Below, piece after piece: positions 1-64,000 of a DNA stretch of 64,000 nt (position 1 is the stretch's first letter; each line of letters starts with the position of its first letter). Source of the DNA: Emiliania huxleyi CCMP1516 (Eukaryota); NCBI RefSeq assembly GCF_000372725.1, contig NW_005201269.1, positions 248,001 through 312,000 on the forward strand, given 5' to 3'. The translations under genes and the position numbers were made by a program. The notes under the pieces are model-generated. The model ran no database searches. It was not told the DNA's origin and worked only from the letters and a program-made list of their open reading frames with translations.

Positions 1-497
1 TAAATTTCCGGAAATTTCTCCTTCCGAACAAGGCTGTCATATTTCTCAAAATATTTCGGGAAATCTACATTTGCCCCAACCCCCAACCCTCAGCCCCGGC
101 CCACACCGAAGCGAGCGATGGCCCCGCGCCCACCCACAGACACTGCATGCGTACGCACACACACCAAGAGTAAATCTCTCTCTCACACACCTCGCCAGAG
201 CGGGACGATCGCGCCCGATCGCGCCCCGACGCTCGCTACCGCGGCAAGCGCCGGCCGGCCCCGGCAAGCGCCGCGGCCCCGGCCCAGCGGCGACTGGCGG
301 CGGCCGCGCTCAAGCGGCCTGCGCGTTGCGCCGCGAGGAGCGAGTCCGTTTCGAGATTGGCGTCGGCTCGGGGAGCTTGCTCTTGGCGCCGGCCGGCTCC
401 GGCTCCGGCGCGGTGGGTGTTGAATTCTTTATGCGCCCAAGTTGTGTTCGGCGCTAGCAGGCTGGCTAGTATCGCCGCTCCTGAGCCTTCTATCCCC

Positions 498-3028
498 ATG
501 ATCCTCCGCCTGGTTGTCGTCGCTGCTTCACTCGTCGTCATCGGACTGCTCGTGCACGCCAACACGCTCGTCGGAAGCTCCCGCAACGCGCACCTGAGCG
601 CGCTGCGGGCGGGCGGTCCCTCGGCCGTCGGCAGCAGCACCGCTGCCGCTGCCGCCAGCGAGAGCCCACAGGCCGCTGCCGCTGCCGCCAGCGAGAGCCC
701 ACAAGCGGGTGCGGCGCAGCACTCGCAGCCAGCCAAAGCGTCGCACGTGACCGCCACCTCCGAGCCGGCGCAGCACGCGACGCCGCCGCTTGCGGCCACC
801 ACTCCGCACGCCGAGGCGGCGCCGCAAGGGTGCCCGCCGACCCGGAAGCCGTACCACGTGGTGATGACGGCGGCGACGGGGATTTACCAGGAGTGGCAGT
901 CTCGCATCGCGTACTACCACTACCTCAAGCAGAAGAAGGCGGGCGGTCCGTGTTCCGACATCGGCGGCTTCACGCGGCTGTTCAACTCGCCGAGCGCGGC
1001 GCCCGACAAGCTGATGGACGAGATGGTGATTGATTAGTGAATGGCCATGTGACATAATTAATGAGCAGGCGCCCGACAAGCTGATGGACGAGATCCCGAC
1101 GCTGGTGGTGAAGCAGCTTGGGCACGGGTCGTGCGACGAGTGCGACCACGGCATCATCGCGGTGAACCGGCCGTGGCGAGGTGTGAACAGCGTCTCTTCA
1201 CACCCACTGCTGTGAACAGGCTTCATCGTGATGAACCGGCCGTGGGGCGCCGTCCAGTTCGTAGAGACGGAGCACTTTCGCAATATCCCGGAGGAGCGCG
1301 CCTCTCCGACGCCTCTCTGCCGCCTCTCTGCCGCCTCTCTGCCTCTGCCGCCTCTCTGCCGCCTCTCTGCCGCCTCTCTGCCCCGCGCGAGAGCCGGAGG
1401 CAGCGACAGCGGCTCGGCCGCGGCACCGCGGGGGTTGGCTGTGTAGAGTACCCTTCTTCATCGAGAGAGACGCCGAGATCTACCCGAGATCTACCCGAGA
1501 TCTACCCGCGGTCTACCCGAGATCTGCCCGAGATCTACCCGAGGTCTACCCGAGATCTACCCGCGATCTACCCGCGATCTACCCGAGGTCTAGCCCGAGG
1601 TCTAGCCGAGAGATGGGTCGTAGGAGTACCTCTTCTTCATCGAGACGGACCACATGATGATGCGCCCGCCCCTCAACGGCGCCACCCCCGAGAAGCCGGT
1701 CGGCTTCGGCTTCTACTACATGACCTCGACCCTAGAAGCCAAACACACACTGTCGTGTCCTCCCAACCAGCTCGAGAGGACACGGACTCCGCTGTGCTCG
1801 GCCGTCGTCCGCTGTACTCACTGCACTCGTGGCCCCTCGTCTTCACGCGGTGCTCTGGAGACACTGCACAGTGCCGTACTCCCGCCCCGACCTTGGTGTC
1901 TTCAGCACGCAGGCTGGTACGCCGCACAGCTGCTACCGCACCACCCACGGGACCGAACCCACACTGGATTCGTTACTCTGGAGGTATGGTGCACGCAGGA
2001 TCTCGACCGACCCGAAGCTGCAGCCCGTCGTCCAAAAGTTCCTCGACCCGGCGATCGACATCCGCACCGTGGACAACGTCGGCCCCTCGCCCCTCCTCGT
2101 GCACAAGGCGTCCTACACCCACACACGACACCTTCTCTACTCTCCCCCCTGTGTCGCATGTGGCATGCCCCTCGCCCCTCCTCGTGCACAAGGCGTCCTA
2201 CACCCACACATGACACCTTCTCTACTCTCCCCCCTGTGTCGCATGTGGCATGCCCCTCGCCCCTCCTCGTGCACAAGGCGTCCTACACCCACACATGACA
2301 CCTTCTCTACTCTCCCCCCTGTGTCGCATGTGGCATGCCCCTCGCCCCTCCTCGTGCACAAGGCGATGCTCAAGCGAGTCGCGCGGCCGTGGTGGGACCT
2401 CTCCGTCAAGATGAAGCACGACAGCGACGCGAACCACATCTTCGGCTGGGTGCTCCGAGATGTGGGGCTGCAACCTCCCTCACTCACTACTGACGATGAA
2501 TGAGTCCTGATTCGTTCTGAGGTGCTCGAGATGTGGGGCTACAACCTCGCCGCCCGCAACCTCGGCATCCGCCACACCGTCTCCCAGTCCATCCAGGCAG
2601 CAGGGCACGGGGACAGGCCGCCGCTCCTCGGCCCTCCCCCGAGCATCCTCGGGCGCTTCCTCGCAGGTCGAGCCACAGGGCATCGGCACCGACGACATGG
2701 CGGACAAGGACATCTACCACTGCACCTCCCCCTATCTCCGCCTATCTCCGCCTATCTCCCCCTATCTCCCCCTGTCTCCCTCGCAGGACATCTACCACTA
2801 CACCTTCGGCCTCAGCCTGCCTGGCGGCTGGAGGGTGGACAAGCGGCAGTACTACGGCGGCTACCCCGCCGACCACCTCCGCTCTCCGCCCGCCTGCTCC
2901 GCAAGGTCGGCGCAGATCATCACCAACCTCTGGACCGAGGCGGCGCAGCAGATCTCCAACTGGCCGCGGAGAGTCGAGCCCATCGCCGAAGACCCGCACG
3001 CCGGTGAGCAAGAGGGGGAAGAGCCCCC

Positions 3029-3059
<31 letters not shown>

Positions 3060-4382
3060 ACCTCCCCCCCCCCTCTCCCCATCCCCCACCCCCAGGCTCG
3101 CCCTTTGCGAAGCTGCTGCAGCTGCCCGTCGCCAAGCGCGGAGGCGTGTCCGACCTTCTCGTTGGCACCGGCCCGTGGGCGTGGGGGCGGCTCAAGGCGC
3201 TCCCCCCCCTCCGACCACGACCACCAACAGTCTCTCTCACAGCCACCGGTCACCGCGCCCCCTTCTCCGCGAGGCCCTCTACTTCTTCTCGCGCGGCGTC
3301 GCGTACATCAACAACGGCGACGGGCCGCGCTCCGCCGACGCGCACAACGTCGGCCGAGGCTCGTGGCGGGGGCAGGATCTGGATTCAAAATTGACTCGGC
3401 GAGGTCTTAATCAATGACGGGTTAGGCTCGTGGCGGGAGCAGCCGGACGGCAGCGTGCGCCTGACTATGTGCGGCCGCGTGTACCGGCGGGCCGTTGCCG
3501 AGGGCGAGCGGCTTGCGACTCGAGAAAGACCTGCGATCACACCGAGGTGCGCCGTGTGCAGGCTGGCCTTTGCCGACCCGGCCGCGCCGTGGTCCTTTGC
3601 GGCGCGGCTCGAGAGCACAGCGCCGGGAGGGGCCGCAGCGGAGGCCGAGCCGGGCCCCGCCGCTTCGGGGTCGCTCAGCACGGCCTCGCAGCGGGCGGCG
3701 CAGCTCCACCCCCTCGACCCGACCTTGCATGCGGCCGGCTTCGGCGCCGGCCTCGAGGCGGCGGGCGAGGCGGGCGACCCTAAATTCTCCCTTGTGGAAA
3801 AGCTGGCCGGTTTTGGCCCGTGGGGGGCTCCCCCCCCCCCCCCCCTTCCCCCCCCTCCTCCTCCTCCTCCCCCCCCCCCCCCTCCTCCTCCTCCTCCCGC
3901 CGCCCGAGACACGGCCCCCGCCACCGCCAGGTCCTGGGCTGGCATGTTTCCGCTCGGCTTCATGCGCGGCGGCCAGCTCATCACTCCGTGGGGCGACGGC
4001 ACCTGGGGCGTGACTCGCTCCTCCGGCTCCGAGGTCGCGCCTGCGATAATTCACATGGTAACTAAGTAATTAATTAACCTCTCCTCCGGCTCCGAGGTCG
4101 CGCCTGCGATAATTCACATGGTAACTAAGTCATTAATTAACCTCTACCTCCGGCTCCGAGGTCGCGCCGGCCGGCGCCGTCTTTGCCGACTTTGCAAACA
4201 GCTTCCACACGGTGAGGCTCAAGGACAGGCACTGCCTGAAGCTCGAGTCGACCCGCAAGGTGGACGGCGAGCACGTGAGCGTCGAGTTTGGGCCGCCCGC
4301 CGAGTTCGACGGGCGGGACGAGGGGCGAGAGTGCAAGTCGTGGTTCAGCCGCGCGGTGGAGGCTGGGGCGGCGCCACCCTGA
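498..4382 (+). CDS. Multi-exon hydroxyproline O-arabinosyltransferase (HPAT)-like glycosyltransferase, type II membrane protein with a long C-terminal extension
   Basis: The N-terminus has a TM anchor (MILRLVVVAASLVVIGLLV). The spliced product reads YHVVMTAATGIYQEWQSRIAYYHY...GGFTRL...PDKLMDEIPT...FIVMNRPW...ETDHMMMRP...VGPSPLLVHK...FGWVLEMWGY...IYHYTFG...DKR, matching HPAT family motifs. Introns include 999-1068, 1151-1219, 1722-1998, 2108-2362, 2450-2521, 2709-2786 and 4034-4160. The 3' exon structure is approximate. Confidence 0.8.
1475..1612 (+). repeat. Intronic 11-bp tandem repeat (GAGATCTACCC)n
   Basis: Directly visible degenerate array inside an intron of the HPAT-like gene. Confidence 0.9.
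1731..1912 (+). mobile_element. Introner-like element, copy 1
   Basis: Runs CCTAGAAG...CTCGAGAGGACAC...TTCACGCGGTGCTCTG...CACGCAG. Homologous to 18908-19078(-), 27985-28106, 28508-28700 and 30898-31090. Confidence 0.75.
2083..2365 (+). repeat. 85-bp tandem repeat (3 units plus a partial unit) forming an intron
   Basis: Units start at 2083, 2168, 2253 and 2338. Each contains the exon sequence CCCTCGCCCCTCCTCGTGCACAAGGCG. Confidence 0.9.
4020..4168 (+). repeat. ~63-bp tandem duplication forming an intron
   Basis: CTCCGGCTCCGAGGTCGCGCC occurs three times, separated by near-identical AT-rich spacers. Confidence 0.85.
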
Positions 4383-4763
4383 GTCGCGTATACCTCTGCT
4401 CTGTGAGCGTCTGTGTCCGGTGAGCGAACGATTTTCAGAGGGGTGTGGGCACTCACCGCGTGCAGCCGGGCGCGTGGGCGTTTTATCGTGAAAGGTCCGT
4501 CAGATGTGCATGTGTGTGCACGGCCACGGGGTCGCCACAGCACACTCAGTTCCACCGCGCACAAGGAGACTCGCCGCGGATTCTTTTTTATAACCAAGCC
4601 TTGCCTTAACGATAAAGGAAATGGCACGTGTTGCCGCATGTCGGATGTCGCCACAGCACACCTCACTGTGCTTAGAAATTCTTTTCCAGCTTGCGGAAAA
4701 TTCTTTCAGCCCGGGGCCTCGCGCCCGGCACGGCAGGCGAATCGCAAGCGTTGTCGCTCCCAG

Positions 4764-5479
4764 ATGGGCAAGAAAGACAAGTCTGAGAAGAAGAAGGAGG
4801 TCGAGGACGACGACGACGCCGAGGACGGCAGCAAGAAGCAGGTCTTCCTGTCTCCGATCGCCAGCCCACTTGCGGGCAAAAAGCTGACGAAAAAGGCGCC
4901 TCCGCGCCTCCGCGCCTCTGTGTGTGTGTGTGTGTGTGCGCGCGCGCGCCAGTGTTGTGACGCGGTGCAGCCCTTCCCTTTCGTCGGGAAACCTGGAAAC
5001 TGGCCCGGGCAGGCGCTCAAGTGCATCAAAAAGGCGTCCGGCGCCAAGACGCTGCGGCGCGGTGTCAAGGAGGTGGTCAAGGCGCTGAAGAAGGACACCA
5101 AGGGCTTGTGCATCATCGCAGGCGCGCCGACAGTTCGCGTGTGGTGGGTGCGCGAGGTGCGTGCGCGCCAAGGTCCCGCCCCTCCGCAGGTAACATCTCG
5201 CCCATTGACGTGATTGCGCACGTCCCGATCCTATGCGAGGAGAAGGCAGTGCCCTACTGCTACGTGCCTTCGAAGGAGGAGCTGGGGCAGGCGCGCGCCG
5301 AGCCTTGCCCGTGGGGAGTGGCTGGCGGCCGCTGGGGCCGAATCCCGACCCCTCTCCCATAGGCGTCGCTCACCAAGCGGCCCACTTCGATTGTGCTCGT
5401 GACGTGTGCCGCCGACTTCAAGGAGGCGTACGAGGAGCTGAGCGCCGAGATGGCGGCGCTCGCGCCCGCGAGCAGTTAG
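4764..5479 (+). CDS. NHP2: H/ACA snoRNP subunit NHP2 (L7Ae family)
   Basis: Exons are 4764-4895, 5013-5121, 5190-5290 and 5363-5479, and all three introns are GC-AG. The product reads LSPIASPLAGKKLTKK-ALKCIKKA...LRRGVKEVVKAL...IIAGNISPIDVIAHVPILCEE..VPYCYVPSKEELGQASLTKRPTS. Confidence 0.92.
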
Positions 5480-5763
5480 CGGGAGCCGCAGCAGGACACG
5501 GGGCGGGGCACAGTCTGCATGTGAGAGGGAGAACAGGGCTGGGGGCGGGGTCGCTCTTTGGCCTCTAAGAGTGTCGTCTGTCGAGGTCATTGACATTGTG
5601 GTGGCGGCGTTGGCGGAAGAGTGGGTCGAGATGGTGTTTCGCGACCAAAAGCAGAACCGTCGTTCTGCCAGAAGCAGAATACCTGAATAGCAGTGTCTCT
5701 TGCGCGGCCCAAGCTGCAGAAACGAGCTTTTAGTGCTTAGGAGCATAAGCACTGGATTCTCAT

Positions 5764-6283
5764 GCGCGCGGAGCGCGCCGGTGCTCTACCCGGACACGCG
5801 CGGAGCGCGCTAGAGTCTGGACACCGCACGCGCGGAGCGCGCTAGCTAGACACACACGCGCGGAGCGCGCTGGCTAGATACCGCGCGGAGCGCGCTGGCA
5901 CCTATGTGCGCGGAGCGCACCGCGGTAGAGTCTAGACACATGAAGACAGTCTGTTGCAGTCAGTTGTGGCCACGCGGCTTCGGCCTGACGTCGTAGCACT
6001 CGGCTGGCAGACGCTGTGTCTCTGCCTTCTTCCGCGTCATGACCAGACCCCACGGTCGCGCGGAGCGCGCCGCTGCATGGGTAGGCGCGGAGCGCCGCCA
6101 CTCGAGATTGGGCCTGTGGGTGGGCCGATTGTGGTTCCTGCGTGTGAGTCAAACTCTTAATAGAAATCGCATCTAGCCCTCCACAACCCTCAAAATTTTC
6201 TTCGGGGCGCGCTCCGCGCGCGGCGCTCCGCGCCTACTCCTTGAGCGTCATAGGCACTGGTTCGCACATGTTCTGCAGCTTGG
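5764..6283. repeat. GCGCGGAGCGCGC-rich dispersed repeat, probably a non-autonomous element end
   Basis: Multiple GCGCGGAGCGCGC units. The ~230 bp at 6055-6283 are highly similar to 33066-33289. Confidence 0.75.
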
Positions 6284-7052
6284 TGCGCGGCGGGCATTTA
6301 TGTATGTAAATAAGAGGAGTGCAGTCGAGAGGACAGGGGAGGGACGCGGCCAGAAAGATCAGTGCCAAAACTCACGAGACCTCGATACTAACAAAGACTA
6401 CGATACTGGAGGTAGCAAGTGTCGACGATTTTTTTACGAAGATTGTGTTCGTCGAAGTTCAGAAAAAGAGTTTCTGCTTAGTTCTATTTGTGACTGCCGC
6501 GGCTTGTGCGTGGCTGTGCGCTGTGCGCCGCCCGGCGGTGTCGACTGTCGTGTGGAGCGATGATGTACCTTGCGAGTCTCCTCACGGGCCAAATTGATGA
6601 CTAATGTGATATCGGATTAATTTGAATGCCCCATGCCATATCTCGTGCGCCGGAGCTGCCACACCGCCCCTGTGCACCTCTTGCCCTGCAAATTCTTTTG
6701 CAAGCTGTGGAGCGGCCAAGAGTTCTTTTTGCAGGAGAGAGTCCTGGTAAAGTTCTTTTTGCCGCGTTACTCTGAATTCTTTTTGCCACTATGCCTGGGT
6801 TCCAACCAACTTTTTCCGGGGTATGGTATGGTACTCTCACGGCCCAAGGGGTGGGGGTGTCCTTACCGCCCATTCCCGGTCTCCGGGAGGCTGGGTCTGT
6901 CAGCAGGCGGGGGGGTATGGTCTCGAGGTGGGTTAGGTTAGGCTAGGTAATGCTAATCGCACCATACCATACCCGCAAAAAGTCCGAACTCGACCCGGCG
7001 ACGCGGGCGGGCACGCGTCGGTGTGGTGCTTGGCGCCATACCACGCTTCCAC

Positions 7053-8132
7053 ATGCCGCTACCGCACGTGAGCGACGGCACGCTCCCTGCCCACGTGGAG
7101 GAGCAGCGCACGCGCGTCTCGATCCATGAGGACGCGCCGCGGATGACTGCGACAGTCGAGGCGGCTGGCGCCTACTTTGCGTCAGGCGTCGACAACTCCT
7201 TCTCGATGGAGCGCTTCCGCCGCGACCTTCGCATCGAGGTGCAGCAGCTCGACGAGGAAGAGATTGTCTTTGACGTGATCGGGATCGACGCGGCCATTGC
7301 CAACGCCTTTCGGCGGATCCTGCTCTCTGAGGTGCCTGCGATGGCAATCGACAAGGTGTTTATTCTCAACAACACGTCGATGACAGAGGACGAGGTCCTC
7401 GCGCACCGGCTCGGCCTCATCCCCATCCGCGCCGACCCGCGCCTCTTCCGCGAGCGTGTCGGCGATGAGGACCCGGACGAGCATCACGTCATCGCATTCC
7501 GGCTCGAGATCAAGTGCACGCGAGGCAACAAGGACGATCCCGGGTCGAGCGAGATGGTAAACTCGCGCGTCCTCTCCAGCCACCTGCAGTGGATCCCGCA
7601 GGGCGACCAGGAGGAGCGCTTCCGCGAGCGCGAGATCAAGCCGGTGCACGACGACATCCTGATCGCAAAGCTGCGGCCGGGTCAAGAGATCGTGCTCGAG
7701 GCGTGGTGCGAGAAGGGGATCGGCAAGACGCACTCCAAGTGGTCGCCCGTCGCCACCGCCTCGTACCGCCTGCTACCCGAGATCCGGGTCAAGCCCGCGC
7801 GCGCGCGCGACGCCGACACGGCCGAGGCGCCGCCTGCGGCCGCGCCGTCCATCTTCGACGCGGCGGAGGGCGCCGCGCCGCCGTCGGTGGCGACGCGGCC
7901 GCGGGCGTGCTCGATGCCGGGGCGGCACGGCGGCGCGGTGCCGGGGTGGGAGCATCGGGTGCAGTGCTCGCGCGTGCGCGACCACTTCATCTTCTCGGTC
8001 GAGTCGACCGGCATTCTGCCGCCAGAGGAGCTGTTTTGCGAGGCGGCCAAGGTGCTCATGCAAAAGGCGGCCGACTTAGCGCAGCTTCTCAAAGACGCCG
8101 TGTTAGGGCAGGGCGGCGGCGCCGACGAGTGA
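7053..8132 (+). CDS. POLR1C: DNA-directed RNA polymerases I and III subunit RPAC1 (AC40), intronless
   Basis: Contains FDVIGIDAAIANAFRRILLSEVPAMAIDKVFILNNTS..DEVLAHRLGLIP, DILIAKLRPGQEI, GIGKTHSKWSPVATASYRLLP and HFIFSVESTG. Confidence 0.95.
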   Translation: MPLPHVSDGTLPAHVEEQRTRVSIHEDAPRMTATVEAAGAYFASGVDNSFSMERFRRDLRIEVQQLDEEEIVFDVIGIDAAIANAFRRILLSEVPAMAIDKVFILNNTSMTEDEVLAHRLGLIPIRADPRLFRERVGDEDPDEHHVIAFRLEIKCTRGNKDDPGSSEMVNSRVLSSHLQWIPQGDQEERFREREIKPVHDDILIAKLRPGQEIVLEAWCEKGIGKTHSKWSPVATASYRLLPEIRVKPARARDADTAEAPPAAAPSIFDAAEGAAPPSVATRPRACSMPGRHGGAVPGWEHRVQCSRVRDHFIFSVESTGILPPEELFCEAAKVLMQKAADLAQLLKDAVLGQGGGADE

Positions 8133-8413
8133 GATGACCTCGCGGCGCGTCTCGGCGCGTGTGTGACGCTCTGCGATACGATAGGTGTGTCTGTGTGTGG
8201 TCGCTCTCGCGCGAGAAAGTGAATCTTGAAGTGTTGCACTCTGCACAAACATATGGAGGCACATTCTTGCGTCGTCGTACTGCACTCAGTACTCTGAAGG
8301 TGAAGCGCGATTTCCGCCTCGGGCCCAGTAGCACAACCACATGACAAGCGAAGCGGTACGCCAAGGCCCCGAAGCAACGCCAACGGTGTGTGTGGTCGGT
8401 GTGCGACTGCGAG

Positions 8414-9245
8414 CTCTGGGGGGGCGCGGGGGCCCCCGGAGGCACTGTGCGCCGCGCAGCAGAGCGGAAACGCAAACGGAGGGAAACGGGGCTCCGGCGC
8501 TCATACTCGCTCATACTACCAACTTCCCGATCTAACCCGGTCTAACAGAGGGCAGATTTGGAGAGATCTCGAGGAGTACATACAGATAGACCCTCCAATC
8601 ATCAGCAAACTCCGACCTGATCGGTCGTACTGACCGCCGACAGATAACTCAAGACAGCAGACAGGCCGACGTCTGCACGCGGCCGGCCGGGCGAGAGGCT
8701 TGACACGATCCGACCCTGCGAGACCCTGACGCTGCTGCTCTAGCTATCAGACATGCACTGCTGACTGCTGCCACAATGTGCGACCGGTGCTGGCCCACTT
8801 GGCGGCCTTCCCGGTCAGTGGTGATGCGCAGTTCAGAGCTGTCGATGGCGCAATGCCGCACTGGTCCCACATTGGTAACACGAGACCACCAAGTTTGCCG
8901 GTCCAAGAGAGAGGCACCGGCGCTGTCCTGAGAAGGTGCATGGTCCCTCTTGACTGCCCATGCGCGCGAGGCTGTGTAGGCATAGCCTCGAGAGTGCCAG
9001 CAGCCAATCTGAGGCAGTTTGTGACGCGCATTGCGTCAGAAGAGTGCACACATTGGAAGGACACCTTCCTACTGGCCGTACGATCAGGTTGTCACTAAAT
9101 GCTTGATACTAAGGCCGCGAGCTATGCAGGTGATCAATTGTGCAGCATGGCACGGTCAGCAGCGCCGACAGGCTGTCGCAAGGCGTGATAGCATGGCCGC
9201 AAGGACGCCGAATTCCCATGAAAACAAGTGAAAAATCGCAAAAAA
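8414..9245. repeat. ~830-bp dispersed repeat, copy 1
   Basis: Aligns along its length with ~37904-38715. The two copies give near-identical translations (for example MRPVLAHLAAFPVSG). Confidence 0.85.
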
Positions 9246-9898
9246 AATCCAAGAGAGGGGTTGGAGGGCGGGAGAATCCAAAAAAGCCGTCGAAAAAGCC
9301 ACAAAAAGCCAGCGAGCCTCCCGTTACGCGATTGCCGCGAAGCGCAGCATGATGCGTGGCCAGCGTGGGAGGCTGCCGCCGCTGTCAGAGGCGGCCGCCA
9401 CTGTGAGGTCTCGAGGGCCGACCGGCCGGGCGAGCATCCGCGCTGCCGACGACGACGCGCCGCAGCCTCGGCCCTCGCGCCTCGCCGCGGTGCCGCGCGC
9501 CCCCCGCACAGCCACAGGGATCACGGTGAGAGAGGGGCGGATGGCCGGTCTGCAACCTTGCACTGCAAGGTCCCCCCCGCGGTGTGTGCTCAGTGCTGTT
9601 CCTACATCCTAGAGTGCTGTGTGTCGTGTGCGGTGTTCACGACCACGGATCTCGCGGTCTCTTGACTCTTGCGTGTCACGTTCTCTTGACTATTCCAGCT
9701 TGCAGAAAAGGGGCTCTCTCGATTCTTGTGAGATGTGTGTGATGACCCGAGAGATAGCGGAGTCCGGAGACCGATGCCGCGACACAACAACACCGAACAC
9801 GCGTGCAGAGCGGATAGAGTTTGAAGGGGGTCGCCGCTACAAGCCCGACCTCCCTGATCAAACGCAGCCTCTGGTCCCTCTGGCGCCCAGCGACGCCG

Positions 9899-11958
9899 TC
9901 AAAAGCTCAGCGCCTTGACGGTCTCGTTGAGCGCGGAGATGGCGGCGTCTTCTTGGGCCGGCGCGTCTGGGGCGGATCGGCCGTCGCCATCCTTGCGGTA
10001 GTAGGGCGAGCTCTCCTTTGCCTTTCGGTGGAGGACGGAGCGGCGCTCGAAGCTCGGCCGCGGAGTCAGCTTCGAAAAGTCGTCCGAGGAGCGGAGCGAG
10101 TTGTTGTCGATGACGAAATCCTCCTCCCCCTCGCGCGCGGGCGGCGGCGCGGCCGCGGCCAGCTTCGGGCTCACTGGCGAAGTGGGACCGACCCCCTCGG
10201 GCGACCGGTGGGGCGGCACGTTCTCCGCGCCGGTCGGCTCGTCGCCGCCCGCCTCGCCCACCTCGGCCTCCGCCTCCGGCGCGGACGCGTAGTCCTCCTC
10301 GTCGCCCGACGAGGAGGGGGACGCCTCGCGCGGCTCGCACGCATGCCCGCCCTCGGCTGCACCGCCGCCGAGCTCGACGCCGACGATGGTGCCGATGCGG
10401 CGCCACTCGGCGGAGCGAGCCAGGTGCGGCGCGAGCGCGGCGGTGCGCCCGATCGCCGCGATCTCGAGCACGAGCAGCCTCGCGTGCTCCGGCGAGCAGC
10501 GCGAAGCCTTGCCGCCCGCTCCCTCCCGCATGAGCAAATTGCGCTCGAGCCGCGGCAGCAGCTTTGCCGACTTCAGGATGGCGGCGCCGAGGCGGGCGTC
10601 GTCGCAGCGCAGCGCGGAGACCAGCGCCTTGAGGAGGGCGTGCCGCAGCATGTCCTGCCGCCCGCCCCCGTTCCGATCCACCCGCGTGAAGAGCTCGGCC
10701 GTGACCAGCGCAGCCGAGCAGCTGCCGCGGCAGCCGAGCAGCTCTTGCGGCGCTGAGTCGAGGAAAGAGGACCACAAGCGGGCGGCGGCGCGGGCAACCT
10801 CGCAAGAGCCGTGCGCCAGCAGCCGCGAGAGCGGGCCGAGCAGCGCCGCCACCGCCCCAGCCACCCTCGGAGCGGCCTGGGGCGCGCCCTCTCCGCCTGG
10901 CCCCGCCTCTGCGTCTCCACACGCTTGCTCAGCGGCGAGCGCGGCGGCGCCGAGGGAGAGGAGGGCAATCTGCGACTGGCGGCGGCGGTGCGCGGCGCAG
11001 TCGCCCGCGGCGACCGCCCGCGTGAAGAGCGGGAGGAAGGGCCGCGCCACAAGCGTGAGTAGCCGCGCGCCGTCCGCCCGCATCGACGCCGCCTCGAGCA
11101 CGCAGCAGAGAAGCTCCGCGGCGTCGAGGGAGGCGTCGCCGCCACCCTCCATCAGGCGCATCAGGCTGGGCAGGATGGACTGCTCCCCCACCAGCGCGAG
11201 CTGCAGCGGCACCGCCCCCTCCTCCCCCAGCCCCGCCTGCCCGCCCAGCCCGATGACGTTTTTGAGGAGCATCCTCACGGCCTCGCAGTGCAGGTGAGGC
11301 ACGAGGGAGAGCAGCAGCCGCGGCAGCCCGAGCGCACTGCGGCGCGGCGGGAGGCGGGTCGGGATGGGACGGGGCGGGGCATCGGGGCGGGGCATCGGGG
11401 CGGGGCATCGGGGCGGGGCGGCGACGGGCGCGATCTGGATCGGCGGAGGGGGGAGCGGAGGGAGGGAAGCGGCCGGGGAGGCGCTCACGAGATTGCGGCG
11501 CCGAGCCCGCCGGACCCCTCGGGGGAGAGGAGGAGCGCCGCGGCGCAGCGGCACCAGTAGTAGAGCAGCACGGGGTGGCGCTCCGGCCGCTCGACGAACT
11601 GCCACATTCGCGAGAGGACCGTCGGGTTGCGCAGCAGCCCGCGCGTGCCGATGGAGGAGGAGAGCAGCACGGCGGCGGCAAAGGCGTCCTCAAAGCGGCG
11701 CCCCTCCTTTGGCGCGTCGGCAGGTCGGGGGTCCTCCGCGCTGAGGAGCGTGCCGACAAGGGCGGAGAGCGCCTCGGGCGCCGCGAAGACCGCGATGGCG
11801 CGCGCGTTGGACTCAAACTCCGACTGCACGCCCTGGATGCACGACTCGAGGTGCTCCTCTCGCCCGAAGAAGCCGCTGGTGGCGATGAGCTCGTCCTCAA
11901 AGGCTGTGAGCGTGTCCACGACCCGGCGGACGTATTCGCCGTACGTGTCGAGCTTCAT
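9899..11958 (-). CDS. Alpha-helical protein, weakly SAPS/PP6 regulatory subunit-like
   Basis: Two ORFs are joined across an intron filled with a CGGGGCAT repeat (~11340-11485). LSRMWQFV..HPVLLYYW and SLVPHLHCEAVRMLL resemble SAPS segments, and there is an acidic, disordered tail. The family assignment is tentative. Confidence 0.55.
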
Positions 11959-12240
11959 GCTCCTGGGACGGCGGCGGCGGTGGCGGCGGTGAGCGAGGCG
12001 GCGGCGGAGGAGGAGGCGAAGGGCATGGAGGAGGTGGTGCGGGGGAGGCGGCAGGGAGGGAGGAGGAGGCGAGGGGCGAAAGGGCGAGGCAAACACCGGG
12101 CCCCCCCCGCTGAGTGAGCTTCAAAGGGCGGCAGCGGGAAAAAAATCCTTCGCCGGCGGCGAGAGACTGCGAAGAGAGATAGGAAGAGGCAGACTCCCTA
12201 GGGTGGGCGACGGCTAGCGCACCACACACCTCTCCTTAAA

Positions 12241-12320
12241 ATCCCTGTGTGTGGTGGCGGCGTGCCGTCCTCCCATCCGCATCCCTCCCTTGGCTTGTCT
12301 GTTTTCTTTCTTTCTTTTTC
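12241..12320 (+). repeat. Short dispersed repeat, with an inverted copy at ~26222-26290
   Basis: GGTGGCGGCGTGCCGTCCTCCCATCC and a following T-rich tract are shared between the copies. Confidence 0.7.
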
Positions 12321-12642
12321 GGGCAGAGAGGACGAAACGGTGGCGGGGCCGCGGCCAAAGAAGGCTAGGAGGGGAGGTCGGGCCCCACAGTCGTCGCGTA
12401 ACCACCTCGGAAGGCGAACAGGAGGGAGGACCGAGGGGAGGGAGGGCCCCCCTCGGAGGGGGGGTGAGGAGACCGTGCGCGGAGCGGGGGGTTCCGAGCG
12501 GTGATGTCAGTGAGGAATGTGTGTGTTGTCGTGCTAGTGTCTGGTGTCTACTAGCCCCGAGTAGAGGGGGCGTTCCGCTGCTAGGGAAAAGCCGGAGCGC
12601 AGAGCTAACCCTCGGGGACCCGTGTTTACTTTAGGCCCTTTC

Positions 12643-12900
12643 TTTCCCTGCGAACGCGCACCCCCAGGGCTAGGGCTTTCTTGCCCGTAACCCGATGCCA
12701 ATCATCCGGCCCGCTGGGTGCGCTTCTTAGCTCCCCGGCCCTGGATGTGCGGTTGCTAACTGCACACCAAGTGCTCCAAGTCTCTGCCTAAAGGGCACGT
12801 AATTAACCCGATGACAATCGTCCGGCCCGCTGGGTGCGCTTCTTAGCTCCCCGGCCCTGGACGTGCGGTTGATGACCGCACTCCAAGTGCTCCAAGTGCA
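12643..12900 (+). repeat. Repeat family B ending in (CCAAGTGCT)2, two adjacent copies
   Basis: CCGGCCCGCTGGGTGCGCTTCTTAGCTCCCCGGCCCTGG...CCAAGTGCTCCAAG occurs twice here, and also at 47495-47632 and 25494-25590(-). Confidence 0.8.
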
Positions 12901-13835
12901 CCGCTCACACACGGTCTCGCCGCCGCTCGCTGGGTGGGAAGGAATGTTGACGACACGTTGACCGACCGTGCAGATCACCTCGGAATGGCTCGCCCCAGCT
13001 CGCACTGTCCCGGGTTCCCTCGCCCATGGTAGGCAAAAAATGAAAAAAAGCGTAAGCGTGTGAGCTGTGAGTCTTCCCGCTGTTGTATTTTCGCTTGTAT
13101 GTAGGCAGACGAGCAAAAGAGCGAATCGGGGGGAATCGGAGCTGCCAGCCCCGGGAGGACGGGCGGTGGGACCCCGAGACTGGGGACTAAGCAAGTGTGC
13201 TTGCCTCCTTCCGCGTCTAGCTACCCCCCCCCCCCCCCCTCGCCCACAGCGTGGCGGCTCGGTCATCGGGGACACGAGATCCGGGAAGGGCATGGGGTCG
13301 CGCGGGCCCCCTGTCTGCAGCAGCAGTGCTAACTAGAACGCCAATTTCCGGATGTGGACCGGAGAGGGTCTACAATCTCAGAAACCCAAACACACACAGC
13401 CACGTGGCATAGGAGAGCAGGAGGTGAAGGAGGTCAGCACAAGTTGCAAGGACGCACGAGCGAGAAGCACAGCAGAGCAGACAGATGACGATTACCACCC
13501 AGCGCACGACCGCCAACTCTCCGGCGCAGGCCGCGAAAAATCGAGTCGGCGCAGCTCGGGCCGTGCGGCCAGATCGTGGAGTTTGACGCGGGCGCCCACG
13601 TATGGCTCCTGCGACTGCGACGCGCTTGACTGCAGGTCTGCCATGCTTCCGGATGTTACATGCGCACTGCCATTAGGAAGAAGTTTACAAAAAAAGAATT
13701 CCGTGGTAACCACCAGGTTCGACACAGGTATGTCACAGTACCAAAGGAGCAAAGAATTTTACAACAACTCCACGATCTGACGTCGGACGGCAGCGCGACG
13801 GGCTCACCATCGCGCTCAAGCCTGTCAACATCACC

Positions 13836-14365
13836 GTGCTCACGCGGCCGCCACCAGAGTCTCAACAGCGAGGTCGCTGCCTCGAAGTGAAGCCTGCTCC
13901 GCTTGCGGCTGCCCGCGACGCCATTCCTGTGCACGTGGCCACCGACGGCCTGCCGCTCTCGAAGGAGTCGGACGAGGTGGCGCTGCTAAAGACGACTCGC
14001 GGCTGGAAAACTGTGCGCGGCCTGAAGGCGTACACCAGAGACGCCACCTATCCGGACCTGTACTGCTACTTTGATGCCGCGGACACCGCCTCGCCGATCA
14101 ATCACTTTGCGATGCGCGCGTTCACCGCCTACCCGAATGACATTGGCGGCCTGCCCAAGCGCGGCATCCGCGGCGATGTGGTGTGCATTCGCCTCGAGCC
14201 TCCATCGGGCACGTGTGGCGGCGAAGGGCCCGGCGGGCCGATGACAGCCGCCGCATTCGATGACGGCGCCTCCGTGATGGGCCACCCGACCGAGACGAGC
14301 ATCGGTGTGGAGGAGATGCGCGACACGCTGCTCTTCTACACCGACCAGGATGCGCAGTCGATCGG
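13836..14365 (+). CDS. Hypothetical protein fragment
   Basis: Coding-like, non-low-complexity stretch (GWKTVRGLKAY..PDLYCYFD..PINHFA..IRGDVVCIRLEP..EEMRDTLLFY). No clear start or end. Confidence 0.4.
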
Positions 14366-15689
14366 CCCGCTTCCTCGCCTTGGGACAGCCTCGAGTAGTC
14401 GTCGACCCGGGCAACCGGGTACTGCGAGAGGGTGTGGCCCGCCCACTTGTTGTCCAGGGCAGGGCCGTGGCCCTCTTTGTCCAGAAGGGAGCGCGTTTGC
14501 TCAATCCATTTCTGTGCAAGGTGAGGTGCCGTCGCGGTTCCGTGCGGGAACAGCATCGGTTTCGACGATGCGTCGTCGCGTGTTGGGCTCAAATTGTGCG
14601 CTGGCGGGCTGGCCCCGGTGGCCGCCGCAACCATAGTGCTCCACGCACCGTCGGGTGCGTGGGCGGTAAGGAGGAGCCGCGCGGCGCGCGCGGCCCTTGG
14701 TGACTGACAAAAGTTGTTCAGGAATAGACTACAACACTTCGGCGACCGTCGGCGCGCCGATACGCCCGAAATAGCGATGCAATCGCGATAGCTCCCAAAT
14801 AGCAAATATATCCGCGCTCTCGGCGCGTATTCCGTATAGCCGCGCGCCGCGTAATCACGTAAAAGCAATCGAGTTGCTTTTACGTGACGTAATATCTCGG
14901 AGTTGGAAAGTGTGAATGCGCACCCGCGCATTCGGTCATGGAGAGGCACGCCCCTCGCTGGGCGTCACACTAGACTCTCTCACGGCAGCCTCGCCTGCCG
15001 CCGGATCGTCACCGCCGCAATACCTCTGAAACACCCACTCCGATGCTGTCGATCAGCGACTCGATCGTGTCACCTGTAGGTCGATCATCACACATCCCGG
15101 ACAGCACTGCCGTATCCTGAGGAGCGCTCTGCGAAGCAAATGTCCCCCGCCACCCATAGTGCTCGGCTCTCGCGCCCAGGCTATAGCCCGCGAGATATAC
15201 TCGCCTGTCAGGCGCCATGGCTCGTCCATCATTGAGAGGTCTGCCCCTCGCTGGGTGTCACTCTAAACCCTGGTTGGAAAAAACAATAAATTCTTTTTTC
15301 CGCACGCCAAGAGGCGCCTTTCTGCCCCAGGTAACTCGCCATGCCCGCCTCCTCCGCCGTGCCGCCGCCGCCGCCGTATAAGCTTATCAACGAGGAGTAC
15401 GGTGGCCACATTCTGCCAGGGCTCAAGCCGCTCTGTGGTGCGCCGGCGAGCAAAGGGAAGGGCGGCGGCATGACCACGAGCAGCGTGTCGGCTTGAGTGT
15501 GCTGCTTGGGTCGAAGAGCGAAGTGGGCGCGAAGTGGTCCTCGAATGTACCCCTTGTTGGAGCTTGGAGTGTGACCCCGAACCCCATCTCGACTGTTGCC
15601 TGACCAGTGCTCGTTGTCATCGCCTTAGTTAGGTAGGGAGATGAAGACACAGTCAGGCTCGGACTGGACACCAACGCGCGGTATGGCTA

Positions 15690-15868
15690 TGGGATTGGGT
15701 GGACGCGGGACACTGCGCAAAACTGCTGCTCCACGACACCACGAGACGTTCGGCGGCGGCTTCTCGCCCACCGCCGTTCTCAAGCTGCGCCGCCTCGCGC
15801 GCAAAGTCGCGCGCGGCAGCGTTGACCGCACGGCCTACTCGTCCAAGTACTCGCTCTCTTTTATTTAG
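15690..15868 (+). pseudogene. Possible C-terminal fragment of a non-LTR retrotransposon restriction-like endonuclease (RLE) domain
   Basis: HETFGGGFSPTAVLKLRRLARK..DRTAY resembles the E-T-x-G-G motif at the end of RLE-type elements. Confidence 0.35.
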
Positions 15869-16115
15869 GCGCGCGATACATGTTTATGTCCCACCATGCA
15901 GACCGCACGCATCTCTCTCTCCTCCTAGTCTCTCTCTCTCTCTGTGTGTGTTGTGCGAGACGTGAACCGCGCCATTCGCTCTCACCTGCCTCGCAACCCT
16001 ACAAGGCTAACCCTACAAGGCCCAAAGTGCGAAAAAAGAAACCAATCGAAACTCGGCGTTTTCAGTGCACCCCGGCGGACCATCAGTGTCGGCCTTGACC
16101 TTCGTGCCGTTGGTG

Positions 16116-17666
16116 ATGGCGGACGAGGAGCAGGGAGTCACCGAGGACGACGAGAAGGTCACCGAGGACCGCGCGACGATGACTCCCAAGCTTCGCGGGC
16201 GACTCCTCGAGTGCACGTCCTGCGGCTTGATGCCCGCGTCCAGGGAGAAGCGTGGCTGTTGCCACCATTTGGTCGCCGGAACGGACGGCGACGTGTCGGA
16301 GGTGGTGACCTGGGTGTGGAACTCGGAATTGCCACAATTCGCCGCGATGCCGAAAATCACTTTGGGCCCCGACGTCGACACTTCTGGTACGACCGACTAC
16401 AAGTGCAAGAGCCTCCACACCTGGGCGATGATCTACAGGCGCAGCCTGCCGCCTGCGCCCATTCATTACCACCCGTTAGATCGCACTGCACAGCATTCGG
16501 GATGCCGCTCACTCCCCGCCACACCGCACGCTCTGGCAGCCTCTCGACTGGGCATGTGTGCAACCAGCCCGTCCTTCTCTCCGTCACGATCGTGATGCTC
16601 CAGTCGTTGCTCGTTTTCGCGATGCTCTTCACCGAGTTCTTCAACGAGGTTGACGACTACTCCACGACGTCAGCCATCGAGACGATGTTTGACTTCAAGT
16701 GGGACACGTTGCCGGGCCTTGCACAGTGCGCTGCCACCGTGGTGTCCCTCCTCCTCCTGCCATCCTTCATGGTGGTCTCCCTCGCGCACCTCAAGGGCGT
16801 GCAGGAACTCCCCTATCAGCGCTTGCTGCTCCACACCGCGTGGGCGTCTACACACACCTACGGGTGCTCTGGGCACCCTCCCAAGCTCCTCATCGTAGCT
16901 TGGATCGCGCACCTGACGCTGCTCGTGACCACGGTGCTGCCGACTCTGATCTTTGTGACTGCCGCCGCCGTCGCTACGAGCAGCGACCAAGTCGCCTTCG
17001 ACAAGGCCACGCGACACCTCGGCCGTGCACCTCTGTTACACCTCCACCAGAGTCGGCACCGTCGACCGCGCGAGATCACCGCTCGCCCCGCTGCCTGCAG
17101 GTCCTGCTGCTGGGCGTCGTCTCGAGCTTTGTCATGTCAATCGACGAAAAGGGGCTGGACATCATTACTTTCATGGCCCCAAAGACAAAGTCATCTATTG
17201 GGGTCCTCGTCGTGACTCCGGACGCTGCGTGGGTGGCAGCTGCAAAGCCGCGGCAGGCCGCCCTCGTCATGTTCGTGTTCGAGTTCGCGCTGATCATTCT
17301 CATTGCGGTAGTTCCGCGGTACTGGGAGGTGTGCCGGGAGCCGCACGTGCAGCAGCGCGGGCTCGACACCTAAGGACCGCGCCACTTCGTCCGAGGCCGT
17401 CTAGCCCCCCTCCCTCGCTCCCCGTCCGCGCAGGCTTGGCTGCTATTTCCCCTCGGCGTTGCCCTGCTCGGTGTCTTTCAGGCACGCGGGCCACGTTGTC
17501 TGACCACTTCACCCCCTATAACAACGCACCTTCCCCGCATCCTCGATTCCTTAGTTTTTCTTCGTCCCCTTCGGGACGGGCACCCGCGGCTACACGCGCC
17601 AAATCATGGGCTGCTGCTTCCTCATCAACCTTGGGATCCAAATCGCGGTCCTTTGGCCCTTCCTGA
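16116..17666 (+). CDS. Multi-exon polytopic membrane protein of unknown function
   Basis: Successive ORFs carry hydrophobic helices (VLLSVTIVMLQSLLVFAMLF, LLIVAWIAHLTLLVTTVLPTLIFV, LVMFVFEFALIILIAVV) and are linked by plausible introns ending in CAG. Confidence 0.6.
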
Positions 17667-18261
17667 CCGGCCAGGATGACCTTGCAAGCCGCATTGTCAG
17701 CGCGGCTCTCGACGAAGACTACTAAGCGGGGTTCGAAGTCGTACGTGTCGTGTGTTGTGTGCTCTCCCAACGCCCTCTCTCTGTGCGCGCGCTCCGCGCT
17801 CTCTAGCCCTGTGCCATCTCCGCGACATGGCCCTCCATCACCATGCGTGCGCCAGTGCGCGGCTCCCCGTCCCCCCGCCCTGCGCTGGGCAATTTAGGGG
17901 CACACACTGAACGTCTGTTTACCTTATTGGGAGAAATCAAAAAAGGGAGAGCAGAGGGAGCAACGTGTGTTCTCTAGGCCCCTGGTCCCTGGATGGTATA
18001 CTGCGTATTTGTTAAAGTAGAGTAGAATGGTGAAAAAAACTAAAAAAGGCCCCGCAGTGCCCAGGGGCGAGGTGGAGCGCTTGTCGAACGAAGATCCGGA
18101 GAATCAAGATCGGACTTCTTCGGACACGGAGCATCACCCTGAGCCTGCGGTTCCGGCCCCGCGGCTGTAGTAAAGGTACAACACATATCTGGGTGCGGGC
18201 CGAATGGCTACGACCGCGGCAATCTCCGGAGCACCAGCTTCCTCTAAAGTAGATCGGGTGC

Positions 18262-19996
18262 TCACTTTTGCTTGTGGGCCGCGGGCGCCAGCTTGTCGAC
18301 GATGGCTGCTAGGGGCTGCTCCGCCCCCGCGCGGGACAGCGCCGGGGTGGCACGGCGGCGGGTGGGGCGGGCGAGGATGCGGCGGAAGAGCCGGAGCAGC
18401 CGCGTCGGCCGGGATGCCGCGCCGATCCCGGCGGGGGAGGAGGAGGCGAGGCGCTGGGCGGTGAGGGGGACCAGGCTGAGGACCAGGCGAGTGGCCGAGA
18501 TTTTGAGGGGGGCCCCCCCGAGGGCGCACATCGCCTCGCGGGGTCCTGCCCNNNNNNNNNNNNNNNNNNNNNNNNNNNNNNNNNNNNNNNNNNNNNNNNN
18601 NNNNNNNNNNNNNNNNNNNNNNNNNNNNNNNNNNNNNNNNNNNNNNNNNNNNNNNNNNNNNNNNNNNNNNNNNNNNNNNNNNNNNNNNNNNNNNNNNNNN
18701 NNNNNNNNNNNNNNNNNNNNNNNNNNNNNNNNNNNNNNNNNNNNNNNNNNNNNNNNNNNGAGGGAGAGGGGGGGGAGGGGGAAGGGAGCGCCTCCTCCGC
18801 GCTGGCGGGCGTCGGACACACGCCGCACGACAGCCGGCAGCTCTGCAGCATGTACGCCGGGTTGTTCTTGCAGTGGCCATCTCGCGCCCACACCGGGCAC
18901 TGCAGGCCTACGTGGCCAATACACCGACATCAGGGCGGGAGGACGGCACTGTGCAGTGTCTCCAGAGCACCGCGTGAAGACGAGGGGCCACGAGTGCAGT
19001 GAGTACAGCGAATTCGAGCGGAATACGTGTCCTCTCGAGCGCTGGTTGGGAGACAAGAGGACGTCTTCGGCTTCTAGGACTGCGGGCTCGTATCCACGCA
19101 TGGCGTGGGTGGCGGAGACGGCGTCGGGGGCGCCGCCCGCCGCCCGCCCGCCGCCGCGTCGCTCCCGCCAAACCAGCAGAGCGCATACCTGTGGTGTGTC
19201 GAGGGGGGCGTCGAGGGGGGCGTCGAGGGGTGTGGGATCTCGAGCGGCCGGGGGGGAGGGGGTGGGGGTGTGGGGGGGGGGGGGGTTCGAGGCGAGGAGC
19301 CGTGTGAGGTCTATCGGCGCTAAGCCACGATCACGGGGCGGCGGATCCTCCTTCGGCGACGAGTTCCTCACGTGCAAGCCGAGGGCTATAAGGCGCGTAC
19401 GTTGCGAGGAAGAGCTCGAGCACGCGCATCGCCCGCTTGCCGCGCAAGACTAGGGCGGCGAGGTAGGTGGCGCAGGCGCCGCCCGCCAGCAGGTGCATCG
19501 GCCGGAAGACCGGCTCTGCAAACGTGTCCTCGCACCCCCAGTCCCAGTCCCCCGCGTCCCACAGGTGCACCGCCATCTCGCGCGCGGGTCGCAGCGCGTC
19601 GGCGTCGCCCTCGCCGCACTGGACCTTGCGAGCCATGAGGACGAGCGAGAGGGCCGCGAGCAGCAGCAACGAGGCCAGATCCGCGCAGCCCGTGAACATA
19701 GGCACCGCCACGCGGCCGCACGAGGACCCACACGAATAAGCGGTCCTCTCCCAGCCCCCGGCATCCGGCCCTGCTGTCAGCTGCTCAGCCCGAGCCTCGG
19801 CGGCTCCGCAGGGAGCCTCGGCGGTGAATGAGGCCGTCGCCGCCGCGATTCCCTCCTCAAACTGCTGCCTCACCGTCGGCGACTCCCCCTCCTCAGCCGC
19901 GAAAAGAGCGTCCGTCCACGGGGGCGAGCGGTCTCCGGTAGAGCGGCGCGTTCCACCGTTGAACGAATCCCTCGAAAAGCGCGATCGGCTCGCCAT
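18262..19996 (-). CDS. Membrane protein with an ShKT domain; spans an assembly gap
   Basis: Removing intron 18908-19087 gives CVDTSLQCPVWARDGHCKNNPAYMLQSCRLSCGVC, a complete ShKT pattern. There are upstream hydrophobic segments. The 3' end is uncertain. Confidence 0.6.
18552..18759. other. Assembly gap (N run)
   Basis: Run of Ns. Confidence 1.
18908..19078 (-). mobile_element. Introner-like element, copy 2
   Basis: On the minus strand it runs CCTAGAAGCC...CACGTAG. It shares a long near-identical core with 1731-1912 and is flanked by GCCCGCAGT/GCCTGCAGT. Confidence 0.8.
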
Positions 19997-20973
19997 TTGT
20001 GAAGAGCGCCGTCACGAAAGAGAATTTTCACCGCTTCCGTCCACACAAACACAACCCCGGACCTTCCGTCCACGCATCGCTCACTGTCACGACACTAGAG
20101 AAGAGACACTCTCTCTCGACACTAGGCACGGGACTGGCGCGCACAGGCACTAGCACAGGAGCACAGAGCGCAACAGACAGGACGGCGGCGACGGCGGACA
20201 TGGCAGAGACGAGTGTGAAACAAAGGGCGGCGGGGATGGAGGGCGGCGGCGACGAGGACAGTGACGGTGACGATGGCGAGGGAGAGGAAGGGGGTCCACT
20301 AACACCGGACAGCGAGAGGGGCAGGGAGGAAAGTGGGAGAGAGGAAGCCAACGCGACGTGCGCAGAGGATGGGGATATAAACTGGGGCGACGCAGCGGGG
20401 AGGGGATAGACGAGGGAATCGAGGGGCCGGAGGGCTTTCGCGACAGCGACGATGACGACGAAGGAACGGGAGGAGACGGAGGGGCGACACGCAGGAGGAG
20501 CGAAATCGCGCGAACGGCCCGAGCCAAGAGGGCGACGGCGAGGCACGGGACGAGGGAACAACGGAGACGCTACCGATGACGCGAACCGAGGCACGGGCGA
20601 CGGCGGGGTCACGGGGAAGGCGACAGCGACGTCGAGGTTGACGCAACGGTATCGAGAGCGCCACCCAAAAGGAGGCGGACAGCCATGGAGGTCACCGAAT
20701 GGAGGGCGAACGGCACGATACGAAAAGGCAGGGCGAGGCGGATGGAGAAAGAAGTGCCGAGAAGGCCATGGTGGAGGGGAGGGACGGGAGGACGAAAGAA
20801 GGGCGAGGAGGACGAGCGGCCCGCACAGACTGCGAGCAGACAGCGCCTGATGGCCATTTCGAGACATTCGCAAAGAACGCTAGCTACATGGGAGGGCTTC
20901 GTGAAGGGTGGATTGAAACACATTCGAACAAAGAAGAGGCGACGGGAGGAACCGGCAGAGGATGCAGTGACGT

Positions 20974-21144
<171 letters not shown>

Positions 21145-21348
21145 GCTCACCCACGCGCACTGGGCCTTGCACTTTGAATGCCGTGGGGCTCCTGTCGTCA
21201 GACGTGGAGACGCGAGGGTTGCCCCCCCTTGCCCCACCACCTCGTGTGTGTGGAGAAGTTGGTACACGACGGGAGCCGCCTAAGCGACTCCTGCCTGCGA
21301 GGACAGCCCATCATGAAGTGGACCGGAAACACCACTTCGCACTGCGGG

Positions 21349-23735
21349 CTATCTAAGGTGAAAGGACCTCATTTGGGCGTCGAATCGCGAGAAGGCGAAG
21401 CGAGTATCGTACGGCGAAGCCACCTCGTACATGGATACGCTCCCTTCAATCGCGCCCTGCGCCTGCGCAGCTGTCTTGAAATGGCCCCGCTCGGGGTACC
21501 AGTCCTTGGCTCCAAAGCGCGGCGAGGTGGAGGAGAAGGTCTGCCCGACAATGCCGTGCGGCAGTGCTCGGGCGGCCGTGCCTTCCGCCGCGCTGATGCT
21601 GACATCGAGCCGGTGGCGCGGGCCGGAGACACGCTCGTACACGTGGTTGCCTATACAGAACAATCGTTGCACGCGTGGGGGTGAACCCGCCAGGACAGGA
21701 GATACCTTTGTGGTGGCATCACCGCGCAAGACAAAGGTCCAGCCGCGCGCGGAGAAGTTGGCGCTCGAGAAGCGAGACTGCACGAGCGCGTCCTCGCACA
21801 GCCTCCGAAACGCGATGCCGCCCTCGAAGGGTTTCAGGGAGCCACAGGTACCGCGTAGGTAGGTGAAGCCGGCGTTCTGTTCGGTGAGCTCGGAGGCGAG
21901 GTAGGAGACGTTGAGCCACTTCTTGTATATACCCGCGCACCTGCCCCGCGGCGCCTCGGCCGGGCACGCGCCCGCGCCGGCTACGAGGTGCGCCTCTGTG
22001 ATGAAGGAGCCGTCTACAGTGAGCTTTCCCCCGTGCAACATGAAAGTGGCGTCCTCTGTCCTGACATTGAGCGAGATGCCCGGCGCGGAGAAGAAGTTGT
22101 AGTAGGCGCCGTCGCGGCCGCGGAGGTCTGCCGTCCCGCCGTGCGCAAAATGGAGGTGCGGATCTTGCTTCGCGCCGCCGCCGATGGCCGTGCTGACGGC
22201 GGATTGGCTGACAGACGGCTCGCTGACGCTCGCCCCAAAGGCGGTGCCCGTGGTAGCAGCATCGCTCTCCAGAAAGCTCTGAGCGGCGGTTTGAACGGCG
22301 CCCGCATTTTCCGCGGTGGTGCCCAAGGTGACGGTCACTTCTGCGCTGTCCAAGCGGCGGCGGCGGGTTGAAGGGACGGTGGCGCACGTGACGTTGGTGT
22401 TGTTGATGGCCACGCCGGAATGCTCTGCCATCTGGTTTCGAATGTTCGATTCGAGGGCTGGGGTGCACGCGGCGTTCACTTTGAATGTGGCCACGACGTG
22501 ATGCGTCACTGCGACGGAAGACAGGGCGGGCGCCTGCGGCGGCATCGGGGGCGATGGCGGCTGCAAACGTGGCGGCGTTAGCACCTTGTCGACACGTAGC
22601 TTCTCCATGAGGAAGAGCTGCGCGCCTGTTCGCAGTCACGCCCGCGGTGAGGCGCCCCTCCGCGCGTTCTCGTGGAGGGCAGACGCCGCGCGCCGAGCGT
22701 CCACCCGGTCGAGTAGCCGTTCAGCTTCCGAGCGAACGTCACCTAATGGTCCGAGGTCCCGGGGTGCGGGGCCGGGACTTGGGAGCAGCCACTGCGCGCC
22801 GTATTGTTCGCCGATGTGTCGTCGGGTGGGATGCTGTACGCCTCGAGCAAGGACGAGACGTATGCGCTCATGAAGCAGTACACGCTCGTGTACTCGCCCG
22901 CGATCTCGGACCACGGCTTGGCGCACCACTCTGCGCCGGCCTCTGCAATCTGATGCGGGGAGATTGCCTTTGTTTCACTCCACCCGACGAGCCCGATACC
23001 ATTGACCGTGTAGAAGAAGGCGTTGGCGGCGTAGAACTGCACGCCCGAAGGCGTCGGCTGGTACACGCCGTGCGCCGCGCACGGCTCGAGCAGGCACTCG
23101 TTGTGCAGGTTGAGGATCGCGTCGGTGGCGTTTTTGCAGGCGTCAAAGTCTCCGGCACCGTGCACGGTGTACTGGCACGTGCCTTCGCCAGAGGGACACG
23201 CGAGGTCAAAGGTCTGAACGAGGCCCTCGTTGTAGCAGGCGCTCTCCAGCAGGCCGCCCAGCTCGCCCGGCGCCTCTTGCAGCCTGCGGCGGTCGCTCAT
23301 CCATGGGTCGTACGAAGTCGCCTTGACGTGCCGCGCCTGGGCCTCGTTCTGCCCCGAGAGCATGTACGAGTGCGAGTAGAGGCGGTAGGGGTCGCCGTCG
23401 GCAGTGACGCGATACGCGTTGCCAAGGATGACGCCGCCCTCGGGGTCAAAGGTGATCTGGGTCGACGCGCCCCCAAGATCGAGGGCGCCGAGGTAGGGCG
23501 CCGCCTCGCCGCTGCTCGAGCTGAGGATGTACTTCACCGACATCCAGTTGAAGATGCCCTCGTACTCGCCACCGATGGTGAGGCTCGAGCCATAGACGAA
23601 GGCGCTCGACCTGTAAAGGGGATGTTCCGAAAGGTTCAGGGGCGGTTGCAGAGCTGGCCGAGGGGGAAGAGGTGAGGCGCGCGGCTGCCGTATGGCGGCT
23701 TCGACGACGCTCCAGATGGCGGTCTGCTGGACGCG
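21349..23735 (-). CDS. GDA1/CD39 NTPDase (apyrase) C-terminal half fused to a Pro-rich linker and an extracellular-type module; 5' end missing
   Basis: Apyrase conserved regions are ACR3 (TIGGEYEGIFNW), ACR4 (GALDLGGASTQITF) and ACR5 (GWTLGA). These splice into QLFLMEKLR..PPSPPMPP..RRRRL..DPHLHFAHGGTADLRG. ACR1 and ACR2 were not found. Confidence 0.7.
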
Positions 23736-23941
23736 CTAGACAGATGATGACGACACGCACGAGCGACACGAGAAGGCTTCCGAGAATCGGATAGCCCACG
23801 GCACCATGCCCCGCTTCCTTTCACCGAGGTGGTGGACAGGTGGGGATGGGTGGGTGGGCATTTTAAGAAAGAAGGCTCTCTGGATGCTGTGATGAAATTC
23901 GATGAAATGAAGTAGCTAGCTAGATAGATGCTAGTGCAGAT

Positions 23942-23995
23942 GGGGTCCCGTACCATGCGGAATCGACCCTATCCAGTGCTCAAGTGCTCAAGTGC
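23942..23995 (+). repeat. Repeat family A end (GGGGTCCCGTACCATGCGGAATCGACCCTATC-CAGTGCTCAAGTGCTCAAG)
   Basis: Near-identical at ~39531-39581 and ~59268-59319. Confidence 0.85.
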
Positions 23996-24089
23996 AGATA
24001 GCTCTATTGTAGAAGACCGAGTCATAAAAGAATTAAACAAGAACTCTCATAAAAGAATTAAACAAGAACTCTCATAAAAGAAGGGAACC

Positions 24090-24956
24090 ATGACCCAGCA
24101 GATGATCCTCGATGATACCGCCCCGGCTGGTTGCCAAACACTCTGCCGACTGCTCTTCTGCGCCCTTCGTGAGAACATGAACGCGTCGACGGGTCTGCCG
24201 TATTTCGATGACAGCGTCGTTGGGTGCAAGATCACCGGCTTCACTTCTAACGATGGATCCCACGACATTATCAAGCTCGTCGATTCGCGCGACGACATCA
24301 AGCATGAGATCTGGGCTGGCGTGCCGAACGCGGATGGCGCTGGCTTCTTCAACTTGAAGAGTGTCACCGCCGCAACCATCGTCGGCCAGAGCATCAAATC
24401 CGTCGGCCTCGCGCTCTTCCGAGCGTCCGGTGAGCTGTTCATCCAGCCGCACCTCGACCCTGCGCCAGCGCACCTTTTCCGCGGGCCATCCGCCGCCAAA
24501 TCGGGCGAGCGCATGGGCGTCGCGTTCGTGCTGAGCGGTGGCGGCACCGTCTTTCCGACGCGCGACCGGGCGGGACAAGAGCCCATCGGCTGCATGCTGA
24601 TGTGCGAGGATGGCGAGGACGTCACCGACGTGGACTGGCCAGCGCACACATTCAAGTCGGTGGGCGCGCTCGCGGACGAGCGTGACATCAAGCGGCGCCA
24701 GGACGCCGCCGACCTTGCGGCGCGCAAGTGCGCCTGCGGCAACTTTAAGACCCCAGGACACGTCGACGGGCTGTGCAACGCGTGCCGCAGCAAGGCGGCG
24801 CCCAGCCCGTCGACGAGCGCGGCCTCCAAGCGCAAAAGCGCCGAGCCGGAAAACCCTTTCGACAATGTCAACGTGTGCCCGCACTGCTCAAAGGACCTCT
24901 CGGCGCTCGGGCCGCTGCGCACCGAGCGCCACATCACGCGATGCGATCAGGCCTGA
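24090..24956 (+). CDS. Intronless putative 2OG-Fe(II) oxygenase-like protein with two C-terminal zinc fingers
   Basis: 288-aa ORF with IQPHLD (HxD), GGGTVFP and a later His (WPAHTF). The C-terminus has CACGNFKTPGHVDGLCNAC and CPHCSKDL..RHITRC. Confidence 0.6.
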   Translation: MTQQMILDDTAPAGCQTLCRLLFCALRENMNASTGLPYFDDSVVGCKITGFTSNDGSHDIIKLVDSRDDIKHEIWAGVPNADGAGFFNLKSVTAATIVGQSIKSVGLALFRASGELFIQPHLDPAPAHLFRGPSAAKSGERMGVAFVLSGGGTVFPTRDRAGQEPIGCMLMCEDGEDVTDVDWPAHTFKSVGALADERDIKRRQDAADLAARKCACGNFKTPGHVDGLCNACRSKAAPSPSTSAASKRKSAEPENPFDNVNVCPHCSKDLSALGPLRTERHITRCDQA

Positions 24957-25493
24957 CCGCCTGACAGGGCAAGTTCCATGGCGTTGTGGACCTCAAGCAA
25001 GACAACCAGCCGCTTGGATATGGTGTGTGTTTGTGGCAAGCTCGCAATACGCAAAGACCAAAGTGCCGGGCGCGCGCCGAACATTTTTCGTTTGCGGTTT
25101 GGGTGGCGCCCCGCGGCGCGGGACGCGTGAAATCGACCACCGCGCCGTCACACGCTGAATATACGAGCCGAGGTTCGCCGAGAAGCGCGCTCCACTCGTG
25201 CGGTGCGGTTCGTACAGACTCCCGGACTGAGCCATACACGGCTACAGTACCTGTACAGTACTCAGTAGCCACACACGGACACGGTAAAAGTACCAGTACG
25301 GTAGTCGGTGGTACCGTACAGCTACGGCTTTATCACTCACAAGTCTCACGAATTATGTCCTGGGGAGTCCGTGCATGTGAGCAAAGTCCAAAGAAAATCA
25401 AGGCCTTCAGTCGTTCGTACGTACGTAGGGGAAAGGAGTGAGTGTGTGTGGTCCTAGCTAGCGCTTTGCTTCAGTTCGCGAGAACGCACGTCA

Positions 25494-25590
25494 GGCACTT
25501 GGAGCACTTGGAGTGCAGTCATTAGCCTCACATCCAGGGCCGGGGGGCTAAGAATCACACCCAGCGAGCCAGATGATCGGGATCGGGCGC
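25494..25590 (-). repeat. Repeat family B, diverged inverted copy
   Basis: GCACTTGGAGCACTTGGAGTGCAGTCATT..CACATCCAGGGCCGGGG is the reverse complement of the family B end. Confidence 0.75.
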
Positions 25591-26791
25591 TTTTCTCATC
25601 TGTGTGCGTTCATGAGCGCTCCAAGAAAGCACACAGAGACAAGCGCCTGATAATAAATACATAAATAGAGCAGTCATCTCCAGGAGAGATGGGCGACGCA
25701 CGAACACAGAGGCACAGTCACTCTGGGCACAGTGCGCACCCCGCCCCGCTCGCAGGGCGTGCATCACACAGGTGGACTGTGTGACTCCTCGGGGTTTCTG
25801 GGGACACTTGAGGTGTGCTAGTCGCTACAGTCGGACGGTTCCGGCATGTCTCATGGGCAGTTCGGGCTCGAGTGAGGGCCGCGGTCGCGGTCGCGGCCAG
25901 CGCGCGGGGCCTGGCTAGGGCTGCCGGGCGTGATACAGCTGTACTCGACCCAGGCGCCGGAGCGCGAGTAGTGCTTGATCAGCCCGGGCGGACCGGTCGC
26001 CGATCGGCAGCTCGCGCCTGATTGATGTGCGTTCACGCAGTTCTGTTGTAACTCATTTTGAAATTCTGCGTTTGTTTATTTGTGGTTGGTGGCCTCGCCT
26101 TTCTTTCTTTCTCGTGTAACATGTACCTGTGTTAGTGCCAGTGCGCGCCAGTCCCGTGCCCAGTGTTGTGTGAGTTGTTCTGGAATTCTTTTCTCTCTAG
26201 TCCCGTGCCTATGTTGGCGAGCAAAAAGAAAGAAAAAAGACAATTTAACGGAGGGATGGGAGGACGGCACGCCGCCACCTCACAGGGATGTGTTGCTGCT
26301 AAACAAACTTTAGTTTGTGCTAGTGAACTGGAGGAGGAGTGGGTCTGGCCTCGGTGTAGGAGGCAGCGCCTAGCGGGCGCGAACCCGTACCCCGCCCGCG
26401 CCCGCCGCTGCGGCCCGCCGCTTTGTGCGCGGGACCTCCGAGCGACGAGGCTCATGACACAGCTCCCGACTAGCGTCGGCCTCCTGCTCAGCCTGTCAGT
26501 TCTCGAGCGAAGGGAGGCGGCGCTGCCCGCCGGTCCGCCAGCGACGCACGAAGCAACACGATGTGAGCCGTAAATTCTTCTGGCGTCCTGCGGCTCTCCG
26601 TCGGGTCCTGTCTGGGGAAGGCCCCCCCACCCCCCCCCCCCCCAGCCGACCCGCTGTGAACCTCGAGGGGGCCTCGGTCTCACGCTGCTCCTCCCTAGTC
26701 TCTTCCCAGGAGTCAGTTGTAGCTGTGAAGTGGCTGCGGCAATAGCAGACAGCGTCGGCCTTTGTCGTGCGGTTTGGAGAAGGCGCGGCAG

Positions 26792-29700
26792 ATGCCAGGC
26801 GAAAGCTTCCAAACCACCCGCGAGGCGGTGGCCCAGGCCTCTCGCCGGCAGGAGACGGTTGAGCGCGCGCGGGCGGCGCGTGAGGCGCGCGCTCAGGCTG
26901 CTGCAGCTGCGGCAAAGGTGGAGGCTGACCAGCGCGATGCGAACGCGGCCGAAGTGGTGCAGTGCGGTGCGCGGCGGTGGCTGGAGTCGATTCGAAGCAG
27001 GACGTCGCAGCGCGCCGCGTGGGTGTGCCCAGATCATCCGCCACCGGCCGGCCAGCAGCTCGCGCTCGCCGCGTGGCTCCTCCGCTTCTATGAGCCGCGC
27101 CACGACGGCGGCCGCCTCTCGCAGCTGTGCAGGCTGATCCTCGCGGGCCTGGAGGAGGGCGCCGAGGCGGAGCGGGCCTTCTGTGCGGCCGCGCTCAGCC
27201 GCCCGCTCACGCGCCACTGGGTCGCCGTCCTCCACCGGCTGCTGCTCGCGTGCGCCAGACAGCTGACGCCGGTCGGCGGCGCGCTTCCCGCCGCGGGCGA
27301 GGGCGAGGGCAAGGGCGGGGAGGTGGTGAGTGGCGTGCTCGGCCCGCCGCTGCGACTGCTGCTCGCGCTGGCGGAGCCCGAGCTGTGGCCCTCACCCGCA
27401 AGCTCTCCGCCGCGCGCGGAGGCAGCCCCGCCGCCCGAGCCCTCTGCCTCATGACCTCCGCCACGATGTCAGCGGCGGGCGGCGCCGTCACCTCCGCCTG
27501 CGGCGCACTCGTCGCGTCGCTGCCGCTCTCGCTCGACCGGCCTCTTCTGGGCGCCGCCACCACCGTCGCCCTGCTTGCCGCGGGAATACGCGCCGGCGGC
27601 GACTGCGGCGCCGCAGCCACTGAGGCCTCCGCCACTGCCACCGCCGCCTCCGCCGCCGCCGCGCCGCCGCCGCCGCCGTCGCTGGAGTGCGTGCGCAGCT
27701 TCGCCCTCGGCGTGCTCTCGCTGCCGGCTCTGTGCGAGCCGTCCGCCGCGCTGCTGCCGCCCGCAGTGCTCGAGACCCTGCGGCGCGGCGACGCGGTCTG
27801 GAGTGCGTGCTCGCTGCACGGCGCAGCAACTGCTTGTCCGCTCGCGGCGGACCGAATCTGGGCGCGTGGCCTGACACCGTGGCCCCTGACCTTAGGCGCC
27901 GCGCTCTCCCGCTCGCTCGCCGCCGACCTCGCCGCCGCCGGTCCCGCGCGCGCCGCGGACGCCGCTCTCGCCATCGCGCGCGGCCCTAGAAGCGAAACAC
28001 GCGTTCATGTCTCCCATCCAGGACTCGAGAGGACACGTACTCCGCTGTAGACACTGTACTCTCCCCTCCGTTGTACTCACGCGGTGCTCTGAATGCGCTG
28101 CCACAANNNNNNNNNNNNNNNNNNNNNNNNNNNNNNNNNNNNNNNNNNNNNNNNNNNNNNNNNNNNNNNNNNNNNNNNNNNNNNNNNNNNNNNNNNNNNN
28201 NNNNNNGTCCAGCTGGGCGCGCTGCCGCGAGAGAAGCTCAAGGGGACGATCCGCGTCGAGTTTGTGTCCGAGCTCGGCCTGGCGGAGGCGGGCATCGACC
28301 GCACCGGCGTCTGCAAGGAGCCCCTCGAGGACGCGGCTGGTTCCGCGTCCGAGGTCCGCTGATCAAGCCTCCTTAGGCGTCTTCAAGGAGTTTCTCGAGG
28401 ACGCGATGCGCGCCGCCATCGACGCGCAGCGCGGCCTCTTCGCCCGGACGGCGCAGCGGAGGATCTACCCGTCGCCGAGCTCGGGCGTCGCCGAGTCGGC
28501 GCACGAGCCTAGAAGGGGAAGACGGAGTCAGAAGGCGGGGTCTTGCGTCCCAACCCGCGCTCGAGAGGGCACGTATTCAACCGTCTTCGGCTGTATGTGG
28601 CTGTATTTGCTGTATTTGTGTCGCTCGTGTTCACGCGGTGCTCTGAAGACTCGGCACACACCCGTCTTCCCGCCCTGATGTCGGTGTGTTCGTCACGTAG
28701 GCGCACGAGCGGCTCTTCGAGTTTGCGGGCAGGCTGCTCGGCAAGGCTCAGCTGGCGGACTTTTCCCAGACATGTCCAAGACACGTCCCCGACATGTCCC
28801 GCAGGCTGCTCGGCAAGGCGGTGTATGAGGGCATCGTGCTCGACGCGGCGCTCGCCGACTTCTTCGCTGCAAAGCTGCTCGGCAAGCCGGGATCGATCGA
28901 CGACCTCGCGTCGCTCGACCCGGAGCTCTTCCAGTCGCTGCAGCTCGTCAAGAGTTACGACGGCGACGTCGAGGGCGACCTCTGCCTCTGCTTCACCGTC
29001 GACGAGGACGTCTTCGGCGTGCGCACCGCGGTCGACCTGCGCGAGGGCGGCAGCACGATGCCAGTCACGCGCGAGAACCGGATCGAGTGAGACTCGAGAT
29101 CCGCCCGAGATGTGATCCCTCGGGTAGTCTGCGACTCGCCCGCGCCGTNNNNNNNNNNNNNNNNNNNNNNNNNNNNNNNNNNNNNNNNNNNNNNNNNNNN
29201 NNNNNNNNNNNNNNNNNNNNNNNNNNNNNNNNNNNNNNNNNNNNNNNNCAATAAATAGATCTTCTTTGCTGACAACCTCAAGACACAAACACAAAGCGAC
29301 AGACAAGAGACAAACGCTGAAGACTGAACATAGCGTGTTCAGGCGGGAAAAAGATGCTCTTTCACTCCGTGCGCACTATCGATTAAGTTGCAAACACTCT
29401 ACGTCCGATCCGTACGCGCGCCGGATCATGGCAATCGTAGGCGGCAACAGATCATCAGGCGTGAACACAAACGATGTGATCTGCGACACATTCTGATTGT
29501 AGCGGACACCAGAAAGACGGCCAAGCAGTCGACGAACTTGCTCTTGTTTTGTCTCAGAGCGCACTCTGTGTGAAGTCTGCAGCATGCTCGAGACATTGGC
29601 GGCCGCTGCTGTGCCAAAGAAGCGTTGGACAATGGCCGGCAGCTCAATCTCAATGTGCTCAACTGAGCCGAGATAGTCGAGCTTCACGGGCTTGGGGCGC

Positions 29701-32143
29701 CCTCTGGGAAAGGGAAGAGTCGCGAGGAAGGAGAGCTGGGGCTCGAGATGTGCATCGCACAAGCGCGGACTGGCGACGCACGCGGTGAGGATCCGCCGGG
29801 CGATTGCATCTGCGTTTTCTGCCGTGTTTGCAGCAGCCCCTGCCGGCACGCCGGCTTGAATCACTTTGAGGTTCTTCCGCAGCGCCGCTTCAAGGACGCC
29901 GCTGGTGAAGCGTGCAACTGGGTCGCGGACAAAGGTGAAGTAGGCATACTCGCCAACCGTGCCGTGGGCAGCGTCCAGGGTTTGACGGCAATACAAGTGC
30001 CACGGGCACACCAGCACCCAATTCCTGCACATGGATTTCAGGGCGTGGACAATCGTCGTGCCCGCAGACTTGAAGATGTGGATGAAAGCCACACGGCGGC
30101 GCGGGCAGAAGAGAACCTCGTCGTAGAGCGGGCTCTCGGGGTGAGGGGGACGGTCCTTGGCCAGTCGTGGGACAGCGCCATGCGAATTGTGGAGCAGGTG
30201 CCGACCCCGGCGGTGACAATGCGTGCTGTCGCCTGGCAATTAGTGTATGCCCGTTCTCGCCGCCTCCTCGCCCCCGCTCTCGTGCCACCAACCTTCCCCC
30301 CTCGCGGCGCGGCGCGGCTTGACGCGGGGCGGAGTGTGGTGGTGCAGGTGCTCGAGCGCCTCCCGTGGGCGATCCCGTTCGACGCGCGGGTGCGCCTCTT
30401 CCGCTTGCTCGTCCAGGACACGTCCGAGGCACGTCGGAGACACGTCGGAGACACGTCGGAGACACGTCCACAGGTGCGCCTCTTCCGCGCGCTCGTCCAG
30501 CGCGAGCAGCAGGGCTTGCCGGGCGAGGCGCTGCCCGAGCACTTGCGTGGCCACCGCGTGCAGATCCGGAGAGAGCACTTGCTGGAGGACGGGTACGTCC
30601 AGCTGGGCGCGCTGCCGCGAGAGAAGCTCAAGGGGACGATCCGCGTCGAGTTTGTGTCCGAGCTCGGCCTGGCGGAGGCGGGCATCGACCGCACCGGCGT
30701 CTGCAAGGAGCCCCTCGAGGACGCGGCTGGTTCCGCGTCCGAGGTCCGCTGATCAAGCCTCCTTAGGCGTCTTCAAGGAGTTTCTCGAGGACGCGATGCG
30801 CGCCGCCATCGACGCGCAGCGCGGCCTCTTCGCCCGGACGGCGCAGCGGAGGATCTACCCGTCGCCGAGCTCGGGCGTCGCCGAGTCGGCGCACGAGCCT
30901 AGAAGGGGAAGACGGAGTCAGAAGGCGGGGTCTTGCGTCCCAACCCGCGCTCGAGAGGGCACGTATTCAACCGTCTTCGGCTGTATGTGGCTGTATTTGC
31001 TGTATTTGTGTCGCTCGTGTTCACGCGGTGCTCTGAAGACTCGGCACACACCCGTCTTCCCGCCCTGATGTCGGTGTGTTCGTCACGTAGGCGCACGAGC
31101 GGCTCTTCGAGTTTGCGGGCAGGCTGCTCGGCAAGGCTCAGCTGGCGGACTTTTCCCAGACATGTCCAAGACACGTCCCCGACATGTCCCGCAGGCTGCT
31201 CGGCAAGGCGGTGTATGAGGGCATCGTGCTCGACGCGGCGCTCGCCGACTTCTTCGCTGCAAAGCTGCTCGGCAAGCCGGGATCGATCGACGACCTCGCG
31301 TCGCTCGACCCGGAGCTCTTCCAGTCGCTGCAGCTCGTCAAGAGTTACGACGGCGACGTCGAGGGCGACCTCTGCCTCTGCTTCACCGTCGACGAGGACG
31401 TCTTCGGCGTGCGCACCGCGGTCGACCTGCGCGAGGGCGGCAGCACGATGCCAGTCACGCGCGAGAACCGGATCGAGTGAGACTCGAGATCCGCCCGAGA
31501 TGTGATCCCTCGGGTAGTCTGCGACTCGCCCGCGCCGTCCCGGCCCCACCGCCCCCGCGCCCCGCCCGCCCCACCGCCCGCCGCCCCCGGCAGGTACGTC
31601 CACCTGATGGCCGACTACCGCCTCAACCGGCAGATCGAGGCGCAGAGCCGCGCCTTCGTCGCGGGCGTCCACTCGGTGGTACCCCTCTCGTGGCTGCGCC
31701 TCTTCACCACGCCCGAGCTGCAGCGGCTCATCAACGGAGACGACGCGCCGATCGACGTCAACGACCTGCGCCGGCACACGCGGTACGCGGGCGGCTACAA
31801 CGAGCTCACCCCGACGGTGCGCGACCTGTGGAGGGTGGTGGCCGACTTTTCGCACGAGGACCGCGCGCTGCTGCTCAAGTTTGTCACGTCGTGCTCCAAG
31901 CCGCCGCTGCTCGGCTTCAAGTACCTGCAGCCGCCCTTTACGGTGCAGTGCGTCTCGGGCGATGGGGGCGAGACGCCGTCCGTGCTCGCCTTCTTCGGGA
32001 TGGGCAGGAACGAGACGCAGAGGCTGCCGACCGCGAGCACCTGCTTCAACCTGCTCAAGCTGCCAAACTTCAAGTCGAGGGCGGTGCTGCGCGAGCGGCT
32101 CCTCTACGCCATCCGGTCCGCCTCGGGCTTTGAGCTTTCGTGA
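26792..32143 (+). CDS. HECT E3 ubiquitin ligase, UBE3B/UBE3C (UPL6/7)-like; multi-exon and broken by gaps and a duplication
   Basis: An IQ-like motif (AAEVVQCGARRW) is followed by LPWAIPFDARV, IRREHLLEDGY, EAGIDRTGVFKEFL, GRLLGKAVYEG, LLKFVTSCSKPPLLGF and RLPTASTCFNLLKLP..GFELS*. The start codon is uncertain. Confidence 0.88.
27985..28106 (+). mobile_element. Introner-like element, copy 3, cut by a gap
   Basis: CCTAGAAGCG..CTCGAGAGGACACGTACTCCGCTG..TCACGCGGTGCTCTG. Confidence 0.7.
28207..29148 (+). repeat. Exact-looking duplicate of 30597-31538 between two 100-N gaps, probably a redundant contig
   Basis: The sequence and ORFs are identical at an offset of 2390. The segment is bounded by gaps at 28107-28206 and 29149-29248. 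Confidence 0.9.
29376..30232 (-). CDS. Sulfotransferase family 2 (Sulfotransfer_2) domain; 5' exon not found
   Basis: Contains the 5'-PSB motif FIHIFKSAGTTI, the 3'-PB motif FTFVRDPVARFTSG, plus DAHLEPQ, LDYLGSVE and IRRAYGSDV. There is no ATG; a CTAAT..CAG acceptor-like site lies at ~30233. Confidence 0.75.
30898..31090 (+). mobile_element. Introner-like element, copy 4 (also at 28508-28700 in the duplicated contig)
   Basis: CCTAGAAG...CACGTAG is flanked by a direct repeat of GCGCACGAGC. The intron is 30889-31090. Confidence 0.75.
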
Positions 32144-33037
32144 GATGTTGTCAACTATTTTGGTTTTTGTGTGATGCCATGTGTACGTGTACGAGGCTTC
32201 TTCCTCTCAGAAAACACGCGGACGGCTTCTGGCTAGTGGTAGTGCCATTTCACACTCTGACAGTGACACGCTTTCTTGAAAACGTCTCCAACCTAGAGCC
32301 GTACGGAGCTCCGTCGGTTGCTTCCAGCGCCCTCCCCCGCGCTCCCTGCGGCCATGGCCGATGCTCCTAGTAAGAGAGGTCATCTGGCTACCGCGAGAGC
32401 GACCCAACTTGTCGACATCGTCCGATGATGGTGCCGCAAAGTCAGCCTTCGGAGGCTATCGTCGCGTCGAGCCGGCAGTAGCCGTGACATGTTGTGGTTC
32501 CACCACCCCTCGTAGGCTTTGCCTCTGACCGCCACCATTCCCAGGCTGCCTAATGGGATGGAAAGGAAGGCTCGGCGAGCGTATAGAAGCGTTCTCGACC
32601 TCGTCGTGGCAACCTGCAAGGCAGCGCTGGCGGGCGCGATGAGCGTCGTGCCACTTGACCGGAGACGGGTCGCAGGCGTCGTACCGAGCGCGTCGATACC
32701 GCGGAGCAAGAGCAAATCAACTCAACCGTTCGAATGCTGACGCCGCAAGTCGTTGCCGCCGGTTGCCAAGGTGCGCCTGGATTGCTCAGCAGCACAAGCA
32801 TCCACGGAGCCAGCGAGCGCCGAGCGACATTGAATTGACTGAGCCGGACCGGGACATGTCGGCGGGCAAAATTGTAAAATGGTTCCGATAGCCGAGGTAG
32901 CTCCGGCGGACGTGAGAGCACGGCCTGACGATCAAGCACGAGAGCGACGAACGGAGGCGCAGATAACTGGCGATGAACTCACTGCTGATACCTGCTGGAG
33001 CTGCGGAAGATGCAGTAGTACTGCCGCAGACAGAGCA

Positions 33038-33289
33038 CCGCGCGCGGAGCGCGCCGCTGGAAAGCACGCGCGGAGCGCGCCGCTGGGTAGGCGCGGAGCG
33101 CTGCCACTTGAGACTGGGCCTGTGGGTGGGCCGAGTGGTTCCTAGCGTGTGAGTCAAACTCTAAATAGAGATCGCATCTAGCCCTCCACAACCCTCAAAA
33201 TTTTCTTCGGGGCGCGCTCTGCGCGCGGCGCTCCGCGCCTCACTCCTTGAGCGTCATAGGCGCTGGCCCGCACATGTTCTGCAGCTTGG
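33038..33289. repeat. Second copy of the GCGCGGAGCGCGC-type dispersed repeat
   Basis: Matches 6055-6283, for example CCCTCCACAACCCTCAAAATTTTCTTCGGGGCGCGCTC. Confidence 0.8.
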
Positions 33290-33633
33290 GCGGAGGACCA
33301 GTGCAGAGTAGCCGCGCGGTCTTAGGTGGTGGTTGTGGCATGCGGACGAGATCGCAGATGCGTACACCGGGATGCGGCGTGCCCAAGAGCCTCCTTCCTA
33401 TCCTCCCCCACCTTCACCCTCCGATCGTCACCCCAGTGGGAAAAAGAAGCAAAACTGGAGGTGCTTTTGTCTCGCCTGTTCCCCCACTGTGGCGGCTGCC
33501 CGCCCAGTTTGGTGAGGTGAATAAAAAGAAAAATCGTCAGCTTCGAATCCAGGGCGAGCGGATTCGATTATCACAACTAAACGAAATATGGTGTGCCTTG
33601 GTCCTCTCCTTGAGTCGAGCGCAGCCGACAGCC

Positions 33634-34806
33634 ATGGCAAGCGTCGTGCTTCTCGTCTCACTGCCCTACGTCCTGGCTGCTCGGTGTGGCGTGGACAGCT
33701 GCACCGACGCCGTCCTCGCAACGCTCGCCCAAGATTTGACCGCCAACTACAAGGGCTTCTCATCGTGCGAGTCTCGCATCAACTGGGTGAAGAGCAACAC
33801 CGGCCGGAATGAGGAAAAGTCGTGCGAAAAGGTGGCAGAGGAATTTCCAGAAGAGTGTGGCGCCTGCCACCCCTTCCAATCGCCGCCTCTGCCGCAAACC
33901 TCGCCGCCACCGTCGCCGCCGCCACCACCATCACCACCGCCGCCGCCGTCACCACCGCCGCCGCCGTCACCACCACCGCCGCCGTCACCACCACCGCCGC
34001 CGTCACCACCACCGCCGCCGTCACCACCGCCGCCGCCGTCGCCGCAGTCCCCGTGCCTCTCGTGCGAGCCCTTGTGCGACTGGTCGACGCACGACTACAA
34101 GCTCGTGGGCACCGAGATGTCGTGCGTAGCGCGCGACCCGATGGGCGGTGAGTCGAGCGGTATGTCCTCAATGAGCATGGGCTGTGGCAACATGTCGTGC
34201 GCATCGACCCTCGCTTTCCTCCACGAGAACATGGTGATGCACCACGGAATGGCGATCGAGTTTACATGCGATGTTGAGGTGGATTTCGTTCGCGGCATGA
34301 TCCCGCACCACGCAGGCGCAGTCAAGATGTGCGACATCCTGCGTGGCTCGGTGAGCGTGGAGACGGACTCCGACGGCTCTGGCATGGGAATGATGCACTC
34401 GTCCGGGAGAATGCTAATGCCGGCCGCGATCGACCCCTTCCTCGAGGGCCTCTGCTCTGACATTGAGGAGACGCAGGCGCGTGAGATTGCGGAGATGGAG
34501 GCATGGCTCGCGAGCCGCAGCTTGGGCGCGTACACGTCCTGTGGCGACAGCCACGGCGGCGGCATGGATGGCCACGACATGGGCAGCGGCGATATGGACA
34601 TGGGCGGCGACATGCCTGGCCACGACATGGGCGGAGGCAGCATGGGCGGCGACATGCCTGGCCACGACATGGGCGGAGGCAGCATGGGCGGCGACATGCC
34701 TGGCCACGACATGGGCAGCGGCGATATGGACATGGGCGGCGACATGCCTGGCCACGACATGGGCGGAGGCAGCATGGGCGGCGAAATGCCTGGCCACGGC
34801 ATGTGA
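33634..34806 (+). CDS. Secreted protein with a Cys-rich domain, an (SPPPPP)n linker, a DUF305/CopM-like domain and a Met/His/Gly-rich repeat tail
   Basis: Signal-like MASVVLLVSLPYVLA, then VDFVRGMIPHHAGAVKM..IEETQAREIAEMEAWL, then GHDMGGGSMGGDMP repeats. Confidence 0.8.
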   Translation: MASVVLLVSLPYVLAARCGVDSCTDAVLATLAQDLTANYKGFSSCESRINWVKSNTGRNEEKSCEKVAEEFPEECGACHPFQSPPLPQTSPPPSPPPPPSPPPPPSPPPPPSPPPPPSPPPPPSPPPPPSPPPPPSPQSPCLSCEPLCDWSTHDYKLVGTEMSCVARDPMGGESSGMSSMSMGCGNMSCASTLAFLHENMVMHHGMAIEFTCDVEVDFVRGMIPHHAGAVKMCDILRGSVSVETDSDGSGMGMMHSSGRMLMPAAIDPFLEGLCSDIEETQAREIAEMEAWLASRSLGAYTSCGDSHGGGMDGHDMGSGDMDMGGDMPGHDMGGGSMGGDMPGHDMGGGSMGGDMPGHDMGSGDMDMGGDMPGHDMGGGSMGGEMPGHGM

Positions 34807-35050
34807 CGCACGGACGAAGCACGGTCAGAAGGAGCGGCAGAGAGAAAAGTACGACCCCGAGCCGCGGTCTCCACTGCCCTGCCATCTAGTTTTACCCTCC
34901 GATCCGGGCGGGTGTCGGTCGCAGTCCGTCGGCCGTCTTGCCATGTGTGTGTGCTGGCGCGCGTGCGGTCGGCAGAGCGCTGCGCCCTGTCGCTCTGTCG
35001 AGCACGCTCTCTCGTGCTTCGTTGTGACCCACCCTGTCCCCTCCCACCCG

Positions 35051-35148
35051 TGTGTGTGATCAGTGTCTACGGAGAGGGAGAGGGAGTGTCTTTGGCTCGC
35101 GCCAGGGAGGCCGGGAGGGCGCTCGTTGCTCCTCCGTCTTTTGTATCA
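35051..35148 (+). repeat. Short dispersed repeat (family C), with a second copy at ~59055-59133
   Basis: TGTGTGATCAGTGTCTACGG..GTGTCTTTGGCTC..GGGCGCTCGTTGCTCCTCCGTCT..TTTGTATC is shared between the copies. Confidence 0.75.
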
Positions 35149-36725
35149 TTAATTATTACTTAGAAGCCGCCCACGGTCACACCTCCACGGCGGCTCGGCT
35201 GGGCGGCGCTGCGCCTGCTGCGTCATCTTCGGCGGGCCGGTCTGGGGCGGCCTTGCTGTGGCCCTTGGTGGCGTGGTAGACGCCGGTGCCTGCGGTGGCG
35301 AGGAGCACGCCCAGCATGTTGAGCAGCGTGAGCTCGTCGTGTAGGACGAGCACTGCGCCGACGATGGTGAGCAGCTCTCTGGCCGAGGCAATAGGTAGGT
35401 AGGTAGGGCGTTTTGGCGCGACTCAGTGGGGACAGACCCCCTATCTGGCTAGGAGCCGGAACCCAGCACGAGCTAAAGACAAGGCGCGCGGCTTCTTTTT
35501 TTTTGGCTTCGGGAGGATGTGTGTCTTGTGAGCCTGTTTGTGTCTCCGCTCGTGCGTGTCGTCATCATCTGTCCAAGCGTCCACCCATACCGCGTTGGTG
35601 TCCAGTCCGAGCCTGGCTGTTCGTCACCTTCCTACCTAACCTAAAGGGAGGAGAGTTTTTCCGGCAACCAGAGGGAAACCAGAGGGTCCCCAGCACTTTT
35701 TGGTGCTCCATTCTGGCAACTCTCGAGTTTCCCTGAGTCTGAGAGCTGGTCTGGGGGTGGGGCAAAATCTGAGGCGCGAACCCGCCGAGCACCACCGCAG
35801 CGCGCAGAGATATGGCGCCCGAACCAACAGACGAGGCCCACGCGTTGGCGGAGTCGTTCGCGCCTGTGGGGGCAGTATACATGGATCGTAGACGCGCGGG
35901 GCAGTAGGGAGATATATAGACGAGGCCCACAGCAACAGCCGCCGCCGCAGCAGCAGCCGCAGCAGCCGCAGCAGCCGCCGCCGCAGCCGCCGCAGCAGCT
36001 GCAGCGCCCTCACCTGAGGCAGCCGCGGGCTGTTGCGCCGCTCCAGACGCCCGCAGCTGACGCTCCCGCGGCGGCCGCCGTGCTGCTGCCCGCGAGTGCG
36101 GCGGCGCCGTCGAGCCCTCCCGGCAGCCACGCCAACGGCGCCGCCAACGCACGGCGCCGCCAACGGCCCCGCCAACGGCCCCGCCGGCCGGCCCGCCGCC
36201 AACGGCCCCGCCAACGGCCCCGCCGGCCGGCCCGCCGCTCGAAACTTGTGCTCGTGGAGTCCATGCGAGAGGGCATATGGCGAGGCCGCTGGCTACAAAT
36301 TTTACGGACATGGATCGATGTTATGCTTTCATTGTAGAGACATATACCCAGACCTGCTCACATGAGCTATTCACGGCTTATGGCGGCCGTCCTGGTCTTG
36401 TTACATAACGCGCGGTTTCGCGATATGTGCGAAAAGTGAAGATCTGGACACCACCTAGAAAGAAATACGAGTAGGCATCACTGGCGCCAAACATCAATCT
36501 TTCACATCCTTGCACTCGGCCTGCCGCTCAGCGAGCTGTAATCGGGAAAGCATGACTCAGCTGTCGTGGCGGCCCCGTGAATAGCTGCGGCCAGCCGGGG
36601 AGGCCCTTTGAAAAGAAGAAGAAGAACCGTTAGGTCGGCCAATCCAGCACCCCACTTTCACACTCGTACTCGACTACTCGAGTACCTAGGTACCCGGGTA
36701 GCGGCTGTGGTTTTCGTGAGGGGCC

Positions 36726-37670
36726 ATGGCGCCGACGACGACGGCCATGATCATTGTTGCGGCCGTCGCGCTGAGCTGGTGGGCGCGGCGACGGCGACGA
36801 TCGATCATCACACCCACGCAGTGGACGCAGTTTGACCGCGACGGGTACGTCGTGCTCCGCCCAGACCAGGTGTTTGCGTCGCCGCACGACGATTTGCTGT
36901 CTCTGCAACAGCGAATGGACGATATCATGCTTGGCACGTGTGCAGAACCGCCGCCTTACGAGCGCATGATGATGCAACTTGATTCGTGCACGGGTGTGTA
37001 TGCCGATGCCGGCGAACAGACGTTGGGCTACAAGGGTAAGACACTGCGCTACCGCAAGATTCAAAATCTCGACCTGGACGACCTCGTGATGGGCCTCTTT
37101 TTGCGACGGCCGTGCTTCGCGGAGGCCTGCGAGCGCGTGTACGGCAAGGGCACCCCCATCAGCTCCTTCCGCACCATGTTCTTCAACAAGCCGTGCGCTC
37201 CCTCGGCCGCCAGCTCGGGGGGCACCCACCTCCCGTGGCATCAGGACCGGTGGCGGTTTCTCGACATCGACCCGCTCCTCAACGCGTACCTCGCCCTCGA
37301 CCCCGCCTCGCCCGAGTCGGGCTGCGTGCGTCTGCTGCCGCGCTCGCACACGCTCGGCATCCTCAACCCTTCGCACCACTCGGCCTTCCTCACAGAGGGC
37401 CAGATTGAGTGTTACTGCGGCGCAAAGGCCGAGGCGAGCGGCGCGATCGTCGACCTCGTCCTGCAGCCTGGGGAGGTGGCGCTCATCCACAACTGGGTGG
37501 TGCACTCGTCGGGCACAAATCGCACCGCGCGAGCCCGCCGAGCGCTCTCCGTGAGCTACATGGACGCGAGGACGAAGCTGAACGAAGCTGAGTTTGGACG
37601 CTTCACCGGCGGCGAACTCAAGTCCTCCGGATACCCGGAGGGAGGCACGCATTTCCCACAGATCTTCTGA
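36726..37670 (+). CDS. Phytanoyl-CoA dioxygenase (PhyH) family 2OG-Fe(II) oxygenase with an N-terminal anchor
   Basis: QFDRDGYVVL, MFFNKP, LPWHQD, YLALDPASPESGCVRLLPRSH and PGEVALIHNWVVHSSGTNRTARARRAL. Confidence 0.9.
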   Translation: MAPTTTAMIIVAAVALSWWARRRRRSIITPTQWTQFDRDGYVVLRPDQVFASPHDDLLSLQQRMDDIMLGTCAEPPPYERMMMQLDSCTGVYADAGEQTLGYKGKTLRYRKIQNLDLDDLVMGLFLRRPCFAEACERVYGKGTPISSFRTMFFNKPCAPSAASSGGTHLPWHQDRWRFLDIDPLLNAYLALDPASPESGCVRLLPRSHTLGILNPSHHSAFLTEGQIECYCGAKAEASGAIVDLVLQPGEVALIHNWVVHSSGTNRTARARRALSVSYMDARTKLNEAEFGRFTGGELKSSGYPEGGTHFPQIF

Positions 37671-37903
37671 GAAAGCACGCAACCTAGAACTTGAGACTGC
37701 GCGTGTTCGTCTGCCTATGCCGTAGGGCTCACGCGCCACGGTGCACACTCCACAGCAAAAAAAGCCTACTGTACCGTCCACCCCCTGTCGAGTGCCTGCT
37801 GTCCTGTACAGTCGAGTACGGAGTAGTAGAGGGTTCGGATGAAATAGTCTATTCTAATGGAACCCATGTTTTGGGTGTGACGCGTCTCGCGCCGTTCGTT
37901 TTT

Positions 37904-38715
37904 GCTCTGGGGGGAGGCGGGGGCCCCCGGAGGCACCATGCGCCGCGCCGCAGTGCGGAAACGGGGCTCCGGCGCTCAGAGTCGCTCAGAGCACCGACTT
38001 CCCGAATGATCACGGTTGATCAGAGGGCAGATTCGGAGAGATCTCGAGGAGTACATACAGATAGACCCTCTAACCATAAGAAACTTCCAACCTGATCGGT
38101 CGTACTGACCGCCGACAGATCACACTCCAGACAGCAGACAGGCCGACGTCTGCACGCGGCCGGCCGGGCGAGAGGCTTGACACGATCCGACCCTGCGACC
38201 CTGATGCTGCTGCTCTAGCTATCAGACATGCGCTGCTGACTGCTGCCACAATGTGCGACCGGTGCTGGCCCACTTGGCGGCCTTCCCGGTCAGTGGTGAG
38301 GCGCAGTTCAGAGCTGTCGATGGCGCGATGCCGCACTGGTCCCACATCGGTGACACGAGACCACCACGTTTGCCGGTCCAAGAGAGAGGCACCGGCGCTG
38401 TCCCGAGAAGGTGCATGGTCCCTCTTGACTGCCCATGCGCGCGAGGCTGTGTAGGCATAGCCTCGAGAGTGCCAGCAGCCAATCCGAGGCAGTTTGTGAC
38501 GCGCATTGCGTCAGAAGCGTGCACGCGCTGGAAGGACACCTTCCTACTGGCCGTACGATCAGGTCGTCACTGAATGCCGAAGACTAAGGCCGCGAGCTAT
38601 GCAGGCGGTCAGTTGAGCAGCATGGCACGGTCAGCAACGCCGAAAGGATGTCGCAAGGCGTGATAGCATGGCCGCAAGTTCGCCGACCCATGAAAACAAG
38701 TAAAAAATTGCGCGA
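37904..38715. repeat. ~810-bp dispersed repeat, copy 2
   Basis: Homologous to 8414-9245. Confidence 0.85.
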
Positions 38716-38834
38716 AAAAAGAAAAATGCCAAAAAAATCGGCGCCTGCGGCGGGCTGGGGGACCCCATCTCCCCCCCGCATGGGTATCCCCTAGGGCCCT
38801 CGCCTCCCCCCAGAGCGTTTTTGCGGGGTGATGC

Positions 38835-39799
38835 CGTCAGGGGCGGCGACCCCCCCATCTACAGGTGATATGCGCATCCTAGATGCCAAACGCCATCTAG
38901 GATGCGTTTTCCATCTAAGGACACCGGGTGTCTCCACTATGATTGGGTTCTCCAAGAAGATTCAATCATCTTTAGATGGTTGCCCCGCGTCTTTTGATAG
39001 CCCGTGACATCTCAGATACTGCTAAGCAGTCGTCTTCAGACGCACAAGTGTGCCGAGATGATACCCTCATCTTGGGTTAGTCCATGCATCCCAGGAGGCA
39101 ATGGAGGATGCGCAATGCATCTCAGGAACATGAGCGCGTTGTCGGATTTCCCCCCCTATTTTTCGATCGACAGTGTCGGAGTTTTTTGCCGAACCCGAAC
39201 CCGAAATAAAAACCAGTCTTACATATACAACCGCAACCTTCCATAGTGTAGAAAAGTCAGCATTAGCACAAGGGCTAAGTGCCCCCCACCATCACTCACT
39301 GGCTCCCATCACCATCAAGTAGTATTCCACAGACAACAGAGTAGTTAGTCACATCACACTTACATAGCCATACTAGTAGCAGCCGAGATTAGCATAGATT
39401 CATAGTCTGCACTCCCACTTTGATCCAAGGGCTCACACGCCGCTCAAGTCTTTATAATTTAACTAGCATTTTAAGTGTTTGTTATGACCCCCCCCGATGA
39501 ACACATCAGTGAGGGAGGGCGAGACGATCGAGGGGTCCCGTACCATGCGGAATCGACCCTATCAAGTGCTCAAGTGCTCAAGCATTTTAATGATTAAATG
39601 CCAAGCATCTTGGGATGCGAAAGCATCTTCAGATGATTCGAGCATCCCAGGATGCTCCGGCATCTTAAGTTGAAAATACCATCTAGAGATGCTCGAGCAT
39701 AGGCAAGACAGTGTGCAGTCCAAGTAGAGCGCATCTTAGATGCATATTATCTCAAGATGCGCATATCATCTGTAGATGGGGGGGTCGCTGCCCCTGACG
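38835..39799. mobile_element. Non-autonomous TIR DNA transposon (MITE-like)
   Basis: ~44-bp terminal inverted repeats (CGTCAGGGGCGGCGACCCCCCCATCTACAGGTGATATGCGCATC and its reverse complement with 2 mismatches). Subterminal GCATC..GATGC motifs are present. TGC flanks both ends. Confidence 0.8.
39483..39581 (+). repeat. Repeat family A, nested inside the MITE
   Basis: ATGACCCCCCCC..ATGAACACA..CAGTGAGGGAGGGCGAGACGATCGAGGGGTCCCGTACC..GTGCTCAAG matches 59211-59319. Confidence 0.85.
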
Positions 39800-40437
39800 T
39801 GCTTTGCACTTTGCAGGTACCATGGTATTTGCACCGGCCGGCGTGCGCGAGCTGTGTCCTGCTGTTGAAGTTTGAATGTGAGTGTGGACTTCTGGTTGCC
39901 TTCCACAGGCGGCGGCCGCCGCCGCGTGGCTGCGCGCCGAAACACCAAAATTCTTTCGTACTGGCGACACCTGTACGTGATGTATGTGCGCACGCATGTC
40001 GTTGGGATGCGGCAGTTCGGCCTGCACACGGAACAACTTGGCTGCGCCCATCAACCCAGCCACCGCGCGTAGAAAGCCATCCTCTGTGTTGGTATTGAAC
40101 ATATGTGCAACGAGGAGCATCTGCAAGTCGATGTCTGAGAAGATGTCGAGGAAAGCTGACTGCTGCTGCACTCCCTCCCTCCCCCCGCACCCCCCTCCCT
40201 CCCACCCCGCTGTGGACCGGCTGTTTCATTTCCTTGTACGGTGCGAGACACACACACTCTCTCTCTCCCTCTCCCTCCCTCCCTCCCTCCCTCCCTCCCT
40301 CCCTCTGACGACTCGAACCCGTGAAGCTTCCCCAAAATTCCGAGTGCCAGCAGCAGCCTCGTTGAGCCAGAACGTCGGCTCGCGAGGTGGGTGCTAGTAT
40401 GAGCCCGCTGAGGCGTAGTGCTCTTGCAGAGGCGGTT

Positions 40438-40533
40438 AGTGGTGCACTAACCCCGAGAAACCCTTCGGGTCACTCCTCATCGCAAACCCTGTCAGCAGTC
40501 CTCCTCCGGGAATGTACGTAAGAGCCACATACA
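40438..40533 (+). repeat. ~100-bp direct repeat, left copy
   Basis: AGTGGTGCACTAA..CCGAGAAACCCTTCGG..CTCATCGCAAACCCTGTCAGCAG..AATGTACGTAAGAGCCACATACA, repeated at 43619-43721. Confidence 0.85.
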
Positions 40534-40795
40534 TTGAGAGAACACAACCCCCTCTCTCTTTTCTCCCAGTAAGCTATAAGTACGTACGTACATTGAAAAT
40601 GCGGGCAAGAACGGTAGCGACTCCATCCCCCCCATCCGCCTTGGCTAAAATGGTACAATCGAGTACAATCGTACGCTCGTTCGTCCTTTTCGTAATCTCA
40701 ATCATCATTCCGGCGGTAGAGAAGCGACTCCATCCCCCCCGCGCTGGCCTCGTCTGCCTGGGCGCTCGCGCGAACGGTCGCACATACACGCGTAT

Positions 40796-41569
40796 ATGGT
40801 GCGCTTACACCCCTTCCTGCTACTCTCGCTACCTGGTCTTGCGCACGCCGAGACATTCACCATCCTGGGTGACGAGCTTGAAGGGGGCTGGAGCCTCGCC
40901 CCGTGGAACGACGGGATCACCGCGCCTGGCACAATGGAGGCGGTGTATGAAGATCCATGCGGACAAACGAACGGGCTCTCGTACAAGGCATCGCTTCCTC
41001 CCGGGCGGGCGTTCGACCTCCTCTGCGACCCCGCCACGTGCAATAATCTCATTCTTCCTGAATCAAAAGGTGGCCGCTACTCGAACATAGTTTTTGAGAT
41101 GTTCGTGCCGCCGACTCCGGACTCGTGCGGCGCTCCCGAGATCGTGGGCGATTCCGAAAGCTTCTTGGGTCTCGGAAATCTCGCTGCAGCATTCCACTCA
41201 GGACCAGGCGAGCCTAACCGGATCAAGGCGTGGAAAAATTTCGATCGCGAAGACTTCACCCTGAGCTCAAGCAATGGCAAGTACATATTCTGCACAGACG
41301 TGCCGGACTGGGAGGCAAGTGTAGAAGGAGACGGGTGGGGGCTGCTGGCATTCGTCAACCTCCCTGGCTCCGCAACGTCGGATTTCTACCTGGACACTGT
41401 CTACTTGGCGGACCAGGCATCGGCCGCGGAACTTGGGTGCAAGCAAGACCTTGACGATTCCATCGACACTTGCATCGTCTGCCCACCCTCGAGGCGCCAT
41501 CTTCTGTTTGCCAGCCTTCCCTGCTGCCCAGACTGGGGACTCCCTGACCGGGGCACGGAGTACTACTGA
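40796..41569 (+). CDS. Secreted hypothetical protein, intronless
   Basis: Signal peptide MVRLHPFLLLSLPGLAHA, a Trp/Asp/Cys-rich globular region, and a C-terminal CIVCPPSRRHLLFASLPCCP. Confidence 0.7.
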   Translation: MVRLHPFLLLSLPGLAHAETFTILGDELEGGWSLAPWNDGITAPGTMEAVYEDPCGQTNGLSYKASLPPGRAFDLLCDPATCNNLILPESKGGRYSNIVFEMFVPPTPDSCGAPEIVGDSESFLGLGNLAAAFHSGPGEPNRIKAWKNFDREDFTLSSSNGKYIFCTDVPDWEASVEGDGWGLLAFVNLPGSATSDFYLDTVYLADQASAAELGCKQDLDDSIDTCIVCPPSRRHLLFASLPCCPDWGLPDRGTEYY

Positions 41570-42110
41570 ACTCCACCATTTGGTGATCTGTGATCGGCAA
41601 AGAAGCTGCGCCGCCCCAATGACAAGGAGACGGTGAGTAGGCAAGCGAGAGCCAGACCGGACGCACCTCCCAGGAAGAAGCGACAGTGCAATACGCATAG
41701 GTCGGGTGATATGGGGAGATACGGGGAGATATGGGGAGATATGGGGAGTATGGGCAGCAAAGGATGCGCACCTCCGGCCCCTGCAGCATGCTTAGAGCGC
41801 CGCAGATTGGCCGCTCGTGCAGAGGCGAGAGGTTTGAGTAACAGCATCGTGTGTGTCTCGCGCCTTGCGGGGGGGGGAGTAAAAAAAGCTGGAACGTCTT
41901 CCCAAGAGCGCCACTCTTGGAGCGCCGCCACTACCTACCGGTGCCCCAGGACGCACGGCCCGCCGCAGCCGGAGGCCCACGGGAGAGCGTCGAGACGTGT
42001 TTCGACATCGAGTGCCCTCTCCGTTGCCCCGGTGGCGGTCTGTGTCCTGCCAGCGCGCACCAGTACAGCACCAGTGCCAGTGCCAGTCCCGTGCGAGCCT
42101 ATCGAGCTTG

Positions 42111-43579
42111 ATGCTGCCGCGCTCGCTCGCTCGCCGAGCAGCCGCCGCTTGCACGGCCCGTCACGGTAGTCGCTGCCTCTCTACGGCTGCCGCTGACCAG
42201 ACCTACGATCTCGCCGTCGTCGGCGGCGGCGTGATGGGCGTGTGGGCCGCGATTGCGGCGGCCAAGCGCGGAGCCTCAGTCGCCCTCGCCGACCAGTTCG
42301 AGCCGGCCCACGTCCACGGCTCGTCGCACGGCGACGGCCGCATCTACCGGCTTGCGTACGAGCAGGACCATTACGTCGACATGATGGAGCGCAGCCTGCC
42401 ACTCTGGCACGAGCTGCAGGAGGCGGCCGGAGAGCCGCTTCTCGCGCGCACGGGCGGCATCACTGTCGCCGACGCGGCGGCCGCGGGCGAGAACCGCAAC
42501 GACGCGCTGCGTGCCATCTACGCGCGGCGCGGCATACCGCACGAGACGCTCTCCGCTGCCGCGACAAACGAGCGCTTCCCGCAATTCTCGCTCTCGCCGA
42601 GCCTCGAGGCGCTGTACCAGCCCGACTTTGGCGTCCTCTTCGCCTCGAAGTCGGTCGCGGCGGCGTGGGCGTACGCGCGCGCGCTGGGCGTCGACACGTA
42701 CGTCCCCTTCCGCGCGGCGGCCTTCCGCTCCGACGGGGGCCAGGGCCAGGGCTCGGTCGTGCTAAGCGAGCAGGGCGCGGAGCTTCGCTCTCGCTCGCTG
42801 GTCGTGGCTCCCGGCGCGTGGCTGTCGTCGCTGTCCCACACCCTGTGACTAGCCTTGGAGAGCCGGCCAAGCCCTCCCTGGCGCCCTCTCACTCTGAGGG
42901 GGAGCCCGTGCGCTGTAGGTTTGGCCTCCGCATTCCGACCCGCGTCTCCGCCGAGACCGTCTGCTACTACCGCCCGCAGGCGGAGTCGGCTGGAAGCACG
43001 CGCGGCCCAGTCCCCGACCACTCGTACCGCTCGATGCCCGTCTTCATCTTCCAGACGGAGAACGGCTGTGAGGGCATGTCGGGGATGGGCTACTACGGCC
43101 TGCCCACCATCGACGTGCCTGGCGTCAAGGCGTCCGCGCACTACTGCGGCCCAACCGTGCACCCGGACGCACGGCCCGCCGCAGCCGGAGGCCCAGCCGC
43201 GGTGCTCGGCCGCACCCTCGCCGGCGCGGCGGGCGAGGAGGAGGCCGCCGCGCGGCGCGTGGCGGAGGTGGTCGCATCGACGTCGCGCCTCGTTCGCGAC
43301 AGCCTGCCGCACTGCGAGCAGACGCCGTTTGAGACCCAGTCCTGCCTCTACACGAGCACCTGCGACCACGACTACGTCCTCTCGCGCGTGCCGGGCCACG
43401 AGCGAGTCGTCCTCGCGGGGGGAGGCTCGGGGCACGCCTTCAAGATGGGGCCCGCGCTCGGCGAGATGGCGGCCGCCGCCGCGCTTGGCTGGGAGCCGCC
43501 ACTCTCGCTGGCGCCCTTTGCGGTGGAGAGGCTGCTGGGCGCGTCGCTGCCGGACGAGTCGCTTGCGAGTAGGAGGTGA
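42111..43579 (+). CDS. FAD-dependent sarcosine oxidase/PIPOX-like oxidoreductase
   Basis: YDLAVVGGGVMG, GSSHGDGRIYRLAY, QSCLYTST.DHDYVL and GGSGHAFKMGPALG. One GT-AG intron at 42845-42918. Confidence 0.92.
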
Positions 43580-43618
43580 AAAGGTAAGCGAAATAAAAGA
43601 AATCGCTAGCGTGCCCGC

Positions 43619-43721
43619 AGTGGTGCACTAAGACTAACCTCCGAGAAACCCTTCGGATCGCTCCCTCATCGCAAACCCTGTCAGCAGAGTCCTCCGGGAA
43701 TGTACGTAAGAGCCACATACA
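43619..43721 (+). repeat. ~100-bp direct repeat, right copy
   Basis: Matches 40438-40533 with small indels. Confidence 0.85.
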
Positions 43722-43982
43722 CCGAAAACCCGCCTGCCGGCCGACCTCGCCTCACAGCATGTACATGACGGCTTGCCCCCCGAGCAGAAGCAGCAAAAAA
43801 GAAATCGAGTAGTCGGTCTGACCCTCTCTCGCCAGCGCGCCTTGGTTCGGCGTGGCGCGCCTACCGTGCCCAGTGTTGTGCTCGCGAGCTTTTTCCTCTT
43901 CCCGGGACGACGTACCGGAAGCCTGGGAACGTGCTAAAATTCTTTTTGCTGTGCCAGTTGCGCGCCGAGCCTGTGCCTTTGT

Positions 43983-44708
43983 ATGGCGCCGCCGCTCGAG
44001 GCGCGCGTGCCTCGCGCCCCGGCTGGTACTTTCAGCCGCAAGCAGCGCGAGCTTCGCATCAAGCGCGGCCTGTTACTACCTCCGGCCTGGCGCGTGCCGA
44101 CCGAGCGCAGCCTTCACTTCTTCTTGAAGGGCGTGTTGTGCTGTGCGGAGCTCCTCGACGCCATCCAGACCTGGCGGACTGGTAAGGAGAACACGCTGCG
44201 TCAGATCGCCGAAGTAATAACGCGACAGCTGATATCCAACACGCCTTCGTCGCGACACGCGCTCATCAAGCGCTTGGTCCGCGACGCGCTGCTGAGCGAC
44301 AGCGAGGGCAACTACTACTCGATCGCAGCTACCGAGAAGAGGTTGCGCCACCTCGACTACGAAGACTGCTGCGCGCGTGATCACTACACGAGTCGCAGCT
44401 ACGGCAAACGCTTTCACCCCTACGTCCTTTACAGGTTCATCCTGTTCTTGCAGACACACAACAAATTGTTGCGCTCTAAGATTGAGCAGACGGCATCCTG
44501 CGCCGTGTGCAAGGAGCGCGCCGCGCGCCGCGCCGAGGAAGGCGGCGTCCCAGTCATCTGGCGGCAAGCGGAGCCGTGCCGCCATTGGACTTGCGATACG
44601 TGTACCCGCGACCTCGCCGCCCGCGGCATGGCCAACCACTGCAGCTTGTGCCGGGCAAGGGTGATCTCCTACCCGCTCGGCGTTGCGCCCGGCGCCAACC
44701 AGAGCTGA
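43983..44708 (+). CDS. Hypothetical protein with a C-terminal RING-type zinc finger
   Basis: CAVC..PCRHWTCDTC..CSLCR pattern. Confidence 0.65.
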   Translation: MAPPLEARVPRAPAGTFSRKQRELRIKRGLLLPPAWRVPTERSLHFFLKGVLCCAELLDAIQTWRTGKENTLRQIAEVITRQLISNTPSSRHALIKRLVRDALLSDSEGNYYSIAATEKRLRHLDYEDCCARDHYTSRSYGKRFHPYVLYRFILFLQTHNKLLRSKIEQTASCAVCKERAARRAEEGGVPVIWRQAEPCRHWTCDTCTRDLAARGMANHCSLCRARVISYPLGVAPGANQS

Positions 44709-45388
44709 CGCTCCATCTAGGGCGGGGCCGGTGCGCGTCGGTGCACCCGGCTCCGCGTGCTGAGCGACCGTCTAGCAGTGTCGTGTGTGGTACCGCGAGC
44801 GACGCGTAGTCGTGTGTATGTCTCGCTCTCCCTCTCGGCGGTGGCCGGTGCGTCGAGCGTGACGGGGATGAGATACGAATCTCTCGATCGCCCGAGGTAA
44901 GGTAATTTTTTCAACGTGGTGGGGGAGGGCCGGGGCAACCCGCGCAACTCCACACCCACACCCACGCCGCACGCGCGCCTGAATCACTATAGTATGCTAA
45001 TTGCTATTTCCTATTACTAATCGCGGTGTCGACTGTCGTCTTCCTGGTCGTCTAGCATGGTAGGGCAACGGCTTGAGTGAGCGCTCATCTCGGTTCTCGC
45101 TCGCTCTCTCGAACCACGGCTCTCGATGTGTATGTCTCTATCATCCGTGTAGTGTCTCTCGCGTCTCGGCACGGCCTCTCCACCTCTCGCGGGCTCAGCT
45201 ATCCGTGAGTCTCGCTCTCTAAGGGTGTGGGACGAGTATCTCGAATCTCGCGCGCTCTCTACGTGCGCACAAACAAACTGTGTCCCGCCGAGGAGGCGCC
45301 TCACGCCAGTCGATGGCCGGCCGGCAACGCCTCTGCTCGGCACCGCCATCGGGAGATGGCGGGCGGCCGGGGGAAGCGGCTCGCGGGC

Positions 45389-47312
45389 CTACACGCTAGC
45401 CGCCTCGGCCTTGGCCGCGGCCTTGGCCGCGGAATTGGTCTGGCGGCAGAGCGGGCAGGGCCCGCCGGTGGCGACGGCGAGGTTGACAGCGACGCGGCCG
45501 TCGCCGGCCGCGCTCAGCGCGCTCAGGCTGGCGCACACGCGCGCCTGCTTCGAGCGCACGTGGTCGCCTGCTGGCATCGTGTCGACGGGCACATCGCGGC
45601 TCGCCATCGCCGCCTCGCTCATGTCGAGGTCCGGGTCGTGGGCGTGCTGGGTGAAGGCGAGCGTCGGCGGCGCGGAGACCTCGCCGCCGCGCGGCGCCGC
45701 CTTGACCTGCTGCTTGTAGGAGATGTAGTCGTGCTCCCAAACCTCCACGACGACGTAGCCCTCGGGGCGGGACGTGCCGTCGAGGCCGAGGTGCGGCCCC
45801 TTGATGTACTGCTCGGTGCGGCCTGCGCAGGGGGAGGAGGCTAAGCCACGAGCCGAGGTGGGCGCATGGCGGGGCGGAGCGGGGCGCGCACGGCGCGTCT
45901 TGTTCCACAGCGCCGGGCCCCACTGGTGCCCGACGCCGAACGTCTCGTGCAGCGGGTTGCCGGGGGGGAACCCGTGGTAACGGTTGCCCTGGTACTGGTA
46001 GGCGACGAGCGCGCCGTCGGAGGCGCGGCGGCACACCGCGTCCACCTTGATGCGAGGGTGGTCGGCGAGGATGCTCGCCTCCCAACCTATTCACGGAAGG
46101 AGATGTGAAGAGGCGCGCTGCTCACCGCGAGCGAGGGGGTTGGCGGCGAGCGCGTGCACCCTCGGGCTCCTCGCCGACCTCGAAGTGCACGTGGCGAAGC
46201 ACGTCGAGGCCCTCCTGCTTGGCGAGCACGTGCAGCGCGTCGCACGCCGCGTGCGAAGCGCCCGCCTTGTGAGACGACTTTGTGCCCGCCTCGACCGCGT
46301 GCTTTGAGCAGAGCTGGTGCGGGGCCGAGCGGCCGGAGGCGTCGGGAGGGCCGTCGAACCCGGCGCAGACGAGCTCGCCCTCGCGGGAGCACACCACGCA
46401 GTAGGCGGCCGACGAGTCGCCCGGCCACGGCACGTTGCGGCGGAGGTACTCGGACCTAGGGATGTAAAGAGACACGGTTAGCTGCCGTGGCCGAGCGAGC
46501 CGTCGGGAGCAGAGGCGCGAGTCGCGCCGCGAGCAGGTCGCGCAGATGTTGGGCGTGTTGAGGAGCGACGGGTTCTTGAACCCGTAGCCCTCGAAGGGCT
46601 TGCTGCAGCCGCCGCAGACGCGGTAGTCCTCCGGCAGCCGCGCGCTGCAGTTGCGGCGGAGGTGAGCCGCCATGTCGACGACCTCCAGGCCGCAGTGCTC
46701 GCAGGCCACCCGCCGCTCCGCCGCCGGCCCGAGCAGCGAGCTGCAGCCGCGGCGGCGGTGAGCCGCCAAGTCGACGACCTCCAGGCCGCAGTGCTCGCAG
46801 GCCATCCGCCGCTCCGCCGCCGGCCCGAGCAGCGAGCTGCAGTCGCGGCGGCGGTGAGCCGCCAAGTCGACGACCTCCAGGCCGCAGTGCTCGCAGGCCA
46901 CCCGCCGCTCCGCCGCCGGCCCGAGCAGCGAGCTGCAGTCGCGGCGGCGGTGAGCCGCCAAGTTGACGACCTCCAGGCCGCAGTGCTCGCAGGCCACCCG
47001 CCGCTCCGCCGCCGGCCCGAGCAGCGCGCTGCAGCCGCGGCGGCGGTGCTGCGGCAGGTCGAGGACCTGCACGGCGCAGTGCTCGCAGGCCTGCCTCCCG
47101 GCTGGCGACCGCTTCCGCTTCTTGCCGCGGCCGGCGCGCAATCTCTTCACTGCACAGCCCGGCACTGCGCCGTCGTTGGCGGCTGCGAGCAGCGTGTTGA
47201 GGTCGCCGAACACCACCTCGGCATCCACCGGCTCGTCGAGTGCCTCCTGCAGCGCCGCGCTCTCTGCCGCCTCGCGCGCCTTCGTGCTAAGCTTCCGCTC
47301 GCGCCCCACCAT
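45389..47312 (-). CDS. Zinc-finger repeat protein with a PHD-like segment and a Vsr-like (DUF559-type) endonuclease domain
   Basis: Five CEHC-x9-H-x4-C units (96-bp tandem repeat) are followed by YCVVCSREGELVC. After splicing the product reads EEPEGWEASILADHPRIKVDAVC..VAYQYQGNRYHGFP..LWNKTRRR..EGYVVVEVWEHDY. Confidence 0.7.
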
Positions 47313-47494
47313 GAGGCAGCCGCGAACGACTTGGAAAGACGTCAAAGAATTTTACCGAAGTCACATGTTTTCTTTAAGGCCCTTCTCCCGTTCCCCTGTG
47401 TCCCTGATCGTCCTTACAAGATCCTGCTCGTGCAGGTGGGGACCCTGTCCTTCTCCCACCCCTCGTTTGGCGTGCCCGTTTTATTTATTTATTT

Positions 47495-47632
47495 ATTCCC
47501 TGCGAACGCGCACCCCCTGGGCTAGGGCTCTCTTGCCCGCAACCCGATGCCAATCATCCGGCCCGCTGGGTGCGCTTCTGAGCTCCCCGGCCCTGGATGT
47601 GCGGTTAATGACTGCACTCCAAGTGCTCCAAG
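47495..47632 (+). repeat. Repeat family B copy
   Basis: Matches 12643-12780. Confidence 0.85.
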
Positions 47633-47789
47633 CAAAGGCGGTGCCACAACACGATTCACGCGACAGGCAAGGCACGGGCGACGGCTTCCTCAGAAGCCGT
47701 CGTCCACGGTCAAAGAATTTTACAACAACGGTCGCACTTGAATGCTCGCCTTGCTCGCCTTGCTCGCCCTCGCTCTGCCCCAGCCCTTC

Positions 47790-48025
47790 GAGTTCGCGCG
47801 GATTTCGCGAACTCCGAACTCGAACGAACGCAGCCGGCGGGGCCCAGCCCGAACCTCGAAACTGAACGGACCGCGCCGGCTGCGGAAGGCGCGAACTGCG
47901 AAAACGAACGAACGTTCGTGAACTCCGTTCGAACTTAGGAAAAAAGAAAATCATCGGCGGAAATTCGTTCGTTCGGCGTGCGGTTCAGCCTCGAGCCGCG
48001 CTGAACGAACGAACTCGCGCAACTG
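47790..48025. repeat. CGAA/TTCG-rich segment, possible MITE remnant
   Basis: Dense CGAAC/GTTCG motifs in both orientations. Confidence 0.45.
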
Positions 48026-48199
48026 CGCCACGTGCGCGCGTGTGGACGCGGTCTGGCCCTCAATCTCAGGTGCCCATATACACAGAGGCGGCACTAGCAC
48101 AGTTCTGACGGTCCGCGACAGTCTGCAATCTAGCGGACTACGGGCGCGACTACCCCGGTGCGCCGCCGCCCGCCGCGGACCATTGAAGAGGGGACAGCC

Positions 48200-50611
48200 A
48201 TGCCCGCCTCGCGCGCCGCGCTTCGCACGCCGCCTCCACCGCCGTCTGCTGACAGCGCGCCGGGTGTCGAAGTCCCAAAGAACGTCCTCAAGGCGGCCGA
48301 GAACGGCCGATTGGGAGCGGTGCGATTGTGGCTGAATGAAGGCGGGAAGGCCGACACTCTCGCTAAGTTGCCCTCTGAGGTCAGCGGCCGTCCGATTCCA
48401 TGCACCCTGCTGATGCTCGCCGCGCAGCACGGGTACGCGCAGATTGTCGAGCTCCTCCTGAAGCGTGGCGCCGACATCAACTTGCAAACCAGTCTCGGCA
48501 CCACTGCGCTCAGCACTGCCGCCTACTACGGCCGCGAGCGAATGGTGGAGATGCTGCTGCAGCACGGTGCGGAGATCGGGACGGCGCTGGTATATTCCGC
48601 CCACGGCGGCAAAGAGCGGGTGGTCGATCTGCTGCTGCGGCGTGGCGCGGAGATCGACCTGCAAGACAAGAATGGTGGCACCGCGCTGATGCTCGCCGTC
48701 TGCTTCAACCGCCCCGCCGTCGTGCTCCGCCTGCTGCGGGCGGGCGCGGACATGACGTTGCGCGACGTGAACGGCTTTTCGGCGCTGCAGTGGGCCAAGG
48801 AGAAGGGCCACGCCGAGTGCGACCAGGCCTTCAAGACGTACCTCGGGGAGGTGGCGGCGGCGGGCCGGAGCAAGGCGCCGTCGGCCGAGGCAGGCGGCGC
48901 AGGCGCGGCGGGTGCGAGTGCCGCGGCCTCTGCTCCGAGCGGCGAGGGTGGCGCGGAGGCCAAGCCGAGCGGCGGTGCGGTGCCAGAGGAGGTTGTGGAC
49001 GCGGCTGGGCGAGGCGATGAGGCGTCGGTGCTGGCGTGGGTCGACGGCGGCGGGCAGGTCGACGCGGCGTTCGTGTGCGTCTATTCGGACGGCCCTGTGA
49101 ACGGCATGACGCTGCTGATACTCGCAATGATCTGCGGCCATGAGGAGTTGGTCGAGGCGCTGCTCCAGCGCGGCGCGGATGTCTCGTTGCCGAACAGCAA
49201 TGGCGACACCGCGCTGAATCTCGCCGCCGGGAATGGCCACGAGAAGCTGGTCGAGTTGGCGTTGCGGCACGGCGCGGAGATCAACGAGCGAAGCGAGTTT
49301 GGCATCACTGCACTGATAAACGCCGCCGGCAGAGGCCAGGAGAAAGTGGTCGACACGCTGATCCGGCACGGCGCGGCGATTGACCAGCAGGCCATCGACG
49401 GCGACACCGCACTGATTCGGGCCGCTTTCTTCGGCCACCTCGCCGCCGTGCTCCGCCTGCTGCGTGCGGGCGCCGACCCGAAGCTGTGCACTACGAGTGG
49501 CAAGACCGCGCTGCAGTGGGCCAAGGAGCAGGGCCACACCAAGTGCGTGCGCGCCCTCGAGGAGCATGCGGCGGCCGAAAAGGCGGCGGAGAAGGCGGCG
49601 AAGAAGGCGGCGGAGGCGGCGGAGAAGGCGGCGGCGGAGGCGGCGTGGGCCGCGGGAGCGTCGGAGAGGGCGGCGCAGAGGGCGGCGGAGGAGAAGGAGG
49701 CGGCGCGGCACGCCGAGGAGCTGCTGGCGGAGGTCGAGGCGGAGAAGCGCGCCAAGGGGAAGAAGGGCAAGAAGAAGAAGAAGAAGGGCGGCGGGGCGGG
49801 CGCAGCTGCTGGGCCGTCGCAGGAACCCGAGGAGGTTGCCGAGGCGCCGTCGGAGGCAGACGCAGCCGAGGCGGCGAAGAAGGCCGAGGAGGTGAGGCTT
49901 CTCCTGCTTCTCGAGCAGCTCACCGAGGAGAGGATCCGGTTCGGCATCACGGCGGAGAGCCAGGCCGCGGCGTCGGCCGAGGTGGCCGAGGCGTCACGCT
50001 TGGCCGAGGAGGCGGAGGAGGCGGAGGAGGAGGCGGAGGAGGAGGAGGAGGCCGAGACAGCGGCCGTGGCGGCGCTGGCTGTGGCCAAGGCTGTACGGGC
50101 GGAGTCCAGGGCGGCGGAGGAGGCGGCCAGGGCGGCGATGGACGAGGTCGTGGCGGCGCTGGAGGAGGCTAGGCGATGGAGAAGGCCACGGCGGCGCGTG
50201 CGGGGGACGAGACGGCGTTTGAGGAGGCGGCGGCCGCTGCAGAGGCAAGGGGTGCTGCTGCGGCCGCTGCAAGGGCCAGGGCGGCTGCCGCCAGGATGGC
50301 AGCGGAGGCGGCCCAGCGCTCATAGCGCGAGCTGCTCAGAAGAGGCGCGTGGCCACCTCTCTGCGAACTCTCTGGGTGGAGTTTGGGAGCTTCCATCGAG
50401 GACGCGCTCGCCGGAGGTTCATCATGCACAGATTTGTGTGTTTGGTGTTGTCGCTGTTCACTGGAGCCGGGGAGGTCGAGGGCGGGGGGGTGGTGCCTTG
50501 TGGGGCCGCGCGGGGAAAACCGGTGCCGGACACTGTGAGCGGCGCCGCCGTCCGCCCGCGCCACGGCGCCACGCGCGCGGGGCCGGCCGGGTTCGCGTTT
50601 TGTGGAGATGA
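48200..50611 (+). CDS. Ankyrin-repeat protein (two ankyrin blocks and an Ala/Glu-rich coiled coil) with a frameshifted tail
   Basis: TLLMLAAQHGYAQIVELLLKRGADIN and G.TAL..A repeats. A frameshift near 50170 is evident relative to the downstream paralogue. Confidence 0.85.
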   Translation: MPASRAALRTPPPPPSADSAPGVEVPKNVLKAAENGRLGAVRLWLNEGGKADTLAKLPSEVSGRPIPCTLLMLAAQHGYAQIVELLLKRGADINLQTSLGTTALSTAAYYGRERMVEMLLQHGAEIGTALVYSAHGGKERVVDLLLRRGAEIDLQDKNGGTALMLAVCFNRPAVVLRLLRAGADMTLRDVNGFSALQWAKEKGHAECDQAFKTYLGEVAAAGRSKAPSAEAGGAGAAGASAAASAPSGEGGAEAKPSGGAVPEEVVDAAGRGDEASVLAWVDGGGQVDAAFVCVYSDGPVNGMTLLILAMICGHEELVEALLQRGADVSLPNSNGDTALNLAAGNGHEKLVELALRHGAEINERSEFGITALINAAGRGQEKVVDTLIRHGAAIDQQAIDGDTALIRAAFFGHLAAVLRLLRAGADPKLCTTSGKTALQWAKEQGHTKCVRALEEHAAAEKAAEKAAKKAAEAAEKAAAEAAWAAGASERAAQRAAEEKEAARHAEELLAEVEAEKRAKGKKGKKKKKKGGGAGAAAGPSQEPEEVAEAPSEADAAEAAKKAEEVRLLLLLEQLTEERIRFGITAESQAAASAEVAEASRLAEEAEEAEEEAEEEEEAETAAVAALAVAKAVRAESRAAEEAARAAMDEVVAALEEARRWRRPRRRVRGTRRRLRRRRPLQRQGVLLRPLQGPGRLPPGWQRRRPSAHSASCSEEARGHLSANSLGGVWELPSRTRSPEVHHAQICVFGVVAVHWSRGGRGRGGGALWGRAGKTGAGHCERRRRPPAPRRHARGAGRVRVLWR

Positions 50612-50657
50612 TCTATATTAAATAAATAAATAAAACGGTCAAACTCTGAGACGAGAT

Positions 50658-52133
50658 GTGGGTGCTGAGCCGAGCGGCGGCGGGGCGGTGCCAAAGGAGG
50701 TTGTGGCAGCGGCTCGGCGAGGCGAGGAGGCGGCGGTGCTGATTTGGCTTGACGGCGGCGGGCGGGTCGATGCGACGTTCGTGCACGTCTTTTCGAACGG
50801 CCCTGAGAGCGGCATGACGCAGCTGATGATCGCAATGATGAGGGGCCACGAGGAGTTGGCCGAGGCGCTGCTCCAGCGCGGCGCGGATGCCTCGTTGCAG
50901 TCTAGCGATGGCGCCACCGCGCTGAGTAACGCCGCCTTGAATGGCCACGAGAAGCTGGTCGAGTTGGCGTTACGGCACGGCGCGGAGATCAACCTTCAGT
51001 GCCACTACGGCAACACTGCACTGATTTGGGCCGCTTACCGTGGCCACTCCGCCGCCCTCCTCTGCTTGCTGCGGGCGGGCGCAGACATGACGCTGCGCAC
51101 TACGGATGGCTGGACCGCGCTGCAGCTTGCCATGAACAAGGGCCACACTGAGTGCGTGCGCGCCCTCGCGGAGCATGCGGCGGCCAACAAGGCGGCGGAG
51201 AAGGCGGCGGCGGAGGCGGCGTGGGCCGCGGGAGCGGCGGAGAGGGCGGCGCAGAGGGCGGCGGAGGAGAAGGAGGCGGCGCGGCACGCCAAGGAGCTGC
51301 TGGCGGAGGTCGAGGCGGAGAAGCGCGCCAAGGGCAAGAAGGGCAAGAAGAAGAAGAAGAAGGGCGGCGGGGCGGGCGGGGCTGCGGGGCCGTCGCAGGA
51401 GCCCGAGGAGGTTGCCGAGGCGCCGTCGGAGGCAGACGCAGCCGAGGCGGCAAAGAAGGCCGAGGAGGTGAGGATCCTCCTGCTTCTCGAGACGCTCACC
51501 GAGGTGGCCGAGGCGGCGCGCTTGGCCGAGGAGGCGGAGGCGGCGGAGGAGGAGGCGGAGGAGGAGGAGGAGGCCGAGGCATCGGCTGAGGCGGCGCTGG
51601 GTGTGGCCAAGGCTGCACGGGCGGAGTCCAGGGCGGCGCAGGCGGAGGCCAGGGCGGCGTTTGAGGAGGCGAAGGCGGCGCTGAGCGGGGCCGACTCGGC
51701 TGTTGAGGGGGACGAGACGGCGTTTGAGGAGGCGGCGGCCGCGACAGAGGCGAGGCGTGCTGCTGCAGCCGCTGCGAGGGCCAGGGCGACTGCCGCCAGG
51801 ATGGCAGCGGAGGCGGCCGAGCGCTCATGCGCGAGCTGCTCAGAAGAAGCGCGTGGCCACCATCCTTCCTGCGGACTCTCTGGGTGGAGCTTGGGCGCTT
51901 CTGTCGAGGACACGCTCGCCGGAGGGTCATCATGCACCGCAACTGTGTGCGCGGTGACGGTTGTCGTTGTTCGTTTGAGACGTGGAGCTCAGAGCTGGTG
52001 GGGCGTGAACCGGGCCCGCGGGGCCGGACGCCGCGCGCCGCCCGGGGGCGGCGGCGGGCGGCCTGGCCGCGGTGCTCGGGGAGTGGCGCGAGATTGTGTG
52101 ACCGTGACGTGCGTTCCAAATTTGCAATATTAA
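50658..52133 (+). pseudogene. 5'-truncated tandem paralogue of the ankyrin gene
   Basis: It starts at EPSGGGAVPKEVV, homologous to the second ankyrin block of 48200-50611. There is no ATG at the homology start, and the coiled-coil region is near-identical. Confidence 0.7.
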
Positions 52134-52782
52134 ATCCGTTACTTCCAGGCGCCGGGGCCGGGCGCCGTGGTGGGCGCCGTGGCGGTGGAGGCCACGGTGG
52201 CGGCGCCGGGGCCGGGGGCCGTGGTGCGCTGGTGGGCGCCGTCCGTGGCGGCCATGTGACGACGAGAGCGACTGGATACCCGCGGCCGGACTCCATCCGG
52301 CACGCGTCGCTGGGCGCTCAGAGCCGCGTCCCCTGCTCGCCACGAACGACCCCGACGCCCAAGGCGCCCGAATCGAACGACAGGCGGCACGCGAAGACTG
52401 GTTGCAATCCCGCCGACCGCCAGGCCGCGGGATGATGTGCGCGGGGTCTTGTAGTGGGTCTCGGAAGCTCCACCGTAAAAAAATAAAAAAAGTGACGCGA
52501 ACCGGACGGACGTCAAGGTGCGAGACGCTGCTCAGGACTCGGTGTTGAGCACAAGTGCGTCGTCCGATCAGCCGTCGCGGCACCTGCTCGTCTCCTGCCC
52601 TCACGCACTCGCACACGTCCACGCACACGCACACACGTCGGCTTGCACCAACACACGGTGCTTCTTCGGGCGCCGCGAAAACCGCTCTCTCTCTCTCTCT
52701 CTCTCGGCCTTCCGGTGGCGCCGTCAGCGAGCGCCGTTGCCGTCTCATTGCTTCCTCAGGCGCCCAACGACTCGCCCTCTCA

Positions 52783-55700
52783 ATGGGTGCCGAGGACTAC
52801 CTCACCGATGGTGCCGTCCCACGGGAGCCGGGAGCGAGCGATACTCCCGACCTCGGTGCGGCAGACACGATCGACACCGAGTTTGTCCGTGAGAAGATCA
52901 AGAACCGTCACCTGCACGACGCCATCTACACGCGGTGCGGTTCGGTCATGATTGTGACCAACCCCTTCAAAAAGATGAACCTCTTCAGCAATGCGATCCT
53001 CGAGCAGTACAAGAATGCTCCGGTGCTGACGGAGCTGCCGCCGCACACGTTCGCCGTCGCCTCGACCGCTCACAGAGGCATGGTGCAGGAGGGCCTGAGC
53101 CAGGCCATCATCGTCAGCGGCGAGTCGGGAGCGGGCAAGACCGAGTCGGCCCGCCACATGATGCTTTACCTGAGGTATGTTTGCCAGACGAGCGAGGAGC
53201 TCGAGACGCGCCTCTACGGCTCGGACCCAATCACCGAGGCGTTCGGGTGCGCAAAGACGGTTCGCAACGACAACTCGTCGCGGATGGGCAAGTTCACCAC
53301 CCTCAACTTCGACTCGGGCTCAAAGATTCAGGTCCGCCTCCCGGCCTCCAGACCTCCCAACACTGCGCGCCGCTGACATGCCCACGCTCACGTCGCAGGG
53401 CGCCACTCTCAACACCTACCTGCTCGAGAAGACCCGCGTGACGACGCCGGGGCCAGGTCGGACGGGCCGAGATCGGCCCGACACATCGTCCGAGATTAGC
53501 GGCGGCGGCTGTCCGGCAAGCCTGCGGCCACGGGCGCGCCGCCACCCGCCGCGCCTCCCTCTGCGCAGGCGAGCGCGCGTACCACGCCTTTTACGCGCTG
53601 CTGCGGAGCGGCGAGGCTGACCGCGTCTCGTCGCTCAAGCTGACGACCGAGCCCGCCGACTACTTTTACCTCAACAACAACGGGGCGCACACGGGCGAGC
53701 CGGGTGGCAAGCGGACCGACAAGATGCTCTGGGATGAGCTCGACGAGGCGCTCAAGGCGGGCGGCTGGACGGCCGACGGGCTGACCGAGCTGTGGGCGCT
53801 GGTCGCCGCCTGCCTCCACACGGGCAACATCAACTTCGACCCGGCAAAGACGGACACGGCGACCATCACGGCTGACTCCGCCAAATGGGTAGAGAACGTC
53901 GAGGCCGTGCTGGGCCTCCCGGGGGGCGTGCTTCCAAAGGTGCTGACCAAGATGAAGATGAAGGTTGGCACCGAGATGATGGACAAGGACCTCACCGTCG
54001 CCAAGGCCGTGGACACGCGCGACGCGTTGGCCAAGGGCATCTTCTCGCGGCTCTTCGACAAGCTGATCGAGCAGATCAACACGTCGATGGCCGAGGCCAA
54101 GGGCTGCGACCGCAACGCGACCATCAAGAATGTCATCGGTATCGTCGACATCTTTGGCTTCGAGATCTTCGAGAAGAACTCGATGGAGCAGCTGTGCATC
54201 AACTTTGCCAACGAGAAGCTGCAGGCGCTCTTCACCAAGACCGTCTTCGCCGAGACCATGAAGGCGTACAAGGAGGAGGGCATCGACGTGGCAGACATCA
54301 CGTACAGCGACAACGCCAACCTCATCAAGACGTTCGAGACGCCAAAGACGGGCCTCTTCGGCCTCCTCACCGAGGAGTGCATCCTGCCAAAGGGCACGGA
54401 CGAGGGCTTCACCGAGAAGGTGATGGCGACGCACGGCAAGGGCGGCATCATCTTCCGGATGAAGGGCGTCGGCCCAAAGGAGGGCTTCGGCCTCAACCAC
54501 TTTGCCGGTCAGGTCAACTACGGCACCAAGGCCTGGCTCGACAAGAACCGCGACCCGATGAGCGGCGACCTGGTCCAGCTGATGCTCTCCGCGGACAACA
54601 AGCTCCTCAAGGAGCTCTTCACGGAGAAGCAGGAGGCCGACGCGGGCGGCGGCGGCGGCAAGAAGAAGTCGCCAAAGTTCAAGGGCGTGATGGACACCTT
54701 CACGGCGCAGCTCAACGACCTCAACGGCACGCTCGAGAAGTGCGCGCTCCACTTTGTCCGCTGCTTCAAGACCAACGACCAGAAGAAGAAGGAGTTCAAC
54801 GAGGACGAGGTGGTGATGCGGCAGCTGCAGACGTCCGGCGTGCTAGACGCGCTCCGCGTGTCGCGCGAGGGCTACCCCGACCGGATGATCTTCGAGACCT
54901 TCAGCTCGCAGTACATCGCGGTGCCCGGCCTCAAGACGGCCGCAGAGCTCGCCCCCAAGCCGCCCAAGGAGCGGGTCGACACGCTGCTCGAGCGGCTCGA
55001 GGTGCCCAAGGAGAAGTTTCGCTCCGGCAAGACGCGCGTCTTCTTTGCCGCCGGCGTGCTCGACGGGCTCCGCGCGAAGCGGACCGCGATGCAGGCCAAG
55101 ATCGCCACCGAGATCCAGCGGGTGGGCCGCGGCCTCGTCGCCCGCGCAAAGGCGCGCGAGCTGCGCAAGATCCGCGAGGCGGCGCTGCAGGCGATGGTCG
55201 CCGCGACACCGGGGGAGGACATCGAGGCGCTGCGCACGGCCATCAAGGGCGCCAAGGACGCCGGCCTCCCGAACTATCCCGCTGGCAAGGCCAAGTTCGA
55301 CGAGGCGGAGAAGCGGCTCGCCACGCTCGAGGCGGAGCTCAAGGCGCGCAAGGAGGCGGAGGCGGCGCTCGAGGCGGCCGTCGCCGGGACGGACATCCCG
55401 GCGCTCGAGGCGGCGCTCAAGAAGGCGGTCGACTGCAAGTCGGACAACAAGCCGCTGATCGAGCGCGGCGAGAAGCGCGTCGAGTTCCTCAAGGAGGAGG
55501 AGCGGCGCGCCGAGGAGGAGCGGAAGCGGAAGGAGGAGGAGGAGAGGAAGCTGGCCGAGCTCAAGGCGGCGGCGGAGAAGGACGCCTCCAAGAAGGCGGA
55601 GCTCGAGGCCGCCCAGGCCGCCGCCGCGGAGGCGGAGAAGAAGTCAGCCGCCGAGGCGGCCGCGCGCGAGGCTGCGGCGGCGGGCGGGGACGCGGCGATC

Positions 55701-57313
55701 GTGGCGCAGGCCGAGCAGGAGGCGGAGGCGGTCAAGGCGGAGGAGGAGGCGAAGCAGGTGGCGGAGGAGACGGCGCAGAAGACGCAGCTGGTCAAGTCGC
55801 AGAGCCGCATGCTCGCCGAGGCGAAGGCGGACCCCGAGCACGCCGCGGTGGCGGGCGACGCGGCGGCCAGCGCGGCGGCCAGCGCGGTGGCCAACGGCGC
55901 GGGATCGGACGAGGCGATCAAGGCGGGCATAGCGGCCGCGGAGGCGGCGGAGGCGGAGGCGCAGGAGCGGGCCATCCAGGAGAAGGCGCAGCTGCGTCGC
56001 GCGACGATCGACAAGCTGCGCAGCGAGGAGGTCAAGTTCCACTCGTTGCCGGAGGACGTGGTGGACTACGCCGACTACCTCGGGATGGACCTCAAGGAGG
56101 ACCTCGGGCTGCTGTGGATCGCCGACGAGGCGCTGCGCGCGGACGACCCCGACGGCTGGATCGAGCGCGAGGGGCCGACGGGCGACCACTACTACGAGCA
56201 CGAAGTGACGGGCCAGGTGCTCTACTCGCACCCGCTCGACTACCAGTTCCAGCAGCTCTACCTCGAGGAGAAGAAGAAGGGCGGAAGCGGGCAGCTGGGG
56301 AGGCGAAACTCGGACGACGACGACGACGACATGGCGCCGCCGAAGCAGGCGCGCAGCAGCAGTCGCGCCGCCCTGCTGGCCGCCACGGGCCCGGTGGGCA
56401 GCGCGGACGACGTGTTGCGGCGCGTGCAGCGGCTGCTGGGCACGACGCGGAGCGACGAGCTGCGGCAGCTGCTCATTCAGCCGTCGCTGTGCAAGACGCC
56501 CGTGCGCTGCTTTGTGATCCGGCACAAGTCGTTCATGGGCACCCCCCGCTTCGACTTCTTCATGTCCATCTCGCGCACCGACGACATGTACTGCTTCACG
56601 GCGAAGAAGTGGCCCCTCGGGATCAACAAGGGCTGCTACTACTCCATCTCGCTCGACCAGGAGGAGGCGAAGCGGTCCAAGGCGAGCACGCTCGAGTCGG
56701 GCGCCTTTGTCGGCAAGGTCCGCTCCGACAAGAAGTCGCTCGACTACACCCTGTACGACGACGGCACCTCGCCCGACGGAAAGGACAAGGGCGGCACCTC
56801 GGTGCTGCGCCACGAGCTGCTGCACATAAACTTTTCGAACTCGCTGCGCAACCGCGACCCAGGCGCCATGACGGTGGTCCTGCCCGAGGTGGACAGCGAC
56901 GGCAGCTTCGAGAGCGTGCAGCCGAGGCATCACACGGAGGGGCTCGAGGCGCTGCTCAAGCGCGGCGAGAAGGGCGGGCTGCTCGAGCTCAAGAACCGGC
57001 AGCCAAAGTGGAACGCGTCGAGCAACATGTACGTCCTCGACTTCCACGGCCGCGCCTCGCTCCCCTCGTGCAGAAACGTCCAGCTGGCGCCAAAGGCGCG
57101 CGCGCGCGGTCCGGGCTGCGCGCGCCGCTGCCTGAAGCGCTCTCACCCGCCCGCCACCTCCGCCCGCCTCAGGCCAAGGAGAGCGACGTCTGCTTCCTGA
57201 TGGGCAAGGTGGAGGAGAACCGCTTCAACATCGACTTCAAGGCGCCCTTCTCGGCCATGCAGGCGTTTGCGACCGCGATCATCATCTTTGACAACAGCTC
57301 CGGCGCCTTTTGA
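52783..57313 (+). CDS. Myosin motor - IQ - coiled coil - CEP164-type WW module - Tubby domain fusion protein (~1424 aa)
   Basis: Exons are 52783-53331, 53399-53456, 53569-57095 and 57173-57313. Myosin motifs are GESGAGKT, NDNSSRMGK, LLEKTRV, DIFGFE and EQLCINFANEKLQ. Tubby motifs are FVGKVRSD, LKNRQPKWN..YVLDFHGRASLPSCRNVQL and MGKV..FNIDFKAPFSAMQAF. Confidence 0.92.
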
Positions 57314-57748
57314 AAGGCCCGTCCGAGGCCGGGATATGGCTGGGCCTGGCCATATCGTTCGCCGTCAGCCTGCACGCAACGCCGCACACTCGACTCTACG
57401 CCGTCGAGACGGGCCTCCGCCTCCTCTTAAGCATAGCCCTAGACCCTGTACCCTCTAATGCTATTCTGCGCCGCGCCCCCCGTGCGTGAGTCCGCAGGCT
57501 TTGTGCCTCCTGTCTTACGGCACATACAGGGGCGCTGCCGGCCCCCGCGCACCGCGCACGCTGTGCTCTTCCGGCCTCGCTCCTCCATGTTTGTGGCGTG
57601 ATGTATCTTCCATGTTGGGCTGTGCGAGGGGTTTACGTTTTGTTTAAGTGCTGAAGAAGGATAAAACAGCGAGATCGCGCAAACGCGCGCTTCAGATCCT
57701 GGCGCCTCCAGCCACGTACATAAGAGAGTACGAGATGGCACACAGAGG

Positions 57749-58342
57749 CTAGTCCCAGAGCTCATCGTCATCAAGCGCCTCTGCCATGGCCGCATCGCCG
57801 CTCCCCTCCCGGGCTGGCTGCGCGGGCGCGAGCGCGTCGGTCGCCGCCTGCGCTGCCCCGAGGTGGATTGGTATCCTCGGGCCCGCCGACTTGGGCCGGA
57901 CGGGCGGCTCGGCACCGCTGCGCAGCTGAGACGGCGTCTCGTCCTCCGCCGCCTCCACCGCCGGCGCGCGCGGCACCAGATCGTAGTTCGCGGCGAGCAG
58001 ACAGAACTTTTGAGGCGGAAGCTGGATGCCAGACGTGCTGGTCGGCGCGGCGGGCAGCGGCTGGCCGTTGCGCTCGCGCGCAAGCCACTCAAGGAAGGGC
58101 GCCGAGGTGACCTGCGCCTCTGCAGACTTGAGCCTGCACGCCAGTCTGACGTCCTCGCACTCCACCGCCGTGCGGCCCGCGTGCGCCGCGTAGTCTGCGC
58201 CTTCCGAAAAGACCTCGGCGCAATGAGCGTGCATGAAGGTGAGGAGCTGGTGGAGGACGCCCGGCTCGTAGTCGGTCACACCCATCGAGCGCAGGATCTC
58301 GTCGACGGTCGCGGCGTCGCGCGGCGCGCCGGAGCTCGACAT
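57749..58342 (-). CDS. TAF9: TFIID subunit TAF9 (histone fold)
   Basis: PRDAATVDEILRSMGVTDYEPGVLHQLL..YAAHAGR..EDVRLA..LARERNGQPLP..GIQLPP.KFCLLAANY. Confidence 0.9.
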   Translation of the reverse strand: MSSSGAPRDAATVDEILRSMGVTDYEPGVLHQLLTFMHAHCAEVFSEGADYAAHAGRTAVECEDVRLACRLKSAEAQVTSAPFLEWLARERNGQPLPAAPTSTSGIQLPPQKFCLLAANYDLVPRAPAVEAAEDETPSQLRSGAEPPVRPKSAGPRIPIHLGAAQAATDALAPAQPAREGSGDAAMAEALDDDELWD

Positions 58343-58522
58343 GCGCCCACCTCGCCGAGTTGTGGAAGAAAAAATCGACATATGAGTGTGGCGTACGGCT
58401 ACCGTTCAACCGTCTTTCTTACCGTTCAACCGGTTGGGACATTCCGTCTCCATACCTGGCCGTCGTAACACATGACGCGACTTTGTGGACGCTGCTGAGC
58501 AGCGTCACATACTCCTAGACGT

Positions 58523-59054
58523 ATGGTTCTTGACCTGATGGACTATGGCATCAACTACAACACCAACACAAAGGATGCCTGCGCGTGGGACGCGTGGGAG
58601 GAGTTCTGCGGCGTGATGAACACCGCGCCGCTGCGGCAAGCGTCGTTCGTGCGAGAGTACCCCGCGCGAGAAAGCAAGCTGCTCGGTCTCTTCGTCCTTT
58701 GGATCTATCCCCGGCTGAAACCTCGGAGTCGCGCAGATCGCTGGGCCAAGCCGAGATCCGCCCTCGCCTACCCGCTGGCTATTATCCGCATCTTTCAGCG
58801 GTGGCAAGTCGTCCTCCCGAGCATCAAAAACGTGCGCGCGCAAGTTCGCGGACTCCTACGCGTGGCGGTCAATGTCTTCGGGCTGGGGTTTCTCGCGCCG
58901 CGACGCAAGGAGCCTTTCACCATGGACATGCTGCGCGCGGTCTGCGCCATCCCGAATGGCGCTCGCGTCGGCGCGCACACGTGGCACGCCGAGTCGCCTA
59001 TCACGATCCTCGTCACAGATCTGATGTGCTTTCTGCTGCGGACGGGGTTCCGTC
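58523..59054 (+). pseudogene. Truncated tyrosine recombinase of a DIRS/Ngaro-type retroelement
   Basis: AWDAWEEFC..F..W..SALAY..I..RRKEPFT..L..TGFR corresponds to the core-binding domain up to the first catalytic Arg. The ORF is then cut by repeat family C. Confidence 0.55.
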
Positions 59055-59210
59055 CGTGTGTGATCAGTGTCTACGGATGGGGTGTCTTTGGCTCACGCCA
59101 GGGCGCTCGTTGCTCCTCCGTCTCTTTGTATCTTCCATACTGCGTTTATCAGAAGACCAGTGTGGGCACCCAATTGCAAGTTCCAAGTACGATTCTGAGG
59201 GAGGGTGTAA

Positions 59211-59319
59211 ATGACCCCCCCCCCCAATGAACACACCAGAGACCAGTGAGGGAGGGCGAGACGATCGAGGGGTCCCGTACCATGCGGAATCGACCCTATC
59301 CAGTGCTCAAGTGCTCAAG
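59211..59319 (+). repeat. Repeat family A copy
   Basis: Matches 39483-39581. Confidence 0.85.
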
Positions 59320-60227
59320 GATGTAGAGTGTAGAGCGCTGTAGAGCTGTAGAGATGTAGAGCGCTCTGGAGCGCTGTAGAGCAATGTAGAGTTGTAGAGC
59401 TCTACATCCGCCGCGTGACGAGGCGGGTGCGTAGAGCGATGTAGAGGCGCTCTACAACGTGAAATCTCTACAACAAACTCTACATCATAAGCGGCGAACG
59501 AGGCACGGTCGCTCTCCGGCATGAGGCGCGTTGCACTTGCCAGTGCTGCCCTGGCCTTCTGTCTGCCCGCCCAATGGGTGGGAGGTGCCTCTGCTGCTGT
59601 GGCATGCCTCACGGCTGCGACTGGCCGGCGCCTCGGCGCGTCAGCTCGGGCTCGGCGTAGTGATAGTGGCCAGCGCAACTCGCCTGGACTCAACGCTCAG
59701 CCAGGAGCTCCCGCACGCGCTGGCGCGAGTCATGGCGCATGCAACGCGTCTGAATGCTCGCCTCGCCTCGCGCAAATGCGACCGTCCTCGCAGCCGATAG
59801 TCCACCGCCTGCTAAAGAAGCACAGCGACGAATGCGGCACCGGCGACGCATGGCAGGCTGGTCATGATGCAGTCATAGGGTGTTGTGTGCCGTCAGAGTG
59901 ACTCTCTGTGTGTTAGGGATAGTCAGGGCCGTCCATCAGAGCTCTAGTAAGCTCGGACACACCCCATTAGTGCGACTCGACCTCTTTGAGTCACTGCCTT
60001 CCCGGCGGGTTGGCTGTAGAGCCTCTACAACAAACTCTACAGCAAAATCGCGCTCTACATCGCTCTACAACGCACCCGCCTCGTCACGCGGCGGATGTAG
60101 AGCTCTACAGCTCTCTCTACAGCGCTCCAGAGTGCTCTACATCTCTACATACAGCTCTCAGCGCTCTACAGCGCTCTCCAGCGCTCTACATCTCTACAGC
60201 TCTACAGCGCTCTACACTCTACATCCT
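59318..60227. mobile_element. Foldback/MITE-like element with long modular inverted repeats built of GTAGAG/CTCTAC units
   Basis: The left end AGGATGTAGAGTGTAGAGCGCTGTAGAGCTGTAGAGATGTAGAGCGCT is the reverse complement of 60180-60227. An internal CATCCGCCGCGTGACGAGGCGGGTGCG is also mirrored. Confidence 0.8.
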
Positions 60228-60659
60228 CTACTCGAGTACACCCTCCCTCAGATTGCGCGGCGCGGCCCGAGATCGCGCACCTCGGCACTCGGCGAGGACC
60301 GAGGTGGATGGGTTGGGAGCGAGGGGGCGGAAGTGATCAGTGCGGTAGATCGGTCAGCTCGGGGCGCGTGAGCCGGACTTGTGAGCCGGACGGCTTTCAT
60401 TTCTCTCTGCGTTCTTGCACATGGAGTGCAAGATACTCGTTCTGTTGCCATCCCAAACAAACTGTCACTCCCCTTTCTCCCGGCCGGGGTGGGGCGCGCG
60501 CGGGGGCGGCGGGTGTGCGGGATGTCTGTGGGCCCGAGAGCGATTGTTCTATAACATACATAGGAGAAAAGAAATCTTCTCTCGTGTGCACAGCGGCAGC
60601 GAACCCCGCCTCGCTGATTGTGCCTCCGGTCTACAGTCGGACGAGCCCCGCCACGCCGA

Positions 60660-62521
60660 ATGCTCTCCCGACGTGTCGCACAGACCAACTTTGATCCCGG
60701 CCGTGGCGACGCTCTGCGCGCCTGCGTCGCCAGCTTGCTCGACTTGCCTCTCGCCCAGACGCCAGACTTTCTGAACGCCGCGGGAGGCGACTACTGGCGG
60801 TCGATGGTGTCGCACGGCGCCGCGCTCGGCCTCGCACCAATCAAGGTCGCGCTCGGCGCCGACGGCAAGCTGCCGAGCCCGTCCGTCGAGGGCGGCCTCT
60901 GCATTTTACGCGGCACGTCGCCCCGTGGCGCGCACGGGCACGTCATCGTCGCCGCCGTCGGCCGTGATGGTCTGCGAGAGCTGGCCGTGGCAGGGATCGC
61001 CACAGCGTCCGCTGACGCGTCGGCGTCTCGGCTGCAGGCGTCACTCTCGATCCCGTCCACGACCCGCACCCCTCCGGACACATGCTCCTCCCGCCGTACA
61101 CCTGGGCCGCCTTTTACGCATCGCCCTGCCCCGCCGCCGCCCGCTCGGCGGCGACCGCCGCCACGAGCAGCATCGCCGCCGGCAGCGCCGCCAGCAGCGG
61201 CAGCGGCGCCGAGGCGAGCGGCAGCGGCGGGGCGGCCGCCACCATCCTCTCGCGGCTCGCTCCGGCGCTCTGCGCGGCCGGATTCGAGGTGCAGGCGCCG
61301 CTGCTGGTCCGCTGGTACAACGAGCACCCAAAGGTGACTCCGCTCGGCGTGGCGCACCACCTCGACGCCGATGGCGACACGCTCGCGCTTCTGGTCGGCA
61401 ACTCGCGCACGCTCTGGCGCCCCTTTGTGCGGTGGGTGGGCGAGCGGCTGGCGGAGGACGAGAACTACCTCGCGCGCCACCCCGACGCTCTCGACGCATA
61501 CGCGCGCCACGCCGTCTCCACCCTCCTCCGCGCTCTCGACGGCGTGCCCGGCCTCCACGCGGCGCCGTCGGTCGTCTTCGCGGACGAGACGCTCGAGACG
61601 CACGGCCGCTGCGTCTCGGTCGCCACCGCGGCGCACGTCGCGGGCCTGGCCTTCTACGACGCCTCGCTGCAGCGCTCGCTCCACAAGGCGCTCGGCCAAT
61701 GAATTTATGTAATCAATTCTAAATCGATGTCTCAATCAATCTCGCTCCACAAGGCGCTCGGCCCGTGGATCGCGTACCGCGCGGTGATCGTCTTTTCTGG
61801 CGTCACTGCGCCGCGCTTGCCGCGGCCGCCGGAGCCGACCAACCCGCTCTCACCCGCAGAGGCGCAGCGCGTCCTCGCCATCCAGCAGGAGAAAAAAGAG
61901 ACCGCCGCCCCCGCGCACCGCGAGACTCTCGCACCCTCATCTCGCACCCTCAGACCAGCCATTGGCCTCCCCGCCCTCCCCTCGCCTCTGGAGGCCATGC
62001 CCTCCGCCCCTTCCCCCGCCGCCCCCACCTCCCCGCCCCCGCCCCTTCCCTCTCCGGGGCAGGACTGCTTTCTTCGGTGGGACGACTCGGACGAGCAGGC
62101 CAACTGGGGGCGGCTGCGCTCGATCGTCGACGCGTTTGAGATTGGGCGCGAGCACCGGTACGAGCACGAGATGATGCAGTTCCACTACGAGCCGGACGCG
62201 CACAGGCGGCTCGAGGCGCTCCGCCGTACCGCTCTCTGCGCGCGCGGCCCCGGCGACGGCGGCGCGGCGGCGCGGCGAGCCGCGCTGTCGTGTGACGCGC
62301 GGACCGGGGGCGCCGGCGGGCTGCCGGCGGGGACGCAGACAGCTGTGAGCGCCTTTGACCAGGGTCAACCGGCCGAGACGCAGACGGCAGCGGCGGAGCC
62401 GGGCCAGCAGGCACAGACGCAGACCTTCCTCGCGACGGGTGAGGAGGCGACGCAGACGGCGCTGCAGCGCACGGCCGAAGCGGGCGTCCAGCACCGCCCG
62501 GTGCTCGCGAACCAGGTGTGA
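60660..62521 (+). CDS. MMACHC/CblC-like cobalamin-processing protein with an N-terminal papain-fold-like domain
   Basis: The N-terminal domain reads GRGDALRACVASLLDL..GTSPRG..HVIV..HDPHPSG. It is followed by WYNE..LALLVGNSRTLWRPF..ATAAHVAGLAFY..LHKALGPWIAYRAVIVF. Introns are at 60970-61037, 61688-61753 and probably 61889-62062. The 3' end is uncertain. Confidence 0.75.
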
Positions 62522-64000
62522 GGGGGGGGGGGGGCAGCCGTGTCTCAATTTGTCACACGCAGGCGCCGGCGCGGACCCTCTCTGCTTTCCTTTTTTTGTT
62601 TTTTTAATATGTATCGGGGAAAAGTAATGCAGGCCAATTGTCGCTGTGATGACGAAGAGGTGGTTCTCAGACTTGAACAACAACCGGGTCTTTCCAGTGG
62701 ATCAAGGCACGAGTCCAACACGCACATTTTGTCCCGGGCGGCGAAGCGAAAACCGCCGTCGCCGTAGTGGACCCCCCACCACCAGCCCCTTGGACGTTGG
62801 AGTGTGAACAGTGAAGGCTTCGTATAGCCCTCCGGTCTACTAGAAGGTCCGCAGGACTGGAGCGAAAAAAAGCAAGCCCGGGGGGCGAGTGCGTAGGATC
62901 TTGCTAGGACGCGAGACCTTTTTAAAGAACCGAAATCTCCAGGAAATATCCCAACGCGGTACGGCTCTACCCCCCCCCCCCAAAGCCCACACTGCAAAGA
63001 AACTGTGAGACAGTCATGCTCTTTGCTTCTAGGTTCTACTCTGTGAGCGTTCGGTTCAGCGCGCCTTGCCAGGCCCTGCCTCGAGGGTGAGCATCTTCAT
63101 CAGCACCGTCTTGCCAGGCCCAGCACCTGCGGTCGTGCGGACGGGCTTGCCGGAGCGCGGAGGCGTGGCAGCGGCGGCGGGCAGCGGTGTCGCACCGCTC
63201 GGGCCCATGGTGGATGACGCTTGCTCGGATATAGAAAAGACGCCAGGCCCCCAGGGCAGCAGCAGCCTCGAGCAGGCAAGAGCTTTCGCAATACATGTAC
63301 AACTCCATGTAGAGGCTTTCATGAGCACCGCGACGACAGGTGCGACGTCGAACGCACCCCTCCACGAGCTGCAAAAGTGAGTGAGCGCGCACACACACAG
63401 TCCCGCCGAGCGCGCGACGAGCCCCCTCAAGCCTCATGCCCGTGCCCGCACCTCGCCTTTCTGACGTGACTGTCTCCTGACCATCATCTCGCGGCCCGTG
63501 TGATTCGCGCGTCTCTCAACGCATGTCAAGACAACACAGGGTACGGGATCGCCAAGCAGGTAGCGCCGCTCCTAACTATGGCCAAAGACCTCCAACGGCC
63601 AATCTGAGAACGCGTGGTCCGTGGAACCTGCCCTTTAGCGCCGACACGTGAGACGAGACCCCCTCCACCACTGCCGCACCACCCTCGCCGAGTGTCTGAT
63701 TCACAACGCTCGGCAACCGGGCATCGCCCCGGGACGTAATAGCACCTTCACAGCCGAACGATGCGAGACGCAAGTCCACCAAGCTCGGCATTCCAACGGC
63801 CAGACAGCTGGGCCAGAGCGGTATTTTGGTTTTCAAAAGTTTTTTTTGCCTGCTCCAACGCTCCTGCTCCAACGATGTGGTCGTTCAAGCGGCACGCAGC
63901 CCTGCCCGGCACAACCGGGTTAGTGGCGCACGGCACCCGCGGCGCTTCTGTGCTCGCGACGTGCCCGCTGCGCGTCGGTCGCGACCTACGCGCCGGCGCT

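What the first reader, a model, noticed from the sequence alone, without database searches (positions are those of the whole stretch)
52783..57313. Myosin fused to a CEP164-like WW module and a Tubby domain
Seen in the sequence: one exon (53569-57095) runs from the motor through the IQ motif and coiled coil into DVVDYADYLGMDLKEDLGLLWIADEALRADDPDGW..GDHYYEHEVTGQVLYSHPLDYQFQQL and then a Tubby domain, so the fusion is not a gene-model artefact. Established knowledge: that helical-plus-WW pattern resembles the CEP164 N-terminus, a distal-appendage protein, and Tubby domains bind PI(4,5)P2 and traffic ciliary cargo. I do not know this architecture among standard myosin classes. Inference: an actin motor linking phosphoinositide membranes to the basal body, flagella or haptonema, or to scale secretion.
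Basis: partly seen in the sequence, partly recalled or inferred. Interest (0 to 1): 0.85.

Follow-up and report, generated by a model that had tools for sequence, protein, structure and literature searches.

The report
Haptophyte myosin with Tubby lipid anchor
This algal gene really does join an actin motor to a CEP164-like protein-binding module and a Tubby domain that likely grips the cell membrane; the design is shared across haptophyte algae and seems undescribed in this form, but nothing found here ties it to flagella.

Summary
The gene has four exons and encodes 1,424 aa. All three introns are spliced in RNA contigs of 4 of 4 runs. The order is motor, one IQ, two helical hairpins, a charged single-helix segment (not a clear coiled coil), a CEP164-N-terminal-like helix/WW module (PDB E 3e-9) and a Tubby domain (E 5e-20).

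It is identical over 1,418 aligned residues to Emiliania huxleyi model 110275. That model lies in the Myosin XXXII block of a 2014 survey's tree. The survey names Tub tails only for class XXI, which fits an Ectocarpus myosin lacking the module.

Relatives span haptophytes in three tail types: module-Tub, module-Tub-WD40 and module-PDZ. The Tubby PI(4,5)P2 residues are kept. The TTBK2-binding groove of CEP164 is only half kept, and the module recurs in many unrelated proteins.

Best reading: a plus-end, probably single-headed motor that grips PI(4,5)P2 membrane and a proline-rich partner (0.55). A basal-body or flagellar role is unsupported, not excluded (0.2). Verdict: new variant of a known kind.

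The parts
52783..53331 (+). Exon 1 (ATG; motor N-part with P-loop and switch I)
53332..53398 (+). Intron 1, 67 nt, GT-AG
   Evidence: 4 of 4 runs; 4 of 4 runs
53399..53456 (+). Exon 2 (58 nt, motor)
53457..53568 (+). Intron 2, 112 nt, GT-AG
   Evidence: one contig of run X9 reads through it unspliced
53569..57095 (+). Exon 3 (3,527 nt): rest of motor, neck, module, most of Tubby domain
57096..57172 (+). Intron 3, 77 nt, GC-AG
   Evidence: 77-nt skip in 4 of 4 runs (the tool's joint can slide by 4 nt, GC-AG is my placement); protein P0036 agrees
57173..57313 (+). Exon 4: last strands and C-terminal helix of the Tubby domain, stop codon
   Evidence: (Tub 1e-9, profile 218-256)
52846..55061 (+). 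Myosin motor domain (aa 22-700); P-loop, switch I and II, relay intact; acidic TEDS site (E338); no insert between converter and IQ
55101..55169 (+). Single IQ-like motif (aa about 714-736)
   Evidence: one pattern match; aligns gap-free with the first IQ of myosin II; not a Pfam IQ hit
55194..55469 (+). Two helical hairpin repeats (aa 745-836), conserved in subfamily A
   Evidence: AlphaFold pLDDT 92.6; no PDB fold match at E<=0.001; alignment
55470..55616 (+). E/R/K-rich single-alpha-helix-like segment (aa 837-885)
   Evidence: 63% E/R/K, 12% LIVMF, no G/P, 0.65 i+3/i+4 charge pairs per residue
55617..55976 (+). Ala-rich helical spacer (aa 886-1005), longer in this copy than in relatives
   Evidence: 41% Ala; spacer region 176 aa here against 96-134 aa in full-length relatives
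56043..56273 (+). CEP164-NTD-like module: WW domain inserted in a three-helix bundle (aa 1028-1104)
56457..57304 (+). Tubby domain (aa 1166-1422), with basic residues equivalent to mouse K330, R332, R363

Best explanation
The gene encodes an expressed haptophyte myosin whose tail carries a CEP164-like helix/WW module and a Tubby domain, and it likely works as a plus-end-directed, probably single-headed motor that grips PI(4,5)P2-rich membrane through the Tubby domain and a proline-rich partner through the module. It would tether or pull membrane (plasma membrane, or vesicles docking there) along cortical actin. Shown: gene structure, splicing, domain identity, conservation of catalytic and lipid-binding residues. 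Inferred: plus-end direction (no reverse-gear insert), activity without loop phosphorylation (acidic TEDS site), monomeric state with a lever extended by the helical hairpins and the single helix, lipid binding, and the existence of a proline-rich ligand. By analogy it works like class I myosins, which couple actin to PI(4,5)P2 through their tail (recalled), with a Tubby barrel doing that job.
For: Motor motifs are intact and shared with relatives. Converter to IQ aligns without a gap to myosin II. The TEDS site is E or D in all 18 of 23 alignment rows that cover it. K330, R332 and R363 equivalents are basic in 20, 22 and 22 of 22 non-frameshifted rows (the window and P0036 are the same gene). 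K330/R332 mutations lower PI(4,5)P2 affinity of tubby (PMC10445746 passages); the role of R363 is recalled. The fold-critical module residues P59, W62, H86, P87 and the groove residue Y73 are kept in 15 of 15 subfamily-A proteins, W84 in 14 of 15. The architecture recurs in 16 other 90%-clusters, with named members from Tisochrysis, Isochrysis, Phaeocystis, Prymnesium, Chrysochromulina and Haptolina. Sister subfamilies keep motor plus module and vary the end domain (Tub-WD40, PDZ), as expected of cargo-selecting tails.
Against: No binding, motility or localisation data. This copy is the odd one: W84 is Y and F75 is E, so its WW groove may be weak or altered; subfamilies B and C lack W84 altogether, so the module may not bind polyproline there. 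The second PI(4,5)P2 patch of tubby (residues 301-305) keeps about two basic residues by my reading. Monomer versus dimer rests on composition alone; no coiled-coil predictor was run. PI(4,5)P2 distribution in haptophytes was not checked.
Confidence: 0.55

Rival explanations
1. Ciliary or basal-body motor: the module docks the myosin at transition fibres or the haptonema base, and the Tubby domain carries membrane cargo there, as TULP3 does.
For: The only solved relatives of the two tail domains are CEP164 and Tubby/TULP proteins. All named carriers are haptophytes, a group with flagella and a haptonema (morphology recalled).
Against: The module occurs in 1,844 clusters, with IQ, EF-hand, U-box, Sel1, LsmAD, PLAT, SH3 and PDZ partners, so it is no marker of CEP164 function. 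F77 is kept in 0 of 33 myosin modules and F75 in 0 of 15 in subfamily A. The region matching CEP164's extra beta-strand (D10/Q11) is predicted helical. Only the C-terminal domain of TULP3 aligned (the query was the Tubby region). The gene is intact in the CCMP1516 model, a strain without any complete dynein heavy chain (PMC4438323). That point is weak, since 63 of 82 flagellar genes are still detected there.
Confidence: 0.2
2. Scale or coccolith secretion motor: it moves or docks Golgi-derived scale vesicles at the plasma membrane. This is a specific version of the best explanation.
For: The family spans scale-bearing calcifying and non-calcifying haptophytes (scale biology recalled). Actin and other myosins are in coccolith and coccosphere proteomes (PMC10290126).
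Against: The myosin group named in that paper's text is a 1,568-aa protein with only a Myosin_head hit. PF01167, Tubby and 110275 occur in none of its 11 supplementary text files, and the two whole-word 'Tub' hits are tubulin. A second coccosphere myosin, EhG13973.1, is listed without Pfam terms and could not be compared.
Confidence: 0.15
3. The module is mainly structural or autoinhibitory: it folds back on the head or the Tubby domain and binds no outside proline-rich ligand.
For: Fold residues are invariant while ligand-groove residues vary: W84 is R in 14 of 14 subfamily-B and N/S/T in 4 of 4 subfamily-C modules. The exposed R93 position is Q in 29 of 33 myosin modules.
Against: Y73 is kept in 33 of 33 and W84 in 14 of 15 subfamily-A modules. 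The model joins module and Tubby by a disordered linker (pLDDT under 50).
Confidence: 0.1

Closest known systems
Myosin class XXXII (Sebe-Pedros et al. 2014, PMC3942036)
   Same: This gene (Ehux_110275 and 115214) and its paralogue (436181, 213306) are in that dataset and lie in the tree block labelled XXXII.
   Different: The main text never mentions XXXII. No tail with a CEP164-like module is described in the passages read. The figures, which may draw the architecture, could not be seen.
Myosin class XXI with Tub tail (Ectocarpus CBJ26663)
   Same: Myosin motor plus C-terminal Tubby domain.
   Different: No module. Different superclade in the published scheme (V-like versus VI-like). Its Tub falls outside the haptophyte Tub group (SH-aLRT 99, two outgroup rows only) and its basic triad is altered. 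Probably a separate fusion, but my motor tree does not reject one clade (p 0.29).
CEP164 N-terminal domain (PDB 7NWJ, 7O3B; PMC8752127)
   Same: WW inserted in a three-helix bundle; gap-free 77-residue alignment; P59, W62, Y73, H86, P87 kept.
   Different: Internal to a myosin tail. XP2-groove F75/F77 absent, R93 is Q, W84 is Y in this copy. No sign of the N-terminal beta-strand.
Tubby / TULP1 / TULP3
   Same: Complete barrel-plus-helix domain (TM-score 0.88 to TULP1 by target length) with the canonical PI(4,5)P2 pocket residues.
   Different: Fused to a motor instead of the TULP N-terminus that binds IFT-A (recalled); second basic patch reduced.
Class I, VI, VII and X myosins (functional analogues, recalled)
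   Same: Lipid-binding tail on a single-headed motor (class I); single-alpha-helix lever extension (VI, VII, X).
   Different: Different tail domains; no class VI reverse-gear insert.

Membership tests
Myosin superfamily (active motor) | Complete motor domain with P-loop, switch I, switch II, relay and converter | tested here: met
   Pfam 6e-184 over profile 4-678; motifs listed; minor changes (switch I F to M, shared with the E. huxleyi paralogue)
Myosin class XXXII (2014 scheme) | Motor domain groups with the E. huxleyi + Guillardia clade | tested here: met
   Identity with Ehux_110275 and its place in the text layer of Fig. S2 between the XXXII and XXX labels; clade limits read from text order, figure not seen
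Myosin class XXI (2014 scheme) | Motor in the V-like stramenopile clade with Esil_CBJ26663 and Ehux_461567 | tested here: not met
   Published tree lists this gene outside the XXI block. My own tree, lacking class V, VI and XI references, does not join them but cannot reject it
Myosin class VI (minus-end) | Insert 2 between converter and IQ | tested here: not met
   Gap-free alignment to myosin II across converter-IQ
CEP164-NTD fold | WW inserted in three-helix bundle with P59, W62, H86, P87 | tested here: met
CEP164 orthologue / TTBK2 receptor | XP groove Y73 + W84 | tested here: inconclusive
   Y73 kept; W84 is Y here and W in 14 of 15 subfamily-A proteins
CEP164 orthologue / TTBK2 receptor | XP2 groove F75 + F77 and N-terminal D10/Q11 strand | tested here: not met
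   E and E here; 0 of 15 subfamily-A proteins keep either Phe; helix predicted upstream
CEP164 orthologue / TTBK2 receptor | Localisation to distal appendages | not testable with these tools
   needs imaging
Tubby domain family | Beta-barrel filled by C-terminal helix | tested here: met
   Pfam Tub 3e-44 over profile 3-256; Foldseek E 2e-19
Tubby domain family | Canonical PI(4,5)P2 pocket K330, R332, R363 | tested here: met
   (sequence level only)
TULP3-type ciliary adaptor | N-terminal IFT-A-binding region | not tested
   Feature recalled; only the Tubby region was aligned to TULP3

The most novel reading that the evidence does not exclude
Haptophytes have an ancient, lineage-wide myosin clade built on a captured CEP164-type module with exchangeable end domains (Tubby, Tubby-WD40, PDZ). 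It delivers PI(4,5)P2-marked membrane cargo along actin to the flagellar or haptonema base: an actin-driven counterpart of the TULP3 route, not described in the papers searched.
Probability: 0.15. Interest if true: 0.8.

Novelty: new variant of a known kind. Interest (0 to 1): 0.45.

Why it matters
Haptophyte myosins are many and functionally unassigned. Actin is implicated in scale and coccolith secretion, but no motor-membrane link is known to me. A conserved motor with a recognisable lipid-binding domain and a recognisable peptide-binding module gives a concrete, testable candidate. The CEP164 N-terminal fold also turns out to be a mobile eukaryotic domain rather than a CEP164 signature, so orthology calls made from it alone are risky. 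Myosin-Tubby fusions probably arose twice, in brown algae and in haptophytes.

Tried and rejected
No whole genome was held, so paralogues and CEP164/TTBK2 orthologues could not be counted. The ESM Atlas did not answer.

Gene-model artefact: rejected. The JGI model's N-terminal extension made of upstream ankyrin-gene pieces: not supported. Myosin contigs start at 52526-52891 and no joint to the upstream genes is listed (contigs only, so weak).

The neck hairpins have no PDB match at E<=0.001 (the wide VIA search was not run). An AU test of all Tub myosins in one clade without the PDZ group was rejected (p 0.002), but it confounds two questions. The cleaner tests were not significant (A+B+C+Ectocarpus p 0.29; A+B without C p 0.055). 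Trees were 'quick' LG+G4 with SH-aLRT only, 42 of 45 chosen motors (3 too short), and no class V, VI, XI, XXIII or XXX references.

Expression in haploid versus diploid cells could not be told from coded, contig-only runs. Literature searches with no paper: myosin + tubby domain + haptophyte, myosin + Phytophthora + tubby + motor domain, myosin + 'Tub domain'. Earlier scan findings: nothing relevant. No complex prediction was sent, as no partner is known.
Full report
Observation. The + strand holds a four-exon gene: 52783-53331, 53399-53456, 53569-57095 and 57173-57313. The introns are 67 nt (GT-AG), 112 nt (GT-AG) and 77 nt (GC-AG), and the product is 1,424 aa with no internal stop. RNA contigs skip exactly these lengths in 4 of 4 runs laid, two recorded as RNA and two guessed. 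The first two introns are also skipped in all four runs of a second call, three of them new. A database protein, P0036, equals the model at 1,423 of 1,424 residues. The long third exon carries motor, neck, module and most of the Tubby domain in one frame, and contigs bridge motor to module and module to Tubby. The fusion is real and transcribed.

Domain anatomy. The motor (aa 22-700) is complete (Pfam 6e-184), with intact P-loop and switches and glutamate at the TEDS position (the rule itself is recalled). It aligns to myosin II without a gap from converter to IQ, so the class VI reverse-gear insert is absent. One IQ-like motif follows. AlphaFold models the neck as all-helical with two short hairpins (pLDDT 92.6), with no PDB match. 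Residues 837-885 are 63% E/R/K with few hydrophobic residues, which fits a single alpha-helix better than a coiled coil (no coiled-coil predictor was run). The module (aa 1028-1104) aligns without gaps to CEP164(1-109) at E 3e-9. The Tubby domain (aa 1166-1422) matches Tub/TULP at E 5e-20. The tail model confirms both folds.

Identity and prior classification. The protein is identical over 1,418 aligned residues to Emiliania huxleyi model EMIHUDRAFT_110275. That model adds about 334 upstream residues that match the neighbouring ankyrin-gene ORFs by eye and drops 6 aa at intron 3. It and 115214, 436181 and 213306 are in the dataset of Sebe-Pedros et al. 2014 (PMC3942036). They lie in the block of Fig. 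S2 labelled Myosin XXXII, with a Guillardia sequence (read from the text layer). The paper's text lists 'IQ, WW, PX and Tub' tails for class XXI and never mentions XXXII. The class XXI Tub fits Ectocarpus CBJ26663, which is in the XXI block, has motor plus Tub and lacks the module. So a Tub tail on a myosin is in print, and this gene is classified, but I found no description of motor + CEP164-like module + Tubby. Figures that could show it were not visible.

Family. A search with the tail gave 18 hits; 16 of them, apart from the near-self hit and the frameshifted paralogue model, carry Myosin_head + WW + Tub. Named members are Tisochrysis, Isochrysis, Phaeocystis, Prymnesium, Chrysochromulina and Haptolina. 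An unfiltered search with the module found 1,844 clusters. Of 58 of the listed hits scanned with Pfam, 9 were myosins, among them module-PDZ and module-Tub-WD40 forms; others had IQ, EF-hand, SH3, U-box, Sel1, LsmAD or PLAT partners. The Tub-WD40 form has named members in Pavlovales, Prymnesium parvum, Chrysochromulina and Haptolina. In a quick motor tree the three module-bearing groups (15, 14 and 3 rows) form one side of a branch (SH-aLRT 99), and their Tubby domains group apart from Ectocarpus and TULP2 (99). Outgroups were thin, and one clade with Ectocarpus is not rejected (p 0.29). I infer that motor + module + Tubby predates the split of Pavlovophyceae and Prymnesiophyceae and is probably independent of the brown-algal fusion.

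Functional residues. In tubby, K330 and R332 form the canonical PI(4,5)P2 pocket (PMC10445746 passages). The equivalents, and R363 (role recalled), are basic in 20, 22 and 22 of 22 non-frameshifted rows. In CEP164, P59, W62, H86 and P87 are conserved at the bundle-WW junction; Y73 and W84 form the XP groove and F75 and F77 the XP2 groove for TTBK2 (PMC8752127 passages). The fold residues and Y73 are kept in 33 of 33 myosin modules. W84 is kept in 14 of 15 subfamily-A proteins, with Y only in this copy, and in none of the 18 others. F77 is kept in none. The module is therefore CEP164-like in fold but is not a TTBK2-type receptor, and this copy is a diverged paralogue (end branch 0.38 against 0.11 for 436181).

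Mechanism. Most likely (0.55) it is a plus-end, probably single-headed motor with an extended helical lever that binds PI(4,5)P2 membrane through Tubby and a proline-rich partner through the module, tethering or pulling membrane on cortical actin. Direction, oligomeric state, lipid binding and partner are inferred. A basal-body or flagellar role (0.2) rests on the best-known homologues only. Against it: the module is mobile (65 of 150 listed hits have several copies, a count inflated by score ranking), the TTBK2 groove is half lost, and the gene is intact in the CCMP1516 model although that strain has no complete dynein heavy chain (PMC4438323). The last point is weak, as only 19 of 82 flagellar genes are missing there. 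Scale or coccolith secretion (0.15) is a possible specific use, but the myosin group named in the text of PMC10290126 is a different, 1,568-aa protein, and no Tub-domain protein appears in its supplementary text files. An autoinhibitory or structural role for the module gets 0.1.

What I read. PMC3942036: passages, section 25, supplement parts 1-3 and term searches (sequences cut at 400 letters). PMC5583752: passages and the species table only. PMC8752127, PMC10445746, PMC4438323, PMC2784329, PMC13334186: passages. PMC10290126: passages and term searches of 11 supplementary files; its myosin figure is an image. All other papers: search listings only.

Verdict. The new parts are the CEP164-fold module, its haptophyte-wide clade with exchangeable end domains, and the probable second origin of a myosin-Tubby fusion. 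New variant of a known kind; interest 0.45.

Noticed in passing
window 48200-52133 (+): Two tandem, partly duplicated ankyrin-repeat ORFs with E/A/K-rich tails; the JGI models 110275 and 115214 begin with pieces of them, which RNA contigs do not support.
   Followed up: partly
window 57749-58342 (-): TAF9 (TFIID-31kDa) gene, convergent with the myosin gene.
   Followed up: no
P0019 (EMIHUDRAFT_436181): The paralogue's database model has no Tub match after the module, while fragments P0020 and P0021 with the same module sequence carry Tub: likely a mis-spliced or frameshifted model.
   Followed up: partly
P0123-P0126, P0134, P0181, P0195: Large non-myosin proteins with several copies of the CEP164-type module, together with IQ, EF-hand or PLAT domains; unnamed, taxa not determined.
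   Followed up: no
P0198, P0317, P0163, P0168, P0199: Myosin-module-PDZ subfamily; a Myosin_head + PDZ protein (EhG29721.1) is differentially abundant in the C-versus-N-cell proteome of PMC10290126 (log2FC -0.67); whether it belongs to this subfamily was not checked.
   Followed up: partly
window 57440-57670 (+): 3' UTR with strain-variable short insertions in RNA contigs; contigs end near 57652-57666.
   Followed up: no
window 7053-8132, 33274-34806, 36726-37670: RNA polymerase Rpb3-type subunit, DUF305 protein and PhyH dioxygenase ORFs.
   Followed up: no
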